From IMG/VR virus record IMGVR_UViG_3300049218_000295, positions 64,001 through 128,000 of that record: a stretch of DNA of 64,000 bases; one strand, given 5' to 3'. The notes under the pieces are model-generated. The model saw nothing but the letters and a program-made list of their open reading frames with translations. It made no database searches and had not been told where the DNA came from. Shown here one piece after another: positions 1 to 64,000 of the stretch. The position numbers were made by a program, and so were the translations under genes. The DNA comes from a virus. The stretch's first letter is position 1. Each line of letters opens with the position of its first letter.

Positions 1-546
1 CAAGGCGTGTATTTCTTCTTTTGCACAACTGAACCTTCCAAGATTGTTCCAATGCTGAGATCGCGTTGCTTTCCGGTAGAGATGAAACTCCTTACCAGAG
101 AGTCTACTCAAGAACTATTGTCGTTCTTAACTAAGGGCAGAATTACTGAGGAATTTGCTGAGGCCATTTATTTCCGATCTGGCGGGCACGCCCGTGATGC
201 TGTGAAGCTTGCGGAGGCATCCTTATCCGCTGGGATCTCCACAGTAGAACAGTTGGAGCAGGCCGTTCAAGGCACCGATTATCAAACGGCTCGGCATCTT
301 CTGGCCCAGCTTATTGGAGGAGTCAGGCCCGCAACCGCTGACCTACTTAAAGTGGCCCAAATGTCGGATGACCGAGCGTTGGCCGAATTACTTGATAGTA
401 CAATTGACCAAGCAGCATTCGCGGGCCATGAAAAAGCACTGCGATATTACCCCGAATTCCTAACAATGCGGGCTTACCGCAAAGAGTACAAAATTACCCC
501 TCGCGAACAGGCCATCCACCTAATTTCCAGGTTTATTCACGAGTAA
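1..546 (+). CDS. dnaX: DNA polymerase III gamma/tau-like clamp-loader subunit (5'-partial)
   Basis: FFFCTTEPSKIVPMLRSRC matches the clamp-loader sensor-1/SRC region; SGGHARDA is sensor-2; the frame is open to the window edge. Confidence 0.8.
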   Translation, partial: QGVYFFFCTTEPSKIVPMLRSRCFPVEMKLLTRESTQELLSFLTKGRITEEFAEAIYFRSGGHARDAVKLAEASLSAGISTVEQLEQAVQGTDYQTARHLLAQLIGGVRPATADLLKVAQMSDDRALAELLDSTIDQAAFAGHEKALRYYPEFLTMRAYRKEYKITPREQAIHLISRFIHE

Positions 547-549
547 AAC

Positions 550-762
550 ATGGGCAAGACCGAAAAGGACAAGATTAACTGGCACCGCTTTCATAACAAG
601 GTGGACAAATTGCCTACAGAGCAAAAAGAGAAAGTTAAAATTATGGACCAGAATGGCGCTGGTCTTCGCCATGGCAACAAACGTGCATACGAGTCTGTTA
701 TGAAAGTCAAAAAGCGACGCGTTGAAAAGCGAATCAAAAAGGATGAAGATGCTGAAAGCTGA
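550..762 (+). CDS. small basic hypothetical protein
   Basis: 70-aa ATG ORF directly after the dnaX stop. Confidence 0.6.
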   Translation: MGKTEKDKINWHRFHNKVDKLPTEQKEKVKIMDQNGAGLRHGNKRAYESVMKVKKRRVEKRIKKDEDAES

Positions 763-964
763 GGTCACTACCATCTCAGTCTGCCAGGACGGTTCTATGA
801 TCCCTGTTGGTTGTGTGTTGTCAACCAATGATGGACAACAGTTCATAGTGACCGAAAGAGCCGCCCTGTCAACGCTTGTACTCCGACCCAATACTCGGTG
901 GGGTCGTTTTCTATACAACTTCTGGGACCGGCCCAGAATGTGGATCAAACAAAAGTTCGCATGA
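749..964 (+). CDS. hypothetical protein
   Basis: ATG 749 after AAGGA; the stop overlaps the next ATG (ATGA). Confidence 0.55.
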   Translation: MLKAEVTTISVCQDGSMIPVGCVLSTNDGQQFIVTERAALSTLVLRPNTRWGRFLYNFWDRPRMWIKQKFA

Positions 965-1608
965 ACAAGACCGAAGAAATTCGCAAAATCAAGAAGCTCC
1001 AGGCTTTGGCCACCAGCTCTTACCCGCACGAGGCCCAGGCCGCTCGCAGCAAGGCCGACATTCTCATGAAGGTACATGGGGTTACCCAGGCCGAAGTTGA
1101 TGCGCATGATTTGCATGAGGGTGATGTGAGTCATCTTGTTCTCCGGGCGAAATTCAAGCTAGCGGTTGAGGACAAATTCCTGGCTCCTCTACTCGAGAAG
1201 TTTTTCCATGTCATCATTCTCACTCGTCGAAAAGGGCACCAAAAAGAAGTCTTCGCAGTAGGGAGACCGCAGCAGTTACCTAAGGCCAAAAAAGCTTATG
1301 ACCACCTCCAACAAGAATTTCGTTCCAAATGGCGGAGCTATCGCAAAATTTCAGGCAAGCCTGAGGTCTCTCGCCAGTCGTTTTATCTGGGCCTATTCGA
1401 GGCGGTTAAGAAAGTTCTCGGAGACATGGATGTGGAAACCCAGGCCCTACAAGTCTGCGTTACTGACATTGTTGAGAAAATGGGTGCAGATGAACCTACG
1501 GGTAAGGGCTTTGATTTTCCGATGGACGACATGGAAGCGATGAAAGAGGGTTACTTCCAGGGATTGAAGTCGGGAATCCTAAAAGTTTATTTGAACCGTG
1601 ATATCTAA
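961..1608 (+). CDS. DUF2786-like domain protein
   Basis: N-terminal IRKIKKLQALATSSYPHEAQAARSKADILMKVHG and a later SFYLG motif, both typical of DUF2786 proteins; start moved to ATG 961. Confidence 0.8.
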   Translation: MNKTEEIRKIKKLQALATSSYPHEAQAARSKADILMKVHGVTQAEVDAHDLHEGDVSHLVLRAKFKLAVEDKFLAPLLEKFFHVIILTRRKGHQKEVFAVGRPQQLPKAKKAYDHLQQEFRSKWRSYRKISGKPEVSRQSFYLGLFEAVKKVLGDMDVETQALQVCVTDIVEKMGADEPTGKGFDFPMDDMEAMKEGYFQGLKSGILKVYLNRDI

Positions 1609-1631
1609 CCAATATTACGTCTAAAGTAAAT

Positions 1632-1815
1632 CAGTTGGGTGACCGACTGTAGAGTCTAAGTTTGGGCTTCCAGCCGCACTTTTTCTCTCCGACTCTTTGG
1701 GGGACGTTCCGTCGCCGCAAGAGGTTACTGAGTTGGATTGCAGGCCACCAGGTATTAGGAAACGACTCTCAGCGTTTCGCATATCGGCCAGAAACCAAAA
1801 ATGCTAACTAGGAGA
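1632..1815 (+). ncRNA. putative structured leader or ncRNA upstream of the VWA gene
   Basis: Unusually long (214-nt) intergenic gap; stems CAGTTGG-GTGA-CCGACTG (GNRA loop), AGAGTC/GACTCT, GGCT/AGCC, GACG/CGTC and CTGAG/CTCAG. Confidence 0.45.
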
Positions 1816-1822
1816 TATTACC

Positions 1823-3499
1823 ATGAAACTGTCTACGAAATTTGATTACTCGTCTGTCGCTTACAACGTCGATAACACAGTGCATTTGCTTGTCCAGGCA
1901 ACGGCACCCAAACTCGATCTTGAAAAGAATCGCGTTCCGCTTAACCTTGTTGCCACACTCGACGTTTCACCATCTATGTATGGTGCGAAAATTGAGTATG
2001 CTCGCAAGTCTCTAATGAAACTCATCGACCATTTGTCACCTAACGACACCCTAGGTCTTGTGTCCTTTGACTCCGACGTCCGTACTTTGGCCCCTGTGAC
2101 CAAAATGGACCAGAAAGCCAAAGACAACTTGAAACAAATTGTCCAGAAAACTGGCATCGGTGGTGGCGGAACGAACCTATCAGGAGCAATGCTTGAAAGC
2201 ATTCGGCATGCAAACCAAATTGATGGGGCTTCTCGGGTGATTTTGTTCACTGATGGGCAACCAAATGTTGGTGTTCGGGAACCGGATAAACTGTCGGACC
2301 TTTTGCGCCAAAACATGCGCAAGAACCTGAGCCTCACCAGTTTCGGTTATGGAAATGACCATGATGCCAATTTGTTAACCGCTCTCGCGGAAATTGGCAA
2401 AGGAAACTATGCTTATCTACAAAATCCTGATGATGCTCTTACCGCATTTGCACGGGAACTTGGAGGATTGCTTTCCTGCTACGGACAAAATCTCAAATTT
2501 GCGATTACGCCAAAAGAGAAGACTGAAATCCTCGAAGTCATGAGCGACGTCGACGTGGAAGAGATTCCAGAAGGCGGAGTTCTGGTTTCGGTCGCGGACC
2601 TTTATAGTGAAGAAACCCGAAACATCGTCCTCAAAGTGAAACTTGATCGCCAGCCCAAATCCCACCCACGTGCGACTTCGGTTGCTGAGGTCGTTCTCAA
2701 GTATGATCGCATGCCTGAGGGCAAGCGCCAAACCGAGGATGTGCGGGCCAAAATACAGTTTGTAAAGGTGCAGGACGTACAGAAAAACGCGGACCAAGAG
2801 GTAGTGGACCAAGTTGGTCTTTGCCAACTTATGAAAGCACAGGAAGAAGCAACGGTTTATGCGGCTTCCGGAAATCTTTCTATGGCCAATTCCGTTCTAA
2901 ACAGCACTACTTTGGGTGTTCAAGGCGTCTTTGGAGCTGCGGGACCACAAGGTGCTTCTGGGCTAGTTGGAGCAGCTATGGCTACCACGCAAGGCTATTA
3001 TGCGGACCAGGCCTCCTTTACTAACTCAGTGCACCTGCGAGCAGCAAGTGCACATTCACATTCAACAGGTCGCGGTAGTCACACTTCCAATATGGGGCTC
3101 TACACGACAAATACCGCAATGGCAAGTATGGTGGATGCTTTCAAAGCAGATGATGACCAGCTCAACGACGCGCTGAACAGTCATAACCATTCGCTTGGGT
3201 CGGCAGGAGCGCCAGGTATCAGCAGTCACACCCACAACCCTGGTTTAGCCTCCGGTACAATTACGGGCGGGCAGGGCATGTCGGGTATTGGGGCTATCCA
3301 ACTTGACCAGAGCCGAATTGGCGGTGGTTTCAATAACTCTATTGGAAGCACCACAGGCACGCTGGTTTTGAACAATGGGATTGGTGGCGGTGGTATCGTT
3401 CATTGTGCAGATAGCACTGTGACAGTGCAGCCTGCTGAAACCAAGGTCACCGAAAGCAAAGCCAGCAAGACCAAATCCCGTTCTAAAAAGGAGTGGTAA
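1823..3499 (+). CDS. von Willebrand factor A domain protein (YfbK/CLCA-like) with Gly/Ser-rich low-complexity tail
   Basis: MIDAS DVSPS, GGTNL, LFTDG and FGYG motifs; SD GGAGA. Confidence 0.9.
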   Translation: MKLSTKFDYSSVAYNVDNTVHLLVQATAPKLDLEKNRVPLNLVATLDVSPSMYGAKIEYARKSLMKLIDHLSPNDTLGLVSFDSDVRTLAPVTKMDQKAKDNLKQIVQKTGIGGGGTNLSGAMLESIRHANQIDGASRVILFTDGQPNVGVREPDKLSDLLRQNMRKNLSLTSFGYGNDHDANLLTALAEIGKGNYAYLQNPDDALTAFARELGGLLSCYGQNLKFAITPKEKTEILEVMSDVDVEEIPEGGVLVSVADLYSEETRNIVLKVKLDRQPKSHPRATSVAEVVLKYDRMPEGKRQTEDVRAKIQFVKVQDVQKNADQEVVDQVGLCQLMKAQEEATVYAASGNLSMANSVLNSTTLGVQGVFGAAGPQGASGLVGAAMATTQGYYADQASFTNSVHLRAASAHSHSTGRGSHTSNMGLYTTNTAMASMVDAFKADDDQLNDALNSHNHSLGSAGAPGISSHTHNPGLASGTITGGQGMSGIGAIQLDQSRIGGGFNNSIGSTTGTLVLNNGIGGGGIVHCADSTVTVQPAETKVTESKASKTKSRSKKEW

Positions 3500-3500
3500 A

Positions 3501-3806
3501 ATGCACATCCAAAATTGCATTGTTCCGCTCCAAATAGGGTGCGGATGCGGTGGACTTGCATGCAGTTGCCAGAATAAGGTCCGCACCAAATGCGGGGCCT
3601 GTCCCAAGTGCGGTGCCCCAATCTATGAGGTCTCGCAGGTAACGTATCAGTGGTGGGGGTACAACCATTCGAAGCCGCAGATTGAATACAGTTGCGCTTG
3701 CAGGTTTGACTACTGCGCCCCGTGTATTCCAGCAATACCGCTTAAAATCACAGTCGAGTATCAACCACGCAAGCTATCAAAGAAAAGAAGTGGAAAAGAG
3801 TGGTGA
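3501..3806 (+). CDS. Cys-rich putative metal-binding protein
   Basis: 12 Cys (CGC, CSC, CGACPKC, CAC, CAPC); starts 1 nt after the VWA stop. Confidence 0.7.
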   Translation: MHIQNCIVPLQIGCGCGGLACSCQNKVRTKCGACPKCGAPIYEVSQVTYQWWGYNHSKPQIEYSCACRFDYCAPCIPAIPLKITVEYQPRKLSKKRSGKEW

Positions 3807-3809
3807 AAT

Positions 3810-3836
3810 GAGGCCCCGGCGAGCTGCCGGGGCCTC
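3810..3836. terminator. hairpin between convergent genes, probable bidirectional terminator
   Basis: Perfect 11-bp stem GAGGCCCCGGC/GCCGGGGCCTC with a 5-nt loop. Confidence 0.7.
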
Positions 3837-3841
3837 CATCT

Positions 3842-4036
3842 TTAGGCAGATTTGCGGCGTTGAGCATGAAGCTCATTGTCGACTTCTTCGGCAATGTCCT
3901 CACCGTTCTCTTCTGCGGCTGCCTTGCCAAGCTCAATGAGCTTTTTCGTAGTAAGACCGCCGCGTTTGCCGTTCTCGGCCAAATAGCGACGGACTTCATC
4001 TGTAACCATACCATCGTCTGTTTGTTTCTTTGCCAT
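3842..4036 (-). CDS. small KGG-motif / SASP-like protein, paralog 1
   Basis: AENGKRGGLTTKKLIELG; SD AGGAG; aligns with the neighbouring gene. Confidence 0.8.
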   Translation of the reverse strand: MAKKQTDDGMVTDEVRRYLAENGKRGGLTTKKLIELGKAAAEENGEDIAEEVDNELHAQRRKSA

Positions 4037-4047
4037 TTGCTTTCTCC

Positions 4048-4251
4048 TTATGCCGCACGTCGGCGGTTTCGTTGCGTTTGTTCGACTTCGCTTGCTACGT
4101 CCTCGCCGCTTTCAATCGCGGCTTGTTTTCCGAGTTCGACAAGACGGCGCGTCACAGCGCCACCTTTTTTCGCTCCCAGCTTTCCGTTCTCTGAAAGAAA
4201 ACGGCGGATTTCGGGCGTCAGCTTTTCGCTTTGCATTGCCTTTTTTGCCAT
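4048..4251 (-). CDS. small KGG-motif / SASP-like protein, paralog 2
   Basis: ATG 4251 after GGAGG; SENGKLGAKKGGAVTRRLVELG. Confidence 0.8.
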   Translation of the reverse strand: MAKKAMQSEKLTPEIRRFLSENGKLGAKKGGAVTRRLVELGKQAAIESGEDVASEVEQTQRNRRRAA

Positions 4252-4368
4252 ATGTGATACCTCCACCTTCAAAAATGCAATACCCGCGCCAAACATCGCG
4301 AACGGTCTCGACGCGATGTACTACACTCAACGTGGACATTCGTTATGTTAAAAGGGAAAGGAGGGCCT

Positions 4369-4497
4369 ATGAGATTAATACTCCTAATCCTCTTCATTTC
4401 TTGCCTCACAGGATGCGCTACCACTGGCACCTATCAGCACGACAGCATTAATGAAGTGATGGGCCGAGACAACCGTGAGCACCGCCATCACTGCTAA
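4369..4497 (+). CDS. 42-aa lipoprotein (not in ORF track)
   Basis: SD AAGGAGG; MRLILLILFISCLTGC has a hydrophobic core and lipobox LTGC. Confidence 0.7.
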   Translation: MRLILLILFISCLTGCATTGTYQHDSINEVMGRDNREHRHHC

Positions 4498-4681
4498 GAA
4501 ATTTCGACAGAGCGTCGCTGAAGCAATTAGGGACGGCTTCTTAAAGGATCTTGCAAGGGAATTCGAGGTCTTGGATTCGACAGTTTCAATGTGGGCTGAC
4601 GGAACCGACAGACCACCCTTAGTCCTTCAAGAGGTAATCCTCCTCGTGATTGAGCGAATGCGAAAGGCCAATAAGATTTAA
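4475..4681 (+). CDS. Cro/XRE-like helix-turn-helix protein
   Basis: LAREFEVLDSTVSMWADGTDRP HTH pattern. Confidence 0.7.
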   Translation: MSTAITAKKFRQSVAEAIRDGFLKDLAREFEVLDSTVSMWADGTDRPPLVLQEVILLVIERMRKANKI

Positions 4682-4735
4682 TATTGCGGAGAGGCCTATC
4701 AAAGCACTTCTTTTGCTCCAGTCTATTCTTCCGGC

Positions 4736-5269
4736 ATGACAGATTACATAGACTATTTGACCGCTGACGAAAAACCAAACGCGAAGCTCATGATCCAAAG
4801 GTTAAGTGAAGCCGGAAAGTGCATTATTTCCGGTGAGACCGACGACCTGGTGGAAATGCCAGTCGACATGAACCCAGACAACGTACTGGCCAACAACATG
4901 GCTTGCATCACCAAGGCGCTCGCTAGAGAGTCCCTCTATACATCCTTCTACACCGTCACGGTTAAGGACTTTGAGGTCACTTTTTGTACCGCACCTGTCT
5001 TTCAAAATTACAACATCGAACTCTGTGGTTTGCTTGATAAGGATGTGAGCCCAGAGGCTGCTGAAGCGCTGAAAATGGACGGCTATGATTTTACCAAAAT
5101 CTATGCCTACCTAACAGCCAGACACTGCAAAGGAATCACACGAGTTCTAGTTCCTGACAAAGTCGGCTCCTATATGGAGTGGAATCAATATTTGGGTTTT
5201 GTCATGAGAAGCAGAATCCGAATGAAAGCTTCCGGAATTATCAAACCACCGACATTAGTCTCGGTATAA
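4736..5269 (+). CDS. hypothetical protein (possibly leaderless)
   Basis: 177-aa ORF; TATTCT ends 6 nt before the ATG and there is no SD. Confidence 0.7.
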   Translation: MTDYIDYLTADEKPNAKLMIQRLSEAGKCIISGETDDLVEMPVDMNPDNVLANNMACITKALARESLYTSFYTVTVKDFEVTFCTAPVFQNYNIELCGLLDKDVSPEAAEALKMDGYDFTKIYAYLTARHCKGITRVLVPDKVGSYMEWNQYLGFVMRSRIRMKASGIIKPPTLVSV

Positions 5270-5284
5270 CGAAAGGACCCTAAC

Positions 5285-6157
5285 ATGAAATGGAAAACGA
5301 TGCCTCCAGGCAAATTAGACAGTCTCGTGAACGCAAACAAAGCTGTTTACGTTCTTAATTCCTCAGTTCTCCCATCGGGGGACAAGGGCACCATCGTCAT
5401 CAATTTCTATGATGGCACACGCCGTGAATTTCTCAAAATTCCTCCGACGTTCATTCCTATTGCTGCTTCGGATGTTATTCCTCCTAAGAAGCTCAGCGAA
5501 TCCCGCGATTTCAAACAATCGCTAGTTAAGGGAATGTTGACACTGGTGGACCCAGACCAGGCAGCTGACTACTTGGAAACCAAAGAAGCTCGCGAAGAGT
5601 ATGAGAATCTCATGCTCTCTGAGCACTCTGCTAAATCTCGTAGCATCACCACCGAAGCGGAAATTGCGAAGCGCACACGCGTTTCTCATCAATCCAATGC
5701 TTCGGCTGGTCCTCGCGATGAAACCGGACCTGGTGATACGGTATCGAACCGCGTTCGTGGTTTCATGGAAAGCCTGACCTCCAAAACGATGGACGCCAAG
5801 GAAGTATTGATTAGCCTTAAGCGGCATCAAACTGCTCTTTCAGATGGCGATTTGTCTTATGTCATCGCCAATGCCGAAGACCGCGAATTGAAGCAATGGG
5901 CAACTAAGGCTTTGTCTGAACAAGCCGGTGAAGTCCCTGCAAAAGTAGCTAAAAAGGTAGTGGCCGCCGCCGAAAAAGCTGTTCCTCTTTCCAAAAAGAA
6001 GGATGCAGATGCCGCTTTCGACTTCGACAAGCCGATGTCCGCTGAAGAGCAACGAGCAGAAGCTGAGGCTATGTCCAGAGCTGCTTCCCAGCAAGCTCTC
6101 CACGGCGAATCCAAAGTTGATGAAGAGATCGACCGCCTTCTCGCCGGAAAACGATAA
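5285..6157 (+). CDS. hypothetical protein
   Basis: 290-aa ORF with SD AAGGA, followed by a terminator. Confidence 0.8.
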   Translation: MKWKTMPPGKLDSLVNANKAVYVLNSSVLPSGDKGTIVINFYDGTRREFLKIPPTFIPIAASDVIPPKKLSESRDFKQSLVKGMLTLVDPDQAADYLETKEAREEYENLMLSEHSAKSRSITTEAEIAKRTRVSHQSNASAGPRDETGPGDTVSNRVRGFMESLTSKTMDAKEVLISLKRHQTALSDGDLSYVIANAEDRELKQWATKALSEQAGEVPAKVAKKVVAAAEKAVPLSKKKDADAAFDFDKPMSAEEQRAEAEAMSRAASQQALHGESKVDEEIDRLLAGKR

Positions 6158-6168
6158 AAGAAATGTTG

Positions 6169-6192
6169 GGGCAGGTCATCCTTGACCTGCCC
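6169..6192 (+). terminator. hairpin terminator
   Basis: 10-bp stem GGGCAGGTCA/TGACCTGCCC after the stop. Confidence 0.6.
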
Positions 6193-6272
6193 TAGCCTTC
6201 CGTGGCCTACTTCCAAAGTAAATAGGAAGCAGACCATTTCGAAATAGCGCGTAGCGCGGAGAGGAGGATACC

Positions 6273-6422
6273 ATGGCAAAGAAACCAGCAAAAGCAAAAT
6301 CATCGAAGAAGCCCGCTGCAAAGGCGGCTAAGAAACCGGCGGCCAAAGCCGCTAAGAAGTCTGTAGCAAAAGCTCCCAAAAAGAGCCTCGCTCAGAAGCA
6401 TACGTCACCCTTTACGGTTTGA
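6273..6422 (+). CDS. histone H1-like Lys/Ala/Pro-rich DNA-binding protein, 49 aa (not in ORF track)
   Basis: SD GAGGAGG; MAKKPAKAKSSKKPAAKAAKKPAAKAAKKSVAKAPKK. Confidence 0.8.
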   Translation: MAKKPAKAKSSKKPAAKAAKKPAAKAAKKSVAKAPKKSLAQKHTSPFTV

Positions 6423-6428
6423 TACGGT

Positions 6429-6454
6429 GCGATAGCAGGCATAGCTGCTATCGC
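6429..6454 (+). terminator. hairpin terminator
   Basis: 10-bp perfect stem GCGATAGCAG/CTGCTATCGC after the H1-like gene. Confidence 0.6.
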
Positions 6455-6468
6455 CCCTAAAAATTCCC

Positions 6469-6822
6469 ATGTACCAGGCAATATTACAAAAAATCGCGAG
6501 TATTCCGCAACCGTCTGCGGTTCCTCCCACCCGTATTGCTCTTGAAGATGGACAGGCCCTATCTATCGAGTTTACAGTCCTCCCCAAAGAAGGCCGTGGC
6601 TTCTTTCTAAGTAGCGAAGTCGGTATGACTTACACCTCGGAAGTAATTGAAGTCTGGAGCCCCACTAAACCCACCGACAAGTTTAAGACCCATGGAATCG
6701 AGGTTGGTCCCTTTCTGGGACCTGATCTCTCCCTTGGAGATGTTGTATTTGTTACCGAAAATACTATCTACGCCCTACGTAGCATTACAGAAAGCAAAAG
6801 GAATGGCCAAGAAACTGAGTGA
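6469..6822 (+). CDS. hypothetical protein
   Basis: 117-aa ORF with a VFVTENTIY motif. Confidence 0.6.
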   Translation: MYQAILQKIASIPQPSAVPPTRIALEDGQALSIEFTVLPKEGRGFFLSSEVGMTYTSEVIEVWSPTKPTDKFKTHGIEVGPFLGPDLSLGDVVFVTENTIYALRSITESKRNGQETE

Positions 6823-7201
6823 AAAAGGAAAGCTTGCTTTACATAAATTGTATGGAATCGGTGAGGTTATTGCCAAAAATCGCCCCGATGTCCCGCCTAC
6901 TCGGGATGAGCTTGCAAGCCTCGGAGTCACAAAACAGGAACTCAAGGACTTAGAAGCACTCGGACTCATTAAAAGCCGAACTATGATTGTTACCCAGACT
7001 TTCAGAAACCTGAATAAGACAACTACAGGTCGGCCCGTTTACACTATCACCTCCTTGGGCAAAGAAGTTTGCGCCCAGCTAGGGTTTATTCCTCCCAAAG
7101 ACGAATCACCCGCTCCTATTATTCTGCCGCCCGAGGCCTCTTCCGCACCGGTTGCAGAGCAACCGAAGGACATTGTCATTGACAGTACCCCCCAGGCCTG
7201 A
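6803..7201 (+). CDS. winged-helix-like hypothetical protein
   Basis: LKDLEALGLIKS...YTITSLG winged-HTH pattern; start moved to ATG 6803. Confidence 0.6.
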   Translation: MAKKLSEKGKLALHKLYGIGEVIAKNRPDVPPTRDELASLGVTKQELKDLEALGLIKSRTMIVTQTFRNLNKTTTGRPVYTITSLGKEVCAQLGFIPPKDESPAPIILPPEASSAPVAEQPKDIVIDSTPQA

Positions 7202-7382
7202 GAACGATAGCTTACGTGAGGATACCATCTCCGCCCTAGAAAAGGCGGGTTACGACAATATCAAGGTCGAGGTGGACCCCCGAGATCCTACACAATTCAA
7301 TGTGAGCTTTACCTATCGGCCCATTGAACCCTACCTCTTGATAGATTTGACTCTCGACGAGACTAATAGCAGCAAGGCATAG
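7179..7382 (+). CDS. small protein resembling the tail-sheath C-terminus
   Basis: TTG 7179 after AAGGA; IKVEVDPRDPTQFNVSFTYRPIEP resembles sheath C-terminal strands. Confidence 0.5.
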   Translation: MTVPPRPENDSLREDTISALEKAGYDNIKVEVDPRDPTQFNVSFTYRPIEPYLLIDLTLDETNSSKA

Positions 7383-7392
7383 CGCGACAAGT

Positions 7393-7399
7393 TTATCTT
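7393..7399 (+). promoter_or_regulatory. TTATCTT putative late-promoter element (leaderless)
   Basis: Motif ends 6 nt before ATG 7406; no SD. Confidence 0.55.
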
Positions 7400-7405
7400 G
7401 TCCAT

Positions 7406-8203
7406 ATGGCAGGTTTTCCAGGCTCTTTTAATCCAGCAGGTACGTCGAATAGCAATGCTGCGAACGCCCAGTTCCAGAAGATTGTTGATGACCTAACTGC
7501 TTTGCAGAAAACAAGCACCATCTCCAGTAATGCTGGTACGTCCGGACACGACATACCGCTTGCTAACCAGACCTCCTTTTCATCCATTATTGCGGCCCAA
7601 AACGCCGTAAACCGTACGGCCTGGGTGATGAGCACTACGGAGTGGCTTTCTGCTTCGCCACAGAGGGGAATAGTTTGGACGGCCAACCCTTCGGACATCA
7701 CTTGGAATATGGCACAGCGCTCGACTCATTCCAAAAACCTGTTTGGAACAGTGATGCATGTCTGGCCTGATAATGGGCGCGATACCTTTTTCGATGAATT
7801 AAGGCTAACGCTCAACTTACAGTCTTCAAATATCCTACCAGTGCGCAGTAAATCCGCCGCCAGTGGTTGGGTAGCTCCTCCTGGGATGGGAAACTTCTAC
7901 GACTTCATGCAACTAGTAGATGCGCCCAAGCTCACTTCTAATGGCCGAGCTAACTTGGTTTCAATACAATACAACAGCGCGTTATTCCCGCAGCTCACTC
8001 TTCTGGGGATGTTCGATTCATCCGGCATTCGGTTTACAGATTCTAGTGCTACACCTAATCAAGTAAGCTCTTGGACGGCGGACTTTATAGTATATGATAC
8101 AGCTCCCCGTCTCACCAGCCTGTCTTCAGGTACTCAGAGTAACTCATCTTTATTGGACCTTTGGTTCAGGCAGAGAGTCACGAACAACGCTGTGCCTACA
8201 TAA
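7406..8203 (+). CDS. putative tail-tube-initiator / baseplate-hub-like virion protein
   Basis: WTANPSDITW...LTLNLQS pattern seen in tube-fold baseplate proteins; Ser/Thr/Asn-rich. Confidence 0.5.
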   Translation: MAGFPGSFNPAGTSNSNAANAQFQKIVDDLTALQKTSTISSNAGTSGHDIPLANQTSFSSIIAAQNAVNRTAWVMSTTEWLSASPQRGIVWTANPSDITWNMAQRSTHSKNLFGTVMHVWPDNGRDTFFDELRLTLNLQSSNILPVRSKSAASGWVAPPGMGNFYDFMQLVDAPKLTSNGRANLVSIQYNSALFPQLTLLGMFDSSGIRFTDSSATPNQVSSWTADFIVYDTAPRLTSLSSGTQSNSSLLDLWFRQRVTNNAVPT

Positions 8204-8217
8204 ATAGTAGCAGAGGG

Positions 8218-8224
8218 TTATCTT
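8218..8224 (+). promoter_or_regulatory. TTATCTT putative late-promoter element
   Basis: Intergenic, upstream of SD AAGGAG and ATG 8248. Confidence 0.5.
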
Positions 8225-8247
8225 TTAATTTTAAGGAGAGTGAAAGC

Positions 8248-8823
8248 ATGGCCACATTGACGTTGCTCAAAGAAAAGGGTATCTACTCGTACTACGACTT
8301 TACGATTCCGAGGGCTGCTCTCCGTTTGGACGAGTTGCAATCCGACAACGTAATGGCGATTGCACGCACTGACAATGGACCCGTGGTGGCCTATTTGATT
8401 AGCGCTGCTTGGTATACTGGACAGCTCGCTCTCATTTCTTCGAACCAGGGGACTGCTCCATCGGTAAGCATCACCACTCGTGCTGATGACTATCTCGGTG
8501 GCAATGTTTCCACTCTTGTGAACCTCGTGAACGGAACGCCTGAAGTGGCTTCCGAACAGCCTTGGTTCAACAACGCAGGTACCACCTATAGTGCTTATAA
8601 GATGTTTGGTTTCGTCCGCACTGCTCAATTCTGGGAAGACCCAGATAAAGCGAAGCTCGAAGCTTTGAACCAAGAAGGTGGCAACTACGACCCTAAAGTG
8701 GCTGTAGATGGCGGACCTAACGTCCCTAACGTTCAAGGTACACCAGACAACATGAGCATCGGTGGAACAATCCTCGGATACTTGATTAGCCCAGCTCTTT
8801 ACGCGATCTTAGCGGCGGCTTAA
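8248..8823 (+). CDS. hypothetical virion protein
   Basis: ATG 8248 after AAGGAG. Confidence 0.75.
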   Translation: MATLTLLKEKGIYSYYDFTIPRAALRLDELQSDNVMAIARTDNGPVVAYLISAAWYTGQLALISSNQGTAPSVSITTRADDYLGGNVSTLVNLVNGTPEVASEQPWFNNAGTTYSAYKMFGFVRTAQFWEDPDKAKLEALNQEGGNYDPKVAVDGGPNVPNVQGTPDNMSIGGTILGYLISPALYAILAAA

Positions 8824-8840
8824 TCTCCAAGGAGGCTTCC

Positions 8841-10826
8841 TTGGCGTCCCACTCTCGTGCTCTGATTTTTGATACCAAGGGCAATGTCTTACTCGGCCTC
8901 GAAGCCCACTCACAAGAGTATGGTCTGGTTGGCGGCCATTGCAAAGAAAATGAACACCCTGTCGACGCTTTGCTGCGTGAAATCCACGAAGAGACTAAAC
9001 TCGGACCCAATTTCCGCCATCTCGAATATCTAAGAGACTACCTCGATAATTCAATTTTTCTGGTTATTGTCGACCCACCCCCCGCCATTCCGGACCCATC
9101 GCAGGACCCAGACTGTGAATTTTTGTCTTTCATCTGGGCTGACCCTGCCCATCCTCCCGATAATATTTCGGAGTTCGCTTCCGATGTTCTTTTCCATTAC
9201 TTATGTGGACTAGTGGGCAAAGTTACTGCTTCAGTGCAATGGAGTGATTACGTCAAAGGTGAATGGTGGCTGACCAAAAACGGCTCAGAATTCGCTGATA
9301 TTGACGCAGGAGACGCTGGGCATGAACAAATTGCGCTCCAAAACCTTCTAGGTGAACATTTCGACGAGTTTAAAGAAGCTCTCGACCCTAATGATAAAGA
9401 CAAGAACCTTCAAGAAACTGACGATTTAGTGGCATATTACTGGAACGAAGGGAAAATACCGGACGACGTAGGCTCTAAGATCATGGGTCCGGAGTTATGG
9501 AAAGACCTTAAAAGTGACGTCCGTCTAGCTTACGCCAAACATCGCGGCGCAATTCTAGCTATTGATTTTAATTTTGCGGCCTATAAGGTCACAGCAAATA
9601 CTATCTCAACCATTCAAGACCATATCTATGAACAGGTCTCGGGCTCCGAAATTTCGGAGCTTGAGGGTGATGTTACCGTCGTCGTAGAAGAGTATTCCAC
9701 AGGTAAGTCGTCCAGCCTACCGGTCAATGATTTCTTAAACATCAAGAACCCCGGCCAGCTTTGGCGAGCTGTAGCTGGTGTAATCGAAGTCCTAGTAGAC
9801 GGTGAAAAAATTGGTGAGTTCGCGGACGACCAGGTTTGGGAAACTATTCCTAGACTGGCCCAGGAGCGAGCTAGGGGCAAAAAGGTCTCCTTCAGACAAG
9901 TTCTTGATTCGGGCGAAATTGTTGATATGAACTTGGGTGTCGGATTGCCGGGTCTCTCTGAATCTGCTATCAACGACCTAGAATCTGCGATTGATGAATT
10001 TCGAGACCACCAGGCCGACTATGTAGGATATCTAAAAATGACTGACAGCGTAGCCCAGGACCTACGAAATGATTTGGAAAGAGCAGATCGCATCCCAATC
10101 TACCGCTGTGTATCCTTTGATGATAAAGATTTGTTTCTTAAAGGTCTGCAGTCTCATGGGACGGGAATTTTTTGGTCCTTCAACCCGGACAAAGCGGTTT
10201 GCTATTGGGGCGACAAAGACAACCCCTTTTACGCTATCCTAACGGGCATAGCGGGTGATTCTGTCGATTGGCTCGGAACTGTTGAGCAACACATGCGACC
10301 TTCCACAGCCGGGGAAGATGAAATTCGCCTCTTGCCGCACAAATCTGTCCAAGTAAAAGAAGTCGAAATCTTCGAGCGTTCTACTAGAGAATCTACAGTG
10401 GTCCCTATCAATAAACGCCTGAACACTGGAAGTCGTGAACAAGATAGAAGCGAGCCACCCGCCCAGCTTTCTGCGTCGCTAAGCCTTGAAGGTGTAATCC
10501 TAAAGATCGTGAACTATTACTTCGAGAACTACTTCGGCGTTGATTGCCCGCAAATTCTAGTAACGACAATAACGACCTCTGAGCCTTGGCTAGCAAAGAC
10601 CGAAAACTCGGATAAAGGTATCGAGTTGATTGTTAATAGGGCTATCGCACAAGTCCCGAAGGTCCTGAAGCAGGCAGTAGCACATGAATCAATACACATA
10701 TTTCTGTATTCTCAGGGCAAGTTCGAAGACCCACACGGCTCTGAATTTAGTAAGTGGGCCGAGATTATCAACTCCGACGAAGGACCCAATTACATCTCCA
10801 AAACCGCAAACGAGACGTCCTTCTAA
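8841..10826 (+). CDS. polyvalent protein: NUDIX + unknown + ADP-ribosyltransferase-like + SprT-like metalloprotease
   Basis: Nudix box GGHCKENEHPVDALLREIHEET; IYR...FWS...EDEIRL (R-S-E); HESIH...HGSEF; SD AAGGAGG. Confidence 0.75.
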   Translation: MASHSRALIFDTKGNVLLGLEAHSQEYGLVGGHCKENEHPVDALLREIHEETKLGPNFRHLEYLRDYLDNSIFLVIVDPPPAIPDPSQDPDCEFLSFIWADPAHPPDNISEFASDVLFHYLCGLVGKVTASVQWSDYVKGEWWLTKNGSEFADIDAGDAGHEQIALQNLLGEHFDEFKEALDPNDKDKNLQETDDLVAYYWNEGKIPDDVGSKIMGPELWKDLKSDVRLAYAKHRGAILAIDFNFAAYKVTANTISTIQDHIYEQVSGSEISELEGDVTVVVEEYSTGKSSSLPVNDFLNIKNPGQLWRAVAGVIEVLVDGEKIGEFADDQVWETIPRLAQERARGKKVSFRQVLDSGEIVDMNLGVGLPGLSESAINDLESAIDEFRDHQADYVGYLKMTDSVAQDLRNDLERADRIPIYRCVSFDDKDLFLKGLQSHGTGIFWSFNPDKAVCYWGDKDNPFYAILTGIAGDSVDWLGTVEQHMRPSTAGEDEIRLLPHKSVQVKEVEIFERSTRESTVVPINKRLNTGSREQDRSEPPAQLSASLSLEGVILKIVNYYFENYFGVDCPQILVTTITTSEPWLAKTENSDKGIELIVNRAIAQVPKVLKQAVAHESIHIFLYSQGKFEDPHGSEFSKWAEIINSDEGPNYISKTANETSF

Positions 10827-10853
10827 ACAAATACACAGACCACGTCTCAGGAA

Positions 10854-10860
10854 TTATCTT
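10854..10860 (+). promoter_or_regulatory. TTATCTT putative late-promoter element
   Basis: Intergenic, upstream of SD GGAGG and ATG 10881. Confidence 0.5.
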
Positions 10861-10880
10861 AAAAAAGTCACGGAGGTCTT

Positions 10881-11201
10881 ATGTTCATTGTTCTTGGAGC
10901 AGTAGCAGTTCTAGCCATCGTAGTAGCGCTCTACAAGCATTTCAAGCCAGCTTGTTTTGGGGATTCTTTCCCTGTCAGCGGGGCGGGAAATGTAGTTGTC
11001 AACCTGGACGATAAGCCTTACAACATCTCGGCGGGTTTTGTTGATGCTGCCGGTCAGATTCCGAGCTGTGCGCAATATGATGATTCAGTGATGATTGAGC
11101 TTGTTTCAGGAGCTAACGGCTACGCTGCGAAGATTTCTTGGAATGTTATCAATCCCCGCATGTTGAAGTATCAAATCTGCGGGTGCGGTCCCAAACTCTA
11201 A
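10881..11201 (+). CDS. N-terminally membrane-anchored hypothetical protein
   Basis: MFIVLGAVAVLAIVVALY hydrophobic segment; SD GGAGG. Confidence 0.7.
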   Translation: MFIVLGAVAVLAIVVALYKHFKPACFGDSFPVSGAGNVVVNLDDKPYNISAGFVDAAGQIPSCAQYDDSVMIELVSGANGYAAKISWNVINPRMLKYQICGCGPKL

Positions 11202-11226
11202 CTGGCGGTTAATATGAAGGGCCAAT

Positions 11227-12519
11227 ATGTTTGTAGGTTATCGAGGTCGAAATATTCTATGGGCAAGTCCTACTAGATATTCTACGGACGCTCAGCATGA
11301 AGTCTTAGAGACCCCTCCTGACTTTCCTGTCTCTGACCCCGCAGTTATTGTACGTGAATACACCATCCACCGAGGACAACTTTTCAAAATTTCTGACCTT
11401 TACAACTGTGTTCCTGCTGATTGTAAAGTCGCCATGATTTCCCAATATGGCATCAATTGTGGGATAGCTACTTACACTAAGTATCTTTGTGACCAAATGC
11501 GGCCTATGGTTCGTGAGCTAAGAATTTTTGCTGAAGACGCAGACCCTGCCGACTGCCAAAATGATAGCAATGAAAATGTGGTTCGTTGCTGGAAGCGTTC
11601 CGGAGACTACAATCGGATTTTGGCGGAAATTGAAAAATTTGAACCCGATGTGGTCTTTGTGCAGCATGAGTATGGCAGCTTCAGCCACGGGGCGAACTGG
11701 AATACCTTAATCGGGCACCTCAATGCCAAATGGCGCACTGTGGTTGTGTTACACTCTGTCTATGACCACCCCGACAAGTTGATTTTTGAGGCTCCTTGTT
11801 CCGAAATTGTCGTCCATTCAAGCTCCGGTAGAGACCTTCTTAGACAACGTGGGGTTACCCACGCAACTATCAACCATATACCACATGGCTGCATGGAGCC
11901 AATCCTAACCAACGTCAAATTCTCTCGAATTGAGTCTAAACACGTCATCTTTCAGTACGGTTTCGGTTTTGAATACAAGGGCTGGGAAAATGCTTTAGCA
12001 ATTGTTGATAAACTCAAAGACAAATATGAAGACCTAGTTTACATCGGTGTCTTCAATGTATCCAAGTTTTCTGAATCTTTTAACAATATGTATTACGACA
12101 AGCTCATGGAACTGGCTCGGGAGAAGAAACTCGAGAAGCACTTTGTGCTACACAAAGGCTTCCGTTCTGAGCCCATACTACTTAGCTATATGGCGCAATC
12201 CCATATCAATCTTTTCCCTTATTGGAACCACCACGAGTGGAGAGTACATGGAGCCTCGGGCGCGGTGCGCCTAGCTCTAGCTAGCGGGACTCCTACAATT
12301 GTGGGCGATGTCCCATTCTTCTCCGAGTTTAAAGGCCACATCCCCGTTTGTTCTTCTATTGATGAATACGTGAGTACCATTGCTTCCATCTTTGAGGACC
12401 CAGCGGCGAAAGCGGACGTTCTTCAAAAGACACACAAGTTTATTTCGGACCGCACCTGGAACAAAATCGCCCAAGGCTATTTACAGGTGCGACCGGGAAG
12501 AGAATTAACGGCTATATGA
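11227..12519 (+). CDS. glycosyltransferase family 4 (GT-B)
   Basis: CGIATYT, VQHEYG, IPHG, FGFEYKG and SGAVRLALASGTP motifs. Confidence 0.9.
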   Translation: MFVGYRGRNILWASPTRYSTDAQHEVLETPPDFPVSDPAVIVREYTIHRGQLFKISDLYNCVPADCKVAMISQYGINCGIATYTKYLCDQMRPMVRELRIFAEDADPADCQNDSNENVVRCWKRSGDYNRILAEIEKFEPDVVFVQHEYGSFSHGANWNTLIGHLNAKWRTVVVLHSVYDHPDKLIFEAPCSEIVVHSSSGRDLLRQRGVTHATINHIPHGCMEPILTNVKFSRIESKHVIFQYGFGFEYKGWENALAIVDKLKDKYEDLVYIGVFNVSKFSESFNNMYYDKLMELAREKKLEKHFVLHKGFRSEPILLSYMAQSHINLFPYWNHHEWRVHGASGAVRLALASGTPTIVGDVPFFSEFKGHIPVCSSIDEYVSTIASIFEDPAAKADVLQKTHKFISDRTWNKIAQGYLQVRPGRELTAI

Positions 12520-13526
12520 AAGTCAACTTCCTGGGCTGGTATGGCCGCGACAATCTCGGGGATGAGGCCTTTAAACTCGCCCATAATGAGCTTTTCCCGT
12601 CAGTAGAGCGAGTCTATACGGTTGACCATTTGGACAAATCCGCAGACCTGGTGGTTCTTGGCGGTGGGGATGTTGTTAAAAGTTTCTATCTTAATAAGAT
12701 ACCAGAAAGGGTTCCTTATTATGCTTTCGGAGTCGGAATGGGCTACGACTCGGAAGTGGAACTCTTTAAAAAGAAACCGCCCGTTCATGCCTACATGCGT
12801 AGCCACCACGACACAAACTTGGCTTCGGACAATGGGATTAAAGCAAACTTCACACCAGACATCACTTTCATTTTGAACCCTCCTGGCAAAGGCTACCCGC
12901 TTCCTAATCGCTCTCAGGATGGTCGCAAAGCCATGGCGGTCATTTTAACCGACAGTATCAACCCAAGTTTTGGTAACAACAAAATCAAAGAGTTATCCTA
13001 TTCTGAATACTTCAAATGGGAAATGGCCCAATCCCTTTCAGAATTGTCCCAGTGGTACCAAATCTACTTCTTGCTCTACTCCTGGGATCAGTATTCCAAC
13101 GACCTCAGAATGGCGCTGGATGTGAAAGCTCGGATGAGTGGGGACTCCGCCCCCATTATCATCGAAAAGCAATTTGACACTCTGGAATCACTTGACGCCA
13201 TGGGAGAGTTTGATCTGGTGGTTTCTATGAAGTTTCACGGGGTCATATTCTCAACGATTGCCGCGACTCCTTTTGTCAACATTGGTCTCACCAAAAAGAC
13301 AGAACTCTTTTGTTTTGAAAACAACCTTTCGAACATTGCCATCCCTCCCCGGTCTTTCACCCATGAACGACTCATGGCTGCCATCAAAGAAGCTGAAGCT
13401 CCGGGGGTGTCGGAAAAGCTCCAAGCTATTACTCAGCGAAACCAGCTTGACCTCATAGCTATTCGAGACCAGATTGCTAAGGACTGGTTATCTTCAAAAG
13501 GTGACCAGACCAAAAGTTCTAAGTAG
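12516..13526 (+). CDS. polysaccharide pyruvyltransferase family protein
   Basis: GWYGRDNLGDEA, LGGGD, PDITF and SMKFHGVIFS motifs. Confidence 0.85.
   Translation: MKVNFLGWYGRDNLGDEAFKLAHNELFPSVERVYTVDHLDKSADLVVLGGGDVVKSFYLNKIPERVPYYAFGVGMGYDSEVELFKKKPPVHAYMRSHHDTNLASDNGIKANFTPDITFILNPPGKGYPLPNRSQDGRKAMAVILTDSINPSFGNNKIKELSYSEYFKWEMAQSLSELSQWYQIYFLLYSWDQYSNDLRMALDVKARMSGDSAPIIIEKQFDTLESLDAMGEFDLVVSMKFHGVIFSTIAATPFVNIGLTKKTELFCFENNLSNIAIPPRSFTHERLMAAIKEAEAPGVSEKLQAITQRNQLDLIAIRDQIAKDWLSSKGDQTKSSK
13488..13494 (+). promoter_or_regulatory. TTATCTT putative late-promoter element (leaderless)
   Basis: Motif ends 6 nt before the in-frame GTG 13501. Confidence 0.5.
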
Positions 13527-14370
13527 TATCCTCGACTTCCCACGGAAGACTCTATCCCAGAAGCTCTGGGTTTATGACTCCCCCGAGGACTTGCCCCACC
13601 TGGACCCCCAGTTGCGTGACCTCATACTTTCCAAGGCCAAAGAAAGTCTATCTCACTTCAACGCGGACCTCTTAGGTTGTCTGCTCTATGGCGGTTCGGC
13701 ATCCTATCAGTGGACCGATGGGGCGGATGTCGATTGCTCTCTGTATATAGATTGGTCAAAGGTTAAACACTCCTTTGAGGAAATCGAGCCATACTTTAAA
13801 GAGATTGAAATCCCATTCCGGGGACATCCAGTCCATCTCTTTGTGAAACCACCGGACCAGAAGGACCAGTTCGAAGTTGCAGACGCCTACTATGATGTTC
13901 TCCACGATGAGTGGGTTCTACCCCCTTTAGTTCTACCAAAAGATTTCGACCCCGATGAGTACTTCAAGCCCCTAATCAAGGCCGCGCACAAGAAGGCCGA
14001 GAAAATTGACCTCAAAATAGGTGAGCTGCGGAGATCTTGGAAAGTCTTGGAGAAGGCCCATGACGCGTTGCCAGAAGCAAGGGACATGAAAGCCGTGCAG
14101 GAGCGTATCGAGATCGAGCGTAAAAAGGCCCTTGAAACGGCTAAGTGGCTGGCCGATGAATTCATTAAGGTCCGGGAAAAGCGGTATGCTTTACACGACA
14201 AGATCCGCGAGCAAATCAACCAGGGAAAAGACGTTGGTAGACTGGCTCGTTTCCAAGAACCCGAGGTGATTTGGAAGTATTTGGACCGGGCTGGCTATAA
14301 TGACTTCCTCTATAAGGTCCGCAAGGCTCTTGACTCCGGTGCTCTAGAAGCTATTCTCAAAGCATATTAG
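13501..14370 (+). CDS. Pol-beta-superfamily nucleotidyltransferase
   Basis: YGGSASYQWTDGADVD (GS...DxD); start GTG 13501 inferred from promoter spacing (track start 13474). Confidence 0.75.
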   Translation: MTRPKVLSSILDFPRKTLSQKLWVYDSPEDLPHLDPQLRDLILSKAKESLSHFNADLLGCLLYGGSASYQWTDGADVDCSLYIDWSKVKHSFEEIEPYFKEIEIPFRGHPVHLFVKPPDQKDQFEVADAYYDVLHDEWVLPPLVLPKDFDPDEYFKPLIKAAHKKAEKIDLKIGELRRSWKVLEKAHDALPEARDMKAVQERIEIERKKALETAKWLADEFIKVREKRYALHDKIREQINQGKDVGRLARFQEPEVIWKYLDRAGYNDFLYKVRKALDSGALEAILKAY

Positions 14371-14400
14371 TCGGACTTGCCATGTTTAAATTAAAGCCAT

Positions 14401-16566
14401 ATGGCTATCCAACCAGCACAAAATTGTCTCTTCCCTCAGGATTTGGACGCGGCTACTGCCGCGTTGCTCCAAGACCTTGGAGACCGGTTTAACTCCGCAA
14501 ACGCTGATATTCAGGCCATCAAGAATTCCGCTGCTGCACAAGCAATACCTTCCCTGCTTGAGCAAGGCAATCTCATCCTAAACCAGCTTCTACAACAAGG
14601 CGACGGTACGTCGGATCTCAAAACGACCACGGACCTCGAAACGCAATATGGACTTGAAGTAGCAAACGCTACCCCCTGTCAGCGAGAACAATTTCTATAT
14701 TACGCTGGCGTGCTCATGGTCGGTGGAGTCCTATTTGTGGATGGAAGTCTCTCACCAAATTCCGCCGATGCCGACAACATTGAAGTTCTGAGAACGATTT
14801 ACTACGCCTGCGGTAGAGACCTAACCCGGATGCGGAAGTTTCTTGCTTACCAGCGCCCGCTCATTTTCAACAATTCTTTCACCATCGCTCAAATCCCAGC
14901 GGCAGATGTTAATACTCCTTACACGGCAGCACAGATCCAACGCCTCTTGAACCTCTCCTATGTCCCTGACATTGCCTATAACCCCGACAATTCCGCAGTA
15001 GCGCTGGTCTCTCAATTTGTGGCCGAGAATCAGTCCTTATATCAAACTTCTCAGCAGACGGGTTTACCAATCGAGAATTTGGTTGTGGTCTACGTGCACT
15101 ATTTACAGGTGGACAACAGTCAGGCCAACATTAACAAATTGACCTCTTGGGGTTATTCGGGTGATACTTTAAACGCAATCCTTTCGGATACAAACTTAAT
15201 CGACCTTTCGGACGACCCAATCCAAGCGGATATTAAGAGTTCTCAGACCCTTGCAAGTAGTTTGGTAAACGCTATTGACTTTGTTACCCAACGTTTGAGC
15301 GTTCTCACTTACGTAGACTCTCAGAACATTATCAAGAACCTGCAGAATAAGCTTAACGCCATTATTACCGCCCACAATCAAACCATTGCTCAGTCAAAGT
15401 TTAGAGTAACGACTCAACTAGAAACTAATGCGTTCTCCCAACTGGACCAGTACCTGTCTGATGAAGATCTTATTTGCTTATTTGAGGTCCGGACTGAGGT
15501 CAAGGGAATTTGGTTTGGAGCTTCTGACCAGGATAAACTCAATGCTATCAACAGTCCGGCTACTCCCGGCAGCAGCTCCATTTCAAACCTCTATGTAAAT
15601 TCGCAACCAACACCTCCAATTGATCAAACAACGCTTTTGCAAATGGCTTCTTATCTGGTCCAAGCACAAAAGGGCATCAACACTTTCACCTATAACTCCT
15701 TACTCACTGCTCGCCAAGCCCTAGTTAACTTTGGGGCTTCGGACCCTATTCCAGCAACTTCGACCAACTCTACCCCCCTGCAGGGTGGAGTAACGATGTC
15801 CACCCCAGCGGATGGCATCATCCAAAATATGAACTTTAATGACTCCTTCGAAATTGACGCCAAACTGGGCGCAATAGACGCCGCACTTAGTACTCTTGGT
15901 AACTTCCTAGAGAGCACCATCGCCGGACCGCTCGCAAGCGTCATTAACATTTTGGTTGGAATTATCAAGGCCGCCTATGCTGCCTGTGACACTTTGGAGG
16001 CCTCACTTAGGGCTGCGATTCTGCCACTGAAACAACAAGTGGACTCATTCACAAGCAAGTACCTTACTTTGGTAGGCTCCGGAACCTTCAACAGTTCGTT
16101 ACTAAAATGCGCTATCAACTTCAACATCGGAGTCTCGGCTCCGATTTTAGATGATTTATTAGGCATTATTGACCAGCTTTCGCAGGCCATCCAAAATTTA
16201 ATTTCCCAATTTGCGAATTTGATTGACAAAATGCTGGAAAACATTTTGTGTTTGCCCATCAATCTACTCAATTCTTTCCTGGGTTCAGTGAGTGCCAATC
16301 TGCCGTCGGTCTGCCAAGCCCCGAAAGTCAATCTAGGTAATCCTCTTGAAACTGCGCTTACCAACCTCCGGAACGCTTCAATGTATCGCAACCAAGTTTA
16401 TTACAACTATTCCAGAGATTTGCTCACCTATCACGCGCTTGTAACCAATGCACCCGAAATTTTGCAGCAGTTCAACAGTTCTTCGGTTTGTAACACCAAA
16501 GGAACTAATCAATTCTACAACACGGCCATGCTGAACATCGGCGGCGGAATTAAGAGCCCCTTCTAA
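14401..16566 (+). CDS. helical virion / baseplate-region protein
   Basis: 721-aa ORF, first gene of the baseplate operon, translationally coupled downstream. Confidence 0.7.
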   Translation: MAIQPAQNCLFPQDLDAATAALLQDLGDRFNSANADIQAIKNSAAAQAIPSLLEQGNLILNQLLQQGDGTSDLKTTTDLETQYGLEVANATPCQREQFLYYAGVLMVGGVLFVDGSLSPNSADADNIEVLRTIYYACGRDLTRMRKFLAYQRPLIFNNSFTIAQIPAADVNTPYTAAQIQRLLNLSYVPDIAYNPDNSAVALVSQFVAENQSLYQTSQQTGLPIENLVVVYVHYLQVDNSQANINKLTSWGYSGDTLNAILSDTNLIDLSDDPIQADIKSSQTLASSLVNAIDFVTQRLSVLTYVDSQNIIKNLQNKLNAIITAHNQTIAQSKFRVTTQLETNAFSQLDQYLSDEDLICLFEVRTEVKGIWFGASDQDKLNAINSPATPGSSSISNLYVNSQPTPPIDQTTLLQMASYLVQAQKGINTFTYNSLLTARQALVNFGASDPIPATSTNSTPLQGGVTMSTPADGIIQNMNFNDSFEIDAKLGAIDAALSTLGNFLESTIAGPLASVINILVGIIKAAYAACDTLEASLRAAILPLKQQVDSFTSKYLTLVGSGTFNSSLLKCAINFNIGVSAPILDDLLGIIDQLSQAIQNLISQFANLIDKMLENILCLPINLLNSFLGSVSANLPSVCQAPKVNLGNPLETALTNLRNASMYRNQVYYNYSRDLLTYHALVTNAPEILQQFNSSSVCNTKGTNQFYNTAMLNIGGGIKSPF

Positions 16567-17183
16567 TGCCAAATTTTTCTGACGCCCAATTAGCTTTGAT
16601 TCAGGAGCAGATGCTACCAGCAGACGAGCTTCCTTCATACTTCGATGCGCAGACCGGACAAGAAGTGGTCATCAGTAGAGATTTTGAAGCTTACTTGATT
16701 CTGCAGACGCAACAGCAAAAGCAGGCCACACTTACCTGGATCAATCAGGCCCTAAATTTTCAAGAAGACCGCTTAGACCGAGACGCTATTCTGACTAGGT
16801 ACTTAGTTAACAGAAACACTGACGACGTAGCCCGACTAGCAGAAATCAACACGAGACTTATGAACTTTGATGCTTTCCGAGCTGGGTTGCTTCTCGGAAG
16901 CACAGGCGGTTCAAATGTCTCAATCGATTGGTCTGACGTCATCGAAATCGACCTGCTTGCACAATCTCTCCAAGCTCCTCTCGACGAGATTGTTTTGCTA
17001 TATGATTTGACGTTTAATGAGCAGAACATGGTTGCAGTACTACAGCAGAGAATGTCGAACACATCTTACACACAAGCTGAAAAAGAAGAACTTCAATCCT
17101 GGCAGACGGTCATTTCTGACTATCAAGGGCAGAGTTCTGGCAGCCCTGCTCCTTCTACTCAGATTGGGGGTCCTACTACATGA
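16566..17183 (+). CDS. hypothetical baseplate-region protein
   Basis: TAATG coupling with the upstream gene. Confidence 0.7.
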   Translation: MPNFSDAQLALIQEQMLPADELPSYFDAQTGQEVVISRDFEAYLILQTQQQKQATLTWINQALNFQEDRLDRDAILTRYLVNRNTDDVARLAEINTRLMNFDAFRAGLLLGSTGGSNVSIDWSDVIEIDLLAQSLQAPLDEIVLLYDLTFNEQNMVAVLQQRMSNTSYTQAEKEELQSWQTVISDYQGQSSGSPAPSTQIGGPTT

Positions 17184-17614
17184 AGACTTTGCAAGTGGCA
17201 AACGGTGACCTTTACGTCGATGAGGCCATTGGAGACTTAGTTTATATCGAAGGTCTTAGCAAGGGCAATCAGGATGTAGCACGTCATTTGCTTTGTGCTT
17301 TGAACACATATTTCAATGAGGGCGATGAACTTTTGAATCTCTTATTTGATGGCGGAGCGGAGTTTTCAGATGCTCTCGCCTCGCAATATATTTACGAGTG
17401 CATCAATAGACTCATTGTCAAGCAACGCAATTCGGGTGCGGACCAAATGGTTCTGAAGGTACAACAAGTTCTGACACGTACAATCGGGCTTTCTACGCTA
17501 GTATTTTTAGTGGAGTGCCTATTCAACGATGGTTCTACCATCGCCGTGGTGGACACAATAACGCAAACCCCTGTAGCGCTAAACCAAATGCTACCGTCGG
17601 GATACGGGCAGTGA
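17180..17614 (+). CDS. baseplate wedge subunit, gp25/DUF2634-like
   Basis: MKTLQVANGDL...GDLVYIEG; size and position directly before baseplate J. Confidence 0.7.
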   Translation: MKTLQVANGDLYVDEAIGDLVYIEGLSKGNQDVARHLLCALNTYFNEGDELLNLLFDGGAEFSDALASQYIYECINRLIVKQRNSGADQMVLKVQQVLTRTIGLSTLVFLVECLFNDGSTIAVVDTITQTPVALNQMLPSGYGQ

Positions 17615-17621
17615 GGATATA

Positions 17622-19022
17622 ATGGCTAGGACCCCAGATCAAGTAGCGGCAGACCTCGCAAGTAGTATTAATACCACAGACCCAACTCTGGACACTACCC
17701 AGGGTCCTATTCCCGATGTAATGATTCGTCCACAGGCAAATCAAATTTCAATCGTTGAACAAGAAGCCGTTGATGTTCGAACTCTCTTTACTCTTCAGTT
17801 CCCCACGGTTGCCACTACTGATGAAATTCAGCAGGCACTTCTTAACTATGGCTGTGTTCCTGGCGGCGGTTCTTATGCCACAGTCCTCCAATATTTCATG
17901 CGCTATAGCGTCCCAACCACCGACATCACTATTAGCGCCGGTACGTTAGTGTCAAACAACGATGGTACTTTGGTTTACCAGGTTTTGAACCCCGGAACCA
18001 TTTCCGCTGAGAACGTCAACGCTTATTACAACCCAACCCGCAACACCTACGAAATAGCCCTTTTGGTCCAGGCAGTTGGAACGGGCACGGCCTATAACCT
18101 TCCACAATATCGGATCAACACTCTAGCGACCACAGTAGTGGGCATCGATGGGACTGAAAACCGCTCCCAGGCCTCAGGGGGTGAACCGTCAGAATCCACT
18201 GATTCTCAATCGGCCCGTCTGGTTACAGCTCTGCAGGGGACCAACCTAGGTGCTCCGGGAGGGATTTCCAAGCAGATTTTGAACACTTTGGCCAACGAGG
18301 TCACAGACGTCAGCATTATTCAGCCCTCCCAACCGGAATTCGCAAGAATTACTGCCGGTCCGGCTCTTGACGTTTATGTCATAGGACAAACTAATGCAAC
18401 TATCACCGAAACTACCGTTGGCATCGGTGGGCAAACCATTATCACCGTCTCAAACCATCCTGTGGTCCAGGTGGACAGTCTCACAATCAATAATACCAGC
18501 GTTTCGACCTACACATTGGTTCCTGATACAAGCCCGGAAACAGGTTATTCTCTCGATGCCAACGATGTTATTGTGCTCGCATCACCACTTCTGGCAGGAG
18601 ACAATATTGTTATCACATACGAGTACAATAAAGTTCCTTCGGATGTTTACACCCAAGTTCTGAACAGCGGGGAGGGATATTTTTTCAATACGGATATGCT
18701 TGTTCGCTCCCCATTCCCGGTCTATCCAGTAATTACCGGCACCATCCAAATCCTACCATCTTACTCTACCACAACGGTTCAAAACAATGTTATTGCCTAT
18801 CTAACTTCGCTCTTAACTTTCACCACTTTCAGCACCGACCAGGTATTGCCATCCATCGTGGTTCAAAACACTATCAGCAATGTTCCTGGAATCCAAACCT
18901 TCACCCTTTCGGTTTTTCATCGAAACGTTGGTGCGCTTTCGGATGTAGAAGCAATCATTCTCGCAGCAAACGAGACTCTTAGCTATAACCCGACCTATAT
19001 CAATATTACGGTGGTTTCGTGA
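17622..19022 (+). CDS. baseplate J-like wedge protein
   Basis: ISAGTLV, AVGTGTAYN, ASGGEPSEST and LDVYVIG motifs. Confidence 0.85.
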   Translation: MARTPDQVAADLASSINTTDPTLDTTQGPIPDVMIRPQANQISIVEQEAVDVRTLFTLQFPTVATTDEIQQALLNYGCVPGGGSYATVLQYFMRYSVPTTDITISAGTLVSNNDGTLVYQVLNPGTISAENVNAYYNPTRNTYEIALLVQAVGTGTAYNLPQYRINTLATTVVGIDGTENRSQASGGEPSESTDSQSARLVTALQGTNLGAPGGISKQILNTLANEVTDVSIIQPSQPEFARITAGPALDVYVIGQTNATITETTVGIGGQTIITVSNHPVVQVDSLTINNTSVSTYTLVPDTSPETGYSLDANDVIVLASPLLAGDNIVITYEYNKVPSDVYTQVLNSGEGYFFNTDMLVRSPFPVYPVITGTIQILPSYSTTTVQNNVIAYLTSLLTFTTFSTDQVLPSIVVQNTISNVPGIQTFTLSVFHRNVGALSDVEAIILAANETLSYNPTYINITVVS

Positions 19023-20641
19023 TCACACTTTCTCTAAATCCCAGCGTTTATGCTGAGGTCTTAGATAGCATGCAAAATGACTCGGTTTGGGGTGCCCCTC
19101 AGGGGAATTTCTATCTCCTGCAGGGTAATGCCGTTCCTTATTCGCCAAAGCCTACGGTCATTAATATCGTTACCGACCAAATCAACGAGCCTATTGTTGT
19201 CTCGATTTTTCAAGCGGGTCCTGCCGCTGTAGGGGTAGACCCGAGAAACAATTCTACAAATGTTACTATCGTCCCTGCTTCCGCCAATTCTAGTTTTTCT
19301 GTTCAACTTGGTCGCGGTGCTAACCTAATTCAAGCTTCAGCTCTCAACGACCCGAGCGATGTTGGGTATTTGATTGTTAATGCTACCACGATTTGGGGTT
19401 TATGGGAAGCTTATGCCCGCGTTCTCTATAATGGAGCCAATTCCATTATTGACGAGCAGAATCAAGCTATTTCGTCTCCTCTTGCGACCCGATTGATTGA
19501 GCCTTTTATTTCTTTTCAGGACATGCTGCCGGACATTCAGTCTTTGCAAATCATGGCAACACGTTTTGTGGCCCGTGGTTTTGTCAGCAGCCCTGGAACC
19601 GTTGCCGGAGTCAATGACCTTCTCCAAGCTTTGACACTCAGCACTCCCGTCTATCATCCGATGGATAAAGATACCTATGACTTGTATCCTGCTTTAGACC
19701 CTTGGACCAAATGTGCGTCTCAATATGGCGGGCAGGAAGCACATGTCTGGATGCCCAACGTTGGTGTCATGGGTTGGCTAGCCTTTTTGGGGTTCATTAA
19801 TAACCAGCCCGACCTTTACGATGTTCTTAAAGTTAATGAATACCAGGTCGCCTTCGATTATCAAGGCATTCAGCAGAGCCACATGTTCAATTTTGACCTC
19901 TTTGGGACCAATTTTCTCACCACATTGGCTAGGTCTCAATGCTTTAAGTCCATTCAGGTCTCAATGACCATGACTTCGAGACTAGTACTGGCTCTGTGTG
20001 CGGCATCTTACACCTTTGATTTATTTATAACCAACTTGACTCCCATTGGTCGAGATCGCGTAAGCTTCGATTTGGGCATTCCTTTTGACTCGGGGCTGAA
20101 TTTTGACTCGGACCCTGTAGACCCTTTTTCGGATGGCTGGGTCGGACTTTCTCTTTCGGGAAGATTTGAACAAGACGCAAACAAACCCCACACTCTTGAT
20201 ACGTTTGTTATGCCTTCGGCCTCCTATACTGGGGCACCATGCGGCTATCCTTCTTACTATACCCAAATGTTGGCCAACAACAAGTACGATGTTTGGATCA
20301 ACTACGAGGAAGACGTAACCTCAGGTGGCCTAGTCTACACTTGGGTCCTCTTTACTTTGCAAAGTCCTGACCTCACTCTTTGGGATATTAGTGTCGACAC
20401 CTCTGGACAAATTGTCGCAACAGCCGGTTCATCAAGAAATCCTGACAACTTTATGGTAACCGAGCCCAATCTCACACAAGTTGGGTTCGAAATTGATAAC
20501 AATGGGCAAATTCAAACTGTATCCCCGCCGCCTGCCGGAGCTACCCAAAACAACGCCATCGTCCTTATTGACGACGTCGATTACACTTTCTGGCTACTCA
20601 CGGTCGACAACAATGGGGAAATCGTAACAGTCCAACAATGA
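19019..20641 (+). CDS. baseplate wedge protein (gpI/gp7-like)
   Basis: Follows baseplate J; PGTVAGVNDLLQAL motif; three C-terminal xxVDxxGxI repeats. Confidence 0.6.
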   Translation: MITLSLNPSVYAEVLDSMQNDSVWGAPQGNFYLLQGNAVPYSPKPTVINIVTDQINEPIVVSIFQAGPAAVGVDPRNNSTNVTIVPASANSSFSVQLGRGANLIQASALNDPSDVGYLIVNATTIWGLWEAYARVLYNGANSIIDEQNQAISSPLATRLIEPFISFQDMLPDIQSLQIMATRFVARGFVSSPGTVAGVNDLLQALTLSTPVYHPMDKDTYDLYPALDPWTKCASQYGGQEAHVWMPNVGVMGWLAFLGFINNQPDLYDVLKVNEYQVAFDYQGIQQSHMFNFDLFGTNFLTTLARSQCFKSIQVSMTMTSRLVLALCAASYTFDLFITNLTPIGRDRVSFDLGIPFDSGLNFDSDPVDPFSDGWVGLSLSGRFEQDANKPHTLDTFVMPSASYTGAPCGYPSYYTQMLANNKYDVWINYEEDVTSGGLVYTWVLFTLQSPDLTLWDISVDTSGQIVATAGSSRNPDNFMVTEPNLTQVGFEIDNNGQIQTVSPPPAGATQNNAIVLIDDVDYTFWLLTVDNNGEIVTVQQ

Positions 20642-20651
20642 GGCAATACTT

Positions 20652-21326
20652 ATGACTACACACACGCACCTTACATACCAAGAAGAAGGCGTCCAGGAAT
20701 CCGGAGTACAGCAAGTTGCATCCGACCCTATAAGCCCCACAGGCGGACAACTCTGGATTAATACTACCACAAACGAGCTGAAGACCTACGACGGAAGCGC
20801 TATTGTTCGCATTGGAGCGGGCGTAACCGGATTGCAGGGCGACACTGGCGTTATAGGCCCAACCGGAGCCTACGGGGGACCCCAAGGTGTAACTGGAATT
20901 CAAGGTGTTACCGGCTATGCTGGAACTACAGGACTACAAGGTCCCCAGGGCAATACAGGAGTCATGGGAACAACTGGGTATGAGGGAGTCCAAGGAGTTA
21001 CAGGTATTTCTGGTGTCTCGTCCGAGTATGAAGTTGGGGACGGCGGAGCCACCTACACCATCAACTGGACCAACGGCGCTTCACAGGCAATTATTCTCAA
21101 TGACAACCTGACTTTGACTCTTACTAACCCTTTTGTGGGTGGAGCTTACATTCTACGTTTAGTTCAAACCACTGGTGGACAGACAGTGACCTGGCCTTCA
21201 AGCGTGATTTGGCCAGGAGGTGCTACCCCAGTTTTGTCTACAGGGGCCGGTCTCACTGATATGGTCAGTTTGTACTTTGATGGCACCTATTACTATGGGA
21301 CTTATGCCCTTGGATACCCGACATGA
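20652..21326 (+). CDS. collagen-like fibre protein (G-X-T/G-X-Q repeats)
   Basis: About 20 GXY triplets rich in Thr; C-terminal INWTNG...VTWPSSVIWPGG domain. Confidence 0.85.
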   Translation: MTTHTHLTYQEEGVQESGVQQVASDPISPTGGQLWINTTTNELKTYDGSAIVRIGAGVTGLQGDTGVIGPTGAYGGPQGVTGIQGVTGYAGTTGLQGPQGNTGVMGTTGYEGVQGVTGISGVSSEYEVGDGGATYTINWTNGASQAIILNDNLTLTLTNPFVGGAYILRLVQTTGGQTVTWPSSVIWPGGATPVLSTGAGLTDMVSLYFDGTYYYGTYALGYPT

Positions 21327-22294
21327 GTTATTACTTCAAGGTCATCAACTCCGACTTTACTTGGCCTTTTGGGAGCCACGGACCCTTGGTGGTGAATAGT
21401 GGAGCACTTGTTACTTTAGAGGCCAATCAGGTCTACGATTTTTCTTCTATCACCATCGAGAATGGTGGCATCCTTCAATTCACTCAGTCACAAGGCGGTT
21501 GGACCATTCTTGGATGCGCGGGTGATGCGATTATTAATGGCACCATCCAAGCCATCAATGGTGGCCACAATTCCGGGAACTTTACTGCTTATGCTCCCGC
21601 TTCCAATGGCAACTCCGCCGGTGAAGAACTGACATATTCAATCGTCCAATCAACCGGTGGTTCCGGTGGTGGTAGTGACGTTACAGGCGGCTACATTGGT
21701 GGAACAGACCCCGGACCCTACGGTAATGGTGGTGGCGGAGGGGGGTTTGGAGCCGGAGTTAATGGGTCAATCGGCAAAGGCGGCGACGGCTCGATTAACA
21801 CCGAACAACAAGCAGGCGGGCTCGGGGCGTTGGTCTTCTTTCAAAATGGTACCAATGGTCCAGCCTCAAGTTATCAAAACACAGGAATGGCTCCTTATGG
21901 TGGGGGCGGTGGTGGGGGTTCTCGCGGTTTGCACGGCACGGGCCTTTATCTGCGAGCACAGGGTAGCATTTTGGGCAGCGGCACCATAACAGTTGCTGGA
22001 CAAAACGGTGGTAAAGGCGGCAATGGTGGCTCGGCTACCGATAGCGCCGGTAGCGGACAAGCTTTCTATAGTGGTGGCGGCGGTGGTGGCGGTGCGGGAG
22101 GTTCGGGTGGTTCAATCGTACTGCGTTATAAAGGAACTTTTTCGAACACTCTTACCCTTGGCGCTGCCGAAGGAATGGGTGGTTCCGGTGGTGCGGCTGG
22201 GTCTGTAACCGGGACTGGCGGAAGTATTGGGGTCCCAGGGTCCACCGGACAAAACGGTTCAACAGGTTCAATCAACTATGAGCAAATCAGCTAA
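21323..22294 (+). CDS. glycine-rich fibre-tip / adhesin-like protein
   Basis: Multiple polyglycine runs, e.g. GGGGGGGAGGSGG. Confidence 0.7.
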   Translation: MSYYFKVINSDFTWPFGSHGPLVVNSGALVTLEANQVYDFSSITIENGGILQFTQSQGGWTILGCAGDAIINGTIQAINGGHNSGNFTAYAPASNGNSAGEELTYSIVQSTGGSGGGSDVTGGYIGGTDPGPYGNGGGGGGFGAGVNGSIGKGGDGSINTEQQAGGLGALVFFQNGTNGPASSYQNTGMAPYGGGGGGGSRGLHGTGLYLRAQGSILGSGTITVAGQNGGKGGNGGSATDSAGSGQAFYSGGGGGGGAGGSGGSIVLRYKGTFSNTLTLGAAEGMGGSGGAAGSVTGTGGSIGVPGSTGQNGSTGSINYEQIS

Positions 22295-22320
22295 GCTCCA
22301 CCACCTTATTTTGGTCTAGT

Positions 22321-22533
22321 ATGGAATATTACTACCTTGGTCTAGAAGCTCGTGTGGCGCATAACAAATTTTCCGACCTCAACTTGGCTACCAATGCCGC
22401 TGCACACTGTGCTCGAACAAACCTCATCCCCGTGCGTATCTTTAAGATGCTCCCAAGCAACATCTCGGAGCTAGTAAAGATTGTTGACCCGAGTGATTCG
22501 GCTCCGGAACCAAAACGGGTTAAAGCACTTTAA
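22321..22533 (+). CDS. hypothetical protein
   Basis: 70-aa ORF filling the gap; TTATTTT upstream. Confidence 0.5.
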   Translation: MEYYYLGLEARVAHNKFSDLNLATNAAAHCARTNLIPVRIFKMLPSNISELVKIVDPSDSAPEPKRVKAL

Positions 22534-22541
22534 GGGGTACT

Positions 22542-22973
22542 ATGGCTCAGTCAGTAATTGCCACTATCACAGATATCGCCCGAACCAAGTTCGCGGGTAT
22601 GCTCTCGACGGGACAAGCGTTCACTATCACAGATTTCGTCACGGGCTCTGGCGGGCATGACCCCAGCGACCCTGCAGTAGCTTTAACCCCCGACCCTTCG
22701 GACACGACTTTGCCTGACCAAAGCTTTGGGCCAGTTCCGATTACTTCAGCCACACTAATTACGCCTTTTTGCGTGCAGTATCAGGCAGACCAGTCGCCAA
22801 CGGACGCCGTTGGCGAACTATCAAACATTGGGTTAATCGCCACCGTAACTTACAGCCCAATTCCAGATGACCCAACAGTGGGAACGACATTTCTGTTCGC
22901 CGTAGCCAATTTCCCTTTACAAATTAAGACAGATAGCCAGGGCAATACTTTCCTGATCCAAGTATCTTTTTAA
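22542..22973 (+). CDS. tail-fibre attachment protein (DUF3751-like); paralog of 40952
   Basis: ATITDIAR...FVTGSGG...GELSNIG...FLFAVANFP. Confidence 0.65.
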   Translation: MAQSVIATITDIARTKFAGMLSTGQAFTITDFVTGSGGHDPSDPAVALTPDPSDTTLPDQSFGPVPITSATLITPFCVQYQADQSPTDAVGELSNIGLIATVTYSPIPDDPTVGTTFLFAVANFPLQIKTDSQGNTFLIQVSF

Positions 22974-23176
22974 GTAAATTTAGCCCAACTATCACTTTCC
23001 GCATCCCAGTGCCAACCGAGCGCGTCGAGAAGCTTCCTGTCTTCCTCGGAAATTTTGTTCCAAAGAGTCTTGCTGCTACCTGCGTAAATTATGTCATGTT
23101 GGGCATCAGCTTCGCTCTCCGCATCATATTTCAGTAGTAGAGCCAGACCCGCTATCACTTTAGCTACTTTCGCCAT
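22970..23176 (-). CDS. hypothetical protein
   Basis: ATG 23176; AQHDIIYAG...LDALGWHWD. Confidence 0.65.
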   Translation of the reverse strand: MAKVAKVIAGLALLLKYDAESEADAQHDIIYAGSSKTLWNKISEEDRKLLDALGWHWDAESDSWAKFT

Positions 23177-23271
23177 GTTGCACCCCGTAATGCCTTTTAG
23201 AGGTTCTCGGCGGCGCTGACCACAGTTACCTTTATGTAGTAGGAAAACCATACACAAAGTCTAGGTGAAGA

Positions 23272-26200
23272 ATGACATTAAGAGCACTCCTTCAGTTCCG
23301 CAATCTCGACAGCACTTCCGACATCAATACGCGATATGTCAATCTTATTGGTCCCGGCGTCTACCATGGTGGACAAGTAACGCCCGTTCCGGCCCAGCTT
23401 GCGGTGAGTCTTGCTCCTTGGCAACTTGTTAACGTAGATGGTATGGTCGCTGAAGAAACCAGTGATACGGTAATCTTACAATGCCCTGCGGGACAAACGA
23501 CTGTTATTGCAGTGTATGCAGTGTACGTCGAAAATGGCGCACCCATTCTACAGACTGTCGCTTACGAGCGCGATGCCTTCTATTTACTCCCTGATCTTGA
23601 GCATTATGTCATTATGGCGATGGTCACCGTTCCTATTGGTGCCACTTCTATTTTGTCTTCCTACATCAGTTACGAATACCGCCAAAGCATCGACCCGCTC
23701 GGAAGGTCGCCTTTCCGTGGGTTCACGAACGCCACTCCGACCGACACTGTGGACAACCAAGTCGGCGATTTCTATATTGTAGTGACCGGCGGTGTTGCAA
23801 ATCTCTGGGCTTGGACTGGTACACAGTGGCAAGTCATGACAGACTTTGTTGCCCTATCGGCGGAACTGGCTAACCACATTGCCAACCTTGATGTCAACGT
23901 CAAGCATATTACTGATAACGAACTCGCAGCAGTTGTTGGTACTTCTGGGGTAGAGGCATCAGCAGTCATACAAGATATTACTTACTCTGCTGCTGCTGTC
24001 GGTGTCGCTGGGAATTTAATCAGTATAGCCTACACCAGTGGTGGTGTTGCCGGTAGTGAACTTGTTACCGTTACAGGCAATGCTATTTCGGTCAAAATTG
24101 CCGATGGCGTATCAACAGCACTTCAGATTAAAACGGCGATTGATAACAGTCCCGCTGCAGATTTGGTAACAGACCAAATCACTGGAATTGGAAGCAATCC
24201 CCAATACACTACGGCTGCAGTTCTACTAACTGATGGGGCAGGAGAACCAGTCAGCGCCGCCAACAAATTGGTGGACAATGCCGACCCTCGGATTCCTCTC
24301 CTCAACGAAGCACAGGCCCTTCCTGGTTCAAATGGCATCCCAGGCCCAGACAACCTTTATATCACTCAAGATTACCCATTAGCGATTCCGGAAGAACAGG
24401 CTTTCGTTCTTCCTCTTGCTCAGTTCCCACCGTTAGCAGTGAGTCCGCAAGCGGTCTATCTAACGGTTTCAGATGGACCGATTTACGTTGGTCTCTCTTC
24501 AATCGGTTCGGCCAACATTTACTTCAGATTCTACGACCCCTCCGACAATCGAGAATTTACAACTGCGTCAGAACTCACGGTCAACTGCACCGGCGTTTAC
24601 AAGGATGCTAACCTTACTATTGAACTTGACCCGAGTACGGACTCCAATGTTGATGAGTACGGTTTCTTTAACAACGCTGGCCTCTACATCAAGTTCAGTA
24701 CCCTACCTGATACCAACTTCAGACTGATTTATGGTCAGGGGTTCACTCTTGGCTCACTACCAAACGGTGCGCTACTTCGTCGCAATATTTATGACGCCCA
24801 AACCACTGGTGAGACAGTTATTGCTATTGAGCAGATTAAGGGCCGACCGTACACTACTGAGCCACCGACCGATGAGCAAAATATCAACCTTCGGTCCAGC
24901 CAAGTCCAATTGCAAGAATACATGGCCACGGTTTTCAACGCTGACCATGTGGTATCTAATTTTGCCAATGCAGCTAGCGTTCCCGATTTTGGAACTGATT
25001 TTGTCGAAAACGTAGGAATACCCACCGGTGCCACGTTTACCAACACCAATTTGGTCGGCTTCACCTATAATAGCACTACTGGGGTCGTCACTTACAACAG
25101 CTCGGTCGATCTTTCCGCCGTCACAGCAGGAAACATCTTTCTTGACGGCGCAGGAAACGCCTTTACAATTCAGTCAGCACCTTCTGGTTTCTCATTAACC
25201 ATTCGAACTCGCGATGGCTATATTCCGCAGTCCTCTACTCAGAACCCCCTAGGTGGAGTTAACACCTCGGTCACAACAGCCTTAAACGGCTCTTGCCAGC
25301 CGGATAACAACCCACGCAATATCAATCTGAGTACACTGCAATACGTTTCCGGACGCGAACGTATTAATATCCGCAACATCTCAGTAGCCCCGAATGAGTA
25401 TCACCCAATTACGAACAACGTGGCCTATCAAATAATCACGCCAGTACGTTCTGAAAACTTCGGTGAGCCACGTGTTCGACTGTACGGCGGACTCGAAGTC
25501 ATTAACACCGGTAGACTTCAAAGGGTCATCGCTGCCGGTTCTTCTCGGATGTTAGTGACGGGTTTTTTCACAGAGCTTTACTTGCTTTGCGACTTTACTT
25601 CGCCTCTACAGACCTCGCTCCCCTCAGTGACAGTCAAAGTGGATGGGTCGCTTACCGGTACAACTGTTGACCTCAGTCGCAGTGGCACCGAAATCAACTT
25701 TATTACAATGCAGAGTCTACCAGGAATTCGGGCGAAATCCGTTGCTATGGTCAACGGTCTCTCCGATGGAGTTCCTCATACAGTCGAGATTGTAGTGGCT
25801 GCAGGTAGCTCCATGGTTTGCTATGGTTTTGACCTTATTCGCTACGCGGTAACCTCAGGGCTTGTAATTCCTGGGCGTGCCTTTGTCCAAGCTGACTTGT
25901 ATAAAAACGACATTGTCCAAACGCTCCTTACCCCGGCGATTGGAGCCCAGCAGCGCGGTGGCGTTTCGGTTCGCTACGTCAATCGCGAGCAAGCCCTATC
26001 TTCAGAAACGTACCTTCTCACCGATTTTGATGGTACACTTCAAGGTCCGGCGGGAACTGCCGTTCCTTCAACACCGAACTTTACCGTCGGCAGCGGACTT
26101 TCTAAATTTTCCTACTACAAGGTCGGCGATGTTGTTAAGTTAGTGACTTCCTCTACCGAAGAAATCAAGCAGATTCTTTCAATTGGACCGGGTGCTGGTC

Positions 26201-28230
26201 AGGTGGTCTTCACTACCAATGTGACTTCATCGGGTTCGGCAGCTCTACTCCACATCGCAAGTACTCAGGGCGATTCAATTGACCCGACGCAAGAATACAA
26301 AAGGTATTCACCGACGGATTTCGGTCTCGGCATAACCAATGGCCCAATCACCGACTTCTCTACACCAACTTCGGCGACTCAAAACCGGATGTTCACGATG
26401 GAAGATGGCTGCACGACCATGGCGGGACAGCAGCTTAGTTTCACCAACGTAAACGTAGAAAGCACCAACTACGCGCTGTATCTTCCGAATTCTTCTTCGA
26501 CTTTGTTCATCCGGGCGCTGTGCAGTCGCATGGACATCCTGGTACCAAACTTATCGCCTTGTACCATGAATGTCTCAGTTGACGGCTGCCCTCCTTTCGC
26601 CGTTTCCATTGCAGGAGTTGGTCTACAACGAGTCACACTCTTAGTGAATGCTCGCTACCAGACCCATGAAATTACCATCACCAATAGTGCTGGCCTCACA
26701 GTTTCTGGTATCATTCTTCACGAACCTGCTATTTCCCCTGCGATTCAGGGCGCGGCTCTTGGAACCCAGAACTTGTTGGCCCGCTACGCCGCCGGTAATA
26801 ACCCCGATGGTACGATTATACCAATCGGAGCTGTGGCGCTTGACCCAACAACTACCGAGGGACGTTTCTACAGTGGGTCTGGTCTAGGTAATACCTGGAC
26901 GGACGTTCAAGACTTTGTAAATGCCCCCGCGACTGGGCGGTACATTTCCTCGAACCAGGCTGGTTCATATTTTGAATACGAATTCTTCGGCGACGGCTTT
27001 GAAATCGAATTTTCTTGCGGACCAGATCGCGGACAGGCCCTCATTGAACTGAATGGCTTAGTGGCAAATAGCACCAACTATTCCGCCACCTTCCGAAATG
27101 TAAACGCCACGACTGGTGTCGTGGACATGTACTCCTCTACTGTAAGCAGACAGCGGTTTGGCATCTCCTCACTAACCTATGGTAAGTTCACATTAAGAGT
27201 TAGCGTACAAAATCCAGCCCAGAAAAATTCTGCAAGCTCTGGCTACAACATCAACATTGCTACCATCTACTTGCTTAATACCAGTGGCTACAACAGCGTC
27301 ACTCCGTTGCAGGACTACTCCCAGGAGTTTGTTATCGGTCAAGAGACGGTTCGCGATTCTCGCCAATTCGAATCCGGCGCTACTGCTCCCATTACTCTTA
27401 CCCAAGTCCAGCAGGTTCTTGCCTATCCACGTGACGGTTCCTACTCGGTCGGCTTTGAGTCAGATGATGATTTCCCCGTTCTCCCCGATGGCTCAAACGG
27501 TGGTGCGCAGATCATAGCGGCCCTTGCTGCCGCAGCCGCAACCCCAGACAGTCTCGACCCTCGAACCATACGCAAAATTTGGATTAAGCCAGGAACCTAT
27601 CAAATCACGTCGTTAATCCAGGTACCTACAAGTATTGAAATTGAAGGGATAGGGTTCCCTGTATTGAACAACAATGGGGCGGGAAGCACATGCTTCCAGG
27701 CTACTGGCACGCAGATTAGAATCCGTTCTCTTGACTTCAGTGGCTTCACGATTGCGGTCGATGTAAACAACAACACTGGCATCTCCATGTTCTTCAACCG
27801 GAACATGACTCATGCTAACATGCTGTTGGCTGACACGATTGTAACTCCAACTGATGCGCAAGCAGTGGTTGGTACCACGGCTTCACTCCAAGCAGGATTT
27901 GCCACTCATACGGACTTGCAGGCTGCTCACGATGCCGTCCCTGCTGGAAGCAAAATCATTTTGCTCGCTGGTACCAACATCACCAACCCCGTCACCATCA
28001 GCAAGAACAATATCTTGATTGAAGGTATGGGCAATGCGGCAGTGGTGAACACCACAATCACAATCACATCCAATAACTGTATGGTGAAGTATTTGCGTTG
28101 TGCGGGAACCGCGCCGTCACTTGTTGTGAGTGGAAACTACAACATCCTGAAAGAGATTTGGATTCCGAGCACAGGTGGTATTTCGGATTCCGGAGTGGAC
28201 AACGTCTACGAGGTAATTCAGGAGTTATAA
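23272..28230 (+). CDS. large tail-fibre / baseplate-associated protein A (1652 aa)
   Basis: Thr/Ser-rich beta content; collinear similarity to 32763; followed by tail-collar genes. Confidence 0.8.
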   Translation: MTLRALLQFRNLDSTSDINTRYVNLIGPGVYHGGQVTPVPAQLAVSLAPWQLVNVDGMVAEETSDTVILQCPAGQTTVIAVYAVYVENGAPILQTVAYERDAFYLLPDLEHYVIMAMVTVPIGATSILSSYISYEYRQSIDPLGRSPFRGFTNATPTDTVDNQVGDFYIVVTGGVANLWAWTGTQWQVMTDFVALSAELANHIANLDVNVKHITDNELAAVVGTSGVEASAVIQDITYSAAAVGVAGNLISIAYTSGGVAGSELVTVTGNAISVKIADGVSTALQIKTAIDNSPAADLVTDQITGIGSNPQYTTAAVLLTDGAGEPVSAANKLVDNADPRIPLLNEAQALPGSNGIPGPDNLYITQDYPLAIPEEQAFVLPLAQFPPLAVSPQAVYLTVSDGPIYVGLSSIGSANIYFRFYDPSDNREFTTASELTVNCTGVYKDANLTIELDPSTDSNVDEYGFFNNAGLYIKFSTLPDTNFRLIYGQGFTLGSLPNGALLRRNIYDAQTTGETVIAIEQIKGRPYTTEPPTDEQNINLRSSQVQLQEYMATVFNADHVVSNFANAASVPDFGTDFVENVGIPTGATFTNTNLVGFTYNSTTGVVTYNSSVDLSAVTAGNIFLDGAGNAFTIQSAPSGFSLTIRTRDGYIPQSSTQNPLGGVNTSVTTALNGSCQPDNNPRNINLSTLQYVSGRERINIRNISVAPNEYHPITNNVAYQIITPVRSENFGEPRVRLYGGLEVINTGRLQRVIAAGSSRMLVTGFFTELYLLCDFTSPLQTSLPSVTVKVDGSLTGTTVDLSRSGTEINFITMQSLPGIRAKSVAMVNGLSDGVPHTVEIVVAAGSSMVCYGFDLIRYAVTSGLVIPGRAFVQADLYKNDIVQTLLTPAIGAQQRGGVSVRYVNREQALSSETYLLTDFDGTLQGPAGTAVPSTPNFTVGSGLSKFSYYKVGDVVKLVTSSTEEIKQILSIGPGAGQVVFTTNVTSSGSAALLHIASTQGDSIDPTQEYKRYSPTDFGLGITNGPITDFSTPTSATQNRMFTMEDGCTTMAGQQLSFTNVNVESTNYALYLPNSSSTLFIRALCSRMDILVPNLSPCTMNVSVDGCPPFAVSIAGVGLQRVTLLVNARYQTHEITITNSAGLTVSGIILHEPAISPAIQGAALGTQNLLARYAAGNNPDGTIIPIGAVALDPTTTEGRFYSGSGLGNTWTDVQDFVNAPATGRYISSNQAGSYFEYEFFGDGFEIEFSCGPDRGQALIELNGLVANSTNYSATFRNVNATTGVVDMYSSTVSRQRFGISSLTYGKFTLRVSVQNPAQKNSASSGYNINIATIYLLNTSGYNSVTPLQDYSQEFVIGQETVRDSRQFESGATAPITLTQVQQVLAYPRDGSYSVGFESDDDFPVLPDGSNGGAQIIAALAAAAATPDSLDPRTIRKIWIKPGTYQITSLIQVPTSIEIEGIGFPVLNNNGAGSTCFQATGTQIRIRSLDFSGFTIAVDVNNNTGISMFFNRNMTHANMLLADTIVTPTDAQAVVGTTASLQAGFATHTDLQAAHDAVPAGSKIILLAGTNITNPVTISKNNILIEGMGNAAVVNTTITITSNNCMVKYLRCAGTAPSLVVSGNYNILKEIWIPSTGGISDSGVDNVYEVIQEL

Positions 28231-28878
28231 ATGCCTTTTATTGGTACCAGCGAAAATACCGGTATGATTAAGGAATGGACAAGTGCCACCTTACCGGCTG
28301 GTTATTTGTTTTGTGATGGAACTTTGTATCCGACCGCCACATATCCAAGTCTATTTTCAATCATAGGCACTAATTACAACATAGTTGGCGATGCTGCTGG
28401 ATATTTCCGGGTGCCTGACCTACGTGGTAAGACGCCGTTAGGTACAGGACAAGATGTGTACCAAGGACTCACCAACCGCTCTTTGGCTGAGTATGTTGGC
28501 GAGGAGCTGCATGTGCTGGGGACCAGTGAACTCGGTCTACACACTCACTCGCAGGGCACGATGCAAACCGAGACCCAAGCTCACGGTCATACGGCGACCA
28601 CGAACCAATACGATTTGAATCACACACACTCATACACGGAGTACCCAAATTCGGGTAGTGATAATGGACCTTCTGGCGGCGGAACTAGTGCCGGGCAAAA
28701 TAATGCAGGCACCGGAGCGGCACAAGAAAGCTTGTATCATAACCACAATAGCACAATGGGTGACAATATTGGCGACCACACACATACATTAACTACAGGG
28801 ACAGGAGATGGAGTTACGGACACTGGGCACAACAATATGCAGCCCTTTCTGGTCCTCAACTTCATAATTAAATACTGA
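28231..28878 (+). CDS. phage tail-collar domain protein with HxH needle
   Basis: GYLFCDG, YPSLFSIIG, VPDLRG, five HxH motifs, HNNMQP. Confidence 0.9.
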   Translation: MPFIGTSENTGMIKEWTSATLPAGYLFCDGTLYPTATYPSLFSIIGTNYNIVGDAAGYFRVPDLRGKTPLGTGQDVYQGLTNRSLAEYVGEELHVLGTSELGLHTHSQGTMQTETQAHGHTATTNQYDLNHTHSYTEYPNSGSDNGPSGGGTSAGQNNAGTGAAQESLYHNHNSTMGDNIGDHTHTLTTGTGDGVTDTGHNNMQPFLVLNFIIKY

Positions 28879-28879
28879 T

Positions 28880-29560
28880 ATGCCGATTTTGAGGAACTCA
28901 GCCGATGTTACCGGAACGATCAAGTATTTATCGAATACTTTGATTGTGAACGGTTACATACCTTGCGACGGTTCCGTCTATCCAATCGCTACTTATCCTT
29001 CGCTTGCTAGCGTCATTGGGACGACTTACAACATCGGTGGTGAGGGTTCTTCCAACTTCCGTGTTCCGGATCTTCGGAGCAAAACGCCGGTCGGTGCTGG
29101 TCAGGACAGCGCCCATAACCTGAGTAACCGCGTGCTTGGTTATTACGGCGTGGGTTTCGACGTTGGGGAAGAAACCCACGTTCTGGTGGTTGATGAGTTG
29201 GCCGAACACGTGCACACTGCTACCACCGGGATTGAATCTCCTCTTCATGCCCACCCCAATAGCATTAACTACACTACGACTAACATTAGTGGTCAGGATC
29301 TCAATTCACATGCTCACTACTATACCCACACCAATACTGCTTTTGATGGCGACAGCGGTGGTGGTAGCACCATGCCTAATGGAGACCGAGGGGCGACTAC
29401 TGGTGGGTCGGGTAGCTTAAATCATGGTCACACTTATACAACTAGCAACGCAAGTTACAGTCACAACCATCAATATCAAACTGACGAAGGGACTGGTTTG
29501 GGAGACAGTCACAACAATATGCAGCCAAGTTTAGTCTGCTGCTTTTATATAAAGTATTAA
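28880..29560 (+). CDS. phage tail-collar domain protein with HxH needle
   Basis: GYIPCDG, VPDLRS, HxH repeats, HNNMQP. Confidence 0.9.
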   Translation: MPILRNSADVTGTIKYLSNTLIVNGYIPCDGSVYPIATYPSLASVIGTTYNIGGEGSSNFRVPDLRSKTPVGAGQDSAHNLSNRVLGYYGVGFDVGEETHVLVVDELAEHVHTATTGIESPLHAHPNSINYTTTNISGQDLNSHAHYYTHTNTAFDGDSGGGSTMPNGDRGATTGGSGSLNHGHTYTTSNASYSHNHQYQTDEGTGLGDSHNNMQPSLVCCFYIKY

Positions 29561-29563
29561 CTT

Positions 29564-30214
29564 ATGCCACTACTTACAGTTGACGCCACAGGAAATATTA
29601 AGACTTTTGCACCAGGGGTGACTACTGTTGGCTATCTTCCATGCGATGGCAGTCAATACCCCCAAACCCAATACCCTAGTCTCTTTGCGGTTATTGGAAC
29701 CACCTTCAATCTGGGTACTGAAACTGCTGGCAATTTTAGGGTCCCGAACATGCAGGGCAAGGTGAAGCTCGGGGCAGGACAAGATGCAACTCGAGGATTG
29801 AGTGCCCGCACATTAGGGGAATTTCTGGGTGAAGAAAACCATTCTCTAGCTACTGCTGAAATGCCACCCCATACTCATAGTGGTTATACCGACTACAACA
29901 GCACCGATAATCATTATCACAATGGTAATTCAGTTAGCGACAACTTGAACCTCAACCATACACATTCCTACACTGCCATTAACACACACGGTGCGGGTAG
30001 CGGTGGTGGTAACGCGGGAGCTAACGCTTCGGGGCAAAACACCACTGGTGCATATAATATTTCGCTGGTGCATGACCATGGTGTTTCAATCACTTCCTTG
30101 GCCAATACCCATACCAACAATTCATACACCACCGACACTGGAACTGGAGTCGCCGGTGATCCCCACAACAACATGCAACCTTCATTAGGAATTCCGTACT
30201 ATATTAAATACTAA
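29564..30214 (+). CDS. phage tail-collar domain protein with HxH needle
   Basis: GYLPCDG, VPNMQG, HxH repeats, HNNMQP. Confidence 0.9.
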   Translation: MPLLTVDATGNIKTFAPGVTTVGYLPCDGSQYPQTQYPSLFAVIGTTFNLGTETAGNFRVPNMQGKVKLGAGQDATRGLSARTLGEFLGEENHSLATAEMPPHTHSGYTDYNSTDNHYHNGNSVSDNLNLNHTHSYTAINTHGAGSGGGNAGANASGQNTTGAYNISLVHDHGVSITSLANTHTNNSYTTDTGTGVAGDPHNNMQPSLGIPYYIKY

Positions 30215-30216
30215 CT

Positions 30217-31062
30217 ATGTCAAATCCATTTACCTACGAACCTACCGACTACACTTTTGAATCCACGGAGCCCGCTGACCTACAGCAACATCCTGAGTAC
30301 CTCCGCAATTTGGAGGTCATCAAAAAGCAGCCACATGAGTTAGTCTGTGACGACTTAATTAATTGGGGCCAAGTGGAGAGCAACCGCAGGGAGTATGTAA
30401 GGAAATTAGAACGAGGACCGCATGCCACAATTTGGGACTATATCGAGCCCCCAGTGGGAACGTACCTATGGTATCAACAATACGTCAATGAAGATACTGG
30501 ACTCGCGAGGCTTGAGCATGTCCATGTGAACAACTTGTTGTATTACTCTGGCGGTATTTCTCAGTGGGACCTTAATGAGAGCTACAAGATTGAGCGCTAT
30601 CGGTCGATGTACCGTAACGGGAGTACGATTTCAACCGGAAACTTGACCAAGATCAAAAGCACTTACATCAACCCAATTCGGGTTTTCCGGGACAAGCAAA
30701 AGAGGCTGTTCATCCTAGATGGTTACAAACGTCACCGTGCAGCCGAACTAGAAAAAGTTAAAGTTTTATCCGCCTGGGTTTTTGAAGTAAATGGAGATTT
30801 CTTGGCCAACCGGACTCACTATATTGAACAAGCAATCAAAGAGGGTAAAGAAGTTCCGAAGCATGAGCTGAGCCTAGTTGGGGAGTCGTATCCCTTGTAT
30901 GTACCCCCGGTGGGATATCAAGATTTGCGTAAACGTTACTACCCACCAGTAGGAAAACAAATTGACGCAATGTTGAAAGCGGTGATGGAAGGAGACAAAT
31001 CTGACTTGAAAGCACTGTATGAAACTATCAAACAGGTTAAAGCCAGATTTCCTAAAGAATGA
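30217..31062 (+). CDS. ParB/Srx-like domain fused to fibre-chaperone-like C-terminus
   Basis: PIRV...ILDGYKRHRAA; C-terminal RKRYYPPVGKQIDAM...VKARFPK. Confidence 0.65.
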   Translation: MSNPFTYEPTDYTFESTEPADLQQHPEYLRNLEVIKKQPHELVCDDLINWGQVESNRREYVRKLERGPHATIWDYIEPPVGTYLWYQQYVNEDTGLARLEHVHVNNLLYYSGGISQWDLNESYKIERYRSMYRNGSTISTGNLTKIKSTYINPIRVFRDKQKRLFILDGYKRHRAAELEKVKVLSAWVFEVNGDFLANRTHYIEQAIKEGKEVPKHELSLVGESYPLYVPPVGYQDLRKRYYPPVGKQIDAMLKAVMEGDKSDLKALYETIKQVKARFPKE

Positions 31063-31730
31063 AGAAACCGCATGAACTAGTTACTTCAGAGTTTGTTCCC
31101 TTTCGAGAGTATTCTATTCTCAAAAGGGACCTCAGTTCCATACCCGTCGGTTCCTACGCCTGGAACCGCCAGGGCCTAGCTCGTGACTCTGCAGTTCTCG
31201 AACTAGTAGAACTTGACCCCAAAGCATTGCTCTACCACGCAGTAGACGCTATGGAGAACGAGTGGGCACTAGAATGTCGATATCGTAATATTGGAAGAGT
31301 GAACCACCAGCTCCAAAAAACAGGGCAACTCCCGCCCATCACCGCCTACCTGGATAAGAACAAAAATATTAGGTGCGTTTATTTGTCGAGCTATATTGCC
31401 AAAGTAGCCCAGTCTCATCAACTTCCAAAAGTGAAAGTTTGGCTGATGGACGCGACCAAAGGCTACGCCCTTAACAGGACTTTATATTTGCAGCAAGCCG
31501 CCAAGGATGGTTTATCAATCCCCGCTGAAGTATTGGAGGAATATGACTCCGGTGCTTTCGGTCTTTCGTTGCCTCTTCACTGTCCAACCTTGACTGAAAC
31601 CGATAGCGCGTTTGTTGGGAAACCCAACGTCGGAGATCATTTAGAGAGGCTTTACGAGGCTCTATTGAAAGAAGACAAGGCTAACAATCTAACAGAAATC
31701 CAAAAAAGACTGAGAGCGCTCGATGAATAA
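31059..31730 (+). CDS. degenerate paralog of the upstream ParB-like protein
   Basis: Shares PHELV, PVGxY, VKVxxW and NRTxYxxQAxKxG motifs but lacks DGxxR. Confidence 0.65.
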   Translation: MKKPHELVTSEFVPFREYSILKRDLSSIPVGSYAWNRQGLARDSAVLELVELDPKALLYHAVDAMENEWALECRYRNIGRVNHQLQKTGQLPPITAYLDKNKNIRCVYLSSYIAKVAQSHQLPKVKVWLMDATKGYALNRTLYLQQAAKDGLSIPAEVLEEYDSGAFGLSLPLHCPTLTETDSAFVGKPNVGDHLERLYEALLKEDKANNLTEIQKRLRALDE

Positions 31731-32403
31731 GATCTTCATTGGGTACGAGGAAAAGCAGAAGATTGCGGCTGACGTCCTAAAATTCAGTCTTCTGAAGCAT
31801 AGTACAATTCCTCTAGACATTCAATACCTCAAGTTGTCAGAACTCGACTTCCCTCGACCCATAGACCCGCTGCAGTCTACTGAGTTCACTTATTCACGTT
31901 TCTTAGTGCCCAGCATTTGCAACTACCAGGGCACGGCGCTGTTCTTGGACTGCGACATCTTATGCCTAAGCGATGTCAAAGAAATTTTTGAGCTTCCGAT
32001 GGAAGAGTACGCTATCAGGGTCGTAAAGCAGGTTCATGTCGTACAGGGAGCAACCACCAAAATGGGCGGTAAGTCCCAGGTCTATTATCCCCGCAAAAAC
32101 TGGTCGAGCGTCATGTTTATGAATTGTGAGAAGCTCCGGTACTGGAGCAAAGACTACGTCTGTGAGTCAGTGGGACTGGACCTCCACCAATTCAAGGGCC
32201 TAGAAAAGTCCGATATTGGCGTTTTGCCCCTGGAATGGAACCATCTTGATCATCGGAATGCTAAAACCAAAATGCTGCATTACACTTCGGGCGGACCTTG
32301 GTTGCCGGGGTGTGAAAACCACCCCCAAGAGGCACTTTGGCATTCCTATGAGCAAGAATTTCGCCAGGGGGAAGCCACGCCTCCCCCCGCAGAAAAGCTT
32401 TAA
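31723..32403 (+). CDS. glycosyltransferase, GT8-like (GT-A)
   Basis: KIFIGY, STEFTYSRFLVP, DCD, RKNWSS and HYTSGGPW motifs. Confidence 0.85.
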   Translation: MNKIFIGYEEKQKIAADVLKFSLLKHSTIPLDIQYLKLSELDFPRPIDPLQSTEFTYSRFLVPSICNYQGTALFLDCDILCLSDVKEIFELPMEEYAIRVVKQVHVVQGATTKMGGKSQVYYPRKNWSSVMFMNCEKLRYWSKDYVCESVGLDLHQFKGLEKSDIGVLPLEWNHLDHRNAKTKMLHYTSGGPWLPGCENHPQEALWHSYEQEFRQGEATPPPAEKL

Positions 32404-32621
32404 GCGGCTTTACGATGAACCTTTGCTTTGCGCAGCTTGGCTGCGGCGGCCCGTCTTTCTCGCTGGGCGTCGCGCCGCCGCGCACGCTCCGCTACCTTCT
32501 GATGTTCTTTGCAGCGTTTGGCGTGATGCTCGTCTTGCGGCATGACCCAACGTCCCTTTCCGCAATCCACGCATTTGATTAAGACACTGTATTCTGGACC
32601 TGGTTTTTTTGGCCTTGCCAT
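32400..32621 (-). CDS. small basic zinc-binding protein
   Basis: CVDC...CKEH; SD AAGGAG; has its own promoter. Confidence 0.7.
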   Translation of the reverse strand: MARPKKPGPEYSVLIKCVDCGKGRWVMPQDEHHAKRCKEHQKVAERARRRDAQRERRAAAAKLRKAKVHRKAA

Positions 32622-32642
32622 AGACTGTTACTCCTTAGAACC

Positions 32643-32671
32643 AGTATAACATAATTGTGCAAACGCGTCAA
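32643..32671 (-). promoter_or_regulatory. sigma70-type promoter
   Basis: TTGACG-17 nt-TATACT with TG extension. Confidence 0.75.
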
Positions 32672-32718
32672 GTACTATTATAGAACGGGACCGGGTTTCC
32701 GTTCCTTGGTTCACAGGC

Positions 32719-32725
32719 TTATCTT
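32719..32725 (+). promoter_or_regulatory. TTATCTT putative late-promoter element
   Basis: Intergenic, upstream of fibre gene B. Confidence 0.5.
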
Positions 32726-32762
32726 CGAAGGTGATGCAACTATATTCATCACCGGTGACCAA

Positions 32763-35700
32763 ATGAGCTTAACCGCGATATTCCAGTGGGACAATTCAGA
32801 CTCGACGGCTGACCTAAACCAGCGGTTCTCCTCAATATATGCCAAAGGCATCATCAGCAATACTGGTGGACTGCTTTCGCCTGTTTCGGGACAACTGCAA
32901 GTAACACTTTCTCCTTACATCGCTGTTGGCTTCGACGGAATGATGGTGCAAGAAAGTGCCGCCCAGACCTTCAATCTCGTCATCAATCAAACTAACGTCA
33001 TTGCACTTCGAGCTGTACACAATATTGGTGCGGCCCCTACTTTAACCTATGGCGTCTTCGAGATTACTGCTTTCAACAATCTCGTCAATCGGGACCAGTA
33101 TATTGCTTTCGGAGCGGTAACCGTTAGCAGTCCAGCCACCCAAGCTACTACGAATGATATCAGTTATAGCGGTCGAGATCAAAATGATCAAATTCAGCGC
33201 AATCCCTTTCGCGGACGGGTTTCTTCCCAAACCATTACATGTACCGAAGTGGAAGGCAGCCCGGTCCTGGCCACCACCCAGCTTTCAGATTTGAGTGTTG
33301 GTTTAGCAGTCTCGGGCATTGGTATCGCTTCGGCTTCCTACATTACAGCTATTAATAGCCCGGTTTCCACTACTGCCTCCTTTACAACTAGCTCAACGGC
33401 GATTACGGTAAATAGTGTAACCGGAATTTACCCTGGAATGTTGGTTACCGACACGACCAACAGCAACTATATCCCAGCGGGAACTACTGTAACCTCAATC
33501 GTTTCTACTACAGTTTTCATTAGTCAGGCAACTATTGGTACCGCAGCGAATGATACTGTATCCTTCCAGGGAAGCTTTGTTATCAATAACAACGCCATTT
33601 CTCCTGGTGGCTCACAAAGTCTCACTTTTGTCAACCTTCCCGTTCTTACCCCGAACCAAAATTTGCCTGGCGATTTCTACATGGTCAACCAAGGGACCGG
33701 CGATTTGGCGTCCATTTGGGCCTGGAATGGCGAAGTTTGGATTAACATCACGGATTCCCAAAGTATTGAATCTGAACTTACACAACATGAAGAAAATTTC
33801 TTCCAAAACCAAATCCATTTAACTAGTACCCCTGGCGTCAGCGACCAGGCAAGTGCTGCTCTCGGTTCCTATGGTATCCCCGGTTTACTGAACCGATACG
33901 TAACTCAGACTGACCCACAGTTCCCCTCGACTGATGAGGCGGAGGCACTAGTTGGTTTTCCGACATCCCCCGCTCCAAGCGCATCCAACGCCTATATTAC
34001 ACAACAGTATCCAGTAGCCGCCACTACGCAGGTTCTTTTCGCGCTGCCGCCCGGCGGACCAATCCAAATTCAGGCTTCTGAAGGTCCAATCTATGTCGGA
34101 ACCGGACCGGTCAACTCGGCCAATGTTTTCTTTATGCTTATGGACTTTAGCCTCAAAAGGGGCTATGTCAATAATGAGGGCGTGGCCCCTCAAATTGTTG
34201 GGGTCTTCACAGATGGCCTTCTTACTCAGCCATTAGTACCATCGTCCAACGCTAACGTGGACGCCAACGGTTTCTTCACTGGTGACCTCTTCCTTCAAAC
34301 CAGCACGGTTGTGGATACTGGTTTCCGCTTGGTTTATGGCTGCCGTCAAATTCTTTCCTCGGTAGTTAAAGACTTTACAGTAAACACCACCCCCGGAGAC
34401 GACACCATTCCTTCCTTGGTGGTCCAACAGGTGGCCAACATTAAAGGCCGCTCCTTCGATACCTCGACTCCCACCGATGAACAAAATATCAATCTCCGTA
34501 TTGACCTCAACGGTGTTCATTCTTACCTCGGTTCGGTTCTTGATACCAACACCGTGGCTGACGCCGCCGACTTTAAACGTCTAGCCGACGAGCCAACCAT
34601 CGGAAGCTACTTTGACTATAACGTTGGCATCGAGCCAATCTACACCTATTTGAACTCGTCCTTGACGGGTTACACCTACGCATTGGTATCCGGAACGGGG
34701 ACGATCACCTACACCAGTGGTGTCATTCCAGTAGGGGTCCAGGCGGGCAACCTTTTTATTGATGGTGACAATAATCAATATGTCATCCAATCTGTAATCT
34801 CGACCACCCAATTGACTATTGTTTTGCCTAGTACTGGTCTTGCTCCAAGCGCAAGCACTGTTATTACTGCTCCATCAGGAGCTGGAACCGCCCAGAGTGG
34901 CGCGTGCCAAGTAAATAACAACCCACGAAACGTCTTGATTTCTGAAATGAAGATCGATGGCCTTTCTGAAGTCATCGCAGTTCCCTCAATCCAGGCGAAC
35001 AACGCAGAGTTTTCACAACCATTGGGCCAAGTGGCTTATGCACCGGTCCGTCCAGACCAGCGCCTCGAACCGCGCCTCGTTTTCTATGGTGACGCCTGGG
35101 AGAATTTTCAGGACCCAGTAACTGGTGAACAATACGTTAGGAATGCTGGCACAGGCAGCTTTATGATTACCAGCATCTTCACTGATGTTGCGGTAATTGT
35201 CCGTCGCCGTGCTGGGTCTCCACCGCTAAGTGTTTCTATCAACGGCACCACTCCTTTCAACGTCAGTATCTCGGGTGGCGGACTAATCGCGGACGCCGTG
35301 ACCACAGCTTTCGGACCAAAATACGAAGCAGTTCCTATTGCTAAGAACTTGCAAAGTAGAGCAGATTGGAGTGCCACAACACCATCCACTATCACTGCTA
35401 CTATCGCTGCCGCTTCTTCTGAATCCTTTGATATTTATGGCATCTTGTTGATGAAGACCAATGATACCACAGCGGGTACTGTGGTATTGGAGTCTGGGGT
35501 CGCTTTCGCCCAAGCACAAATCATCCAGAATGATGTTGTCAATTCCACCGTCCCCATTCCGCCTCTGACCCCCTATCAACGCGGTGGACGAGTAAGTTAT
35601 GCCGCCAACAACGGCAGCTTTAACACCGCGATCTCGCAGCTTGCGACTCTGGATGGTGCTCCCAATACGAGCGCATCACCTAATGGTACTCTCACAAATT

Positions 35701-38700
35701 CTGGTTCGACGTCGCAGTTGGTTCTGTCGAATTCCAACTATGCCAGTTTGCTTGTTGGCTATCAAGTCAACGATATTGTCCAACTGATAAACACCACTTC
35801 GTTACTTTCTGACATCCACCGTATCACTGCTATCAACAACAATACGGTGACCTTCGAGAGCACTTCAAACACCAATGGCTCTACCTGCAATATGAGGCAT
35901 ATTTGCAGTACGAATAGCCCGGTAGTCAACCCAATTGACGCAGAAGTTGCACGTTATAACCTTGTCACGGACTTTACCAACGGAACTCCAACAGACTTCT
36001 CCGGTCCTGCGACTGCAAATCGCTACGCTTTAGGAAAAGACAAATACACCTTGGTCGCAGGGACCAACCTCAGTGTTCAATTCGAACCCGTCGTTACTGG
36101 CAGCTCAGCCGCAGTCCGTATTGAATCCGGCGGAACCCTAAGAATTAAAGTTTTAGCTACAAGACTTGACATTTTGGTAAACAGCCCATCGGCTGTTTCT
36201 TTTAATGTCTCCATCGACGGTTCGCCTGCCTACACCTGGGGTCCGACGATTGGTGGTGGACAACTTGTTAATTTGTTCTACAATGCTCGTTATCAAGACC
36301 ATGAAGTGGTCATCACAAATGCCACCGGTCTTGCTATTAGTGAAATCATCATTTTTGCGCCAGCAGCAGCTTCGCTTCCGGTTGATACTGTTGCGGTAGC
36401 GGACCTTTACCAGCCCGCATTCTATTTGCCTTCGCTATCCTATTTGTCGTCCGCCCCAAATACCTATCTGGTCGGTGGTTGGTTCCACGAGGCGCTTCAC
36501 TACATAGCAACATTGCTGGGTACAGGTGTAAATCCTGACTGGACACTCACGCAGAGCTGGTCGGACGCCGGTGGCAAATCACCATACGGCCAATACATGA
36601 GTACTGCGAACAACGGTTCCGCCGCCGAATTTTGGGTTCTCGGCACTGGGTTCGAATTGCAGTACATCATGGGTCCGAATCACGGGTATTTCAATGTTTC
36701 GGTTGATGGAACTGACCTCGCTTCCGTTTCCGGAACCCTTGTCGGTTCTAATCCAACAGGTGGGGCCTATTCCGGTGGCGTAGTCGATGCTTACAGTGCA
36801 GGCTACACTCGTAGGAACATTGGCGTTTATGGCTTGGCTTTTGGTCTCCATCATGTGGTTGCCAAAATTCCATCGACTTTGGCCAAAAACTCGGCGTCGA
36901 CCGGTTATTACATGGCATTCACCGGCTACTATGCTATCAACATGTCGAGCGGAACCACTGCTACACTTTCTATCGGCATCGACCAATATGGCAACTACAA
37001 TGGAGTAGTTGATACTCGCACTTTTGCACCTCTGCCTGTTATTGCGGGTGTTACGCCCCAAACTTACGAGCTTCTTGGAAGTAATGTCACCGCTCTCACG
37101 TCAAACCCGAACTACGCAGGTCGTGGCGCTCCACTTCGCACGGTTGGAAACAGTCAGGGTTTTGCCGATGCAATTGCTAGCATGGACAACCAGATTAGTC
37201 TGTTCTTTGACCAGCTCCGAATGTTACCAAGTCCACAAGCAGGTGGCACAATTTATTCTAACCGAGTAGCAATGCTTGGCTCAGACGTAACGATGCTCGA
37301 TGGAACAACCCGCAGCCAGATCATCAAGACGTTCTTGATGAACTTTAGTGGGGCACAGTTCTCGTTTGGAACCAGCGATGCTGGGACAATTTACGACCAG
37401 ACTGGATTAACGAGCATTGGTTCTTTTGCTGCAGTTAATCCTGGACCCGGAAACTTCCTTTGGTACTCGATCACAGCGCAGTCCAACACCCTCGGCTCCG
37501 ATAATCGGATGTCGATTGAGTTTACTGTCACAGCGGCGACTTCAACAGGGACAACTCAGGCTACAGCACCACGAGCTACTTTTGTCAGCGGCTTCCCAAT
37601 TGGCGAAGTATGCGTAGCAGGGACTACAGGTTCAGCGACCGTCAACGTCCTGCCTATTACTGCGGGCCAAATTGTCCAGTTGGGGATTGGGGCCGGAGCA
37701 GGCTCCTCAGGTTCGGGGGGCGGAGCGCCTACACAACCTGCTGATGGATTCTCACTAGTAGTTTCGGACACTTTCCAAGAATCACCCTCTGCTGTTGGCT
37801 CTTTCGTTAACCCGACGTACACCACGGGCTCATACAATCCGGCAAGCAACATCTACTCCTTGCTTTGTGACAAGACACCAACGATCACAACGCTGGGCGT
37901 AGATTTCACATTGAGTCAAGCCCCATCGGGTTTCTCACTCGCAGTCGGTAACGTTATCTGGGTGAACTCACTTGGTACTTTCTCCAAAGTCGCTACAGTC
38001 ACTTCCACAACCACAGGGACTCTGGACGTTGCTTTCTCTGCTGATCAGACTGCTGCGGCTGGGATGGTTGCTCAGGCTCTTTGGACTCTGGATTTGGCCA
38101 ACGTTGGGGACCCTGCCCACCAAACACGCCCTTGCGACTTCTACCCGAATTTCAACAGTCCGCAAATCAACATTGACTACGAAGACAGTTTGGCTTCGGG
38201 AGATGCAGTAGCCGACCTTGTGGCTCAAGCCCGCGTGGTAGTTGCGGCTTCGAACTACGGCTTCTACAATGATACCTCTTCAATCGCTCTATCGAGCCAG
38301 TATGCCCCAATCTTCACGCGGCCATCAGCTCCAAACCAAATCAACAACTACGTGCTTGATACTATTACTGGTATCGTGAGTGCCACTACCTCGAACACAA
38401 TCACGCTTTCACCGATTAACACCAACTTCTTAGCTGCGGCGGGTGAGCTTACCTACAGTACTTCTCTCACAACCACTGGAACTTTTTCATCAGGTTCTTT
38501 AACTATAACGGTAGCAAGTGCGGCGGGAATTGTAGTAGGAATGTACATCTCGGACACGAGCAATACGAGCTACATTCAGCCCAACACGATTGTAACATCA
38601 ATCGTTGGAACTACAATCGGAATAAACCAGCCAACAATGGGCGCAGCTTCTGGTGACGGACTTTCTATTCAAGGCAATACTCCTTTCACCTATACGAGCT

Positions 38701-39614
38701 ATGACAGCACCTCCGGGGTTTTCTCTGGAGTTAGCCCAAGCCCAGTTGGCACTGTAGTCAACGGCTATTCTATTATTCAAGCTCAACAACGTTGTTTCTT
38801 GGTGTTCTTCCCGAACCCGAACAATTCAACAGTGACTTCGCTTGCTAACATCATTACTTATGATTGCAGCGTTTACCCCACGCAAGTACTCTCCAACGGT
38901 GGCTATCTCAATGCAAGTTACTGCCAGTCCGACGGTAGTGGCACTCCTATCAACTGCTCGAACCCGACAGTGGTCGGTGGCCTCTCGCAGCTTGTTCTAG
39001 GCTTCACTTATGTACCAGGATTGAACCAGTTGCCCCTATCTCCGGATGGCGACCTAGAAGTCATTGTGGAAGGGGAAGTGATTCCTCGCTACTTCCCCGG
39101 AGTGGTCGGAGCTTACTACACCGAAATCAACTTTAACACTATCGGTTTCTGGTCGAACCTTTCTGGAAGTTCACTCAGCATCCACGTTCGCCAGCGCCAG
39201 GGTTCAATTGATTCAAACAGCAATAACGCTCTAAAGCTTACGGCCTTAGTGGACATAGTGGTTGGTAGCACTGCACAGGTAGCTGCTGGTATAGCCAGCT
39301 ACAGTTCGCTCCAAGCTGCGGTCAGTGTGGCTTCTCCCGGTCAAAAGATTGTGTTCTTGGCCGGTGCTACAGTGACTGAAAGCGTGACAATCAGTGTTCC
39401 TGTCATTATAACGGGACACGGGACCTCATCTATAATTAACGGAAACCTTACGTTGGCCGCAGGCTCCGATGGTACTTCTATTGAGTTAATGTACATCAGT
39501 GGTTCCATCACACTCAACTCCAACTATAACTTCCTGTGGAAAAACTGGCAACTAACGGGTCAAAGTTTCACCGATGCGGGCACTGAGAACCATTACTTAA
39601 TTATCCCAGACTAA
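32763..39614 (+). CDS. large tail-fibre / baseplate-associated protein B (about 2283 aa)
   Basis: MSLTAIFQWDNSDSTADLN aligns with MTLRALLQFRNLDSTSDIN of protein A, which fixes the start at ATG 32763. Confidence 0.8.
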   Translation: MSLTAIFQWDNSDSTADLNQRFSSIYAKGIISNTGGLLSPVSGQLQVTLSPYIAVGFDGMMVQESAAQTFNLVINQTNVIALRAVHNIGAAPTLTYGVFEITAFNNLVNRDQYIAFGAVTVSSPATQATTNDISYSGRDQNDQIQRNPFRGRVSSQTITCTEVEGSPVLATTQLSDLSVGLAVSGIGIASASYITAINSPVSTTASFTTSSTAITVNSVTGIYPGMLVTDTTNSNYIPAGTTVTSIVSTTVFISQATIGTAANDTVSFQGSFVINNNAISPGGSQSLTFVNLPVLTPNQNLPGDFYMVNQGTGDLASIWAWNGEVWINITDSQSIESELTQHEENFFQNQIHLTSTPGVSDQASAALGSYGIPGLLNRYVTQTDPQFPSTDEAEALVGFPTSPAPSASNAYITQQYPVAATTQVLFALPPGGPIQIQASEGPIYVGTGPVNSANVFFMLMDFSLKRGYVNNEGVAPQIVGVFTDGLLTQPLVPSSNANVDANGFFTGDLFLQTSTVVDTGFRLVYGCRQILSSVVKDFTVNTTPGDDTIPSLVVQQVANIKGRSFDTSTPTDEQNINLRIDLNGVHSYLGSVLDTNTVADAADFKRLADEPTIGSYFDYNVGIEPIYTYLNSSLTGYTYALVSGTGTITYTSGVIPVGVQAGNLFIDGDNNQYVIQSVISTTQLTIVLPSTGLAPSASTVITAPSGAGTAQSGACQVNNNPRNVLISEMKIDGLSEVIAVPSIQANNAEFSQPLGQVAYAPVRPDQRLEPRLVFYGDAWENFQDPVTGEQYVRNAGTGSFMITSIFTDVAVIVRRRAGSPPLSVSINGTTPFNVSISGGGLIADAVTTAFGPKYEAVPIAKNLQSRADWSATTPSTITATIAAASSESFDIYGILLMKTNDTTAGTVVLESGVAFAQAQIIQNDVVNSTVPIPPLTPYQRGGRVSYAANNGSFNTAISQLATLDGAPNTSASPNGTLTNSGSTSQLVLSNSNYASLLVGYQVNDIVQLINTTSLLSDIHRITAINNNTVTFESTSNTNGSTCNMRHICSTNSPVVNPIDAEVARYNLVTDFTNGTPTDFSGPATANRYALGKDKYTLVAGTNLSVQFEPVVTGSSAAVRIESGGTLRIKVLATRLDILVNSPSAVSFNVSIDGSPAYTWGPTIGGGQLVNLFYNARYQDHEVVITNATGLAISEIIIFAPAAASLPVDTVAVADLYQPAFYLPSLSYLSSAPNTYLVGGWFHEALHYIATLLGTGVNPDWTLTQSWSDAGGKSPYGQYMSTANNGSAAEFWVLGTGFELQYIMGPNHGYFNVSVDGTDLASVSGTLVGSNPTGGAYSGGVVDAYSAGYTRRNIGVYGLAFGLHHVVAKIPSTLAKNSASTGYYMAFTGYYAINMSSGTTATLSIGIDQYGNYNGVVDTRTFAPLPVIAGVTPQTYELLGSNVTALTSNPNYAGRGAPLRTVGNSQGFADAIASMDNQISLFFDQLRMLPSPQAGGTIYSNRVAMLGSDVTMLDGTTRSQIIKTFLMNFSGAQFSFGTSDAGTIYDQTGLTSIGSFAAVNPGPGNFLWYSITAQSNTLGSDNRMSIEFTVTAATSTGTTQATAPRATFVSGFPIGEVCVAGTTGSATVNVLPITAGQIVQLGIGAGAGSSGSGGGAPTQPADGFSLVVSDTFQESPSAVGSFVNPTYTTGSYNPASNIYSLLCDKTPTITTLGVDFTLSQAPSGFSLAVGNVIWVNSLGTFSKVATVTSTTTGTLDVAFSADQTAAAGMVAQALWTLDLANVGDPAHQTRPCDFYPNFNSPQINIDYEDSLASGDAVADLVAQARVVVAASNYGFYNDTSSIALSSQYAPIFTRPSAPNQINNYVLDTITGIVSATTSNTITLSPINTNFLAAAGELTYSTSLTTTGTFSSGSLTITVASAAGIVVGMYISDTSNTSYIQPNTIVTSIVGTTIGINQPTMGAASGDGLSIQGNTPFTYTSYDSTSGVFSGVSPSPVGTVVNGYSIIQAQQRCFLVFFPNPNNSTVTSLANIITYDCSVYPTQVLSNGGYLNASYCQSDGSGTPINCSNPTVVGGLSQLVLGFTYVPGLNQLPLSPDGDLEVIVEGEVIPRYFPGVVGAYYTEINFNTIGFWSNLSGSSLSIHVRQRQGSIDSNSNNALKLTALVDIVVGSTAQVAAGIASYSSLQAAVSVASPGQKIVFLAGATVTESVTISVPVIITGHGTSSIINGNLTLAAGSDGTSIELMYISGSITLNSNYNFLWKNWQLTGQSFTDAGTENHYLIIPD

Positions 39615-39622
39615 GGAGCAAC

Positions 39623-40183
39623 ATGGCAATATGCAGCTTGGTTCCTGCGGGAACAATCAGAAGTTTCGGTGGCGCTCTTCCTACAGGGCATTTGCTTTGT
39701 GATGGTAGCTCCTATTTGACTACGGCTTATCCTGTCCTATTTGCAGCCATCGGCTACACTTGGGGTGGCAGTGGTAGCAATTTCAATGTCCCAGACTTTA
39801 GAGGAAAAGTCCCGATGGGATCAGGACAAGATTCGGCCAATGGTCTTTCAAATAGGACACTGGCGGAATTCACTGGAAATGAAACCCATGCTCTTTCGGT
39901 GGGAGAGTTAGCTTCACACTCACACATCGATGCGGGGCATAGTCACACCGATGCGGGGCATAGTCACAACATGTCCCCTTACGATTACAATACTTATGTG
40001 ACCTCAGGTAGCGGCGGTGGCATTGTCCATTTCAACGTTCGGACCAATTATGGGAATCTCCTTACGGAGAACTCCTCGGCTTCAATTGAGACCTCTTATG
40101 CAAGCCTAGAAAACACCGGTTCCGGTGTTGGTCATAACAATGTTCAGCCATCACTGGTAGTCACGTGTTGTATTAAGTACTAA
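39623..40183 (+). CDS. phage tail-collar domain protein
   Basis: GHLLCDG, VPDFRG, three HSH motifs, HNNVQP. Confidence 0.9.
   Translation: MAICSLVPAGTIRSFGGALPTGHLLCDGSSYLTTAYPVLFAAIGYTWGGSGSNFNVPDFRGKVPMGSGQDSANGLSNRTLAEFTGNETHALSVGELASHSHIDAGHSHTDAGHSHNMSPYDYNTYVTSGSGGGIVHFNVRTNYGNLLTENSSASIETSYASLENTGSGVGHNNVQPSLVVTCCIKY
39928..39968 (+). repeat. tandem duplication with 21-nt period
   Basis: CGATGCGGGGCATAGTCACA occurs twice, encoding DAGHSH twice. Confidence 0.85.
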
Positions 40184-40191
40184 GGACAAAT

Positions 40192-40944
40192 ATGAAGCAG
40201 ACGCAAGTAGCAACCGGAATTGTAATGCAACAAAAACAGCAAGGTCCAAATGTGGTCTTGCCACAGCAGAGCATCGACATTTCCATGTTGCAATCCGGAG
40301 TTCTGCAGTATTTTCTTCCCCCAGGAGCACTGGTGCATTACTGCGGAATCACGATACCAAATGGCTATTTGGCTTGTGACGGCTCGCTTTATGAAGAGAC
40401 TGCTTTTCCAGCTCTTTATGCCGCTATTGGCACTACTTTTAACCTGATCGGGGATGCTGCTGGCTACTTTCGAGTGCCAGACGCTCGCGGTAAGGCTATG
40501 ATTGGGGCTGGTCAGGACACAGCCCGAGGCCTAAGTGCAAGAACACTTGGAGAAATTGTTGGCGAAGAAACTCACACACTTCTGGATACAGAATCGGGGG
40601 TTGCAGCGCACACCCATACTGCTACTGATTCTGGTCACGTCCACGGGGTCACCGACCCTTCGCACAACCATTCCCAAAACAGCCACGGCCACGACTATGG
40701 ACTTGCCCCTTACACTGGGAGCGCAGGCGGGAACCAAGCTTATTATACCCCAACTAGCTCGGGATATAGTCAGGGCATTCCCACAACTTCGGCCACGGCT
40801 TCCAACAACGCAAATGTTACTGGGGTTTCTGTTAACGCTGGTGAGGCCAATGTAACCGTGGCTAATGCTGTCGCGGCACCTGCCGCAAATGCTCATAACA
40901 ACATGCAGCCATCACTTGTAATTCAGCTCATAATTAAATATTAA
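40192..40944 (+). CDS. phage tail-collar domain protein
   Basis: GYLACDG, VPDARG, HxH repeats, HNNMQP. Confidence 0.9.
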   Translation: MKQTQVATGIVMQQKQQGPNVVLPQQSIDISMLQSGVLQYFLPPGALVHYCGITIPNGYLACDGSLYEETAFPALYAAIGTTFNLIGDAAGYFRVPDARGKAMIGAGQDTARGLSARTLGEIVGEETHTLLDTESGVAAHTHTATDSGHVHGVTDPSHNHSQNSHGHDYGLAPYTGSAGGNQAYYTPTSSGYSQGIPTTSATASNNANVTGVSVNAGEANVTVANAVAAPAANAHNNMQPSLVIQLIIKY

Positions 40945-40951
40945 GGAACAA

Positions 40952-41818
40952 ATGCCATTCACGGATACGCCAGACCCAATTACTGCGACACTCACCGACC
41001 TCGGTAGGATGAACTTTGCACGCGTCGCGCATGGGGAAATTTCTTTCGAAGCCACTGGCTTTGCGGTTGGGCAAGGTGGCTACAATATGTCAAACCCTGT
41101 CCAGATCACCGCTATCGACTCCACCCAAACAGGTCTCATTGCTCAATTCTTTCCCGCGCCCCCACCAGTGCAGACTCTTTCTTGTACTCTGACTGTTGGG
41201 AGCAATGCGGTCGTCACAACCAGCACCGCAAACCTCAGCCCTGGATTTATTATTGGCGGGATTGGTATTCCACCAAATACTACAGTGACGGCAGTGACAT
41301 CGATAACTACCTTCTCGATGAGCAAAACAGTAATACCCCAATACAGCTTCACGGTCGTTGCGGCCAATGCTACTGCGGGGGCCATTTACACCAGCAACTC
41401 CAACTCCTTTACAGTAGTGTCCTCCATTATCGGTGCCACAACACTTGTTTGTAATGGTACCGGAGCACCTACACCACCAACCGGTACACTCACTAAGGTC
41501 TCCGGTCTGGGAGACGCTACCATCACCTATTCTGCTGTCAATGCAGCTAGTGGGTCGCAAACTCTAACTTTTTCCAACTTACAGCCCCTCGCCGACATCG
41601 AATACCCAACACCGAAGACTGCGGTGATGAATTGCCGTCTATCAAGTAGCCAAGCAGTGACGGCTCTTGGCGAACTAGGAATTTGGGCCACGATAGTTAG
41701 CTCCAACACTACGCCAGCGGAAATCGGAACAACATTCTTAATGGCAGTGGCGCATTTTCCGATTATGACCAAAACTTTAAAGCAGGTAATCGTCTATCGA
41801 GTGGTCATACAATTCTAA
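40952..41818 (+). CDS. tail-fibre attachment protein; paralog of 22542 with a ~135-aa insert
   Basis: ATLTDLGR...GELGIWA...FLMAVAHFP flank an inserted segment. Confidence 0.65.
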   Translation: MPFTDTPDPITATLTDLGRMNFARVAHGEISFEATGFAVGQGGYNMSNPVQITAIDSTQTGLIAQFFPAPPPVQTLSCTLTVGSNAVVTTSTANLSPGFIIGGIGIPPNTTVTAVTSITTFSMSKTVIPQYSFTVVAANATAGAIYTSNSNSFTVVSSIIGATTLVCNGTGAPTPPTGTLTKVSGLGDATITYSAVNAASGSQTLTFSNLQPLADIEYPTPKTAVMNCRLSSSQAVTALGELGIWATIVSSNTTPAEIGTTFLMAVAHFPIMTKTLKQVIVYRVVIQF

Positions 41819-41828
41819 GGAATAGTCT

Positions 41829-43238
41829 ATGGGTCTTTTGCGCGACATCGAAAATATCGTCAACAACAGCATTAACACCTATTCGCATGTCAAGGTTTTC
41901 CCCAGAGGCTTGCCTTTCTTCCAGGACTCTCTACTCCGAGGAACCGTCCGCTTCGGAAAGCGAACTGGCAACAGCATCGCTACTATCAACCCTGACAACA
42001 CTCAATATTTTGGAGCGGCAGCAAGCGTCAATGATACCCAAATTACGCTTTTATATCCCTCCCAATGGTTTGATGTGGCTTGCATTTTGTCGCTTGGTCC
42101 AGGTGAAGAACTGGCTCAGATTGTGGATGTCAGCGATGAGCAGATTCTCACACTTCAAGATCCGATTGGAAATTCCTACACCACGGACCTAGACAATCAA
42201 ATTCTGCTCTGGGCTTTCCCACTCGTCATGCACACCGACGCCGCCGAGGGTGCAACAAGTATCACGGTAAGATCGCACTATCCTCTTGGCAACGGTGAAG
42301 TATTTACATACATGCAGACTCCCGGACTACTGGAATCACTGTTTGAAATTGACGTTCTCACCGCCACTTACAATGGGACTTCTGCGGATCTCTACTATAC
42401 TTCAATTTATACTTTGACACTGGCCAAACCTCTACCTAGTGCTCTCATTCAAGAGAGTCAAGTTTATCACCGTGCTTATCCAGCTTACTTCTCCCAGCCC
42501 GTCCCAGTTCCTTTATCGATTAACTCTGCGGAACCAGTTGGACCGTTTCTTCTCGACTTGCTTAGCGGTAAGATTATTGAGGGTTCCAGCGTTAAAGAGA
42601 CTTTTGCAGTTTGCACCTTGAATGCTTCTGGTGATTACGTCCTAGGAAACTCCGACGGCTTCGTCACTGTCCCCAAGAATACAGTGATCCTAGAGAGGCA
42701 AGTCTCTTCCGATTTCCCAATGTTCTGGGAGCTAGCGGAAGGGACGATGCGGCTCACTCCAAACAGCAGCGTCTTTATTGTAAACCAGGATGTTAACCGA
42801 CTCTTTTTCTGTTGTGGGACTCGTTGTATTCCAAATTGGCAGGCCAATGGCAATAGCTGGCGGCTAACTCTACAGGCAACCGATAGCTGCACGGTAAATT
42901 TCTTTTTCCATCCTTACCCCGTTCAATCTTTTTCGTGTCCGGCGGGTGCAACAGTGAACGCGATTGTCACAATACCGGTTGGTACTGATCCTGTTACCGA
43001 AATAGAAATCAATGTTCTTGGTCAATCCGAAATTTGCCAAGTTGAAATGTCTGATTGGACGCCTGTAGGTAATACGGTTACCCAAATTCAGTACAGCCTA
43101 GTCGCCCAGGCCACCGGAATTGCGACGTATCAATCGACTGGTTTGGTAGTTAAACCCTTTTTCCTAAGCGTCGACTTCTTGCAGGCAACTTACGACCAGG
43201 AAAATACCACCTATGACGGTGGCAAAGTCTACTTCTAA
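41829..43238 (+). CDS. hypothetical virion protein
   Basis: 469-aa beta-rich ORF in the tail operon. Confidence 0.7.
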   Translation: MGLLRDIENIVNNSINTYSHVKVFPRGLPFFQDSLLRGTVRFGKRTGNSIATINPDNTQYFGAAASVNDTQITLLYPSQWFDVACILSLGPGEELAQIVDVSDEQILTLQDPIGNSYTTDLDNQILLWAFPLVMHTDAAEGATSITVRSHYPLGNGEVFTYMQTPGLLESLFEIDVLTATYNGTSADLYYTSIYTLTLAKPLPSALIQESQVYHRAYPAYFSQPVPVPLSINSAEPVGPFLLDLLSGKIIEGSSVKETFAVCTLNASGDYVLGNSDGFVTVPKNTVILERQVSSDFPMFWELAEGTMRLTPNSSVFIVNQDVNRLFFCCGTRCIPNWQANGNSWRLTLQATDSCTVNFFFHPYPVQSFSCPAGATVNAIVTIPVGTDPVTEIEINVLGQSEICQVEMSDWTPVGNTVTQIQYSLVAQATGIATYQSTGLVVKPFFLSVDFLQATYDQENTTYDGGKVYF

Positions 43239-43250
43239 AGGAGAGAGTCT

Positions 43251-43538
43251 ATGAAGATTTATCAAATTGGTGATGAAATTCCGGATGAGGAAGTTAAAGC
43301 CCCTGATGCAGATAAGGTCCTTACTGTGGACTCGCTGCGAGCCAAGCTTCACGAAATGAGCATTATGGCAGATATTGAGACTCGGTCCAATGACGTTTTG
43401 GTGCGGGTCCTCGATAACATCGGTACCGGACAATTTTTGGCCAACGCCGTGGATGACCACTTCTGGCTCAAAAGCAAAGCTTACAAAACAGAGCGCCGTG
43501 GAACTTCGGTGGTTTATTTCCTGAAAATGGATAAGTGA
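43251..43538 (+). CDS. hypothetical protein
   Basis: SD AAGGAG. Confidence 0.7.
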   Translation: MKIYQIGDEIPDEEVKAPDADKVLTVDSLRAKLHEMSIMADIETRSNDVLVRVLDNIGTGQFLANAVDDHFWLKSKAYKTERRGTSVVYFLKMDK

Positions 43539-43846
43539 ACAGCAAATTCATTCCGACCATTATCATCGTGCAGGAGCTTCACACCGAGTATCGCGGCTAT
43601 ACTCTGCAGGGCCGAGAATTTGTTCTGAAGCACCCTCAGCCTCGTAAAGATGAGGGCATCTTTATGGATGGGGCCAAGGTGGTTGATGAATACTGGGTTG
43701 TCAGCAAAGAAGAGTACATGCGGGTGGTTCCTGAAGCTAGGAACCAGGATTTCGATTCGGAAGAAATTTATATACCAACTTTCGTAGCAAGGCTTTCATT
43801 CCGCCCGTGCTACGTAAAGTCTTCGGCTCAAACACTCCTGGAGTAG
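43535..43846 (+). CDS. hypothetical protein
   Basis: GTGA-coupled to the upstream gene. Confidence 0.6.
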   Translation: MNSKFIPTIIIVQELHTEYRGYTLQGREFVLKHPQPRKDEGIFMDGAKVVDEYWVVSKEEYMRVVPEARNQDFDSEEIYIPTFVARLSFRPCYVKSSAQTLLE

Positions 43847-44036
43847 AGCGGACCACCTGCCATACTCCTGGTTCGCGTGTTTCATGAGCTTCTAGACTGA
43901 AACCGCACTTGGAACAATTCACATGCTCTCGGAGCAGGACAGAACAATTCTTGCGTTTCAAGGGTTCTCCGCAAACGCAAACACTAGGATTAAATTTGTA
44001 AGCTTCGCCGTTGTGAATTATCGTGTCCATGTCCAT
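43737..44036 (-). CDS. small zinc-ribbon protein
   Basis: CVCG...CSKCG; preceded by a sigma70 promoter. Confidence 0.55.
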   Translation of the reverse strand: MDMDTIIHNGEAYKFNPSVCVCGEPLKRKNCSVLLREHVNCSKCGFSLEAHETREPGVWQVVRSTPGVFEPKTLRSTGGMKALLRKLVYKFLPNRNPGS

Positions 44037-44067
44037 CCGTTCTTTTATGGTGTTATGCGTCTGCTGC

Positions 44068-44096
44068 AAAATAGCATGATGGGAGCACGGTGTCAA
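44068..44096 (-). promoter_or_regulatory. sigma70-type promoter
   Basis: TTGACA-17 nt-TATTTT with TG extension. Confidence 0.65.
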
Positions 44097-44124
44097 TAAA
44101 TGTAGTCTACAGCGAAACTCATAT

Positions 44125-44131
44125 TTATCTT
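44125..44131 (+). promoter_or_regulatory. TTATCTT putative late-promoter element
   Basis: Intergenic, upstream of the tubulin gene. Confidence 0.5.
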
Positions 44132-44173
44132 TAAGCTTGAGTTACACAGAGTAATATTCTAAGGAGTCTATAC

Positions 44174-45412
44174 ATGAGCTTTGATATTGATGTGCCGGAG
44201 AACACTTCTCAACCACAACAGGCAGCGCCAGTCACTCCTGCCGCAACCCTTCCAGCCCAAGGGACGTCAGTGGACCTACCAGACTTAGAAATGGCGGGAC
44301 CCCGCACCAAAGCGGCCTATGTGGTTGAACCCGACCAGAAAGAACTAGCTGTCAAATTTGGAATCATTGGTTCTGGTCAAGGTGGTTCTCGCTTAGCTGA
44401 TACTTTCTACCAACTTGGCTATCGTCGGGTGTGTGCAATCAATACAACTCACCAAGATTTTTTGGGGCTTGAAATTCCAGTTAAGAACCAAAAAGTTCTT
44501 GAAGAATCTGAAGGCGGAGCGGGTAAGGACATTAAGAAGGGCGAAGAAGCACTTTCTCATGCTACCGAGGAAGTGATGAACCTTATGCGCCACTCTTTCG
44601 GTGAAGATATTGAACACATTATGGTCTGCGTCGGCGCAGGCGGCGGCACAGGAACTGGCACGGCTCTTGGCCTTGTCAAACTCGCACGCTACTACATGAG
44701 ACAGCTTAACAAACCCGAAAAGGTTGGGATGATAGTTTCCCTCCCCAAATTTATTGAAGGCGGTAAAGTCCAGGCTAATGCTCATGAACTGCTTACTGCT
44801 TTGGCTCCGGAAGCCGCTTTGGCCAAATTGGGTCCAGATGCCTCAGGCAGTCGCCTCTCCCCTTTTGTCTTGGTAGACAACGAAAGCATTCACCAAATGT
44901 TTCCCGATGTCTCGGCCAAAAAATTCTGGCAGACCGCCAATCGCAATGCCATTGGACTCTTTGACATTTTCAACGTTCTTGCGGCCCAGAAGTCGGCATA
45001 CCACACTTTTGACCGAGCAGACTACCGTAACATGTTGGACTCTGGGGTCCTCATTTTCGGGGCAACAAAGCTCGACTCTTACAAAAGTGACACCGACATT
45101 TCGGATGGCCTGCGCACCAACTTAAAGAGGACTCTCCTCGCGGATGTTGACATCACCACGGCAACCCACGTTGCTGGGATTTTGGCAGCCCCAGATGCAA
45201 TTCTTGAAATTTTGCCACAATCACACATTGACCTTGCTTTTGCTACCTTAGAGCGCATCTTAAGTGGCGAGGGTAGAAATCTAACTGTTCATCAAGGTGT
45301 CTACGAAGCCTCCCCCAACAAGATGGGACTTTTTCTCTACACCATGGTGGGCGGATTGACAATACCACAAAAACGGCTTGCCATTATGAAGGCCCGATCC
45401 GGTACAGTGTAA
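44174..45412 (+). CDS. tubulin/FtsZ-family GTPase (PhuZ/TubZ-like)
   Basis: GSGQGG, GGAGKD, tubulin signature GAGGGTGTG, VDN, T7-like FDRADY; SD AAGGAG. Confidence 0.9.
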   Translation: MSFDIDVPENTSQPQQAAPVTPAATLPAQGTSVDLPDLEMAGPRTKAAYVVEPDQKELAVKFGIIGSGQGGSRLADTFYQLGYRRVCAINTTHQDFLGLEIPVKNQKVLEESEGGAGKDIKKGEEALSHATEEVMNLMRHSFGEDIEHIMVCVGAGGGTGTGTALGLVKLARYYMRQLNKPEKVGMIVSLPKFIEGGKVQANAHELLTALAPEAALAKLGPDASGSRLSPFVLVDNESIHQMFPDVSAKKFWQTANRNAIGLFDIFNVLAAQKSAYHTFDRADYRNMLDSGVLIFGATKLDSYKSDTDISDGLRTNLKRTLLADVDITTATHVAGILAAPDAILEILPQSHIDLAFATLERILSGEGRNLTVHQGVYEASPNKMGLFLYTMVGGLTIPQKRLAIMKARSGTV

Positions 45413-45435
45413 GCTTACTCTCTTAGGTGGATTAA

Positions 45436-47973
45436 ATGAACCTTGAAGGCCTAAATTACGATAGCAAGTTGAGCATTGATGACCTAACCTTCAATGCAAG
45501 TGTTCAGGAGCAAGCTATTCTTGACCGAACCACCATCATTTTTGGTGGTGGAACACAAGAAGGCGCTCCGATTCTCCCGACTCCGCAGTACGGGATCAAC
45601 CCCGCCAAAATCATCGCGAGTGATACAACCAGGCCACTACTAGTAACGGCTGATACCAACACTGCCCTTACAATTGATGTCAATCCAGGAACAACTGTCT
45701 CACCTAACGGGTGCATTTGTACGGTCCCCACGGCGATCCAGGCTTTACAGCTCGCAAGGACCCTGGTGGGTGATATCATAGTTGTCTACACTCAAAACCA
45801 AATTGTAGATAGCGCCCCAGTTCGAATTACTCGGTATGGCGTAGCCGAGCCTGTGCGCAGAACGCAGAATACACAAATCGTGAACTCAGCCCTGCTTTCA
45901 GACTTCACCAACCCCGTTTTATTTCCGCCTTCGGTCATGCAGAACATCGTGAGTTTGGCGGTGGTTACGGTGGTGCAGACTCAGACTGGCTTAGAACTGC
46001 AAATCGACCTTTCGGCTTCAACCTATGTTTTCAACCGCCCCTGGTATTCACCGGTGGATGTCCAACATCGTTCTTATCTCGGTACTGGTGTTGCCACAGA
46101 GAACAACCCTCACGCCACTTCATTTAATGACTTGTCTTCCGGGAACTTGACCTTATATCAAGAAGTCCTGCCCTATGGAATGGTACAATCTCGGGATGAT
46201 GCTTTCAAGGGAATGCCGGGCTATTCCTGTACAGAAACTGTAACTCCTTCCCGCATTCTGACCGACACTGGCGGCACGATCACCGCACAATCTCGCTTTG
46301 GTGGGGTGGGAGCACAATATGTTGTGCTTTCGGCTTACCCATGGGCCATGGGCTCCATGTATTCGATCTCTTCGCTATCGAGAGAAATTGCTTTTGATTG
46401 GATCAAAGGCACCAGAATTTTGGTGCTACCAGCAAGTGAAGTTCTTACTGAAGATGCCATTATTGCATACACACGTGTCACTGCACTCGAACCACCGGCC
46501 TCTCTTCTATCAAACACCATTACGCTCGGACAGCCTAATATTTCCGAAGAGCTTATTTACACAGGTGGACTAGCCGTTTCCACCCTCACCAACCCAAGTA
46601 TTGCTTATGACGGCTCTGGTCCTGTTCCTAGGAACTTCACTATTTATGCGAATAGTGACGGCTCTTTACTCAGTTCCCCTGGAATCCTTCAGCCAACGGT
46701 GACGTTAGATGCCATTGGAACTAATATTAATGCACTCACAATTGCACAGTTTGGACCTGCACACCTTTCTGTTGGTCTTGCCAATGCTGTTTCTGGCCCC
46801 AACCTATCTGTAGTTATCACTCTGTACGGTGTGGATAACGACAACAACAATATCCAAGAAACTGTGACTTTCGGTTCTTCCTGGGTGCCAGCCTCTTTGC
46901 CAGGCACCGAAAATCTTAACCAGTACATCGTGACCAACAATGTTTTTGCAAGCTTAACGGGCTACCAGGTCGTTTCCCGCGCTAACGACGGACCAAACTC
47001 CCAAATCATCATTTACGCTGAGTACCAATCCGAGATTACTCCGGCTCTAAACAATTTGGCACAAGCTGTTGGTGTTGCTTGGAGTGGCCTTTCTATTTCT
47101 TCGGTTGTCGATCTCCGCCATGTGGTTAGGGCAATTCCCGAAATTCCCAACCGTTATCAAGCCATTGGGGAAGCTTATGGAATCGGTGGAACCAGCCCCA
47201 CTTTCTTATTAAGCGAAGATTTTGCTGCTCCTCAACACCAAGAGACAACTACGGGAAGCCAAGCCGCTACATCCGCCACTTTCAATATTGACATCAACGA
47301 TTTCAGTCTGATTCAGACTAGCGACACCATCACCTTACCAAATGGTTCAACACTATCTCCCGTCTTAGCTCCGTCCATCCCAAATCGGACGCTTGGTCAG
47401 TTTCTTGCTTCGGTCTCAAATCAATCAACTCGGGACGACATGATTGCGACTCTGAATTACTCTGGTTTTAGCAGCGGGGTTACTGCCGTCGCTGACATAA
47501 ACTCCAACGTGGCCCAGGTCGACTGCACTTCCACGACAAAGGGCTCTGCTGGTAATGGTACAGTTACAACTTCCTTGGCAAACCCCAATTGTATTACGAC
47601 CTCCGGGGCGGCAGTTGGTGGTTACGACACTTTCGGCCAAATTCACCTGGTGCGCCACTGGGATTACATCAATAGCACTATTCCTTCTTCATCCGTTTAC
47701 GAAGTGTCTTACTTGCAGTCTCGTTACCAATCACGAGCTATTGCTACTGACGGAATGAATAATTTGATGCTCGTGGCCTACGGTGTTCCACAACCCTACG
47801 CCAGCAAACTTCAAGTAAGAATGCGGGTCGCACAGGGAACCTTCGACTGGAACCCTTGGCAAGTGGTTACAGGCAATGGAAACAGCTATACTTTGAGCGC
47901 TCCTGGGGTAACAAAGGTCCAAATAGAACTATTTGGTCGCTGCTCCGGGTTCTCTTTATATGAGTGGAACTAA
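45436..47973 (+). CDS. large virion structural protein
   Basis: 845 aa, Thr/Ser-rich; HRSYLGTG...NPHA motif; sheath-like insert near the C-terminus. Confidence 0.7.
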   Translation: MNLEGLNYDSKLSIDDLTFNASVQEQAILDRTTIIFGGGTQEGAPILPTPQYGINPAKIIASDTTRPLLVTADTNTALTIDVNPGTTVSPNGCICTVPTAIQALQLARTLVGDIIVVYTQNQIVDSAPVRITRYGVAEPVRRTQNTQIVNSALLSDFTNPVLFPPSVMQNIVSLAVVTVVQTQTGLELQIDLSASTYVFNRPWYSPVDVQHRSYLGTGVATENNPHATSFNDLSSGNLTLYQEVLPYGMVQSRDDAFKGMPGYSCTETVTPSRILTDTGGTITAQSRFGGVGAQYVVLSAYPWAMGSMYSISSLSREIAFDWIKGTRILVLPASEVLTEDAIIAYTRVTALEPPASLLSNTITLGQPNISEELIYTGGLAVSTLTNPSIAYDGSGPVPRNFTIYANSDGSLLSSPGILQPTVTLDAIGTNINALTIAQFGPAHLSVGLANAVSGPNLSVVITLYGVDNDNNNIQETVTFGSSWVPASLPGTENLNQYIVTNNVFASLTGYQVVSRANDGPNSQIIIYAEYQSEITPALNNLAQAVGVAWSGLSISSVVDLRHVVRAIPEIPNRYQAIGEAYGIGGTSPTFLLSEDFAAPQHQETTTGSQAATSATFNIDINDFSLIQTSDTITLPNGSTLSPVLAPSIPNRTLGQFLASVSNQSTRDDMIATLNYSGFSSGVTAVADINSNVAQVDCTSTTKGSAGNGTVTTSLANPNCITTSGAAVGGYDTFGQIHLVRHWDYINSTIPSSSVYEVSYLQSRYQSRAIATDGMNNLMLVAYGVPQPYASKLQVRMRVAQGTFDWNPWQVVTGNGNSYTLSAPGVTKVQIELFGRCSGFSLYEWN

Positions 47974-47976
47974 TCG

Positions 47977-48876
47977 ATGACACAAAGTAGAATTCAGGAT
48001 TATGGCTCGCCGGTAGTAGCCCAAACTTTGAAAACGATGAACAAGTCGTTCGTCACTTCTGCCATTCTTTCTGGCAATCAATTCCTCGTTAATGGGGTCA
48101 ACCGCCTTCAAATCAACCCTGGAACTGCGGTCACCGACCAAGGTGTGCTCATCATTGAGAGTGAGATTAAGTATCTATCAATTCCAACTTCGGCAAACCC
48201 CGTCAGTTACACGGTTTACTACTACCATGTTGACCAACAGGTTACCGGTGGCGTGGCAGCGGTTTTGACCCTCGATTCCGGGATTTTGACCCCCGCTGTG
48301 GTCCAGGGTGTAATCCTCGGCTACATCATTTACCCTGGTGGCGGTGTGAACCTTGATGCCACAATGTTTATTCAGCCTCCGGCGCTGCAAATTGGGTCTT
48401 CGGCACCAACCGAAAACAGCGCTAACTGGATTATTCCCATTAAAAACCAGGGCTATCTCATTACTGCCCAAACGGGCGGCTCCATCACTTTCACAGACGT
48501 TTTTGATACATCGGCAACAATTCCGCAAGTATATTCGCGCATCATTAACAACACAACCACAGTTGGCACGATTACTATTGTTTATCCTTTCAAAGTTTAC
48601 GACATTCCCTACTACAAACTCCAAATAAACATGGGAGTGGATGTAAACGCAACCGTTAACCCATCGTTCATTGACTCTGGCGGCACATCAACAGTTTTGA
48701 CTCTGACCCCAATTACCGGAACCACAAACCTGACCTTCCAGGAGTACACGCTTCCCGCAGGTTCGGTCCAAACACCAAATTCGTTAGTTTATATCATGTT
48801 TGAAATTCAGGAATCACCAGGAAGGCAAGTTATTCTACAGTCTCTAGGACTGTCGCAGTATAACATACCATCCTAA
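47977..48876 (+). CDS. hypothetical virion protein
   Basis: LQINPGTAVTDQG N-terminal domain loosely similar to the fibre A/B N-termini. Confidence 0.65.
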   Translation: MTQSRIQDYGSPVVAQTLKTMNKSFVTSAILSGNQFLVNGVNRLQINPGTAVTDQGVLIIESEIKYLSIPTSANPVSYTVYYYHVDQQVTGGVAAVLTLDSGILTPAVVQGVILGYIIYPGGGVNLDATMFIQPPALQIGSSAPTENSANWIIPIKNQGYLITAQTGGSITFTDVFDTSATIPQVYSRIINNTTTVGTITIVYPFKVYDIPYYKLQINMGVDVNATVNPSFIDSGGTSTVLTLTPITGTTNLTFQEYTLPAGSVQTPNSLVYIMFEIQESPGRQVILQSLGLSQYNIPS

Positions 48877-48896
48877 CAGTCTAGTGAGGAAAGTCT

Positions 48897-49388
48897 ATGT
48901 CTGATCGTTCTCCTTTTGAAGGGCTCTACGTTATCGCCAAGTTCTACATGTCAAAGGCTCCGGATGGGACTATCCATTGCATCTCCCGAAGTCTCGGGAA
49001 GCTGAGTATTGTTGAACCGGCCCAGGAAAGCAAAGTCAAACATAAAGAGGTTTGGCTCTGTCGAATCCAAAAAGAAATCAAGCCCGGACTGAATCGCGGA
49101 GCTTTTATCTTGGATGCGATTAAAAAAGTCGAGGACCCAGAGGCCCAAATTAAGAAGATCATTCCAGGTTTCTATGACCTTCAAGCGGTAGGCAAGGCAG
49201 CAATGGTTCGGCCAAACTCCGACCCCGATGCTTATTGGATGCTCTCCAAAGTGACCCGCCAGATTTTCTCGAGCAAATACTACGCCGTGGTGGTCCCTAT
49301 CCAGTACCAACCTGATGGAACAGTTTTTGATATTGAAAATGAGGAAGAAACAGAAAATGCCCTGCATAAGGTTCCGGAGCAATTATGA
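48897..49388 (+). CDS. hypothetical protein
   Basis: 163-aa ORF with SD GAGG. Confidence 0.7.
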   Translation: MSDRSPFEGLYVIAKFYMSKAPDGTIHCISRSLGKLSIVEPAQESKVKHKEVWLCRIQKEIKPGLNRGAFILDAIKKVEDPEAQIKKIIPGFYDLQAVGKAAMVRPNSDPDAYWMLSKVTRQIFSSKYYAVVVPIQYQPDGTVFDIENEEETENALHKVPEQL

Positions 49389-49672
49389 GGGTACGTGAGA
49401 AGAAAACTGGCGGCATCTACGAAGTTTACCCCCAGGGGCGACCTGAGGGCATTCGTTTCGTTTGTGCAACCAATTCTAAACTAGTGTTCAAATGGGAAGA
49501 ACTAGAAGCCTACATTGAAATTAAAAAACCTGCCAAGTCCGTCCAAAAGCACATCGGAGTGAAAATACCTATTGGTGCTTCGGCCTCCGTGAATTCAAGT
49601 TCTGAAGTTGCGACCCCGCGACGCGCAGTACAGCAAAATAGGTCAGCAAGGCTGGGCGGTAAGAAGATTTAG
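49385..49672 (+). CDS. hypothetical protein
   Basis: ATGA-coupled 95-aa ORF. Confidence 0.55.
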   Translation: MRVREKKTGGIYEVYPQGRPEGIRFVCATNSKLVFKWEELEAYIEIKKPAKSVQKHIGVKIPIGASASVNSSSEVATPRRAVQQNRSARLGGKKI

Positions 49673-49673
49673 T

Positions 49674-49750
49674 TGGTTGCGAGTGAAGGAATTGCGCCTT
49701 CCGTGATCTTGGTTATGAGCCAAGCAAGCCTCTTTTGCTCCATTCTCGCG
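49674..49750 (-). tRNA. tRNA-Met(CAT), initiator-like, atypical
   Basis: CGCGAG...CTCGCA-ACCA acceptor with C1:A72 mismatch; anticodon arm CTTGG-CTCATAA-CCAAG; T-arm GAAGG-CGCAATT-CCTTC. Confidence 0.75.
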
Positions 49751-49802
49751 TTAAATAAAGTAACATGGTGCTTACTTTTAGAAGAGATAAACGGGGGCAT
49801 TC

Positions 49803-50510
49803 ATGCGCAAAGTCAAAGTTACTCAGGAACAGATCAGGGAATTGGTAACAGCTTCTGAGGGCAACCCGGCTCTTGAAGAATTAGCTGGTGAATTACCTGG
49901 TTTGTCTCTTCGCATCACTAAGGATAAAGGCCAATTCAGCAAGAAGGGCGACATTCTAGAAGTTCAGCACTGCGAAGACAACAAAATTGACTTCCATTCT
50001 CCCTTTCGTTGCACTACCACCAACCCGGAAGTTGACAAGGATGATATCTGGCAACTTGACTGGATTATGGAAGGTCTCGGCAGCCAGAAGTATCTTGAAA
50101 TTGTGGATGAACCGCACAAAGCCGAGGAGCTTCTTGCTCTTTGGGAAGAAGCAGAGCAGCTCGAAGACGATGACAACGACGACTATGAAGAAGAAACTGC
50201 ATCTGTAATCGCTGCGTCTGGACCTTCTGAAGAGCAAAAAGAAGTTATGGAAGAAGTAGGTATGGATACCTCCGACCTCAAAATCATTGAAGGTAAGAAC
50301 TACAACCATCACGGGCAAGCCTATACCGATGGAAACTATTTAGCTTTTGTCGGAATGTCCTCGAAGGCGTGTGACAAGTTTCTTTACTACATGGGTGCTG
50401 AAAATGAAGCGGAGATAGTAGCCCTCTGGAAAGAGGTTGCTATTTATGAGGGCATCAGTGAAAGTCGATTGGAAGTGGACAGCGATGAAGAGGAAGATTC
50501 GGAAGACTAA
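49803..50510 (+). CDS. highly acidic hypothetical protein
   Basis: 235 aa with Asp/Glu tracts. Confidence 0.75.
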   Translation: MRKVKVTQEQIRELVTASEGNPALEELAGELPGLSLRITKDKGQFSKKGDILEVQHCEDNKIDFHSPFRCTTTNPEVDKDDIWQLDWIMEGLGSQKYLEIVDEPHKAEELLALWEEAEQLEDDDNDDYEEETASVIAASGPSEEQKEVMEEVGMDTSDLKIIEGKNYNHHGQAYTDGNYLAFVGMSSKACDKFLYYMGAENEAEIVALWKEVAIYEGISESRLEVDSDEEEDSED

Positions 50511-50515
50511 TCCTC

Positions 50516-52069
50516 ATGAAAACCACGGCCAATGAACAGCATTTTCAATCCGTCTATCTCGACCTTGGTGCCAAGGATTGGAAAAAGCGTATCGTTTTTC
50601 ATGACCCAGTTTATGAGCAGGAGACCCCCGGAGTTGTCGCCCTGAAATCGCTCCGTCTTGAAGAAACCTTTGGTTTTGTGGTCAGTGCACCAAAAGAGAC
50701 ACTAAAGCAGTACCGCGACAGAGTTAAAGCAATGGACAAGGACCTGGAACTGGGCAAACAGGACCCGGAAAAAATCCTTTCCAAGCTCCTTGAAACCGCC
50801 AAAAGCATGGGCATGACCCTTAACTACGTGCAAAGTGGTAAAGAAGGCGCTCCTGCGAAAGAAACGGCTCTCGATGATAAAGCTATTGCACACATCAATC
50901 GACTCTACGTTTCGAAAAAAGCACTTGCGATACCGGACCTTTCGGATACTGCCTGGACCCCAAGCAAAGTCCAAGACAAGCTCGTGCGAGTTCTGGAGCT
51001 TATCAATAAAGTCTTTCCAGCCGACAAATTTCTACATCAAACCGCTGAGAAAGAAGATGATGTTCCCATCGTCCGCGTGCTTACCGGCCCTCGCGATCCT
51101 TATACTGCGGAACGCATCGGTTCTTTAGCTTTCTTTTCTACGCAGCGTGGTATGGAGTGGTACACCAAACAATTTGGCTCGACCGACTTCAGGCCACACG
51201 AAGGTTGGGTATTTGTCACCTATTTCGATGACGCCAAAATGCTTGAAGAGCCTGTTGGCAAGCTCAATTTAAATGACTCCGATGAACACTGGTCCGATTA
51301 TCTCTGTGGCCTCTTTAATTTGACTGAGAAACTGCCTTGTGGATGTTTAAAGACTTGCCCTTGCGGCTGTGCCACTCTCGCAAACTGCCCCTGCAGTCCG
51401 TTAGCTAAAGCAAGCGTTGTTACTGCGGGCGTCGCGATGACTGCAAAAAGGCCCGACCCCCAAGTCACTCGTCAAATTCTGAACCATAACTGTGTTTGGA
51501 TTGGTCACGACTCTGGTCGCACACTTGCCATGCAGCCAATAGCCCAAACCAAGAAATTTCTGATTTATCGGGCCGGTGCAACAGCCACCGCTACGGCGTC
51601 CACAGACATTGACAAAAGACTCCGGAGATTGAAAGCAAGACAGGAAGGCCGACCGTACAATTACGCCGACCTTTTCGAGCGTGAACTTGCGGATCTCGAT
51701 GACCCAGATTTTCTACCAGCGGTCCGGGAGGCACGAGCCCGGCTCCGGTCCCTCGGCTTATCTTCTCGTCTAGTGCTCGACAAGATTGTTGCTGGACAAA
51801 ATGGTTATTCGGTAAGTCTGGTACTGGATGGCAAACTGCCCGAGCAGGTAATTACCACAGCCGGGTTCACGTCTATCCGTCCCGATTTCCATGAAACCGA
51901 GCTGAACGACCGAGCCAAACTATCTATTGCCTCACTGGATGGCTCGACCAGGGTATTCCTTAGTTATGAAACTGGGTTATCCCCATCCAAAGTTAGTGAA
52001 GCAGCGGTGGTCCGCCACTATTTCCGGAGCCTCAAAGGAGCCCTCCGGAAACCACGAGCACCGCATTAA
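50516..52069 (+). CDS. multi-segment hypothetical protein with internal Cys cluster
   Basis: 517 aa; CGCLKTCPCGCATLANCPC. Confidence 0.75.
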   Translation: MKTTANEQHFQSVYLDLGAKDWKKRIVFHDPVYEQETPGVVALKSLRLEETFGFVVSAPKETLKQYRDRVKAMDKDLELGKQDPEKILSKLLETAKSMGMTLNYVQSGKEGAPAKETALDDKAIAHINRLYVSKKALAIPDLSDTAWTPSKVQDKLVRVLELINKVFPADKFLHQTAEKEDDVPIVRVLTGPRDPYTAERIGSLAFFSTQRGMEWYTKQFGSTDFRPHEGWVFVTYFDDAKMLEEPVGKLNLNDSDEHWSDYLCGLFNLTEKLPCGCLKTCPCGCATLANCPCSPLAKASVVTAGVAMTAKRPDPQVTRQILNHNCVWIGHDSGRTLAMQPIAQTKKFLIYRAGATATATASTDIDKRLRRLKARQEGRPYNYADLFERELADLDDPDFLPAVREARARLRSLGLSSRLVLDKIVAGQNGYSVSLVLDGKLPEQVITTAGFTSIRPDFHETELNDRAKLSIASLDGSTRVFLSYETGLSPSKVSEAAVVRHYFRSLKGALRKPRAPH

Positions 52070-52163
52070 GACACCCACCCGCTACTTCAAGCCATTATAA
52101 AGGAAGAGCGGCTTCCCGTGTCTCCCGTTACCTATCTATCTCGGCTCACAGAGAAGCCTCTAC

Positions 52164-52192
52164 TTGACAAGTATCGTACACTGTGCTATAAT
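52164..52192 (+). promoter_or_regulatory. consensus sigma70 (early) promoter
   Basis: TTGACA-17 nt-TATAAT with TGTG extension. Confidence 0.9.
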
Positions 52193-52215
52193 AGAATTAC
52201 GAGGTACAAGGAAAC

Positions 52216-53316
52216 ATGAAAAAGCTGCAAGACCTGAAAAAAGCCCTGAACGAAGCCTGCCTGGAACGGTCCGACGTTATCGATGGCGCACTGACGGCGT
52301 TGGCCGCTCGTGAACATATGCTCATCATCGGCACCCCTGGTAGCGGAAAAAGCATGCTCTCCCGGTTGATTGCCAAGGCCACTCATGGCGAATATTTCGA
52401 GACGCTTTTTCACCCACTTATGAAGCCCGAGGAAATCTTTGGACCATTCTCTGCCAAGGGTATGCTCGAAGACAAGTTCGTTCGCAAAGTCGACGGCTAC
52501 CTCCCGACCGCTGATATCGCTTTCGGCGATGAAGTCTTCAAAGCATCAGTAAGTCTTCGCCAGACCGTGCTTGGTATCCTCAATGAGCGCCACTATAACA
52601 ACGGCGGCAAAACCTTGGCTTGCCCTCTCCGCACCTTTTTTGCAGCTTCGAACGAACTGCCGACTAGCCCCAACGACGCCGCTTTCTTTGACCGTTTAGC
52701 TCTGCGCTTTGAAGTCTCTCAAATCCAGGACGACGACAATGCTATCCTCCTTTTCACGGGTTTGCCCGAAGTCAAAATCCCAGACCTCAGCAAGGCTGAC
52801 CTCGCTCAGATTGACCAGGAAGTTCCACAAATCAAGATCACTAAAGACGTTGCCGACCTTCTAGTTGAAATCCGCCGCGAAGTCGCGAATGCTAATATCT
52901 TCGTTTCTGACCGCAAATGGCGGCAAGCAGCACGGTTGCTCCAAGCTGCAGCTTACCTCAATGGCAAGACCGAAGTGGAGCAGGACCACTTTGATATCCT
53001 GAACGCGGTTATCTGGAACACTCCGGACGAACGACCTCGCGCTCGCAAAATCATTGGTAAGCATGGCAACCCACTCGGTGAGAAGATTTTTGCCCTACAA
53101 GATGCCTTTGCCGAAATAGTCAGAAACATGAAACTTCCTAAAGGCGATGAAAACCACATCGAAATGGCAGAAGGTGTGACTAAGATGCGTGGCACGATGG
53201 AAAAGTTCTCTGAAATGAAGAAGGAACACCCAAAGAACGAAAAAGTGGCGCGGGCTTTCGAAATCTGCAAATCAGACTACAACAAGTATCTCACCAAACA
53301 TCTTGGCGTGAAATAA
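52216..53316 (+). CDS. MoxR/RavA-family AAA+ ATPase
   Basis: Walker A GTPGSGKS, EEIFGP, DEVFKA, ASNELP, DRLALR and SDRKW motifs. Confidence 0.9.
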   Translation: MKKLQDLKKALNEACLERSDVIDGALTALAAREHMLIIGTPGSGKSMLSRLIAKATHGEYFETLFHPLMKPEEIFGPFSAKGMLEDKFVRKVDGYLPTADIAFGDEVFKASVSLRQTVLGILNERHYNNGGKTLACPLRTFFAASNELPTSPNDAAFFDRLALRFEVSQIQDDDNAILLFTGLPEVKIPDLSKADLAQIDQEVPQIKITKDVADLLVEIRREVANANIFVSDRKWRQAARLLQAAAYLNGKTEVEQDHFDILNAVIWNTPDERPRARKIIGKHGNPLGEKIFALQDAFAEIVRNMKLPKGDENHIEMAEGVTKMRGTMEKFSEMKKEHPKNEKVARAFEICKSDYNKYLTKHLGVK

Positions 53317-53319
53317 GGA

Positions 53320-54162
53320 GTGACTATGACTAAGAGCGACCTTCCCATTATCGGCTGGCTAGTGAACTACAATACGACCACGAAATTCAGCATTAAGCGC
53401 GATGACTTACTCAAGCTCATGGCAAAACACGACATTCCTGGCAACATCGCCAAGAAGGTACTCGACCGCAATGCTGTCATTCGCTCGGTGCGCAATACTG
53501 CTAAAGGCATTCTCGGTAAGAAGCTACGTTTCATCGTCACTGATGAAAAAGACGTGATGGTCATGGCGATTGCGATGGTGGACTCGACAGCCAATAACGA
53601 TGCCAAAGTCAAGCAAGTTACCAAGGTGGTTTACGACAAGAAGACTACGGAATTGACAGTCGAGGGTGAACACCAAGATGCTATCAAGCAAGGCTATGAA
53701 AATGCCAAAGACAGCTACGAGTCGGACCAGTTTCGTTCCATCGTGCTCCGCTACCTCAAAAAGGAGTGCATGGCAGTCAACTACCTTGAAACCGGTAACA
53801 TCTACGTGGTGGCTACCGCGAAAGAGGACAAGCTCCAAAATATCGCCGCCCTATTCGAAGACCTTGGCAAAGACAACTGTGTTCTTCGCCGCAAAGAGGA
53901 GTACGACACCACTGCCAATCGCACCGTGATGTTGGACGTGGCAGTAGGGGAACTCCAGAAGGAAATCGAACACCACCGCAAGGATTTCGAAAACCAGGAA
54001 GACCTCACTGAGCGTGGTCTCGCCGCACGAGTTCGCAAGTATAAGGAAACCGAGCTTAAAGCCCACATGTGGGGTTCGGTTCTGCAGGAGAAGGTAGACA
54101 ACCTCGCCAAAGAACTGGATGGCCTGACTAAAGCGGTTCGCAAAAAGCTGATAGTGGAATAA
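53320..54162 (+). CDS. hypothetical protein of the AAA/VWA cluster (possibly DUF6744-like)
   Basis: 280 aa; IGWLVNY...GNIYVV; C-terminal coiled coil; gene context. Confidence 0.6.
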   Translation: MTMTKSDLPIIGWLVNYNTTTKFSIKRDDLLKLMAKHDIPGNIAKKVLDRNAVIRSVRNTAKGILGKKLRFIVTDEKDVMVMAIAMVDSTANNDAKVKQVTKVVYDKKTTELTVEGEHQDAIKQGYENAKDSYESDQFRSIVLRYLKKECMAVNYLETGNIYVVATAKEDKLQNIAALFEDLGKDNCVLRRKEEYDTTANRTVMLDVAVGELQKEIEHHRKDFENQEDLTERGLAARVRKYKETELKAHMWGSVLQEKVDNLAKELDGLTKAVRKKLIVE

Positions 54163-54171
54163 GGAGACAAT

Positions 54172-54375
54172 ATGCAAATCTCGATAATGCTCGATCTACT
54201 TGACTCTTGTGACCAAGAAAACGAACTCAAGGTTGCACATAAACTCGTCAGCGCGGAGTGCGAATTGGTGGCGAAACGAGACCCCGCAGCAATGAAGCCG
54301 CTCGAATACATCGCGTGCAGTTGGGCTTTCCGATATCTTTGCCATTCGGCTCTAAATTCTGGTATCAATCATTAG
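54172..54375 (+). CDS. hypothetical protein
   Basis: SD AAGGAG. Confidence 0.6.
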   Translation: MQISIMLDLLDSCDQENELKVAHKLVSAECELVAKRDPAAMKPLEYIACSWAFRYLCHSALNSGINH

Positions 54376-54382
54376 GAACAAT

Positions 54383-54571
54383 ATGAAAAAGTGGACCGCC
54401 CCGATAACTATCCAAGAACTAACAGACGAAGAGAAGCTGGAAGTCATCGACCAGTTGCTGAAGCACTCCGGGTTCTTTCTTGTGTCCGAAGAGGACCGAT
54501 CTTTACCCCGCGCCCGCAAAATCCTTTTGCTGCCGGAACCGCCCTTCTCCGGGGTTCCGGAGCGTGGTTGA
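54383..54571 (+). CDS. hypothetical protein
   Basis: SD AGGA; 62 aa. Confidence 0.55.
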   Translation: MKKWTAPITIQELTDEEKLEVIDQLLKHSGFFLVSEEDRSLPRARKILLLPEPPFSGVPERG

Positions 54572-54592
54572 GCCGGGTCAACCGGGACACAC

Positions 54593-54621
54593 TTGTGCAC
54601 CATAGCACAGTGTGCTATAAT
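54593..54621 (+). promoter_or_regulatory. sigma70-type promoter overlapped by a palindrome
   Basis: TTGTGC-17 nt-TATAAT; inverted repeat ATAGCACA-G-TGTGCTAT. Confidence 0.75.
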
Positions 54622-54627
54622 AGAAGT

Positions 54628-54894
54628 ATGAGTAAGCCAACAATAAGTTACCCACTCTATCTCTTCAAGAAGTCGGGCTCCGTGGTCGAACTGGTCGCGG
54701 ATTGGGCACCGAGGTTCGCAGGTAAGCCCGGTGCGGTTGTCAAGCGTTATGACACCGGCAAAGAAATGTTCGTCCTAAAGGAGGCGCTCGTGCCTCTCGT
54801 CCAGCTTTCGGCCTGCCATGGCGAGCTGGTCTGGGTCACCGACGACGCCGACCAAACCGAAATCACCGTTCCAAGTAGGAAGGTGTCCAAATGA
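54628..54894 (+). CDS. hypothetical protein, leaderless
   Basis: ATG 6 nt after TATAAT; MSKPTISYPLYLF... Confidence 0.65.
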   Translation: MSKPTISYPLYLFKKSGSVVELVADWAPRFAGKPGAVVKRYDTGKEMFVLKEALVPLVQLSACHGELVWVTDDADQTEITVPSRKVSK

Positions 54895-56291
54895 GCAAAT
54901 CTAAAGCCCCAAAGCCCCAGCCAACTATTGAACCCGCTATCGTTAAGGATGCTTATGACCAGATTTTGTATGACGGCGTCCGGGAGAACGCGGGCAACCT
55001 GCAGGACCTAGTCAAGAATGACCCCGACCGCGACATTTTGACATCCGACATTTTCAGCGCTTTATATAAGAGCAAACCCACGCTGCGCTCGGAGTCCCGT
55101 GGACTTTCGCGCAAACTCATGGAGACGATGATGGGCCTGCCGGAGTACCAGACACTCCGCGCACATACCAAGTTCGATGATATTACGTCCGCACTCGGAA
55201 CCATTAAGCTCGCCCCTCGGGTGCTAGAGTCCTATGAAGAAGCCCGCAAGAAAATGGAGCAAAAGCAGCAGGAACAAAAGGGACAAAACCCAGGCCCAGA
55301 TGGTAATGACCCTGAAAACCAAATTGATGACGACATCATGGACGGTCTGCGCCAGGGTATCCGTTCCGGCCTGAAAGCTGCACAGGAAAGTTCCGAAGAG
55401 TGGGGCGACGTCGCTAAAGGCTGGGGAGTCGGCAGAGACGAACTCGGCTCAGTTCCTACCGAAGCCAAGTTCGTGCTAGCAGAGAAACTCCTTAAATCGT
55501 CCAAGCTCCGGAAAATCGCCGATATGGCTGGGCGTCTGATCCAAGTAGCCAACGCTGCGGCAGCACAGACTCCGGTGCGCGGCATGGACGAAGTCACGGA
55601 TGTTATCACCGGTAGCGACCTGTCCGACATTTTGCCTTCCGAATGGCTTAAACTTAAAATGACTCCAGCGCTCTTTATGAAGGACCTCATGGAGGACAAC
55701 CTCATGATGTACAATTTGCGCGGCGTGGAAAATCAAGGCTACGGTCCAATCATCATGTGCCTGGACATTTCACCATCGATGCAAGGCGAACGCGAAGTAT
55801 TCGCTAAAGCCTTGGCCATAGCCCTCATGTTTATGGCGGAAAAGCAAAAGCGAGCATTCGGATTGGTGACTTTTGGTACTCAAGTGCACGAGACGATGTA
55901 CGTGCCAGCAGGCCAGAAGTCTTCTATCGAGAACAAGATGCAGATTGCGGAGATTGTCTGCAATGGTGGTGGCACTGATTTCTATGTCCCGCTTAAAGCA
56001 GCCTTTGTAATCCGCCAGCAAGAGAAAGCCCAACTCAATCCTGCTGATATTGTGTTCCTGACTGATGGCGAATGCGAGATGGACGAGGAACAGCACGAAG
56101 AGATCGCCGAACTCAAAAAGGAAACCTCGGTTCGCATCCAAGGGATTGCGATTTGCGATGGCAGTAGTGACGAAGTCTGTGAAGGCTCCACGCTTGAGCG
56201 GTTCTCGGATAACCTCGCCACCGTGGACAAGCTTGGTGAAGTTCACATGGTAAAGGGCATCCTGGCAAATGCGGCAGCAGGAAAGCGATAA
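54891..56291 (+). CDS. VWA domain protein, ViaA/CoxE-like partner of the MoxR ATPase
   Basis: GSDLSDILPSE, MIDAS DISPS, GGGTDF and FLTDG motifs. Confidence 0.9.
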   Translation: MSKSKAPKPQPTIEPAIVKDAYDQILYDGVRENAGNLQDLVKNDPDRDILTSDIFSALYKSKPTLRSESRGLSRKLMETMMGLPEYQTLRAHTKFDDITSALGTIKLAPRVLESYEEARKKMEQKQQEQKGQNPGPDGNDPENQIDDDIMDGLRQGIRSGLKAAQESSEEWGDVAKGWGVGRDELGSVPTEAKFVLAEKLLKSSKLRKIADMAGRLIQVANAAAAQTPVRGMDEVTDVITGSDLSDILPSEWLKLKMTPALFMKDLMEDNLMMYNLRGVENQGYGPIIMCLDISPSMQGEREVFAKALAIALMFMAEKQKRAFGLVTFGTQVHETMYVPAGQKSSIENKMQIAEIVCNGGGTDFYVPLKAAFVIRQQEKAQLNPADIVFLTDGECEMDEEQHEEIAELKKETSVRIQGIAICDGSSDEVCEGSTLERFSDNLATVDKLGEVHMVKGILANAAAGKR

Positions 56292-56332
56292 TGTTCGATT
56301 TCATCAAAAAGAACTCGTTTTGAGGAGAGGTT

Positions 56333-56524
56333 ATGCCCAAAACCAAAGAACCCGAAATCCCAATCCACAAACTATCGCCTCAACCCTTTCAAGACCAGGC
56401 CCTTGCTGACTGGAAACCAGGCAATGTCTGTGGTCAGAAGGGTCATGGTTCTTCGAGTTGGGACCATGTGAATTGCAAGGAGTGCAAAAGGCTCCGGCGT
56501 CGGGACCCCGCAGCGAAGACTTGA
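56333..56524 (+). CDS. small zinc-finger-like protein
   Basis: CGQKGH...CKEC; SD GGAGAGG. Confidence 0.55.
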   Translation: MPKTKEPEIPIHKLSPQPFQDQALADWKPGNVCGQKGHGSSSWDHVNCKECKRLRRRDPAAKT

Positions 56525-56550
56525 CAAATTGTACCATATTGTGCTACATT
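56521..56550 (+). promoter_or_regulatory. sigma70-type promoter
   Basis: TTGACA-18 nt-TACATT with TGTG extension. Confidence 0.7.
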
Positions 56551-56581
56551 CGGCATTCAACAGTCTTTAGGAGGACTACAC

Positions 56582-56965
56582 ATGTCGAATGAAAAACCGA
56601 CCGCCGTAGAGCGGAAGCAGCAGTCACGTGATTACGTAAACGCAATCGAAACGCTCCGCAAAGCCGAGAAGCTCACCATCGAAGCCGCTGCCAAAAAGGC
56701 AGGTAAAACGGTTACGGGCTATTACTACCATAAACGTGTAGCCGCTGGACAAAAGACCAAAACAGGCAAAACCATTAAAGTGAAAGCGACTCGCAAATAT
56801 CGCAGGACCAATACGTTGCCAGTCACTACCGGATTCACCGAACTCCCAGCAAATCTGCGCACGTCGACTACTGGAAATGGTAAAATGCTGCTTGCGGTCG
56901 CAGTGGGTGATGGTGCCGAAATCACCAAAGCACTTGAGACCACGCTTAATCGTTTCTTCAACTAA
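56582..56965 (+). CDS. basic HTH-like DNA-binding protein
   Basis: LTIEAAAKKAGKTVTGYYY; SD AGGAGG. Confidence 0.65.
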   Translation: MSNEKPTAVERKQQSRDYVNAIETLRKAEKLTIEAAAKKAGKTVTGYYYHKRVAAGQKTKTGKTIKVKATRKYRRTNTLPVTTGFTELPANLRTSTTGNGKMLLAVAVGDGAEITKALETTLNRFFN

Positions 56966-56975
56966 GGGGCACTAA

Positions 56976-57467
56976 ATGCAAAACGAACTGTTGAACTTTA
57001 AGGGCAAGGCTCGCAATGAGCGCGAGCAAGCTTATTACGATTCACTCCAAACTACCTACGCACAACCTCGCCGTGCCGATAACAGCTTGGTAGGCTATCA
57101 TGGTGAGTTCGACTTCCGACTTGGTATTGACGGCATCCGCGAGTTCTTTAAGAAGAAACGCATTTACATCGACAACGGCAAAAGGAAATTGGAGTTGGAT
57201 AACTTGGAACCAGGCGAATTTATTGCTCTGGTCAATCGCGACCAAACAGGTGTTAAGCTAGTTGGACGATCCAACATCGTCGTTTATCAGAAAACACCCA
57301 AGGGACAGAAATTGCACCCCGGAGCGATTGTGTTGATTCCGCGTTACTTCAATGGCAAGGAAATTGACCTGACTCGGGCACAGGAACAGGCAATCCGCGA
57401 GGACTTTGCCAAGTATCTATCGCGCCAATCGAAAAAAGTCAAGGAAATCGACCCAGAACTTCATTAA
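56976..57467 (+). CDS. hypothetical protein
   Basis: 163-aa ORF. Confidence 0.7.
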   Translation: MQNELLNFKGKARNEREQAYYDSLQTTYAQPRRADNSLVGYHGEFDFRLGIDGIREFFKKKRIYIDNGKRKLELDNLEPGEFIALVNRDQTGVKLVGRSNIVVYQKTPKGQKLHPGAIVLIPRYFNGKEIDLTRAQEQAIREDFAKYLSRQSKKVKEIDPELH

Positions 57468-57497
57468 TACACGCGGCAGCATCAGCTAAAAAACTGA

Positions 57498-58043
57498 ATG
57501 CTGCCTTATGTACTATCGAAGACTGGATGCCGGATTTATACACCCAAGAAGTACACGGACCATCGAGGATGGTTCATGGAAGTCTTGAAGGAAAGCACAA
57601 TTGATCTGCGATTTCAGCAGGTCAATCTTTCCTATTCAGACCCTGGTGTCGTGAGAGGTTTGCATTTCCAGACCAAGAACCCACAAGGCAAACTGATTGG
57701 GGTAATTGCTGGGCATGTAATCGACGTGGTAGTCGATTTACGAATCGGTTCTCCCACATACGGTATTCTGGAGTCTTTTGAACTGCGGGAAATGAACCAA
57801 ATGGTTTTCGTTCCTGAAGGGTTCGCGCATGGATTTTGGGCCGTAGACAAGAGCTATTTCTATTATCAATGCACCACGGAATACAACGCCGGGAGCGATG
57901 GTGGCATCAACCCGATGGATAACGATTTAGATTTGCCTTGGTCGGCCCATATAGGTAAGGGAGATCTTCTCGTTACTCCTAAAGACATTGCTCTCCCTTA
58001 CCTAAAGGATTTTGTTTCGCCGTTTATATACAACGGGTCATAG
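57498..58043 (+). CDS. rmlC: dTDP-4-dehydrorhamnose 3,5-epimerase
   Basis: DHRGWF, QVNLSYS, VRGLHFQ, QGKL, VVDLR and VPEGFAHGF motifs. Confidence 0.95.
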   Translation: MLPYVLSKTGCRIYTPKKYTDHRGWFMEVLKESTIDLRFQQVNLSYSDPGVVRGLHFQTKNPQGKLIGVIAGHVIDVVVDLRIGSPTYGILESFELREMNQMVFVPEGFAHGFWAVDKSYFYYQCTTEYNAGSDGGINPMDNDLDLPWSAHIGKGDLLVTPKDIALPYLKDFVSPFIYNGS

Positions 58044-58088
58044 CATATACTATCTTGACGCGTAAGGTATACTTATTTTCCTATCCGG

Positions 58089-58367
58089 ATGCTAGGATAT
58101 TTACGGCGGATTGCATCTAAAGTCTTCGCCCGCCCACCACTTGTTCCAGAAGTCGTGGCCTGGTATGGTATCCAGGCTTCGGCGGGTAAAAATCCGATTG
58201 GTTGGGTAGACCCCAGCCCCTATATTGACCGCGAACAGCTTTACTTGGAGGGACTTATTCCGTTGGAAGGACAGCAGTTATCAGAATTGAAACAGTACCC
58301 GGAGTTGGTGGCTCTACTACAGAGCCATGGAGAAAGCCAACTTCCCGACCGTCGCATTCTTATCTGA
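58089..58367 (+). CDS. small protein with a tail-collar-like fragment
   Basis: GLIPLEGQQLSELKQYPELVALL resembles the collar motif GxxxCDG...YPxLFxxI. Confidence 0.55.
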   Translation: MLGYLRRIASKVFARPPLVPEVVAWYGIQASAGKNPIGWVDPSPYIDREQLYLEGLIPLEGQQLSELKQYPELVALLQSHGESQLPDRRILI

Positions 58368-58368
58368 A

Positions 58369-58902
58369 ATGCGAATCACTGTCATTCTGATAGTACTCAT
58401 GCTGTTGTCCACGCCCGCTCGCGCTGCGACCCAATGGGATGGTTTCATCAAACAAACCGAGAAAATCCTCAATCTCCCGCAACGACTCCTTGCTGCCATA
58501 ATCAAGTTTGAATCGAGCTTTAACTTCAATGCTGTTAACACCCAGAAGCCCGGAGTTGCAGTGACGAGTCACGGGCTTGGGCAACTCACCCTAGCCACCG
58601 CTCAATCTCTTTGCAACATGAGCCTGTCTGATCTCTATAACCCCATTAAAAACATTCGATGCTCGGCTAAGGTACTCCGTTACCAACTCGATCGATATGA
58701 CAATCTGGACTATGCCATTGCAGCTTATAACGCTGGCACCCCTTGTGTATGCGACGGCCATTTCTACCGTTACGAGGGTTGGCACGACGGCGAGGTTTGC
58801 AAAAAACCCCAAAGCAAGCAAGCTTTTACCTGTAATGGACGCGATAAGGGTCGGTTCCTCAATCAGTCGTACGTCGATGGCGTTAAGGACCTCATGCTGT
58901 AA
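58369..58902 (+). CDS. lytic transglycosylase (SLT), signal-peptide endolysin candidate
   Basis: Signal peptide MRITVILIVLMLLSTPARA; motifs ESS, GLGQL and AAYNAG. Confidence 0.85.
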   Translation: MRITVILIVLMLLSTPARAATQWDGFIKQTEKILNLPQRLLAAIIKFESSFNFNAVNTQKPGVAVTSHGLGQLTLATAQSLCNMSLSDLYNPIKNIRCSAKVLRYQLDRYDNLDYAIAAYNAGTPCVCDGHFYRYEGWHDGEVCKKPQSKQAFTCNGRDKGRFLNQSYVDGVKDLML

Positions 58903-58925
58903 CGTGGTTACGCCTAAAAGAGGTT

Positions 58926-59243
58926 GTGCAAGAAAAGCCAACTAAAGACCTAGAGTCTACAATTCGCTGGAAAAAAGCACGCTGCGGTGAAGTCTACAAT
59001 GTACTCAAAACAATCCTAAGTGCAACTATCAAAAATCAGACCTCTGAGTTTACTGAAGTAATTGAGGGCCTCGACCACTCCTATAAGTGCTTCGAGGCCC
59101 TCCTCATTTCTGAGGAGGTCCTGAACTTCGAAGAGGAGTGGCATAAAGGTGAATCTAAGATACCATTGCATGAGTTCCTAGGCTGGAACCGTGAACAGTA
59201 TGCCAGGTACGTAGAAAGCGGAAAGACGCCCTATGAACCTTGA
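58926..59243 (+). CDS. hypothetical protein
   Basis: WHKG...LHEFLGWNREQYARYV. Confidence 0.65.
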   Translation: MQEKPTKDLESTIRWKKARCGEVYNVLKTILSATIKNQTSEFTEVIEGLDHSYKCFEALLISEEVLNFEEEWHKGESKIPLHEFLGWNREQYARYVESGKTPYEP

Positions 59244-59541
59244 TTTGAAACAAGCGGTGTTGGCCGAAGTTTTGGAAGAACGAATCCGCCAAGATGAAAA
59301 ATGGGGAGAGCAAAACCCTCCCGATGGCACTGGCGGTCCAGGTCGTGCCGACGACGCTGATCAGGCCCGTCGCTTTTGCGACGAATCATTTAAGAATGGT
59401 ACTGGTACTTGGGCCGCAATCCTAGGGGAGGAAGTTGCTGAAGCTCTAGCAGAATCCGACCCCAACAAACTTCGCGCTGAACTAATACAATGCGCAGCAG
59501 TCTGCACTTCTTGGGTGGAAGCCATAGACCGCAGGTCATAA
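59233..59541 (+). CDS. MazG-like nucleotide pyrophosphatase
   Basis: ERIRQDEKWGEQ...EEVAEA...ELIQCAAV. Confidence 0.7.
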   Translation: MNLDLKQAVLAEVLEERIRQDEKWGEQNPPDGTGGPGRADDADQARRFCDESFKNGTGTWAAILGEEVAEALAESDPNKLRAELIQCAAVCTSWVEAIDRRS

Positions 59542-59553
59542 AAACTACGCATC

Positions 59554-60372
59554 ATGGAATTCGAACATTTTGCAAGCATTGCCATTCTAGAGTCCCATTG
59601 TGTAATTTCCGAAAAGATTCATGGGACCAACGCACAAATTGCCATTCCGGATGACCTCAGTACCATCTTCGCGGGCTCCCGCGAGCGCTGGGTTACGCCT
59701 GAGGATGATAACGCGGGTTTTGCTCGCAAGGTTTACGCAGAGAAGGAAGCCCTCTTTAAAGCTCTCGGCCCTGGTCGCCACTTTGGTGAATGGTACGGCT
59801 CTGGGATTGGGTCGGGTTATGGGTTGAAGGAAAAGCGGTTTGCGCTCTTCAACACGCATCGCTGGACTCAGCCCAAGAAAGATGGCCTGTTGCCAGCATG
59901 GGTCGACGTAGTTCCGATTTTGTATGAGGGCAATTTCACCCCAACAATTGTTGATGAGACAATGGCCAAGCTCAAGGAGAGCGGTTCTGCCGCTGTTCCC
60001 GGCTTCAAAAAACCGGAAGGTATTGTGGTCTACTTCTCACGCTCCAACACCATGTATAAGAAGGTATTCGAAAGCGAAGACACGCGTTGGGACCAAAAGG
60101 ATAAGAAAGAAAAGGCCCCACCTGACCCTGTATTTGAAGCCAAAGTGGATTCTTATCTGCACCCTATCCGTCTAGAGAAACTACTAATGCGGGATGAGCG
60201 CTATTTGCGCGAGTATCCCAAGTCGATGCCTGAGATTTGTAAGGCCTATATCGATGACCTCGTGAAAGAGGCCAATCCACCCATTGAGAACTTAGTTTTG
60301 GACGCTGTCAAGAAAAAAGCCTTTAAGATGGTTAAGACCATCGCAGATTCTTGGAAAAATGGTAGCCCTTGA
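59554..60372 (+). CDS. Rnl2-family RNA ligase
   Basis: Motif I EKIHGTN, FGEWYG, FALF and EGIVV. Confidence 0.85.
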   Translation: MEFEHFASIAILESHCVISEKIHGTNAQIAIPDDLSTIFAGSRERWVTPEDDNAGFARKVYAEKEALFKALGPGRHFGEWYGSGIGSGYGLKEKRFALFNTHRWTQPKKDGLLPAWVDVVPILYEGNFTPTIVDETMAKLKESGSAAVPGFKKPEGIVVYFSRSNTMYKKVFESEDTRWDQKDKKEKAPPDPVFEAKVDSYLHPIRLEKLLMRDERYLREYPKSMPEICKAYIDDLVKEANPPIENLVLDAVKKKAFKMVKTIADSWKNGSP

Positions 60373-60796
60373 GGCAACAGCAAGACAGAAGCAGTGGCTG
60401 AGTGAGAACAGAGTTGTTGCCCTTTACACGCTGGACCCACTAGCTTTTCTGAGGCTGACCTGTAATTCATACTTTACCCTTGGTTTCACCGAGGTCGATT
60501 GGTTTCTTTGGTCTACTCGGCCTTTGAGCTTCTATCAGTCAACCAAGGTTCAGGACTCTATGGTTGAACATCCTTTCCTAGAGTTGGACAGAGAGGGTAG
60601 AGTGGTTAGACATGAGGGACGTCATCGAGCGGCAGCCATTAAGAAGGCCGGTGGAGATACTTATGAGATTGCTATTCTTTCTGAGTACGGGGTTCCAGAC
60701 CGGATTGTGGCCCAGTCCGATACGAGCATAGTTCACGAAGTAAACCATGAGGCCCTTAGGTATGAATTTGACGGTGGAGCCAGGAGCGAGAATTGA
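60359..60796 (+). CDS. ParB/Srx-like hypothetical protein
   Basis: PFLEL...HEGRHRAAA. Confidence 0.6.
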   Translation: MVALEATARQKQWLSENRVVALYTLDPLAFLRLTCNSYFTLGFTEVDWFLWSTRPLSFYQSTKVQDSMVEHPFLELDREGRVVRHEGRHRAAAIKKAGGDTYEIAILSEYGVPDRIVAQSDTSIVHEVNHEALRYEFDGGARSEN

Positions 60797-60848
60797 ACTC
60801 GCGTTTAGAGCTTACCATGCTCTCGTTCTGCCACTGAACTATCCCGGC
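60775..60848 (-). tRNA. tRNA-Thr(GGT)
   Basis: GCCGGGA...TCCTGGC-TCCA acceptor; D-arm GTTC/GAAC; anticodon arm AGAGC-ATGGTAA-GCTCT; T-loop TTCAATT. Confidence 0.9.
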
Positions 60849-60861
60849 ATAAAAGGAAACT

Positions 60862-61356
60862 ATGAACTTGCAAGACACGATTAAAACTTATAATTGGGTT
60901 ACTGCTGATGGGGGCCGTCTTAAACTAAGTGAGATGACAACCCTGCATTTGGGTAACGTCCTCAAAATGATTTGGAACCACGTTTGTCACCGCTATAATG
61001 GCACAAAAGTAGATTTCAGCAACACCTATGGCCGGTTTACCCAGATGGCGGAAGAAGAGCCTGACAAGATGCTGGACCTCTGCATTATACTCCGTCATGC
61101 TATTGATAAGCGTCCCGATGTTTACACTCTCGACCCGTGGTACCCACAAATTGCCGCGCAACTTGCTAGTGGTCGACCAAGAGTCCGCCATGGTCAACTA
61201 CTCAATGGTGCGCACACGCGGTTCAAGCCCGTGTGTGAATTCTACCGAAGTACTCGACGTGCTTTTCACGCGCATCTGGACGCAACCATAGGTGGTACCA
61301 ACGGTCTCGACCTTGACAGCGAAGAATATGAAGATGAGTTCGACGGCCCTTATTGA
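60862..61356 (+). CDS. hypothetical protein
   Basis: WVTADG...LSEMTTLHLGN phage motif; SD AAGGA. Confidence 0.7.
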   Translation: MNLQDTIKTYNWVTADGGRLKLSEMTTLHLGNVLKMIWNHVCHRYNGTKVDFSNTYGRFTQMAEEEPDKMLDLCIILRHAIDKRPDVYTLDPWYPQIAAQLASGRPRVRHGQLLNGAHTRFKPVCEFYRSTRRAFHAHLDATIGGTNGLDLDSEEYEDEFDGPY

Positions 61357-63032
61357 AGCTGCATGATGAACAAAGTCTGGACACTGCTTGGGGTGACTTC
61401 TTGTCCGTGGACAAAAATGGTGTCCCCATACGAAGTCATTTGACTCGTTGCATAGTAAACCGTATCGCCACTGATGTAGCCCGGTGGCAAGATCGGGTAA
61501 ATGGTGCCGCTAGTACCGAAGCTGGTAACGACCTGAACAACATGACTAGCATTATTTAGCACTTGCACTTTGGTCATGTAATATTTCAAATCCGAGAAAT
61601 CAAAGTTCGAATATACTACAATAAAAGTGTCCAACGAAAGCGGAACAAACTTGGGGAAAACATTTGATGGAAGTACTGTTGATTCGTAATTAACCGACAA
61701 CGTCGGGTCATAAACATAAAAATTGCCAGTATTGCTGACAAGGGTCATGTAGCCAGTGCTGGTAACATAGTAATCAGTTACCATCAGTCCACTTGCTCCC
61801 ACTTCGAGCGAGTAAATTTGACCACCGATAGTCGGGCTATTCAGCACATACTGTAGGTTGGCACCGGTATTGTTTTGCACTACCGCCGCCGAACCGTACC
61901 AACCCTGAGAACCAACATAAAAACGCGGTGACCAATAGATTGAGAACGGGCTACTAACTTGGCCCGCTTGCATTGAGAAAGGAGCTTGCAAAGTGTTGGC
62001 CGAACCATCAGCATTCAGTGTTGCAAACACCAAGTCAATCGAGGTGTCGGCGTTCTGTCTGTAGCCACCTTGGTAAACGATGCCATTGTATTCAGCGATG
62101 ACATTGGCGACCCAAACTGCCCCATAAGACTGGAAGGCCAATCCATTCGTGCCGAACCCTGATAGCGGGTTGCCGTTCAGATCACAGGCGTAGACAAAGG
62201 AATTTGCAGCCTGCCAGTCCCCGAAGCTGTCAATCGAAATTGCATAATTTCCAAGGACATAAACGTTGCCGTCCGAACCCACCGTAAATGACTGGATATT
62301 AACCCAGTTGTTAACAAAGTCAAGTCCCGCAGGGTTCGGAGAGAATGAATTCAGCAAATTTCCAGAGCTATCATAAACCTGGAAGTTGATAGCTTGAACG
62401 CCTGGTGGTGCATTAGGTGGAGCACCATTAACACCGCTGCCGTTGGTGTTTTCCATAGCAATAATTCCGCCGGAGGGCGCGGGAAGAGCCAGGTTGATGA
62501 CACCCGAGCCGCTGGCTGTATAGTTAATACGGCCACCGGTCCCCCAAGCAGTATTGGGGGTCCCTGCAAAAGGAGAATATGCGGGAACAGGATGGGAGAG
62601 TTGGGTGCCGTTGTTGCCGGTGTAGATAATTGGAACCAAATATTGAGTGCCCTGAATAGTGGCATTCAGAATGTATAGGTTCAGGTTTGGAATGTTTGAA
62701 AATTGAAGAAGTACCCAGGACTGAACCTGAGTCTTAAAGTTGTCGAAGCTCGAGAGGTCCCAGCCGAGGCCGGTCCATGCCGAGGCCGCGAAATCGCTCG
62801 CTGCCTGCAAAGGCTGAGTTGTGTCCTGCATAAGAACACTGGACATAAGCTGTCCTTGACTAATAGCCGTGTTCGGGCCGCCACCGTTATTATTCAATCC
62901 AATCGGATCGAGAATGCAATAATCATTACCAGACTGTGGCCCCGTTTCTAGCCCGACGACAACGAACACGTCGCCAGAAATCGACCAGTTATTAGGCTCA
63001 AGGTCACGGTAGAAAATATTTGTCACAGACAT
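61350..63032 (-). CDS. beta-propeller-like (delta-60-type repeat) putative virion protein
   Basis: GNPLSGFGTNG and VTSFGTSG repeats; ATG 63032 after GAGG. Confidence 0.6.
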   Translation of the reverse strand: MSVTNIFYRDLEPNNWSISGDVFVVVGLETGPQSGNDYCILDPIGLNNNGGGPNTAISQGQLMSSVLMQDTTQPLQAASDFAASAWTGLGWDLSSFDNFKTQVQSWVLLQFSNIPNLNLYILNATIQGTQYLVPIIYTGNNGTQLSHPVPAYSPFAGTPNTAWGTGGRINYTASGSGVINLALPAPSGGIIAMENTNGSGVNGAPPNAPPGVQAINFQVYDSSGNLLNSFSPNPAGLDFVNNWVNIQSFTVGSDGNVYVLGNYAISIDSFGDWQAANSFVYACDLNGNPLSGFGTNGLAFQSYGAVWVANVIAEYNGIVYQGGYRQNADTSIDLVFATLNADGSANTLQAPFSMQAGQVSSPFSIYWSPRFYVGSQGWYGSAAVVQNNTGANLQYVLNSPTIGGQIYSLEVGASGLMVTDYYVTSTGYMTLVSNTGNFYVYDPTLSVNYESTVLPSNVFPKFVPLSLDTFIVVYSNFDFSDLKYYMTKVQVLNNASHVVQVVTSFGTSGTIYPILPPGYISGDTVYYATSQMTSYGDTIFVHGQEVTPSSVQTLFIMQLQ

Positions 63033-63051
63033 TTGAACACCTCGCAAAAGA

Positions 63052-63058
63052 AAGATAA
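63052..63058 (-). promoter_or_regulatory. TTATCTT putative late-promoter element
   Basis: Intergenic, directly after a hairpin, upstream of ATG 63032. Confidence 0.5.
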
Positions 63059-63103
63059 CATGATGTGACGCGTAATGGCATCACATTGTAGTACCTAAAG
63101 TCA

Positions 63104-63580
63104 TCACAGCAAAATAAACGCCATCTGCCGAGTGTAACGATTTGCAAACTCGTTGTGCCAACGGCACTTGAATTCTGATATTGTGAGTTTGAGGTACCGG
63201 GCTACAAAAGGGTCCATAAAGTAGACATGAGTGTCTGTGACCTTCATCGGGTTAATGTAGTGCCCAGAATCAAAGGAATTGCAGTTCAAATAAGGAAACT
63301 CTTCTTCGCCCCAAAGCTGCACTGCTGCGATCACCTGGCACCCATTTTCGAGACATTCTTGCATCTCTTCGAGTTCCAAAGGGCTCCGATAAAGATAAGG
63401 AATTTTGTAGTGGTTGCACGCTGCAACAATCCCCGAGGACGAGGTACCAATTCCGGGACGAGTCCCCATAAGTACCATGAGTTCCTTCTGATCCGCCACA
63501 ATACCCCGGTCCGCAACTGCTGCCTGAAATGCAGCGGCGGCACATGCGTAATCCGTGATTTGTTGGATGGGAGGTATCAT
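63104..63580 (-). CDS. peptidase C39-like cysteine protease
   Basis: QQITDYACAAA, GHY and MDP catalytic motifs. Confidence 0.85.
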   Translation of the reverse strand: MIPPIQQITDYACAAAAFQAAVADRGIVADQKELMVLMGTRPGIGTSSSGIVAACNHYKIPYLYRSPLELEEMQECLENGCQVIAAVQLWGEEEFPYLNCNSFDSGHYINPMKVTDTHVYFMDPFVARYLKLTISEFKCRWHNEFANRYTRQMAFILL

Positions 63581-63586
63581 AATGGA

Positions 63587-63593
63587 AAGATAA
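63587..63593 (-). promoter_or_regulatory. TTATCTT putative late-promoter element (leaderless)
   Basis: Motif ends 6 nt before ATG 63580; no SD. Confidence 0.55.
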
Positions 63594-63617
63594 GGGTCCC
63601 GAAATTACTCGGGACCC
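63594..63617 (-). terminator. hairpin terminator after the HNH gene
   Basis: 9-bp stem GGGTCCCGA/TCGGGACCC followed by T-rich sequence. Confidence 0.65.
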
Positions 63618-63625
63618 CAAGCTAC

Positions 63626-64000
63626 CTACCCAAATTCCAGTTCAGCATCCCAGTAGAGATAGTTTCTCCAGGATTCCGGGGTGTTGTTCTTGATTCGGAT
63701 AATCATATTCGGTGACCACTTCGGCTTGATAGGCTCCTTGATGAGCCTCATTCCAGCCTCAGCGGGAGTACGGCCACCCTTTTTGCGATTGCACGGTACG
63801 CAAGCCGTCACGATGTTTTCCCATGACTTCTTGCTGGCCGGAGTGTTGGTACACTTCGGAATGACGTGGTCGAAAGTGAGTTCTTCGGACTTTTTCTTCT
63901 TGCCACAGTATTGACATTTCCACTTGTCGCGGAAGAAAATATTGTAGCGCGAGAATTTCACCTTATTCTTGTTACGGACCATGGATACAAGAAGTCTCAG
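63626..64000 (-). CDS. HNH endonuclease (5'-partial)
   Basis: RDKWKCQYCG, TFDHVIP and WENIVTACVPCNRKKG; the frame is open to the window edge. Confidence 0.9.
   Translation of the reverse strand: MRLLVSMVRNKNKVKFSRYNIFFRDKWKCQYCGKKKKSEELTFDHVIPKCTNTPASKKSWENIVTACVPCNRKKGGRTPAEAGMRLIKEPIKPKWSPNMIIRIKNNTPESWRNYLYWDAELEFG

Follow-up and report, generated by a model that had tools for sequence, protein, structure and literature searches.

A covarying, pseudoknotted RNA family upstream of a VWA-domain gene in large and huge phages

The window, a 64,000-nt stretch of viral DNA (positions 64,001 to 128,000 of record IMGVR_UViG_3300049218_000295), contains an intergenic gap of 214 nt at 1609-1822, just as described in an earlier note made from the sequence alone. 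The gap is flanked upstream by a DUF2786/DUF7168 gene (898-1608) and downstream by the first of the following two genes.

1823-3499, + strand: VWA-domain gene, 558 amino acids (Pfam VWA, homologues, AlphaFold model)
3501-3806, + strand: small Cys-rich gene, 101 amino acids, tightly coupled to the VWA gene

Pfam recognised only VWA families in the 558-residue protein (residues 41-203), and the MIDAS motif is intact, with D47, S49, S51, T117 and D144 invariant among homologues. The AlphaFold model consists of a vWA domain, a beta-sandwich and a helical domain of approximately 130 residues, followed by a disordered basic tail ending in Trp; its best fold matches were 4fx5, ArnB and ITIH1. Neither Pfam nor the fold matches revealed a recognised RNA-binding domain in this model, and searches of the flanking proteins with PHROGs and PADLOC returned nothing informative. 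The Cys-rich protein and the VWA protein share a basic C-terminal tag (...KKRSxKEW). Apart from the tag the two proteins are unrelated.

The gap encodes a structured RNA with nested stems on the + strand, upstream of and co-oriented with the VWA gene, as had been proposed and as conservation and compensatory base changes among relatives bear out. Its parts are given below in window coordinates; handles beginning with L denote related loci.

1613-1618, + strand: possible -10 box, TATTAC (TATTAT in L003), conjectural
1632-1649, + strand: 5′ hairpin P0, 7-bp stem with a GUGA (GNRA) tetraloop; the window, L003 and L002 differ on both sides of the stem at two positions
1651-1688, + strand: module 1 (pair counts in the A10 alignment, RNAalifold)
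1651-1654 with 1685-1688, + strand: outer helix of module 1, AGAG with CUCU
1659-1661 with 1678-1680, + strand: inner closing helix of module 1, AGU with ACU
1662-1664 opposite 1676-1677, + strand: internal loop of module 1, UUG opposite GC, followed by the hairpin GGC 1665-1667 with GCC 1673-1675
1686-1690, + strand: candidate anti-Shine-Dalgarno UCUCC, overlapping the 3′ strand of the module 1 outer helix at the junction with module 2
1693-1723, + strand: module 2 (pair counts, RNAalifold, single-sequence minimum free energy)
1693-1696 with 1720-1723, + strand: helix of module 2, CUCU with AGAG
1697-1699 opposite 1717-1719, + strand: U-rich loop strand of module 2 opposite GCA, followed by the hairpin 1700-1706/1710-1716 with loop UUC
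1728-1732, + strand: 5′ strand of the pseudoknot, CUGAG, pairing with CUCAG 1768-1772 in the loop of module 3
1743-1789, + strand: helix P4, GGCC 1743-1746 with GGCC 1786-1789, enclosing module 3 (pair counts)
1751-1755 with 1781-1785, + strand: helix of module 3, with loop strand UAG 1756-1758 opposite GC 1779-1780
1759-1764 with 1773-1778, + strand: hairpin of module 3, GAAACG with CGUUUC; its 8-nt loop bears the pseudoknot strand
1790-1825, + strand: A-rich single-stranded tail with a conserved AAC 3′ of P4, the Shine-Dalgarno sequence (SD) GGAGA 1811-1815 and the ATG at 1823

The three hairpin modules have one asymmetric internal loop in common, in which UUG or a close variant stands opposite GC, bordered by a G-C pair at one end and by U-A or U-G at the other. 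The 5′ hairpin, noticed beforehand as a GNRA-capped stem (CAGTTGG/CCGACTG around a GTGA loop at 1632-1649), proved genuine, its pairing being kept through compensatory changes in three close relatives (CAGUUGG/CCGACUG, CUGUUGG/CCAACAG and CUGCUGG/CCAGCAG). This hairpin is limited to the closest relatives of the window and is missing from more distant leaders of the same form.

That form, which we call type A, is shared by eight VWA loci (the window, L002, L003, L005, L025, L027, L073 and L074). The core (1651-1789) was approximately 91% identical among the window and the two metagenomic relatives L002 and L003, while third codon positions where the VWA gene begins reached only 43-51% identity. 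In alignments fitted to the structure of the model, 94.6% of structure cells were paired in the eight type-A leaders against 81.3% after shuffling, and none of 500 shuffles reached the observed value. Both sides of the pair had changed in 21 of 33 pairs, and sliding the partners lowered pairing to at most 44.5%. RNAalifold recovered the same helices, with compensatory changes in 22 of its 29 pairs. P4 and the module 3 hairpin were paired in 100% of cells, and in helices 6-8 both sides change in 12 of 14 pairs; P4, for instance, reads GACC/GGUC, UACC/GGUA, AACC/GGUU or GAUC/GAUC in relatives. Module 1 of L074 retains both helices with different letters (AGAUG/CAUCU, GGUAC/GUACC), and the inner hairpin of module 2 is wholly different among relatives, such as GGG-GAAA-CCC in L027 and GGAGAC/GUCUC in L025. 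Seven of the eight leaders have identical sequences in both pseudoknot strands, and L074 has the shifted pairing GAGUU/AACUC; since the type-A strands never vary, they carry no information for or against pairing.

Evidence on the pseudoknot came from a rearranged form, type B, in which modules 1 and 2 are turned round relative to type A while the internal-loop module is kept. In 39 type-B leaders, likewise aligned to the model's structure, 88.4% of cells were paired against 73.8% after shuffling, 24 of 27 pairs were compensated, and double-change cells numbered 164 against 52.7 in shuffles (reached by 0 of 500). The type-B pseudoknot covaries: it reads GGAC/GUCC in 31 leaders, GGGC/GCCC in three, GGAU/AUCC in L028 and GCAC/GUGC in L046. 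Sequence comparison thus establishes the secondary structure and, through covariation in type B, the pseudoknot. Conservation in type B extends through the SD to the ATG with fixed spacing. With default filters, a covariance model of type A (R1) failed to pick up L025 and L074 as well as all type-B leaders, and the type-B model (R2) matched no type-A leader. We relate types A and B by their common architecture and not by a single model.

Several pairings had been proposed in the earlier note from the letters of the window alone. The motifs lie where it placed them (CGACTCT at 1690-1696 and 1763-1769, AGAGTC at 1651-1656, GAGTTG at 1730-1735). The complementarities proposed for AGAGTC and GAGTTG match conserved helices, but in slightly different registers: AGAG(UC) pairs with the CUCU just 5′ of CC and closes module 1, and GAG(U)-(A)CUC is part of the pseudoknot. 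A switch built on two interchangeable CGACTCT copies did not hold up, as the repeat is not kept even in the nearest relatives, where the equivalents are CCACTCT and CGAATCT (L003) or CAACTCT and CGATTCT (L002); the duplicated heptamer is for that reason best regarded as a coincidence of the window genome, and that the RNA switches at all is something we infer. The note had also counted a folding z-score at shuffled level against a structured RNA, and this is what single-sequence folding gave (minimum free energy -60 kcal/mol against -57.1 +/- 4.2 for shuffled sequences; z = -0.70; 49 of 200 shuffles equally stable). Given the compensatory changes in both types, the covariation that the same note had asked about, we consider the z-score a poor and uninformative criterion that the strong comparative evidence overrides. 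A small protein-coding gene in the gap was rejected, as 1-nt indels inside the core, present both in L003 and in L002, break every frame. Open frames in the gap also differ in frame and length across the three relatives, and substitutions compensate one another across helices, which speaks against a hidden small ORF.

The RNA is linked to one gene. It was carried by 48 of 50 VWA loci examined; of 41 distinct loci from large phages, 39 have type B directly in front of the VWA gene. A pattern scan of IMG/VR that started from the RNA returned 14 true copies, 13 of them at VWA loci already collected; the fourteenth stops roughly 15 bases short of the end of its locus, a point we took to be the contig end. 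Each of five whole phage records (252-529 kb) contained exactly one copy, as did the window's own record. Module 3 keeps a nearly constant distance from the ATG across leaders. Downstream of the VWA gene, every type-A locus except L025 (seven of eight) has a Cys-rich ORF with the tag, and the Cys-rich gene is probably the second gene of a leader-controlled unit. In several huge phages the locus lies among tRNA and tmRNA genes. The window RNA is one form of a wider, uncatalogued family that occurs once per genome upstream of one VWA protein family. The phages in which the RNA was found with its VWA gene number in the dozens, and all are large or huge and uncultivated. A genome-wide scan for single UUG/GC hairpins gave 8 against 1.4 in mononucleotide shuffles; all but module 1 were scattered and chance-like, and we do not claim a regulon.

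Searches for known families returned nothing on the element. At the gathering threshold Rfam matched one tRNA elsewhere in the window, and 1560-1860 had no match among 4227 models (Rfam 15) at E values up to 10. Across 20 related loci only tRNA, tRNA-Sec and tmRNA were matched, all away from the element, and one type-B example searched at E up to 10 gave only a 13-bit chance snoRNA match over the start codon. These covariance-model searches agree with the earlier view that the RNA lies outside known Rfam classes, and judged by them the family is new relative to the Rfam catalogue. Identity with a known ribozyme or riboswitch was rejected on the same absence of Rfam matches, and a tRNA-like gene on the absence of a tRNA-like call. 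DNA searches of GenBank phages with the gap and its flanks, near and distant, found no match, and tblastn with the VWA protein gave two weak matches only (25-27% identity). In IMG/VR a search for related loci with the single VWA protein found none, whereas an alignment-based query succeeded. The DNA pattern TTACTGAGTT...CTCAGC...GCAT had 19 matches in IMG/VR, all by chance within coding regions; a stricter type-A pattern had none there, and one metagenome scan added six chance matches and no type-A copies. In the literature we found neither this RNA nor a leader of this VWA family described. PMC10690425 presents candidate structured RNAs of viruses, 10,006 of them unnamed.

Consensus scanning of 1400-2000 found no sigma-70-type promoter, and a promoter motif search found none of the 8- and 9-mers around 1585-1650 enriched in the genome; in more distant type-A loci, TATAAT-like boxes lie 6-15 nt upstream of the first module. 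No terminator-like site was present on either strand of 1400-2000, including between the RNA and the VWA start codon, and an intrinsic terminator or attenuator was rejected, as this interval contains no G+C-rich hairpin followed by a U run. At most VWA loci the upstream gene is divergent or a terminator precedes, with a gap of approximately 220-290 nt, so the VWA gene has its own unit. We infer both a transcription start for the VWA mRNA and its co-transcription with the RNA; with a start near 1625, the transcript would carry the entire element at its 5′ end.

GGAG stands 6-9 nt upstream of the start codon in all eight type-A loci. As had been pointed out, TCTCC (1686-1690) is complementary to the SD GGAGA (1811-1815), and we found this complementarity at the same place in 8 of 8 type-A leaders. 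In five of these (the window, L002, L027, L073 and L025) the SD region has its best partner in the UCUCC segment, which in L003, L005 and L074 lay within approximately 1 kcal/mol of the best partner, although a pyrimidine-rich helix strand and a purine-rich SD look complementary from composition alone. Cognate anti-SD:SD duplexes were more stable than non-cognate ones in type A (-9.1 against -8.1 kcal/mol; 4% of permutations) and in type B (-9.2 against -7.6 kcal/mol; 0 of 5000 permutations), relatedness being uncontrolled in both comparisons. The window's own 5-bp duplex (-7.8 kcal/mol) was no better than the non-cognate mean (-8.4 kcal/mol). Some type-B leaders have cognate helices of 8-11 bp (e.g. 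L054, L052, L039 and L053), about 60% are without such pairing at that site, and a fixed-column anti-SD test in type B gave no signal (63.9% paired against 64.8% shuffled). Taken as they stand, these values hint that the 3′ side of module 1 may compete for the ribosome-binding site.

We favour, with a probability of roughly 60%, the reading that the gap is the 5′ leader of the VWA operon mRNA, a cis-acting domain that would sense a protein or ligand with access to the SD as its output; the leader probably controls translation of the VWA gene. Approximately 140 nt of it (1651-1789) fold as the conserved domain, preceded in the window lineage by the GNRA-capped 5′ hairpin, with the loop of module 3 pairing to the upstream strand as a pseudoknot and P4 clamping module 3. 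The folded domain would be the sensor of a trans factor; a protein binding the repeated internal loops, perhaps encoded by the operon itself, seems to us a likelier factor than a metabolite or metal ion. The 3′ strand of the module 1 closing helix together with CC (UCUCC 1686-1690) could alternatively pair with the SD GGAGA (1811-1815), and folding or occupancy of the domain would then set whether the ribosome-binding site is free. The autoregulatory leader of T4 gene 32, in which gp32 binds a 5′ pseudoknot and operator of its own mRNA, is a comparable case, being likewise a phage mRNA leader with a pseudoknot near its 5′ end directly upstream of its one gene. By this analogy autoregulation by the encoded protein would be a natural reading of the one-to-one VWA linkage, but the two leaders have no likeness in sequence or structure, and gp32 binds single-stranded nucleic acid, while a recognised RNA-binding domain is absent from the VWA protein.

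The RNA also resembles the orphan riboswitch candidates and structured leaders of the Breaker-laboratory motif surveys and Rfam, which are likewise covarying, pseudoknotted 5′ leader domains of one gene family with the ribosome-binding site as a possible target, found only through sequence comparison. It differs from them in being built of three UUG/GC internal-loop hairpin repeats, two of them inverted in the commoner form, and in belonging to a family found in large phages only and outside the 4227 Rfam models. Covarying leader RNAs without an assigned family have in the past been a source of new riboswitch classes and of new modes of RNA-protein recognition. The three-module pseudoknotted fold might accordingly be read as the aptamer of a small-molecule or metal-ion riboswitch, a divalent cation being an example of a ligand because the VWA protein has a metal-dependent MIDAS site, whose residues are invariant. 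Highly conserved unpaired nucleotides and pseudoknot amid covarying helices, the 5′ leader position with its possible SD-sequestering alternative, and putative expression platforms that differ between subgroups, as is usual for riboswitches, are all compatible with this. However, three autonomous loop copies that tolerate inversion resemble repeated binding or docking motifs more than one integrated pocket, the link is to a single gene family of no assigned function and not to metabolic or transporter genes, and the sequence suggests no ligand. We hold such a riboswitch to be improbable, while noting that it overlaps the favoured sensing leader and differs from it only in the nature of the effector.

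The same repeats could have another use. If the RNA were not a regulator but the stable non-coding component of a ribonucleoprotein like that of Ro60 and Y RNA, joined to the VWA protein or to both proteins with the tag, it would be either a separate transcript or a fragment processed off the mRNA. Ro60 (TROVE plus vWA) with Y RNA or YrlA presents the same picture of a vWA-protein gene adjoining a dedicated structured RNA, in some genomes amid tRNA genes, and the tRNA/tmRNA surroundings in several huge phages recall it. The one-to-one link between RNA and gene across very divergent phages, the conserved basic C-terminal tag ending in Trp on both proteins, and the internal-loop module, present three times and kept despite the inversion of modules 1 and 2, which suits a repeated binding site, also speak for it. 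Yet no terminator-like site separates RNA and gene, conservation in type B continues at fixed spacing to the SD and ATG, so that the RNA is contiguous with both, and Rfam gave no Y RNA or YrlA match; the linkage itself is equally explicable by an autoregulatory leader. Membership of the Ro60/Y RNA system was rejected, as the protein lacks the TROVE ring and its domain order (vWA, beta-sandwich, short helical domain) is unlike that of Ro60, no chain of which was among the matches listed (ranks up to 50). We judge this ribonucleoprotein alternative unlikely, though the least so of those weighed against the sensing leader.

A constitutive element without any sensing, such as an mRNA stabiliser, an RNase III or RNase E signal, a ribosome standby site or enhancer, or a put-like read-through RNA, appears very improbable. 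The 5′ hairpin and compact fold at the presumed 5′ end would guard against 5′-end-dependent decay, RNase III sites in phage mRNAs are often hairpins bearing asymmetric internal loops, and the evidence for a switch is weak. The conservation of loops and pseudoknot across very divergent phages nevertheless exceeds what stabilisers or RNase III sites need, and a signal for processing or antitermination in general should recur at several operons, not stand as one copy per 250-530 kb genome.

Starting again from the sensing leader, we consider it a speculative extension, less probable than the riboswitch, that the UUG/GC hairpins dock the basic C-terminal tag (...L-S-K-K-R-S-x-x-x-W-stop), the leader then being both autoregulatory operator and ribonucleoprotein core. 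If true, this would be a peptide-tag/RNA-module recognition system specific to huge phages. Arginine-rich-motif recognition (lambda N-boxB, HIV Tat-TAR, Rev-RRE) offers an analogy, as there small hairpins containing a bulge or internal loop are recognised as autonomous units, and the N-boxB complex has a Trp stacked on the RNA loop. The likeness is purely one of analogy; the operon tag is Lys/Ser-rich and not Arg-rich, and the loop sequences are unrelated.

The RNA is large (140-190 nt), pseudoknotted and built from a repeated, invertible internal-loop module, and still short enough for biochemical and structural work without phage or host. It marks a conserved two-gene operon of a MIDAS-competent VWA protein and a Cys-rich partner, and so offers a handle on the role of the operon and on regulation in huge phages. 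Among 185,579 genomes of prokaryote species the VWA gene occurred in one, on a 6.5-kb MAG contig that also bears the RNA.

Covariation robustly supports the structured RNA that precedes the VWA gene as a new RNA family. It comes in two architectural forms, is single-copy, belongs specifically to a single operon of large phages, and as a leader it probably has a cis-regulatory role. The source record, of which the window covers bases 64001-128000, is a 168.9-kb IMG/VR virus, 66% complete by estimate and therefore a large, uncultivated phage. The following features of the window are relevant here.

898-1608, DUF2786/DUF7168 gene, upstream of the gap
1609-1822, non-coding gap of 214 nt with the RNA
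1823-3499, VWA-domain gene downstream of the gap, 558 aa
3501-3806, Cys-rich ORF directly after the VWA gene, 101 aa
60775-60848, minus strand, tRNA-Thr (GGT) gene, the sole Rfam or ARAGORN match in the 64-kb window
1632-1649, 7-bp stem with GUGA loop
1651-1656, AGAGTC
1686-1690, TCTCC, opposite GGAGA at 1811-1815
1690-1696 and 1763-1769, two copies of CGACTCT
1730-1735, GAGTTG

The motifs that the earlier note had listed for the gap are each present, and the observation of a structured RNA there is confirmed. An Rfam search of the gap gave no match at gathering score or at E up to 10, and the leader RNA belongs to no Rfam family; ARAGORN found no tRNA-like gene in the gap. On folding energy, for which the earlier note had counted a z-score no better than shuffled sequence as refuting, this single sequence folds no better than chance (plus strand -60.0 kcal/mol versus -57.1 +/- 4.2 in dinucleotide shuffles, z = -0.70; minus strand, z = +0.69).

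Nothing similar was found among GenBank phages, and contigs of relatives were reached via VWA protein homologues in a large protein collection. Two of these loci, L002 and L003 (a further one, L004, is identical over the gap), are syntenic with the window and encode VWA proteins 69-80% identical to its own. Their gaps align nearly letter-for-letter with the window gap, with 91% identity in the RNA core over 160 columns; the VWA gene is 68% identical as a whole, and identity at third codon positions over its initial 300 nt is 43-51%. Judged by this sequence comparison, the gap is under selection. A hidden ORF is excluded, since 1-base indels fall within the conserved core and the open frames differ among the three relatives. 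Pairing in the 5' hairpin is kept via two-sided changes among these close relatives.

The window form of the leader, here called type A, extends to more distant phages. Five loci (L005, L025, L027, L073 and L074) encode VWA proteins 40-50% identical to that of the window amid quite different neighbours, the upstream gene being oppositely oriented in most, and the same element is recognisable in all five within the 220-290 nt preceding the VWA start. A covariance model was built from three close sequences with a structure assigned by hand, and rebuilt from its own matches. With filters off, the rebuilt model found all eight type-A leaders at E of 5e-7 or better with no other match in those loci, and just one copy in the 169-kb record that contains the window. 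In the 8-sequence alignment, 94.6% of cells form standard pairs versus 81.3% after partner shuffling (a level equalled in 0 of 500 shuffles), both partners change in 21 of 33 pairs, and sliding the 3' partners by 1-3 columns lowers pairing to 38-45%. RNAalifold, run on the same model-fitted alignment, returned the same helices (29 pairs, 22 compensated). In type A the RNA folds into three hairpin modules, joined by a clamp helix and a pseudoknot as follows.

1651-1688, module 1: outer helix AGAG/CUCU, inner helix AGU/ACU, loop UUG opposite GC, hairpin GGC/GCC
1693-1723, module 2: helix CUCU/AGAG, U-rich strand opposite GCA, 6-bp hairpin with one mismatch
1751-1785, module 3: 5-bp helix, UAG opposite GC, hairpin GAAACG/CGUUUC
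1743-1746 with 1786-1789, clamp helix P4: GGCC with GGCC, enclosing module 3
1768-1772 with 1728-1732, pseudoknot: CUCAG in the 8-nt loop of module 3, complementary to CUGAG

Relatives compensate P4 as GACC/GGUC, UACC/GGUA, AACC/GGUU and GAUC/GAUC, and the module 3 hairpin as GGAGG/CCUCC, GAACC/GGUUC and GGAAGA/UCUUCU; module 1 of L074 reads AGAUG/CAUCU and GGUAC/GUACC. Both type-A pseudoknot strands are invariant and thus neither support nor oppose the pairing; in L074 its register is shifted (GAGUU/AACUC). The single-sequence minimum free energy structure of the window already contains the outer helix of module 1, the whole of module 2 and the hairpin of module 3. The earlier call of a structured, probably cis-regulatory RNA outside Rfam was right in kind; its CGACTCT switch is a detail that was wrong. 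L027 carries a fourth internal-loop module at 2296-2360, a tandem duplicate of module 1 (AAUUGGGC...GCCGC twice), and a module is evidently gainable as a unit.

An alignment of 30 VWA homologues used as query yielded 45 IMG/VR loci, 41 of them distinct and mostly on contigs of 100-530 kb, nearly all with a conserved non-coding element directly 5' of the VWA start. This rearranged and commoner form, seen in huge phages, is called type B. A covariance model built from 32 of these loci gave 39 matches in the 41 distinct loci, nearly all reaching the start codon, with no other match reported there. The only loci without a type-B element by this model are those with the most divergent proteins, L068 and L071 (VWA starts at 1501 and 136); both are AT-rich, are matched by neither RNA model, and may have a third, unrecognised leader form or none. 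The sole homologue seen among 185,579 prokaryote species genomes lies on a 6.5-kb MAG contig, where the type-B model matches the element too; this contig is probably phage DNA.

Type-B pairing reaches 88.4% of cells versus 73.8% in shuffles and at most 61.8% in slid controls, with 24 of 27 pairs compensated and 164 double-change cells versus 52.7 in shuffles (0 of 500). Given the raw MAFFT alignment, RNAalifold arrived at module 3 independently; in its loop UUG faces GC, and the closing pairs are U-A or U-G at one end and G-C at the other. Type B has three such UUG/GC loops and a pseudoknot between GUCC in the module 3 loop and an upstream GGAC, which covaries: GGAC/GUCC in 31 leaders, GGGC/GCCC in 3, GGAU/AUCC in L028 and GCAC/GUGC in L046. 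Modules 1 and 2 are inverted: the 5' strand carries GC and the 3' strand UUG, and closure of the hairpin moves to the opposite side of the loop. The models of the two forms do not cross-match, and we infer their relatedness from architecture and gene context. Nearly every type-B leader has a GGTGTA(T/G)A box 10-20 nt before the first module (e.g. L054 at about 1313-1325; columns 50-57 of an alignment of type-B loci), often just past a terminator-like hairpin of the upstream gene. The box may serve as a phage promoter element or form the start of the RNA itself; the window shows no equivalent.

Either form of the RNA is carried by 48 of 50 VWA loci examined. Copy counts per record and an RNA-first scan show the element to be single-copy and specific to the VWA gene: five whole phage records of 252-529 kb (two rated complete) hold one type-B match each, always at the VWA gene, and a degenerate type-B pattern gave 17 matches across IMG/VR, 14 of them true by model. 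Thirteen of these are VWA loci already collected, and the fourteenth ends about 15 bases before the locus end, taken as the contig end. We found no description of the RNA in the literature. The text of an IMG/VR-wide catalogue of candidate structured RNAs (PMC10690425) does not mention VWA; type B may possibly be among the unnamed computational predictions of that catalogue.

The RNA reads as a 5' leader because no terminator-like site lies between it and the gene (scan of 1400-2000), because module 3 lies at an almost fixed distance from the ATG, and because type-B conservation continues through the Shine-Dalgarno (SD) sequence. The consensus scan of 1400-2000 found neither a sigma-70 promoter nor an intrinsic terminator. 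Distant type-A loci have a TATAAT-like box a few bases 5' of module 1; the best -10 candidate of the window, TATTAC at 1613-1618, fails the scan criteria, and we infer the transcription start of its leader.

Comparison lends some support to the pairing of TCTCC with the SD proposed in the earlier note. For each of the eight type-A leaders, the SD region finds its best or near-best partner in the 3' strand of the module 1 outer helix and the bases next to that strand where module 2 adjoins; the flanks lengthen the match in different ways: GACUCCC with GGGAGUU in L025 and L073, UUGUACUCC with GGAGACAA in L027, and GCUUUGUU with AACGGAGC in L005. Cognate type-A pairings are stronger than non-cognate ones in 96% of permutations (relatedness uncontrolled). 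In about 40% of type-B leaders the module 1 3' strand and linker form 8-11 bp with their own SD region, and family-wide cognate duplexes average -9.2 versus -7.6 kcal/mol when swapped (0 of 5000 permutations, relatedness uncontrolled). Against this, a fixed-column count of the type-B helix shows no excess (63.9% paired versus 64.8% in shuffles), a pyrimidine-rich strand matches a purine-rich SD through composition, and the window's own 5-bp duplex is unremarkable. Competition between the module 1 closing helix and the SD is a plausible candidate expression platform. The favoured effector would be a protein recognising each internal loop, since the loop module is present in triplicate and tolerates inversion; an ion or small ligand is a possible alternative. 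The leader resembles riboswitch-type or autoregulatory leaders in its covarying sensor domain and right position, and the T4 gene 32 autoregulatory leader is a phage precedent.

The MIDAS signature of the VWA protein is intact (D47, S49, S51, T117 and D144 in a 30-sequence alignment). Its AlphaFold model (mean pLDDT 79) comprises, from the N terminus, strands, the vWA domain, a beta-sandwich (219-314), a helical domain (325-453) and a disordered tail (454-558); the best solved-structure matches are a Catenulispora VWA protein (4fx5), archaeal ArnB/ArnAB (Sec23/24-like core) and inter-alpha-inhibitor heavy chain 1. Domain search and fold matches revealed neither a TROVE domain nor a recognised RNA-binding fold, and PHROGs and PADLOC added nothing informative. 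The vWA domain and the tRNA and tmRNA genes adjoining the locus recall Ro60/Y RNA; membership fails on VWA protein architecture and on RNA models, and a Ro60/Y RNA-like system is kept solely as a functional rival to the leader.

The VWA protein shares a basic C-terminal tag with the small Cys-rich protein, ...KSRSKKEW in the former and ...KKRSGKEW in the latter (window 3445-3499 and 3765-3806). They are the only two ORFs in the window genome with a KKRS/KSRS...EW tail; five other basic, Trp-ending ORFs found there are short and unrelated. Family-wide, VWA proteins end in ...[LVI]-x-K-[KSR]-[RK]-S-x-x-x-W-stop, roughly L-S-K-K-R-S-x-x-x-W-stop, and all 30 aligned sequences keep the terminal Trp. 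In 7 of 8 type-A loci and some type-B loci, the VWA gene is followed by a Cys-rich ORF with the tag (tagged ORF ends besides the window: L002, L003, L005, L027, L073, L074, L028, L042, L043 and L058). Possible roles of the tag are as a signal for sorting, docking, phosphorylation or RNA binding. The tag does not explain the RNA; it suggests a speculative and rather unlikely reading in which the UUG/GC loops would be tag docking sites and the leader both autoregulatory operator and RNA core of a phage ribonucleoprotein.

The VWA gene and leader of several huge phages have a tmRNA gene no more than about 1 kb away (L033 33-378; L041 37-386; L045 262-612) or lie between tRNA genes (L025, L049, L054, L056, L060 and L069, with a tRNA-Sec by score at L060 3737-3821), which suggests that the locus belongs to a translation/RNA gene neighbourhood of these genomes. 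Near type-A VWA loci (L005 1-290; the P0011 contig; L027 383-808; L073 6430-7122) the genes include some for RNA ligases, for an RNase T-like exonuclease, for a peptidyl-tRNA hydrolase (PTH2) and for a CYTH-domain protein, RNA repair or turnover neighbours that may hint at the pathway served by the VWA operon.

Follow-up and report, generated by a model that had tools for sequence, protein, structure and literature searches.

A basic, Trp-ended C-terminal tail common to a phage vWA protein and its coupled Cys-rich partner

Organization of the locus

The window, a 64,000-nucleotide stretch of a 168,948-bp phage genome (positions 64,001 to 128,000 of IMG/VR record IMGVR_UViG_3300049218_000295), contains a structured leader RNA, a gene for a vWA protein, a small Cys-rich ORF (Cys ORF) and a hairpin in direct succession (Table 1). 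The ATG of the Cys ORF lies one base past the TAA of the vWA gene, and the two are translationally coupled. The first, sequence-only reading of this DNA had taken leader, vWA gene, Cys ORF and strong hairpin for a self-contained module, and the parts do recur together: in all seven lineages that have the leader, it lies directly 5' of the vWA gene, which is followed by the tagged Cys ORF, and the hairpin 3' of the Cys ORF (centroid fold -26.8 kcal/mol, z -3.5, in the window) is present in the related loci L001 and L002 too.

Table 1 Features of the locus (positions are those of the window)
Feature	Position	Strand	Basis or remark
Structured leader RNA, GNRA-capped stem and three more helical domains	1630..1800	+	Conservation, covariation
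vWA protein, 558 aa: split beta-sandwich, vWA domain with MIDAS, helical domain, linker, tail	1823..3499	+	Pfam, AF2, Foldseek
vWA-tail codons (KASKTKSRSKKEW)	3458..3496	+	159/180 homologues have a terminal W after a basic, Ser-rich run
AAGGAG Shine-Dalgarno for the Cys ORF	3488..3493	+	Inside the K-E codons of the vWA tail; read from sequence
Small Cys-rich protein, 101 aa, 12 Cys, CxxCxxC knuckle (KCGACPKCGAP), tag-ended	3501..3806	+	Homologues 3' of vWA gene
Cys-protein-tail codons (RKLSKKRSGKEW)	3768..3803	+	Best-conserved stretch of Cys-protein alignment A3
11-bp G+C-rich hairpin closing the operon	3810..3836	.	Shared with convergent minus-strand gene

The leader (~170 nt, single copy in the genome) is 87-91% identical among the window, L001 and L002 despite saturated synonymous sites in the adjacent genes, and diverged copies lie immediately 5' of the vWA gene in L141, L173, L174 and L138. 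Across the seven sequences, in an alignment that was itself fitted to the structure model, 93% of cells pair and 38 of the 52 pairs have compensatory changes (slid controls reach ~40% pairing). Rfam returned no match at the gathering or E-value threshold, and the leader was not found in the crown group, the D-W clade, L084 or Myxococcota. We regard it as a strong candidate for a new class of cis-regulatory RNA.

A vWA protein with an ArnB-like predicted core

The Pfam VWA model (PF00092) matches residues 41-203 of the larger protein with 68 bits against a cut-off of 23.8. Its MIDAS is intact (D47-x-S49-x-S51, T117 and D144); in alignment A1 (45 sequences) conservation is 90% or more at D47, S49 and S51 and complete at T117 and D144, and the MIDAS motif is present in 159/159 tailed homologues. 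The AF2 model (mean pLDDT 81) comprises strands at residues 2-27, the vWA domain at 41-217, the sandwich at 219-314 and the helical domain at 325-452, with no helix predicted past residue 452 and a disordered linker (456-545) leading to the tail. Linker blocks have mean pLDDT values of 34-41, and tail residues 546-553 lie outside the segments below 50. Foldseek searches with this model retrieved 8s05, the ArnA/ArnB complex, as top match (E = 1e-21), along with 5a8j (2e-18) and Sec23/24 (~1e-12); on this model the core has an ArnB/Sec23-24-like fold of three domains. Across the family the linker is rich in Ala, Ser and Gly, and net charge averages -9.4 for the acidic core and +4.9 for the basic tail.

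Proteins of this kind occur in phage contigs of up to ~660 kb from many habitats, in Anaeromyxobacter/Myxococcota and in Acidobacteriota, with ~160 tagged members, and constitute an uncharacterised cytoplasmic family. Pfam yields only generic VWA models and no family-specific profile (ArnB_C or other) for the window protein; nor was a specific family assigned by PHROGs, NCBIfam or PADLOC, the best NCBIfam match (a sortase target) scoring 60 bits against a cut-off of 552. Megablast and tblastn against an annotated phage collection recovered no close relatives, a first viral scan with a single protein query returned nothing, and no conserved neighbours of the vWA gene were found in nine annotated contexts.

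A small Cys-rich partner

Homologues of the Cys ORF lie 3' of the vWA gene in L001, L002/L003, L141, L138, L140, L173, L174, L098, L099, L114 and L084. The 12 genomes with vWA/Cys-ORF pairs occupy three separate tree positions, and translational coupling of the two genes is a trait of early-branching phage clades. Eleven of the pairs are tag-ended and one has an extra Arg beyond the Trp. Public gene calls mostly overlook this partner gene, which is uncalled in at least 6 of the 12 genomes in the annotations consulted. The stretch AAGGAGTGGTAA is unchanged in L001 and L002, and a dN/dS of ~0.12 (pS 0.72-0.87) shows purifying selection on the Cys ORF, which speaks against the possibility, raised at the outset, that it is a decayed duplicate.

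The encoded protein is probably zinc-ribbon-like: its 12 Cys form further pairs besides the CxxCxxC knuckle, and a profile search matched it to a zinc-ribbon repeat protein via a CPxCGA knuckle. Word-index and exhaustive HMMER searches returned only the protein itself, two relatives and the zinc-ribbon repeat protein; Pfam gave no match, and a feature search of the ESM Atlas gave only unnamed viral clusters with weak scores. The AF2 model has low confidence (pLDDT 49), with only a hairpin at residues 25-48. Read-through or frameshifting into a fusion of the two ORFs was considered and rejected, as the frame offset varies among the window, L001 and L002. In the window, AATG follows both stop codons; the sequence after the second stop is missing in L001 and L002, and a third coupled ORF starting there was discarded as not conserved and overlapping the hairpin.

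The two proteins share a C-terminal motif

The vWA protein ends in KASKTKSRSKKEW and the Cys protein in RKLSKKRSGKEW, and the ORF translations together with a matrix ranking confirm the initial observation that both carry a common basic tag with a final Trp. The position matrix was built from 111 homologue tails with the Cys ORF left out, and was used to rank every stop-to-stop frame of 30 codons or longer that the 168,948-bp genome contains (3197 frames; 99.9th percentile score, 10.1): the Cys ORF ranked first (23.6) and the vWA protein second (19.9). The third-ranked frame (genome positions 146949-147062, 37 codons, score 17.6) overlaps longer frames and is probably a chance match. Of 17,238 ORFs from 136 related loci, only vWA genes and the small Cys ORFs that adjoin them reach a score of 15.

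The tail h-S-K-[KS]-[KR]-S-x-[RQED]-W ends 159 of 180 vWA homologues (large phage contigs, Myxococcota and Acidobacteriota), and the tail consensus of the Cys proteins (alignment A3) is PPxKxLAKKRSxxEW; homologues of both proteins carry the tail, the absence of which from either had been named as grounds for rejecting the tag. The motif opens with a hydrophobic residue (-9), continues with a run of Lys, Arg and Ser in which the Ser at -4 is conserved, and closes with the terminal Trp; four to six Lys/Arg fall within the final 12 residues, and in the vWA family the motif stands at the end of a disordered linker of ~100 residues. The tag is a real, selected C-terminal short linear motif, and a tethered basic tail with a final Trp provides one testable hallmark by which a widespread, unannotated protein family can be defined.

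A more general role for the tag, as a sorting or packaging signal, had also been proposed and is not borne out, because no other protein in the 168,948-bp genome, in four phage contigs of 0.4-0.5 Mb or in an Anaeromyxobacter chromosome bears it, and pattern scans for a tag of many proteins gave control-level counts. Nor does the vWA protein resemble carriers of the known C-terminal sorting signals (LPXTG, PEP-CTERM, MYXO-CTERM and similar), which combine an N-terminal signal peptide with a signature motif, a hydrophobic helix and a C-terminal basic cluster: in the AF2 model it opens immediately with a beta-strand of the sandwich, and its tail is preceded by the helix-free, disordered linker.

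The motif is maintained at the peptide level

The Arg and Ser codons of the two tails differ (CGT TCT versus AGA AGT), a difference from which selection on the peptide rather than recent duplication had been suggested. That suggestion now extends to 10 pairs: their tails have 46 identical residues, and only 12 of these use the same codon, so the identity of the tails is kept at the peptide level. Because codons differ in all 10, we conclude that the peptide has been selected, and recent gene conversion or duplication between the tails was rejected on the same grounds. In 10 of 12 pairs, moreover, both tails have the same residue before the Trp (E/E, Q/Q, D/D or R/R; p ~0.005, lineage-level permutation); in basal clades Glu or Asp adjoins the terminal carboxylate. 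The pair in L174 is an exception, the vWA protein ending in S-W and its partner in E-W-R.

Comparison with known systems

The closest structural parallel is ArnA-ArnB, a motility-repression module of Sulfolobus acidocaldarius (PDB 8S05, PMC12852372), which has the same vWA layout of a split beta-sandwich followed by a C-terminal helical bundle, and, as there, the phage vWA gene adjoins a partner with a Cys cluster of zinc-binding type. The vWA protein is nevertheless only ~16% identical to ArnB, the phage locus lacks an FHA domain, kinase or phosphatase (in the partner and nine annotated contexts), and the partner, ~100 aa long, stands on its own and could not be related to ArnA by sequence. 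No C-terminal motif common to ArnA and ArnB is reported (PMC12852372). The inner-coat core of COPII, Sec23/Sec24, likewise has a trunk (vWA), beta-barrel, helical core and zinc finger alongside, but there the zinc finger belongs to the same chain, which continues with a gelsolin domain. In the phage, a coupled gene of its own encodes the Cys-rich element, and a disordered linker with the basic tail follows the core; the likeness is structural only, at 11-14% identity.

ESM Atlas clusters show the full three-domain core also in plant WAV3-type RING-vWA E3 ligases and in bacterial vWA proteins fused to FHA, macro or ADP-ribosylglycohydrolase domains (TM by model 0.68-0.75; residues 1-446 to 1-502 aligned). 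In the WAV3-type ligases a zinc-binding RING again sits alongside the vWA core; unlike the phage protein, these ligases and the bacterial fusions have enzymatic or reader domains fused to it, and we know of no basic, Trp-terminated tail in either. Zinc-finger or RING elements thus accompany such a core in ArnA/ArnB, Sec23/24 and the WAV3 ligases, and the phage pair, with its probably zinc-ribbon-like member, echoes the combination of vWA core and zinc element in ArnA/ArnB and Sec23/24. The initial description of the two phage proteins as unrelated therefore holds for their folds, but their pairing is probably not arbitrary, because an ArnB/Sec23-24-like scaffold typically works with a zinc-finger element.

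Short C-terminal peptides that dock at a common hub are familiar from phage T4, where the tails of unrelated proteins bind the sliding clamp, and from the acidic tip of SSB. There, as proposed below for the tag, unrelated proteins use one short C-terminal peptide to dock to one site; those tails are, however, hydrophobic or acidic and have many users, whereas the phage tag is basic, ends in Trp and is limited to one vWA family and its partner.

Possible functions of the tail

We tentatively favour the interpretation that the tag is a tethered docking peptide for a single acidic binding site, at which both proteins would thereby be gathered, with the vWA core itself the most likely receptor. 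A receptor linked to the vWA protein is suggested by the absence of the tag from all other proteins in the scanned genomes, the lack of conserved vWA-gene neighbours, the opposite charges of core and tail, the tail-core covariation described below and the position of tail residues 546-553 outside the segments of pLDDT below 50. One candidate site is the MIDAS face, where the terminal carboxylate might complete the metal coordination, and a second is the groove between beta-sandwich and helical domain, equivalent to the site of the ArnA zinc finger on ArnB. A vWA tail at this site could lead to self-association or autoinhibition, and the small Cys protein could be recruited to, or compete at, the same site. 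Both sites have counterparts: the zinc finger of ArnA contacts the beta-sandwich/helical surface of ArnB (PMC12852372), and the MIDAS Mg2+ of factor B is ligated by the C-terminal carboxylate of C3b in the C3b-factor B proconvertase (PMC11130238), the very contact proposed for the terminal Trp, although these are extracellular animal proteins with no basic tail. Should the tail be the ligand of its own MIDAS or groove, the family would illustrate in compact form how a tail can autoinhibit or assemble a vWA scaffold, and the tail would make a useful affinity handle.

Covariation analysis (MI-APC) couples tail position -2 most highly with core residues 330, 341 and 417 in the helical domain, and positions -9 and -4 with beta1-beta2-loop residues 8 and 10. 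These core positions would, by analogy, form a surface like that touched on ArnB by the ArnA zinc finger (PMC12852372). We caution that the tail-core couplings reach only the 99.9th percentile of the core-core background and may reflect phylogeny, because most of the signal comes from a single basal-crown split and a single Q-W clade nested in the tree. Residue 417 was considered as a charge-swap partner of tail position -2 and set aside as mostly reflecting the clade split, R417 being constant inside the basal group though position -2 varies there. Joint loss of tail and MIDAS was likewise rejected, since tail-less members retain an intact MIDAS. A complex prediction for vWA residues 1-455 with the Cys protein scored 0.01 and is uninformative in either direction.

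The main rival of the docking-peptide interpretation is that the polybasic, Ser-rich tail and its aromatic residue bind anionic phospholipids or nucleic acid and so tether both proteins, via the linker, to the inner membrane or to DNA or RNA, much as polybasic membrane-targeting tails anchor other proteins. The four to six Lys/Arg and the Trp would suit such an anchor, a universal target would account for the wide spread of the family without a conserved partner gene, and a Sec23/24-like core acts at eukaryotic membranes (an analogy only). Distant vWA relatives in Bacteroidota and Cyanobacteria, moreover, still have basic ends with an aromatic residue but in changed order (NYxIRKKK, YQSYNKRRSRP); their non-terminal aromatic speaks against the Trp carboxylate as a universal requirement and suits looser polyanion binding. 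We nonetheless consider a polyanion anchor rather doubtful, because the conserved Ser at -4, the hydrophobic residue at -9 and the terminal Trp exceed what electrostatics require, Glu or Asp stands beside the terminal carboxylate in basal clades, the -2 residues of the two tails vary together from genome to genome, and no other protein in the scanned genomes uses such a tail.

A bolder extension of the docking-peptide interpretation, which we think unlikely, is a hitherto undescribed module of three parts in large phages: the leader RNA would control a vWA scaffold and a zinc-ribbon partner, and these would assemble mutually via the Trp-ended peptide, with its carboxylate at the MIDAS, into a self-assembling, coat-like or switch-like complex, possibly with feedback on the leader; if true, it would represent a new class of C-terminal docking motif together with a new cis-regulatory RNA.

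Direct binding of the basic tails to the leader RNA, giving operon autoregulation or an RNA-protein particle, goes back to the first reading and is suggested by the position of the leader next to the vWA gene and tagged Cys ORF in all seven leader lineages; RNA binding is also plausible for a basic tail that includes an aromatic residue. The tail is, however, also kept in the crown group and the other relatives named above in which no leader was found; its function therefore cannot depend on the leader, and we consider this alternative improbable.

Equally hard to credit is a signal read by a host machine (AAA+ protease adaptor, unfoldase or chaperone) that would set the stability or handling of both proteins. 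C-terminal basic recognition signals of the MuA type exist for ClpX, and a host target would make both tails of one phage change jointly, but a general degron would be expected on further proteins, where none was found, and no protease or chaperone gene is consistently linked.

That the tails share no function, being a product of chance, a by-product of the Shine-Dalgarno or a decayed, untranslated duplicate of the vWA 3' end, could draw on the double use of AAGGAG as tail codons and ribosome-binding site and on the AATG after both stops in the window, but is already largely refuted and has next to no likelihood, since the tail is kept with other codons in vWA genes without a downstream ORF, the Cys ORF is conserved at its low dN/dS, L001 and L002 lack the second AATG, and the two tails are the top-ranking pair of all frames in the genome.

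Two adjacent phage proteins share a basic C-terminal tail

The sequence-only reading had proposed that the vWA protein and its Cys-rich neighbour, which starts one base past the vWA TAA as read from the sequence, end in the same basic tag. This was borne out by a tail position matrix (111 homologue tails, Cys ORF excluded), which gave these ORFs the two highest scores of all 3197 open frames in the 168,948-bp genome (Cys ORF 23.6, vWA ORF 19.9; 99.9th percentile, 10.1). Longer frames overlap the third-ranked one, of 37 codons, which is probably a chance match. Since this IMG/VR virus contig, of which the window is positions 64001-128000, has an estimated completeness of 66%, its probable source is a jumbo phage with a genome of about 250 kb. 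On the contig, the vWA operon has a clamp-loader/replication block on one side and many consecutive large plus-strand ORFs on the other.

Coordinates of the features discussed
Feature	Sequence	Position	Strand	Remarks
Structured leader RNA	window	1630-1800		in 214-nt gap upstream of vWA gene
vWA ORF	window	1823-3499	+	558 aa, C-terminal end KASKTKSRSKKEW
AAGGAG, ribosome-binding site of Cys ORF	window	3488-3493	+	within K-E codons of vWA tail
Cys ORF	window	3501-3806	+	101 aa, 12 Cys, C-terminal end RKLSKKRSGKEW
Operon-closing hairpin	window	3810-3836		11 bp, G+C
Small paralogous gene	window	3842-4036	minus	64 aa
Small paralogous gene	window	4048-4296	minus	82 aa
Diverged leader copy	L141	5827-5984		directly upstream of vWA gene
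Diverged leader copy	L173	2789-2977		directly upstream of vWA gene
Diverged leader copy	L174	2819-2983		directly upstream of vWA gene
Diverged leader copy	L138	7823-7985		directly upstream of vWA gene
Uncalled partner ORF	L002	3684-4010
Uncalled partner ORF	L138	9498-9746
Uncalled partner ORF	L140	1587-1934
Uncalled partner ORF	L141	7541-7822
Uncalled partner ORF	L173	4573-4869
Uncalled partner ORF	L174	4550-4849

A database search returned >160 vWA homologues, and a further 80 and 53 loci came from scanning genome and viral collections, respectively. A terminal Trp follows a basic, Ser-rich run in 159 of the 180 vWA sequences examined (consensus h-S-K-[KS]-[KR]-S-x-[RQED]-W), with Ser or Thr at -4 in 72% and Leu, Val or Ile at -9 in half of the tails. 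The preceding linker is Ala/Ser/Gly-rich across the family and disordered in the window protein (residues 456-545 below pLDDT 50). Tailed members occur in phage contigs reaching about 660 kb, Anaeromyxobacteraceae, other Myxococcota and one Acidobacteriota MAG; the bacterial sequences (L004-L020, L137) are nested among phage ones in a quick tree, which suggests that these genes moved between phage and host. Gene neighbours vary greatly across contexts, and on one Anaeromyxobacter contig they include WYL/PafC-type regulators, a UvrD helicase, a PDDEXK nuclease and an ADP-ribosylglycohydrolase. Distant relatives (L023-L083; Bacteroidota, Cyanobacteria, Clostridia, Actinomycetota) carry other conserved basic C-terminal motifs holding an aromatic residue (S-x-N-Y-x-I-R-K-K-K in Bacteroidota; Y-Q-S-Y-N-K-R-R-S-R-P in Cyanobacteria), and such a C-terminus may be an older trait of the vWA superfamily.

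Neither the rest of this genome nor the 8-kb flanks of 136 loci contain another ORF with the tag. A degenerate DNA version of the tail matched an Anaeromyxobacter chromosome at control level only, and in four phage contigs of 0.4-0.5 Mb it recovered only the vWA gene, in those cases where its tail fits the pattern. Across the sequences searched, the tag thus occurs only on vWA-family proteins and their partner, and the idea of a general tag on many proteins was not upheld.

The tagged partner is a conserved gene

The window and its close relatives L001 and L002/L003 share the order clamp-loader AAA+, DUF2786/DUF7168, vWA, Cys ORF and a 177-aa gene, and the Cys ORF tails of the latter two are SLSKKRSGRQW and KLAKKRSSKEW. 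Among the window, L001 and L002, synonymous sites are saturated (pS 0.72-0.87; pN 0.23-0.34), and dN/dS of the Cys ORF is about 0.12 in the single genome pair with computable dS; judged by its evolution, the Cys ORF is a real gene. Of 46 tail residues identical between the two proteins (10 vWA/Cys pairs, Trp excluded), only 12 share a codon, so recent duplication or gene conversion does not account for the resemblance; as far as codon usage can tell, tail identity is maintained at the peptide level, as the sequence-only reading had argued. In L001 the two genes lie in one frame with TAA GCC alone between them (4470-4478); in the window and L002 they are in different frames, and read-through fusion is therefore not conserved. 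In L114, the vWA frame shifts near its end and the KKRSGSDW tail is read in a different frame immediately upstream of the Cys ORF (about 9440-9494); the cause is a sequencing error or a genuine frameshift.

A small Cys-rich ORF lies directly 3' of the vWA stop in 12 genomes (window, L001, L002, L141, L138, L140, L173, L174, L098, L099, L114 and L084), and the tag ends 11 of these partners, that of L174 ending REWR with an extra Arg past the Trp. At least 6 of the 12 are uncalled in public annotations (JGI, Logan and ENA records; JGI for L002), which is why protein databases hold almost no homologues; an exhaustive profile search with the Cys protein yielded one extra small protein, P0122, and recovered the L084 ORF as P0123. 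Conservation in these proteins is highest in the tail, PPxKxLAKKRSxxEW. Pairs occur in the two earliest-branching vWA clades (E-W/Q-W tails; D-W tails) and in the crown-group member L084, so the pair may be ancestral with later loss. The residue before Trp agrees between both tails in 10 of 12 pairs (E/E, Q/Q, D/D, R/R; permutation over 7 lineages, p about 0.005), the mismatches being L001 (E/Q) and L174 (S on the vWA protein, E-W-R on the partner).

An ArnB-like core and a putative docking tail

The MIDAS of the vWA protein is intact, and the confident AF2 model of this protein comprises strands (2-27), a vWA domain (41-217), a beta-sandwich (219-314) and helices (325-452). Its best structural matches are the ArnA/ArnB complex (8s05; E 1e-21), an actinobacterial vWA of unknown function (4fx5; 3e-21), an ArnB paralogue (5a8j; 2e-18), inter-alpha-inhibitor heavy chain 1 (6fpz, 6fpy; about 1e-16) and Sec23/24 (about 1e-12). 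ArnB in 8S05 has the same layout of split sandwich, vWA and helical bundle, its beta1-beta2 loop, linker and helical bundle are contacted by the ArnA zinc finger, and it resembles Sec23/24 and plant WAV3 RING ligases (PMC12852372). In an ESM Atlas search, the core was also found fused to RING, FHA, macro or ADP-ribosylglycohydrolase domains. The Cys protein has a CxxCxxC knuckle, through which it matches zinc-ribbon repeats, and a low-confidence fold prediction; from the ArnA analogy and the gene coupling, we infer that it may be a zinc-finger partner of the ArnB-like core.

The receptor of the tag has to be the vWA protein or else some universal component of the cell. The tail could be a docking peptide for a specific site associated with the vWA core, a reading favoured by the tag's restriction, a motif specificity beyond charge and the co-variation at -2 in pairs. 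It is also favoured by charge (core acidic, mean -9.4; tail basic, +4.9), by tail residues 546-553 at or above pLDDT 50 after a lower linker, and by MI-APC couplings that link tail positions -2, -9 and -4 to core positions 330, 341, 417, 8 and 10, which by analogy would lie on the ArnA-binding surface. A terminal carboxylate can ligate a MIDAS, as in C3b and factor B (PMC11130238). However, the couplings mostly reflect one clade split, the MIDAS is kept in members without the tail and the aromatic residue is non-terminal in distant relatives; on balance, we hold self-docking only tentatively. A membrane or nucleic-acid anchor, which would suit the basic charge but for a motif more specific than simple charge needs, appears unlikely. 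Binding of the tail to the leader RNA is improbable, as is, to a similar degree, its recognition by a host machine, and chance likeness or an untranslated remnant is scarcely credible beside the matrix ranks.

A leader RNA and hairpin complete the module

Leader identity is 87-91% across three genomes in which synonymous sites of the coding regions are saturated. A seven-sequence model has pairing in 93% of cells (slid controls, about 40%) and compensatory changes in 38 of 52 pairs, counts that lean towards structure because the alignment was fitted to the model. The leader is single copy in this genome and matched no Rfam family, and searches upstream of vWA genes in the D-W clade, L084 and the crown group did not find it. 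The covariation and lack of an Rfam match make this ~170-nt element, present in seven phage lineages, a candidate new cis-regulatory RNA. Precedents exist for the fold class and for the combination of a vWA core and a zinc element; Pfam, PHROGs, NCBIfam, PADLOC, Rfam and the literature searched gave no match for the shared basic, Trp-ending tail, the coupled but stand-alone Cys-rich partner or the leader.

Hairpins also lie 3' of the Cys ORF in L001 and L002, and the proposal of a self-contained module of leader, vWA gene, Cys ORF and closing hairpin held up on recurrence. Between hairpin and 177-aa gene, the window has two paralogous small genes, with no counterpart at this position in L001 or L002; they therefore look like a lineage-specific insertion.
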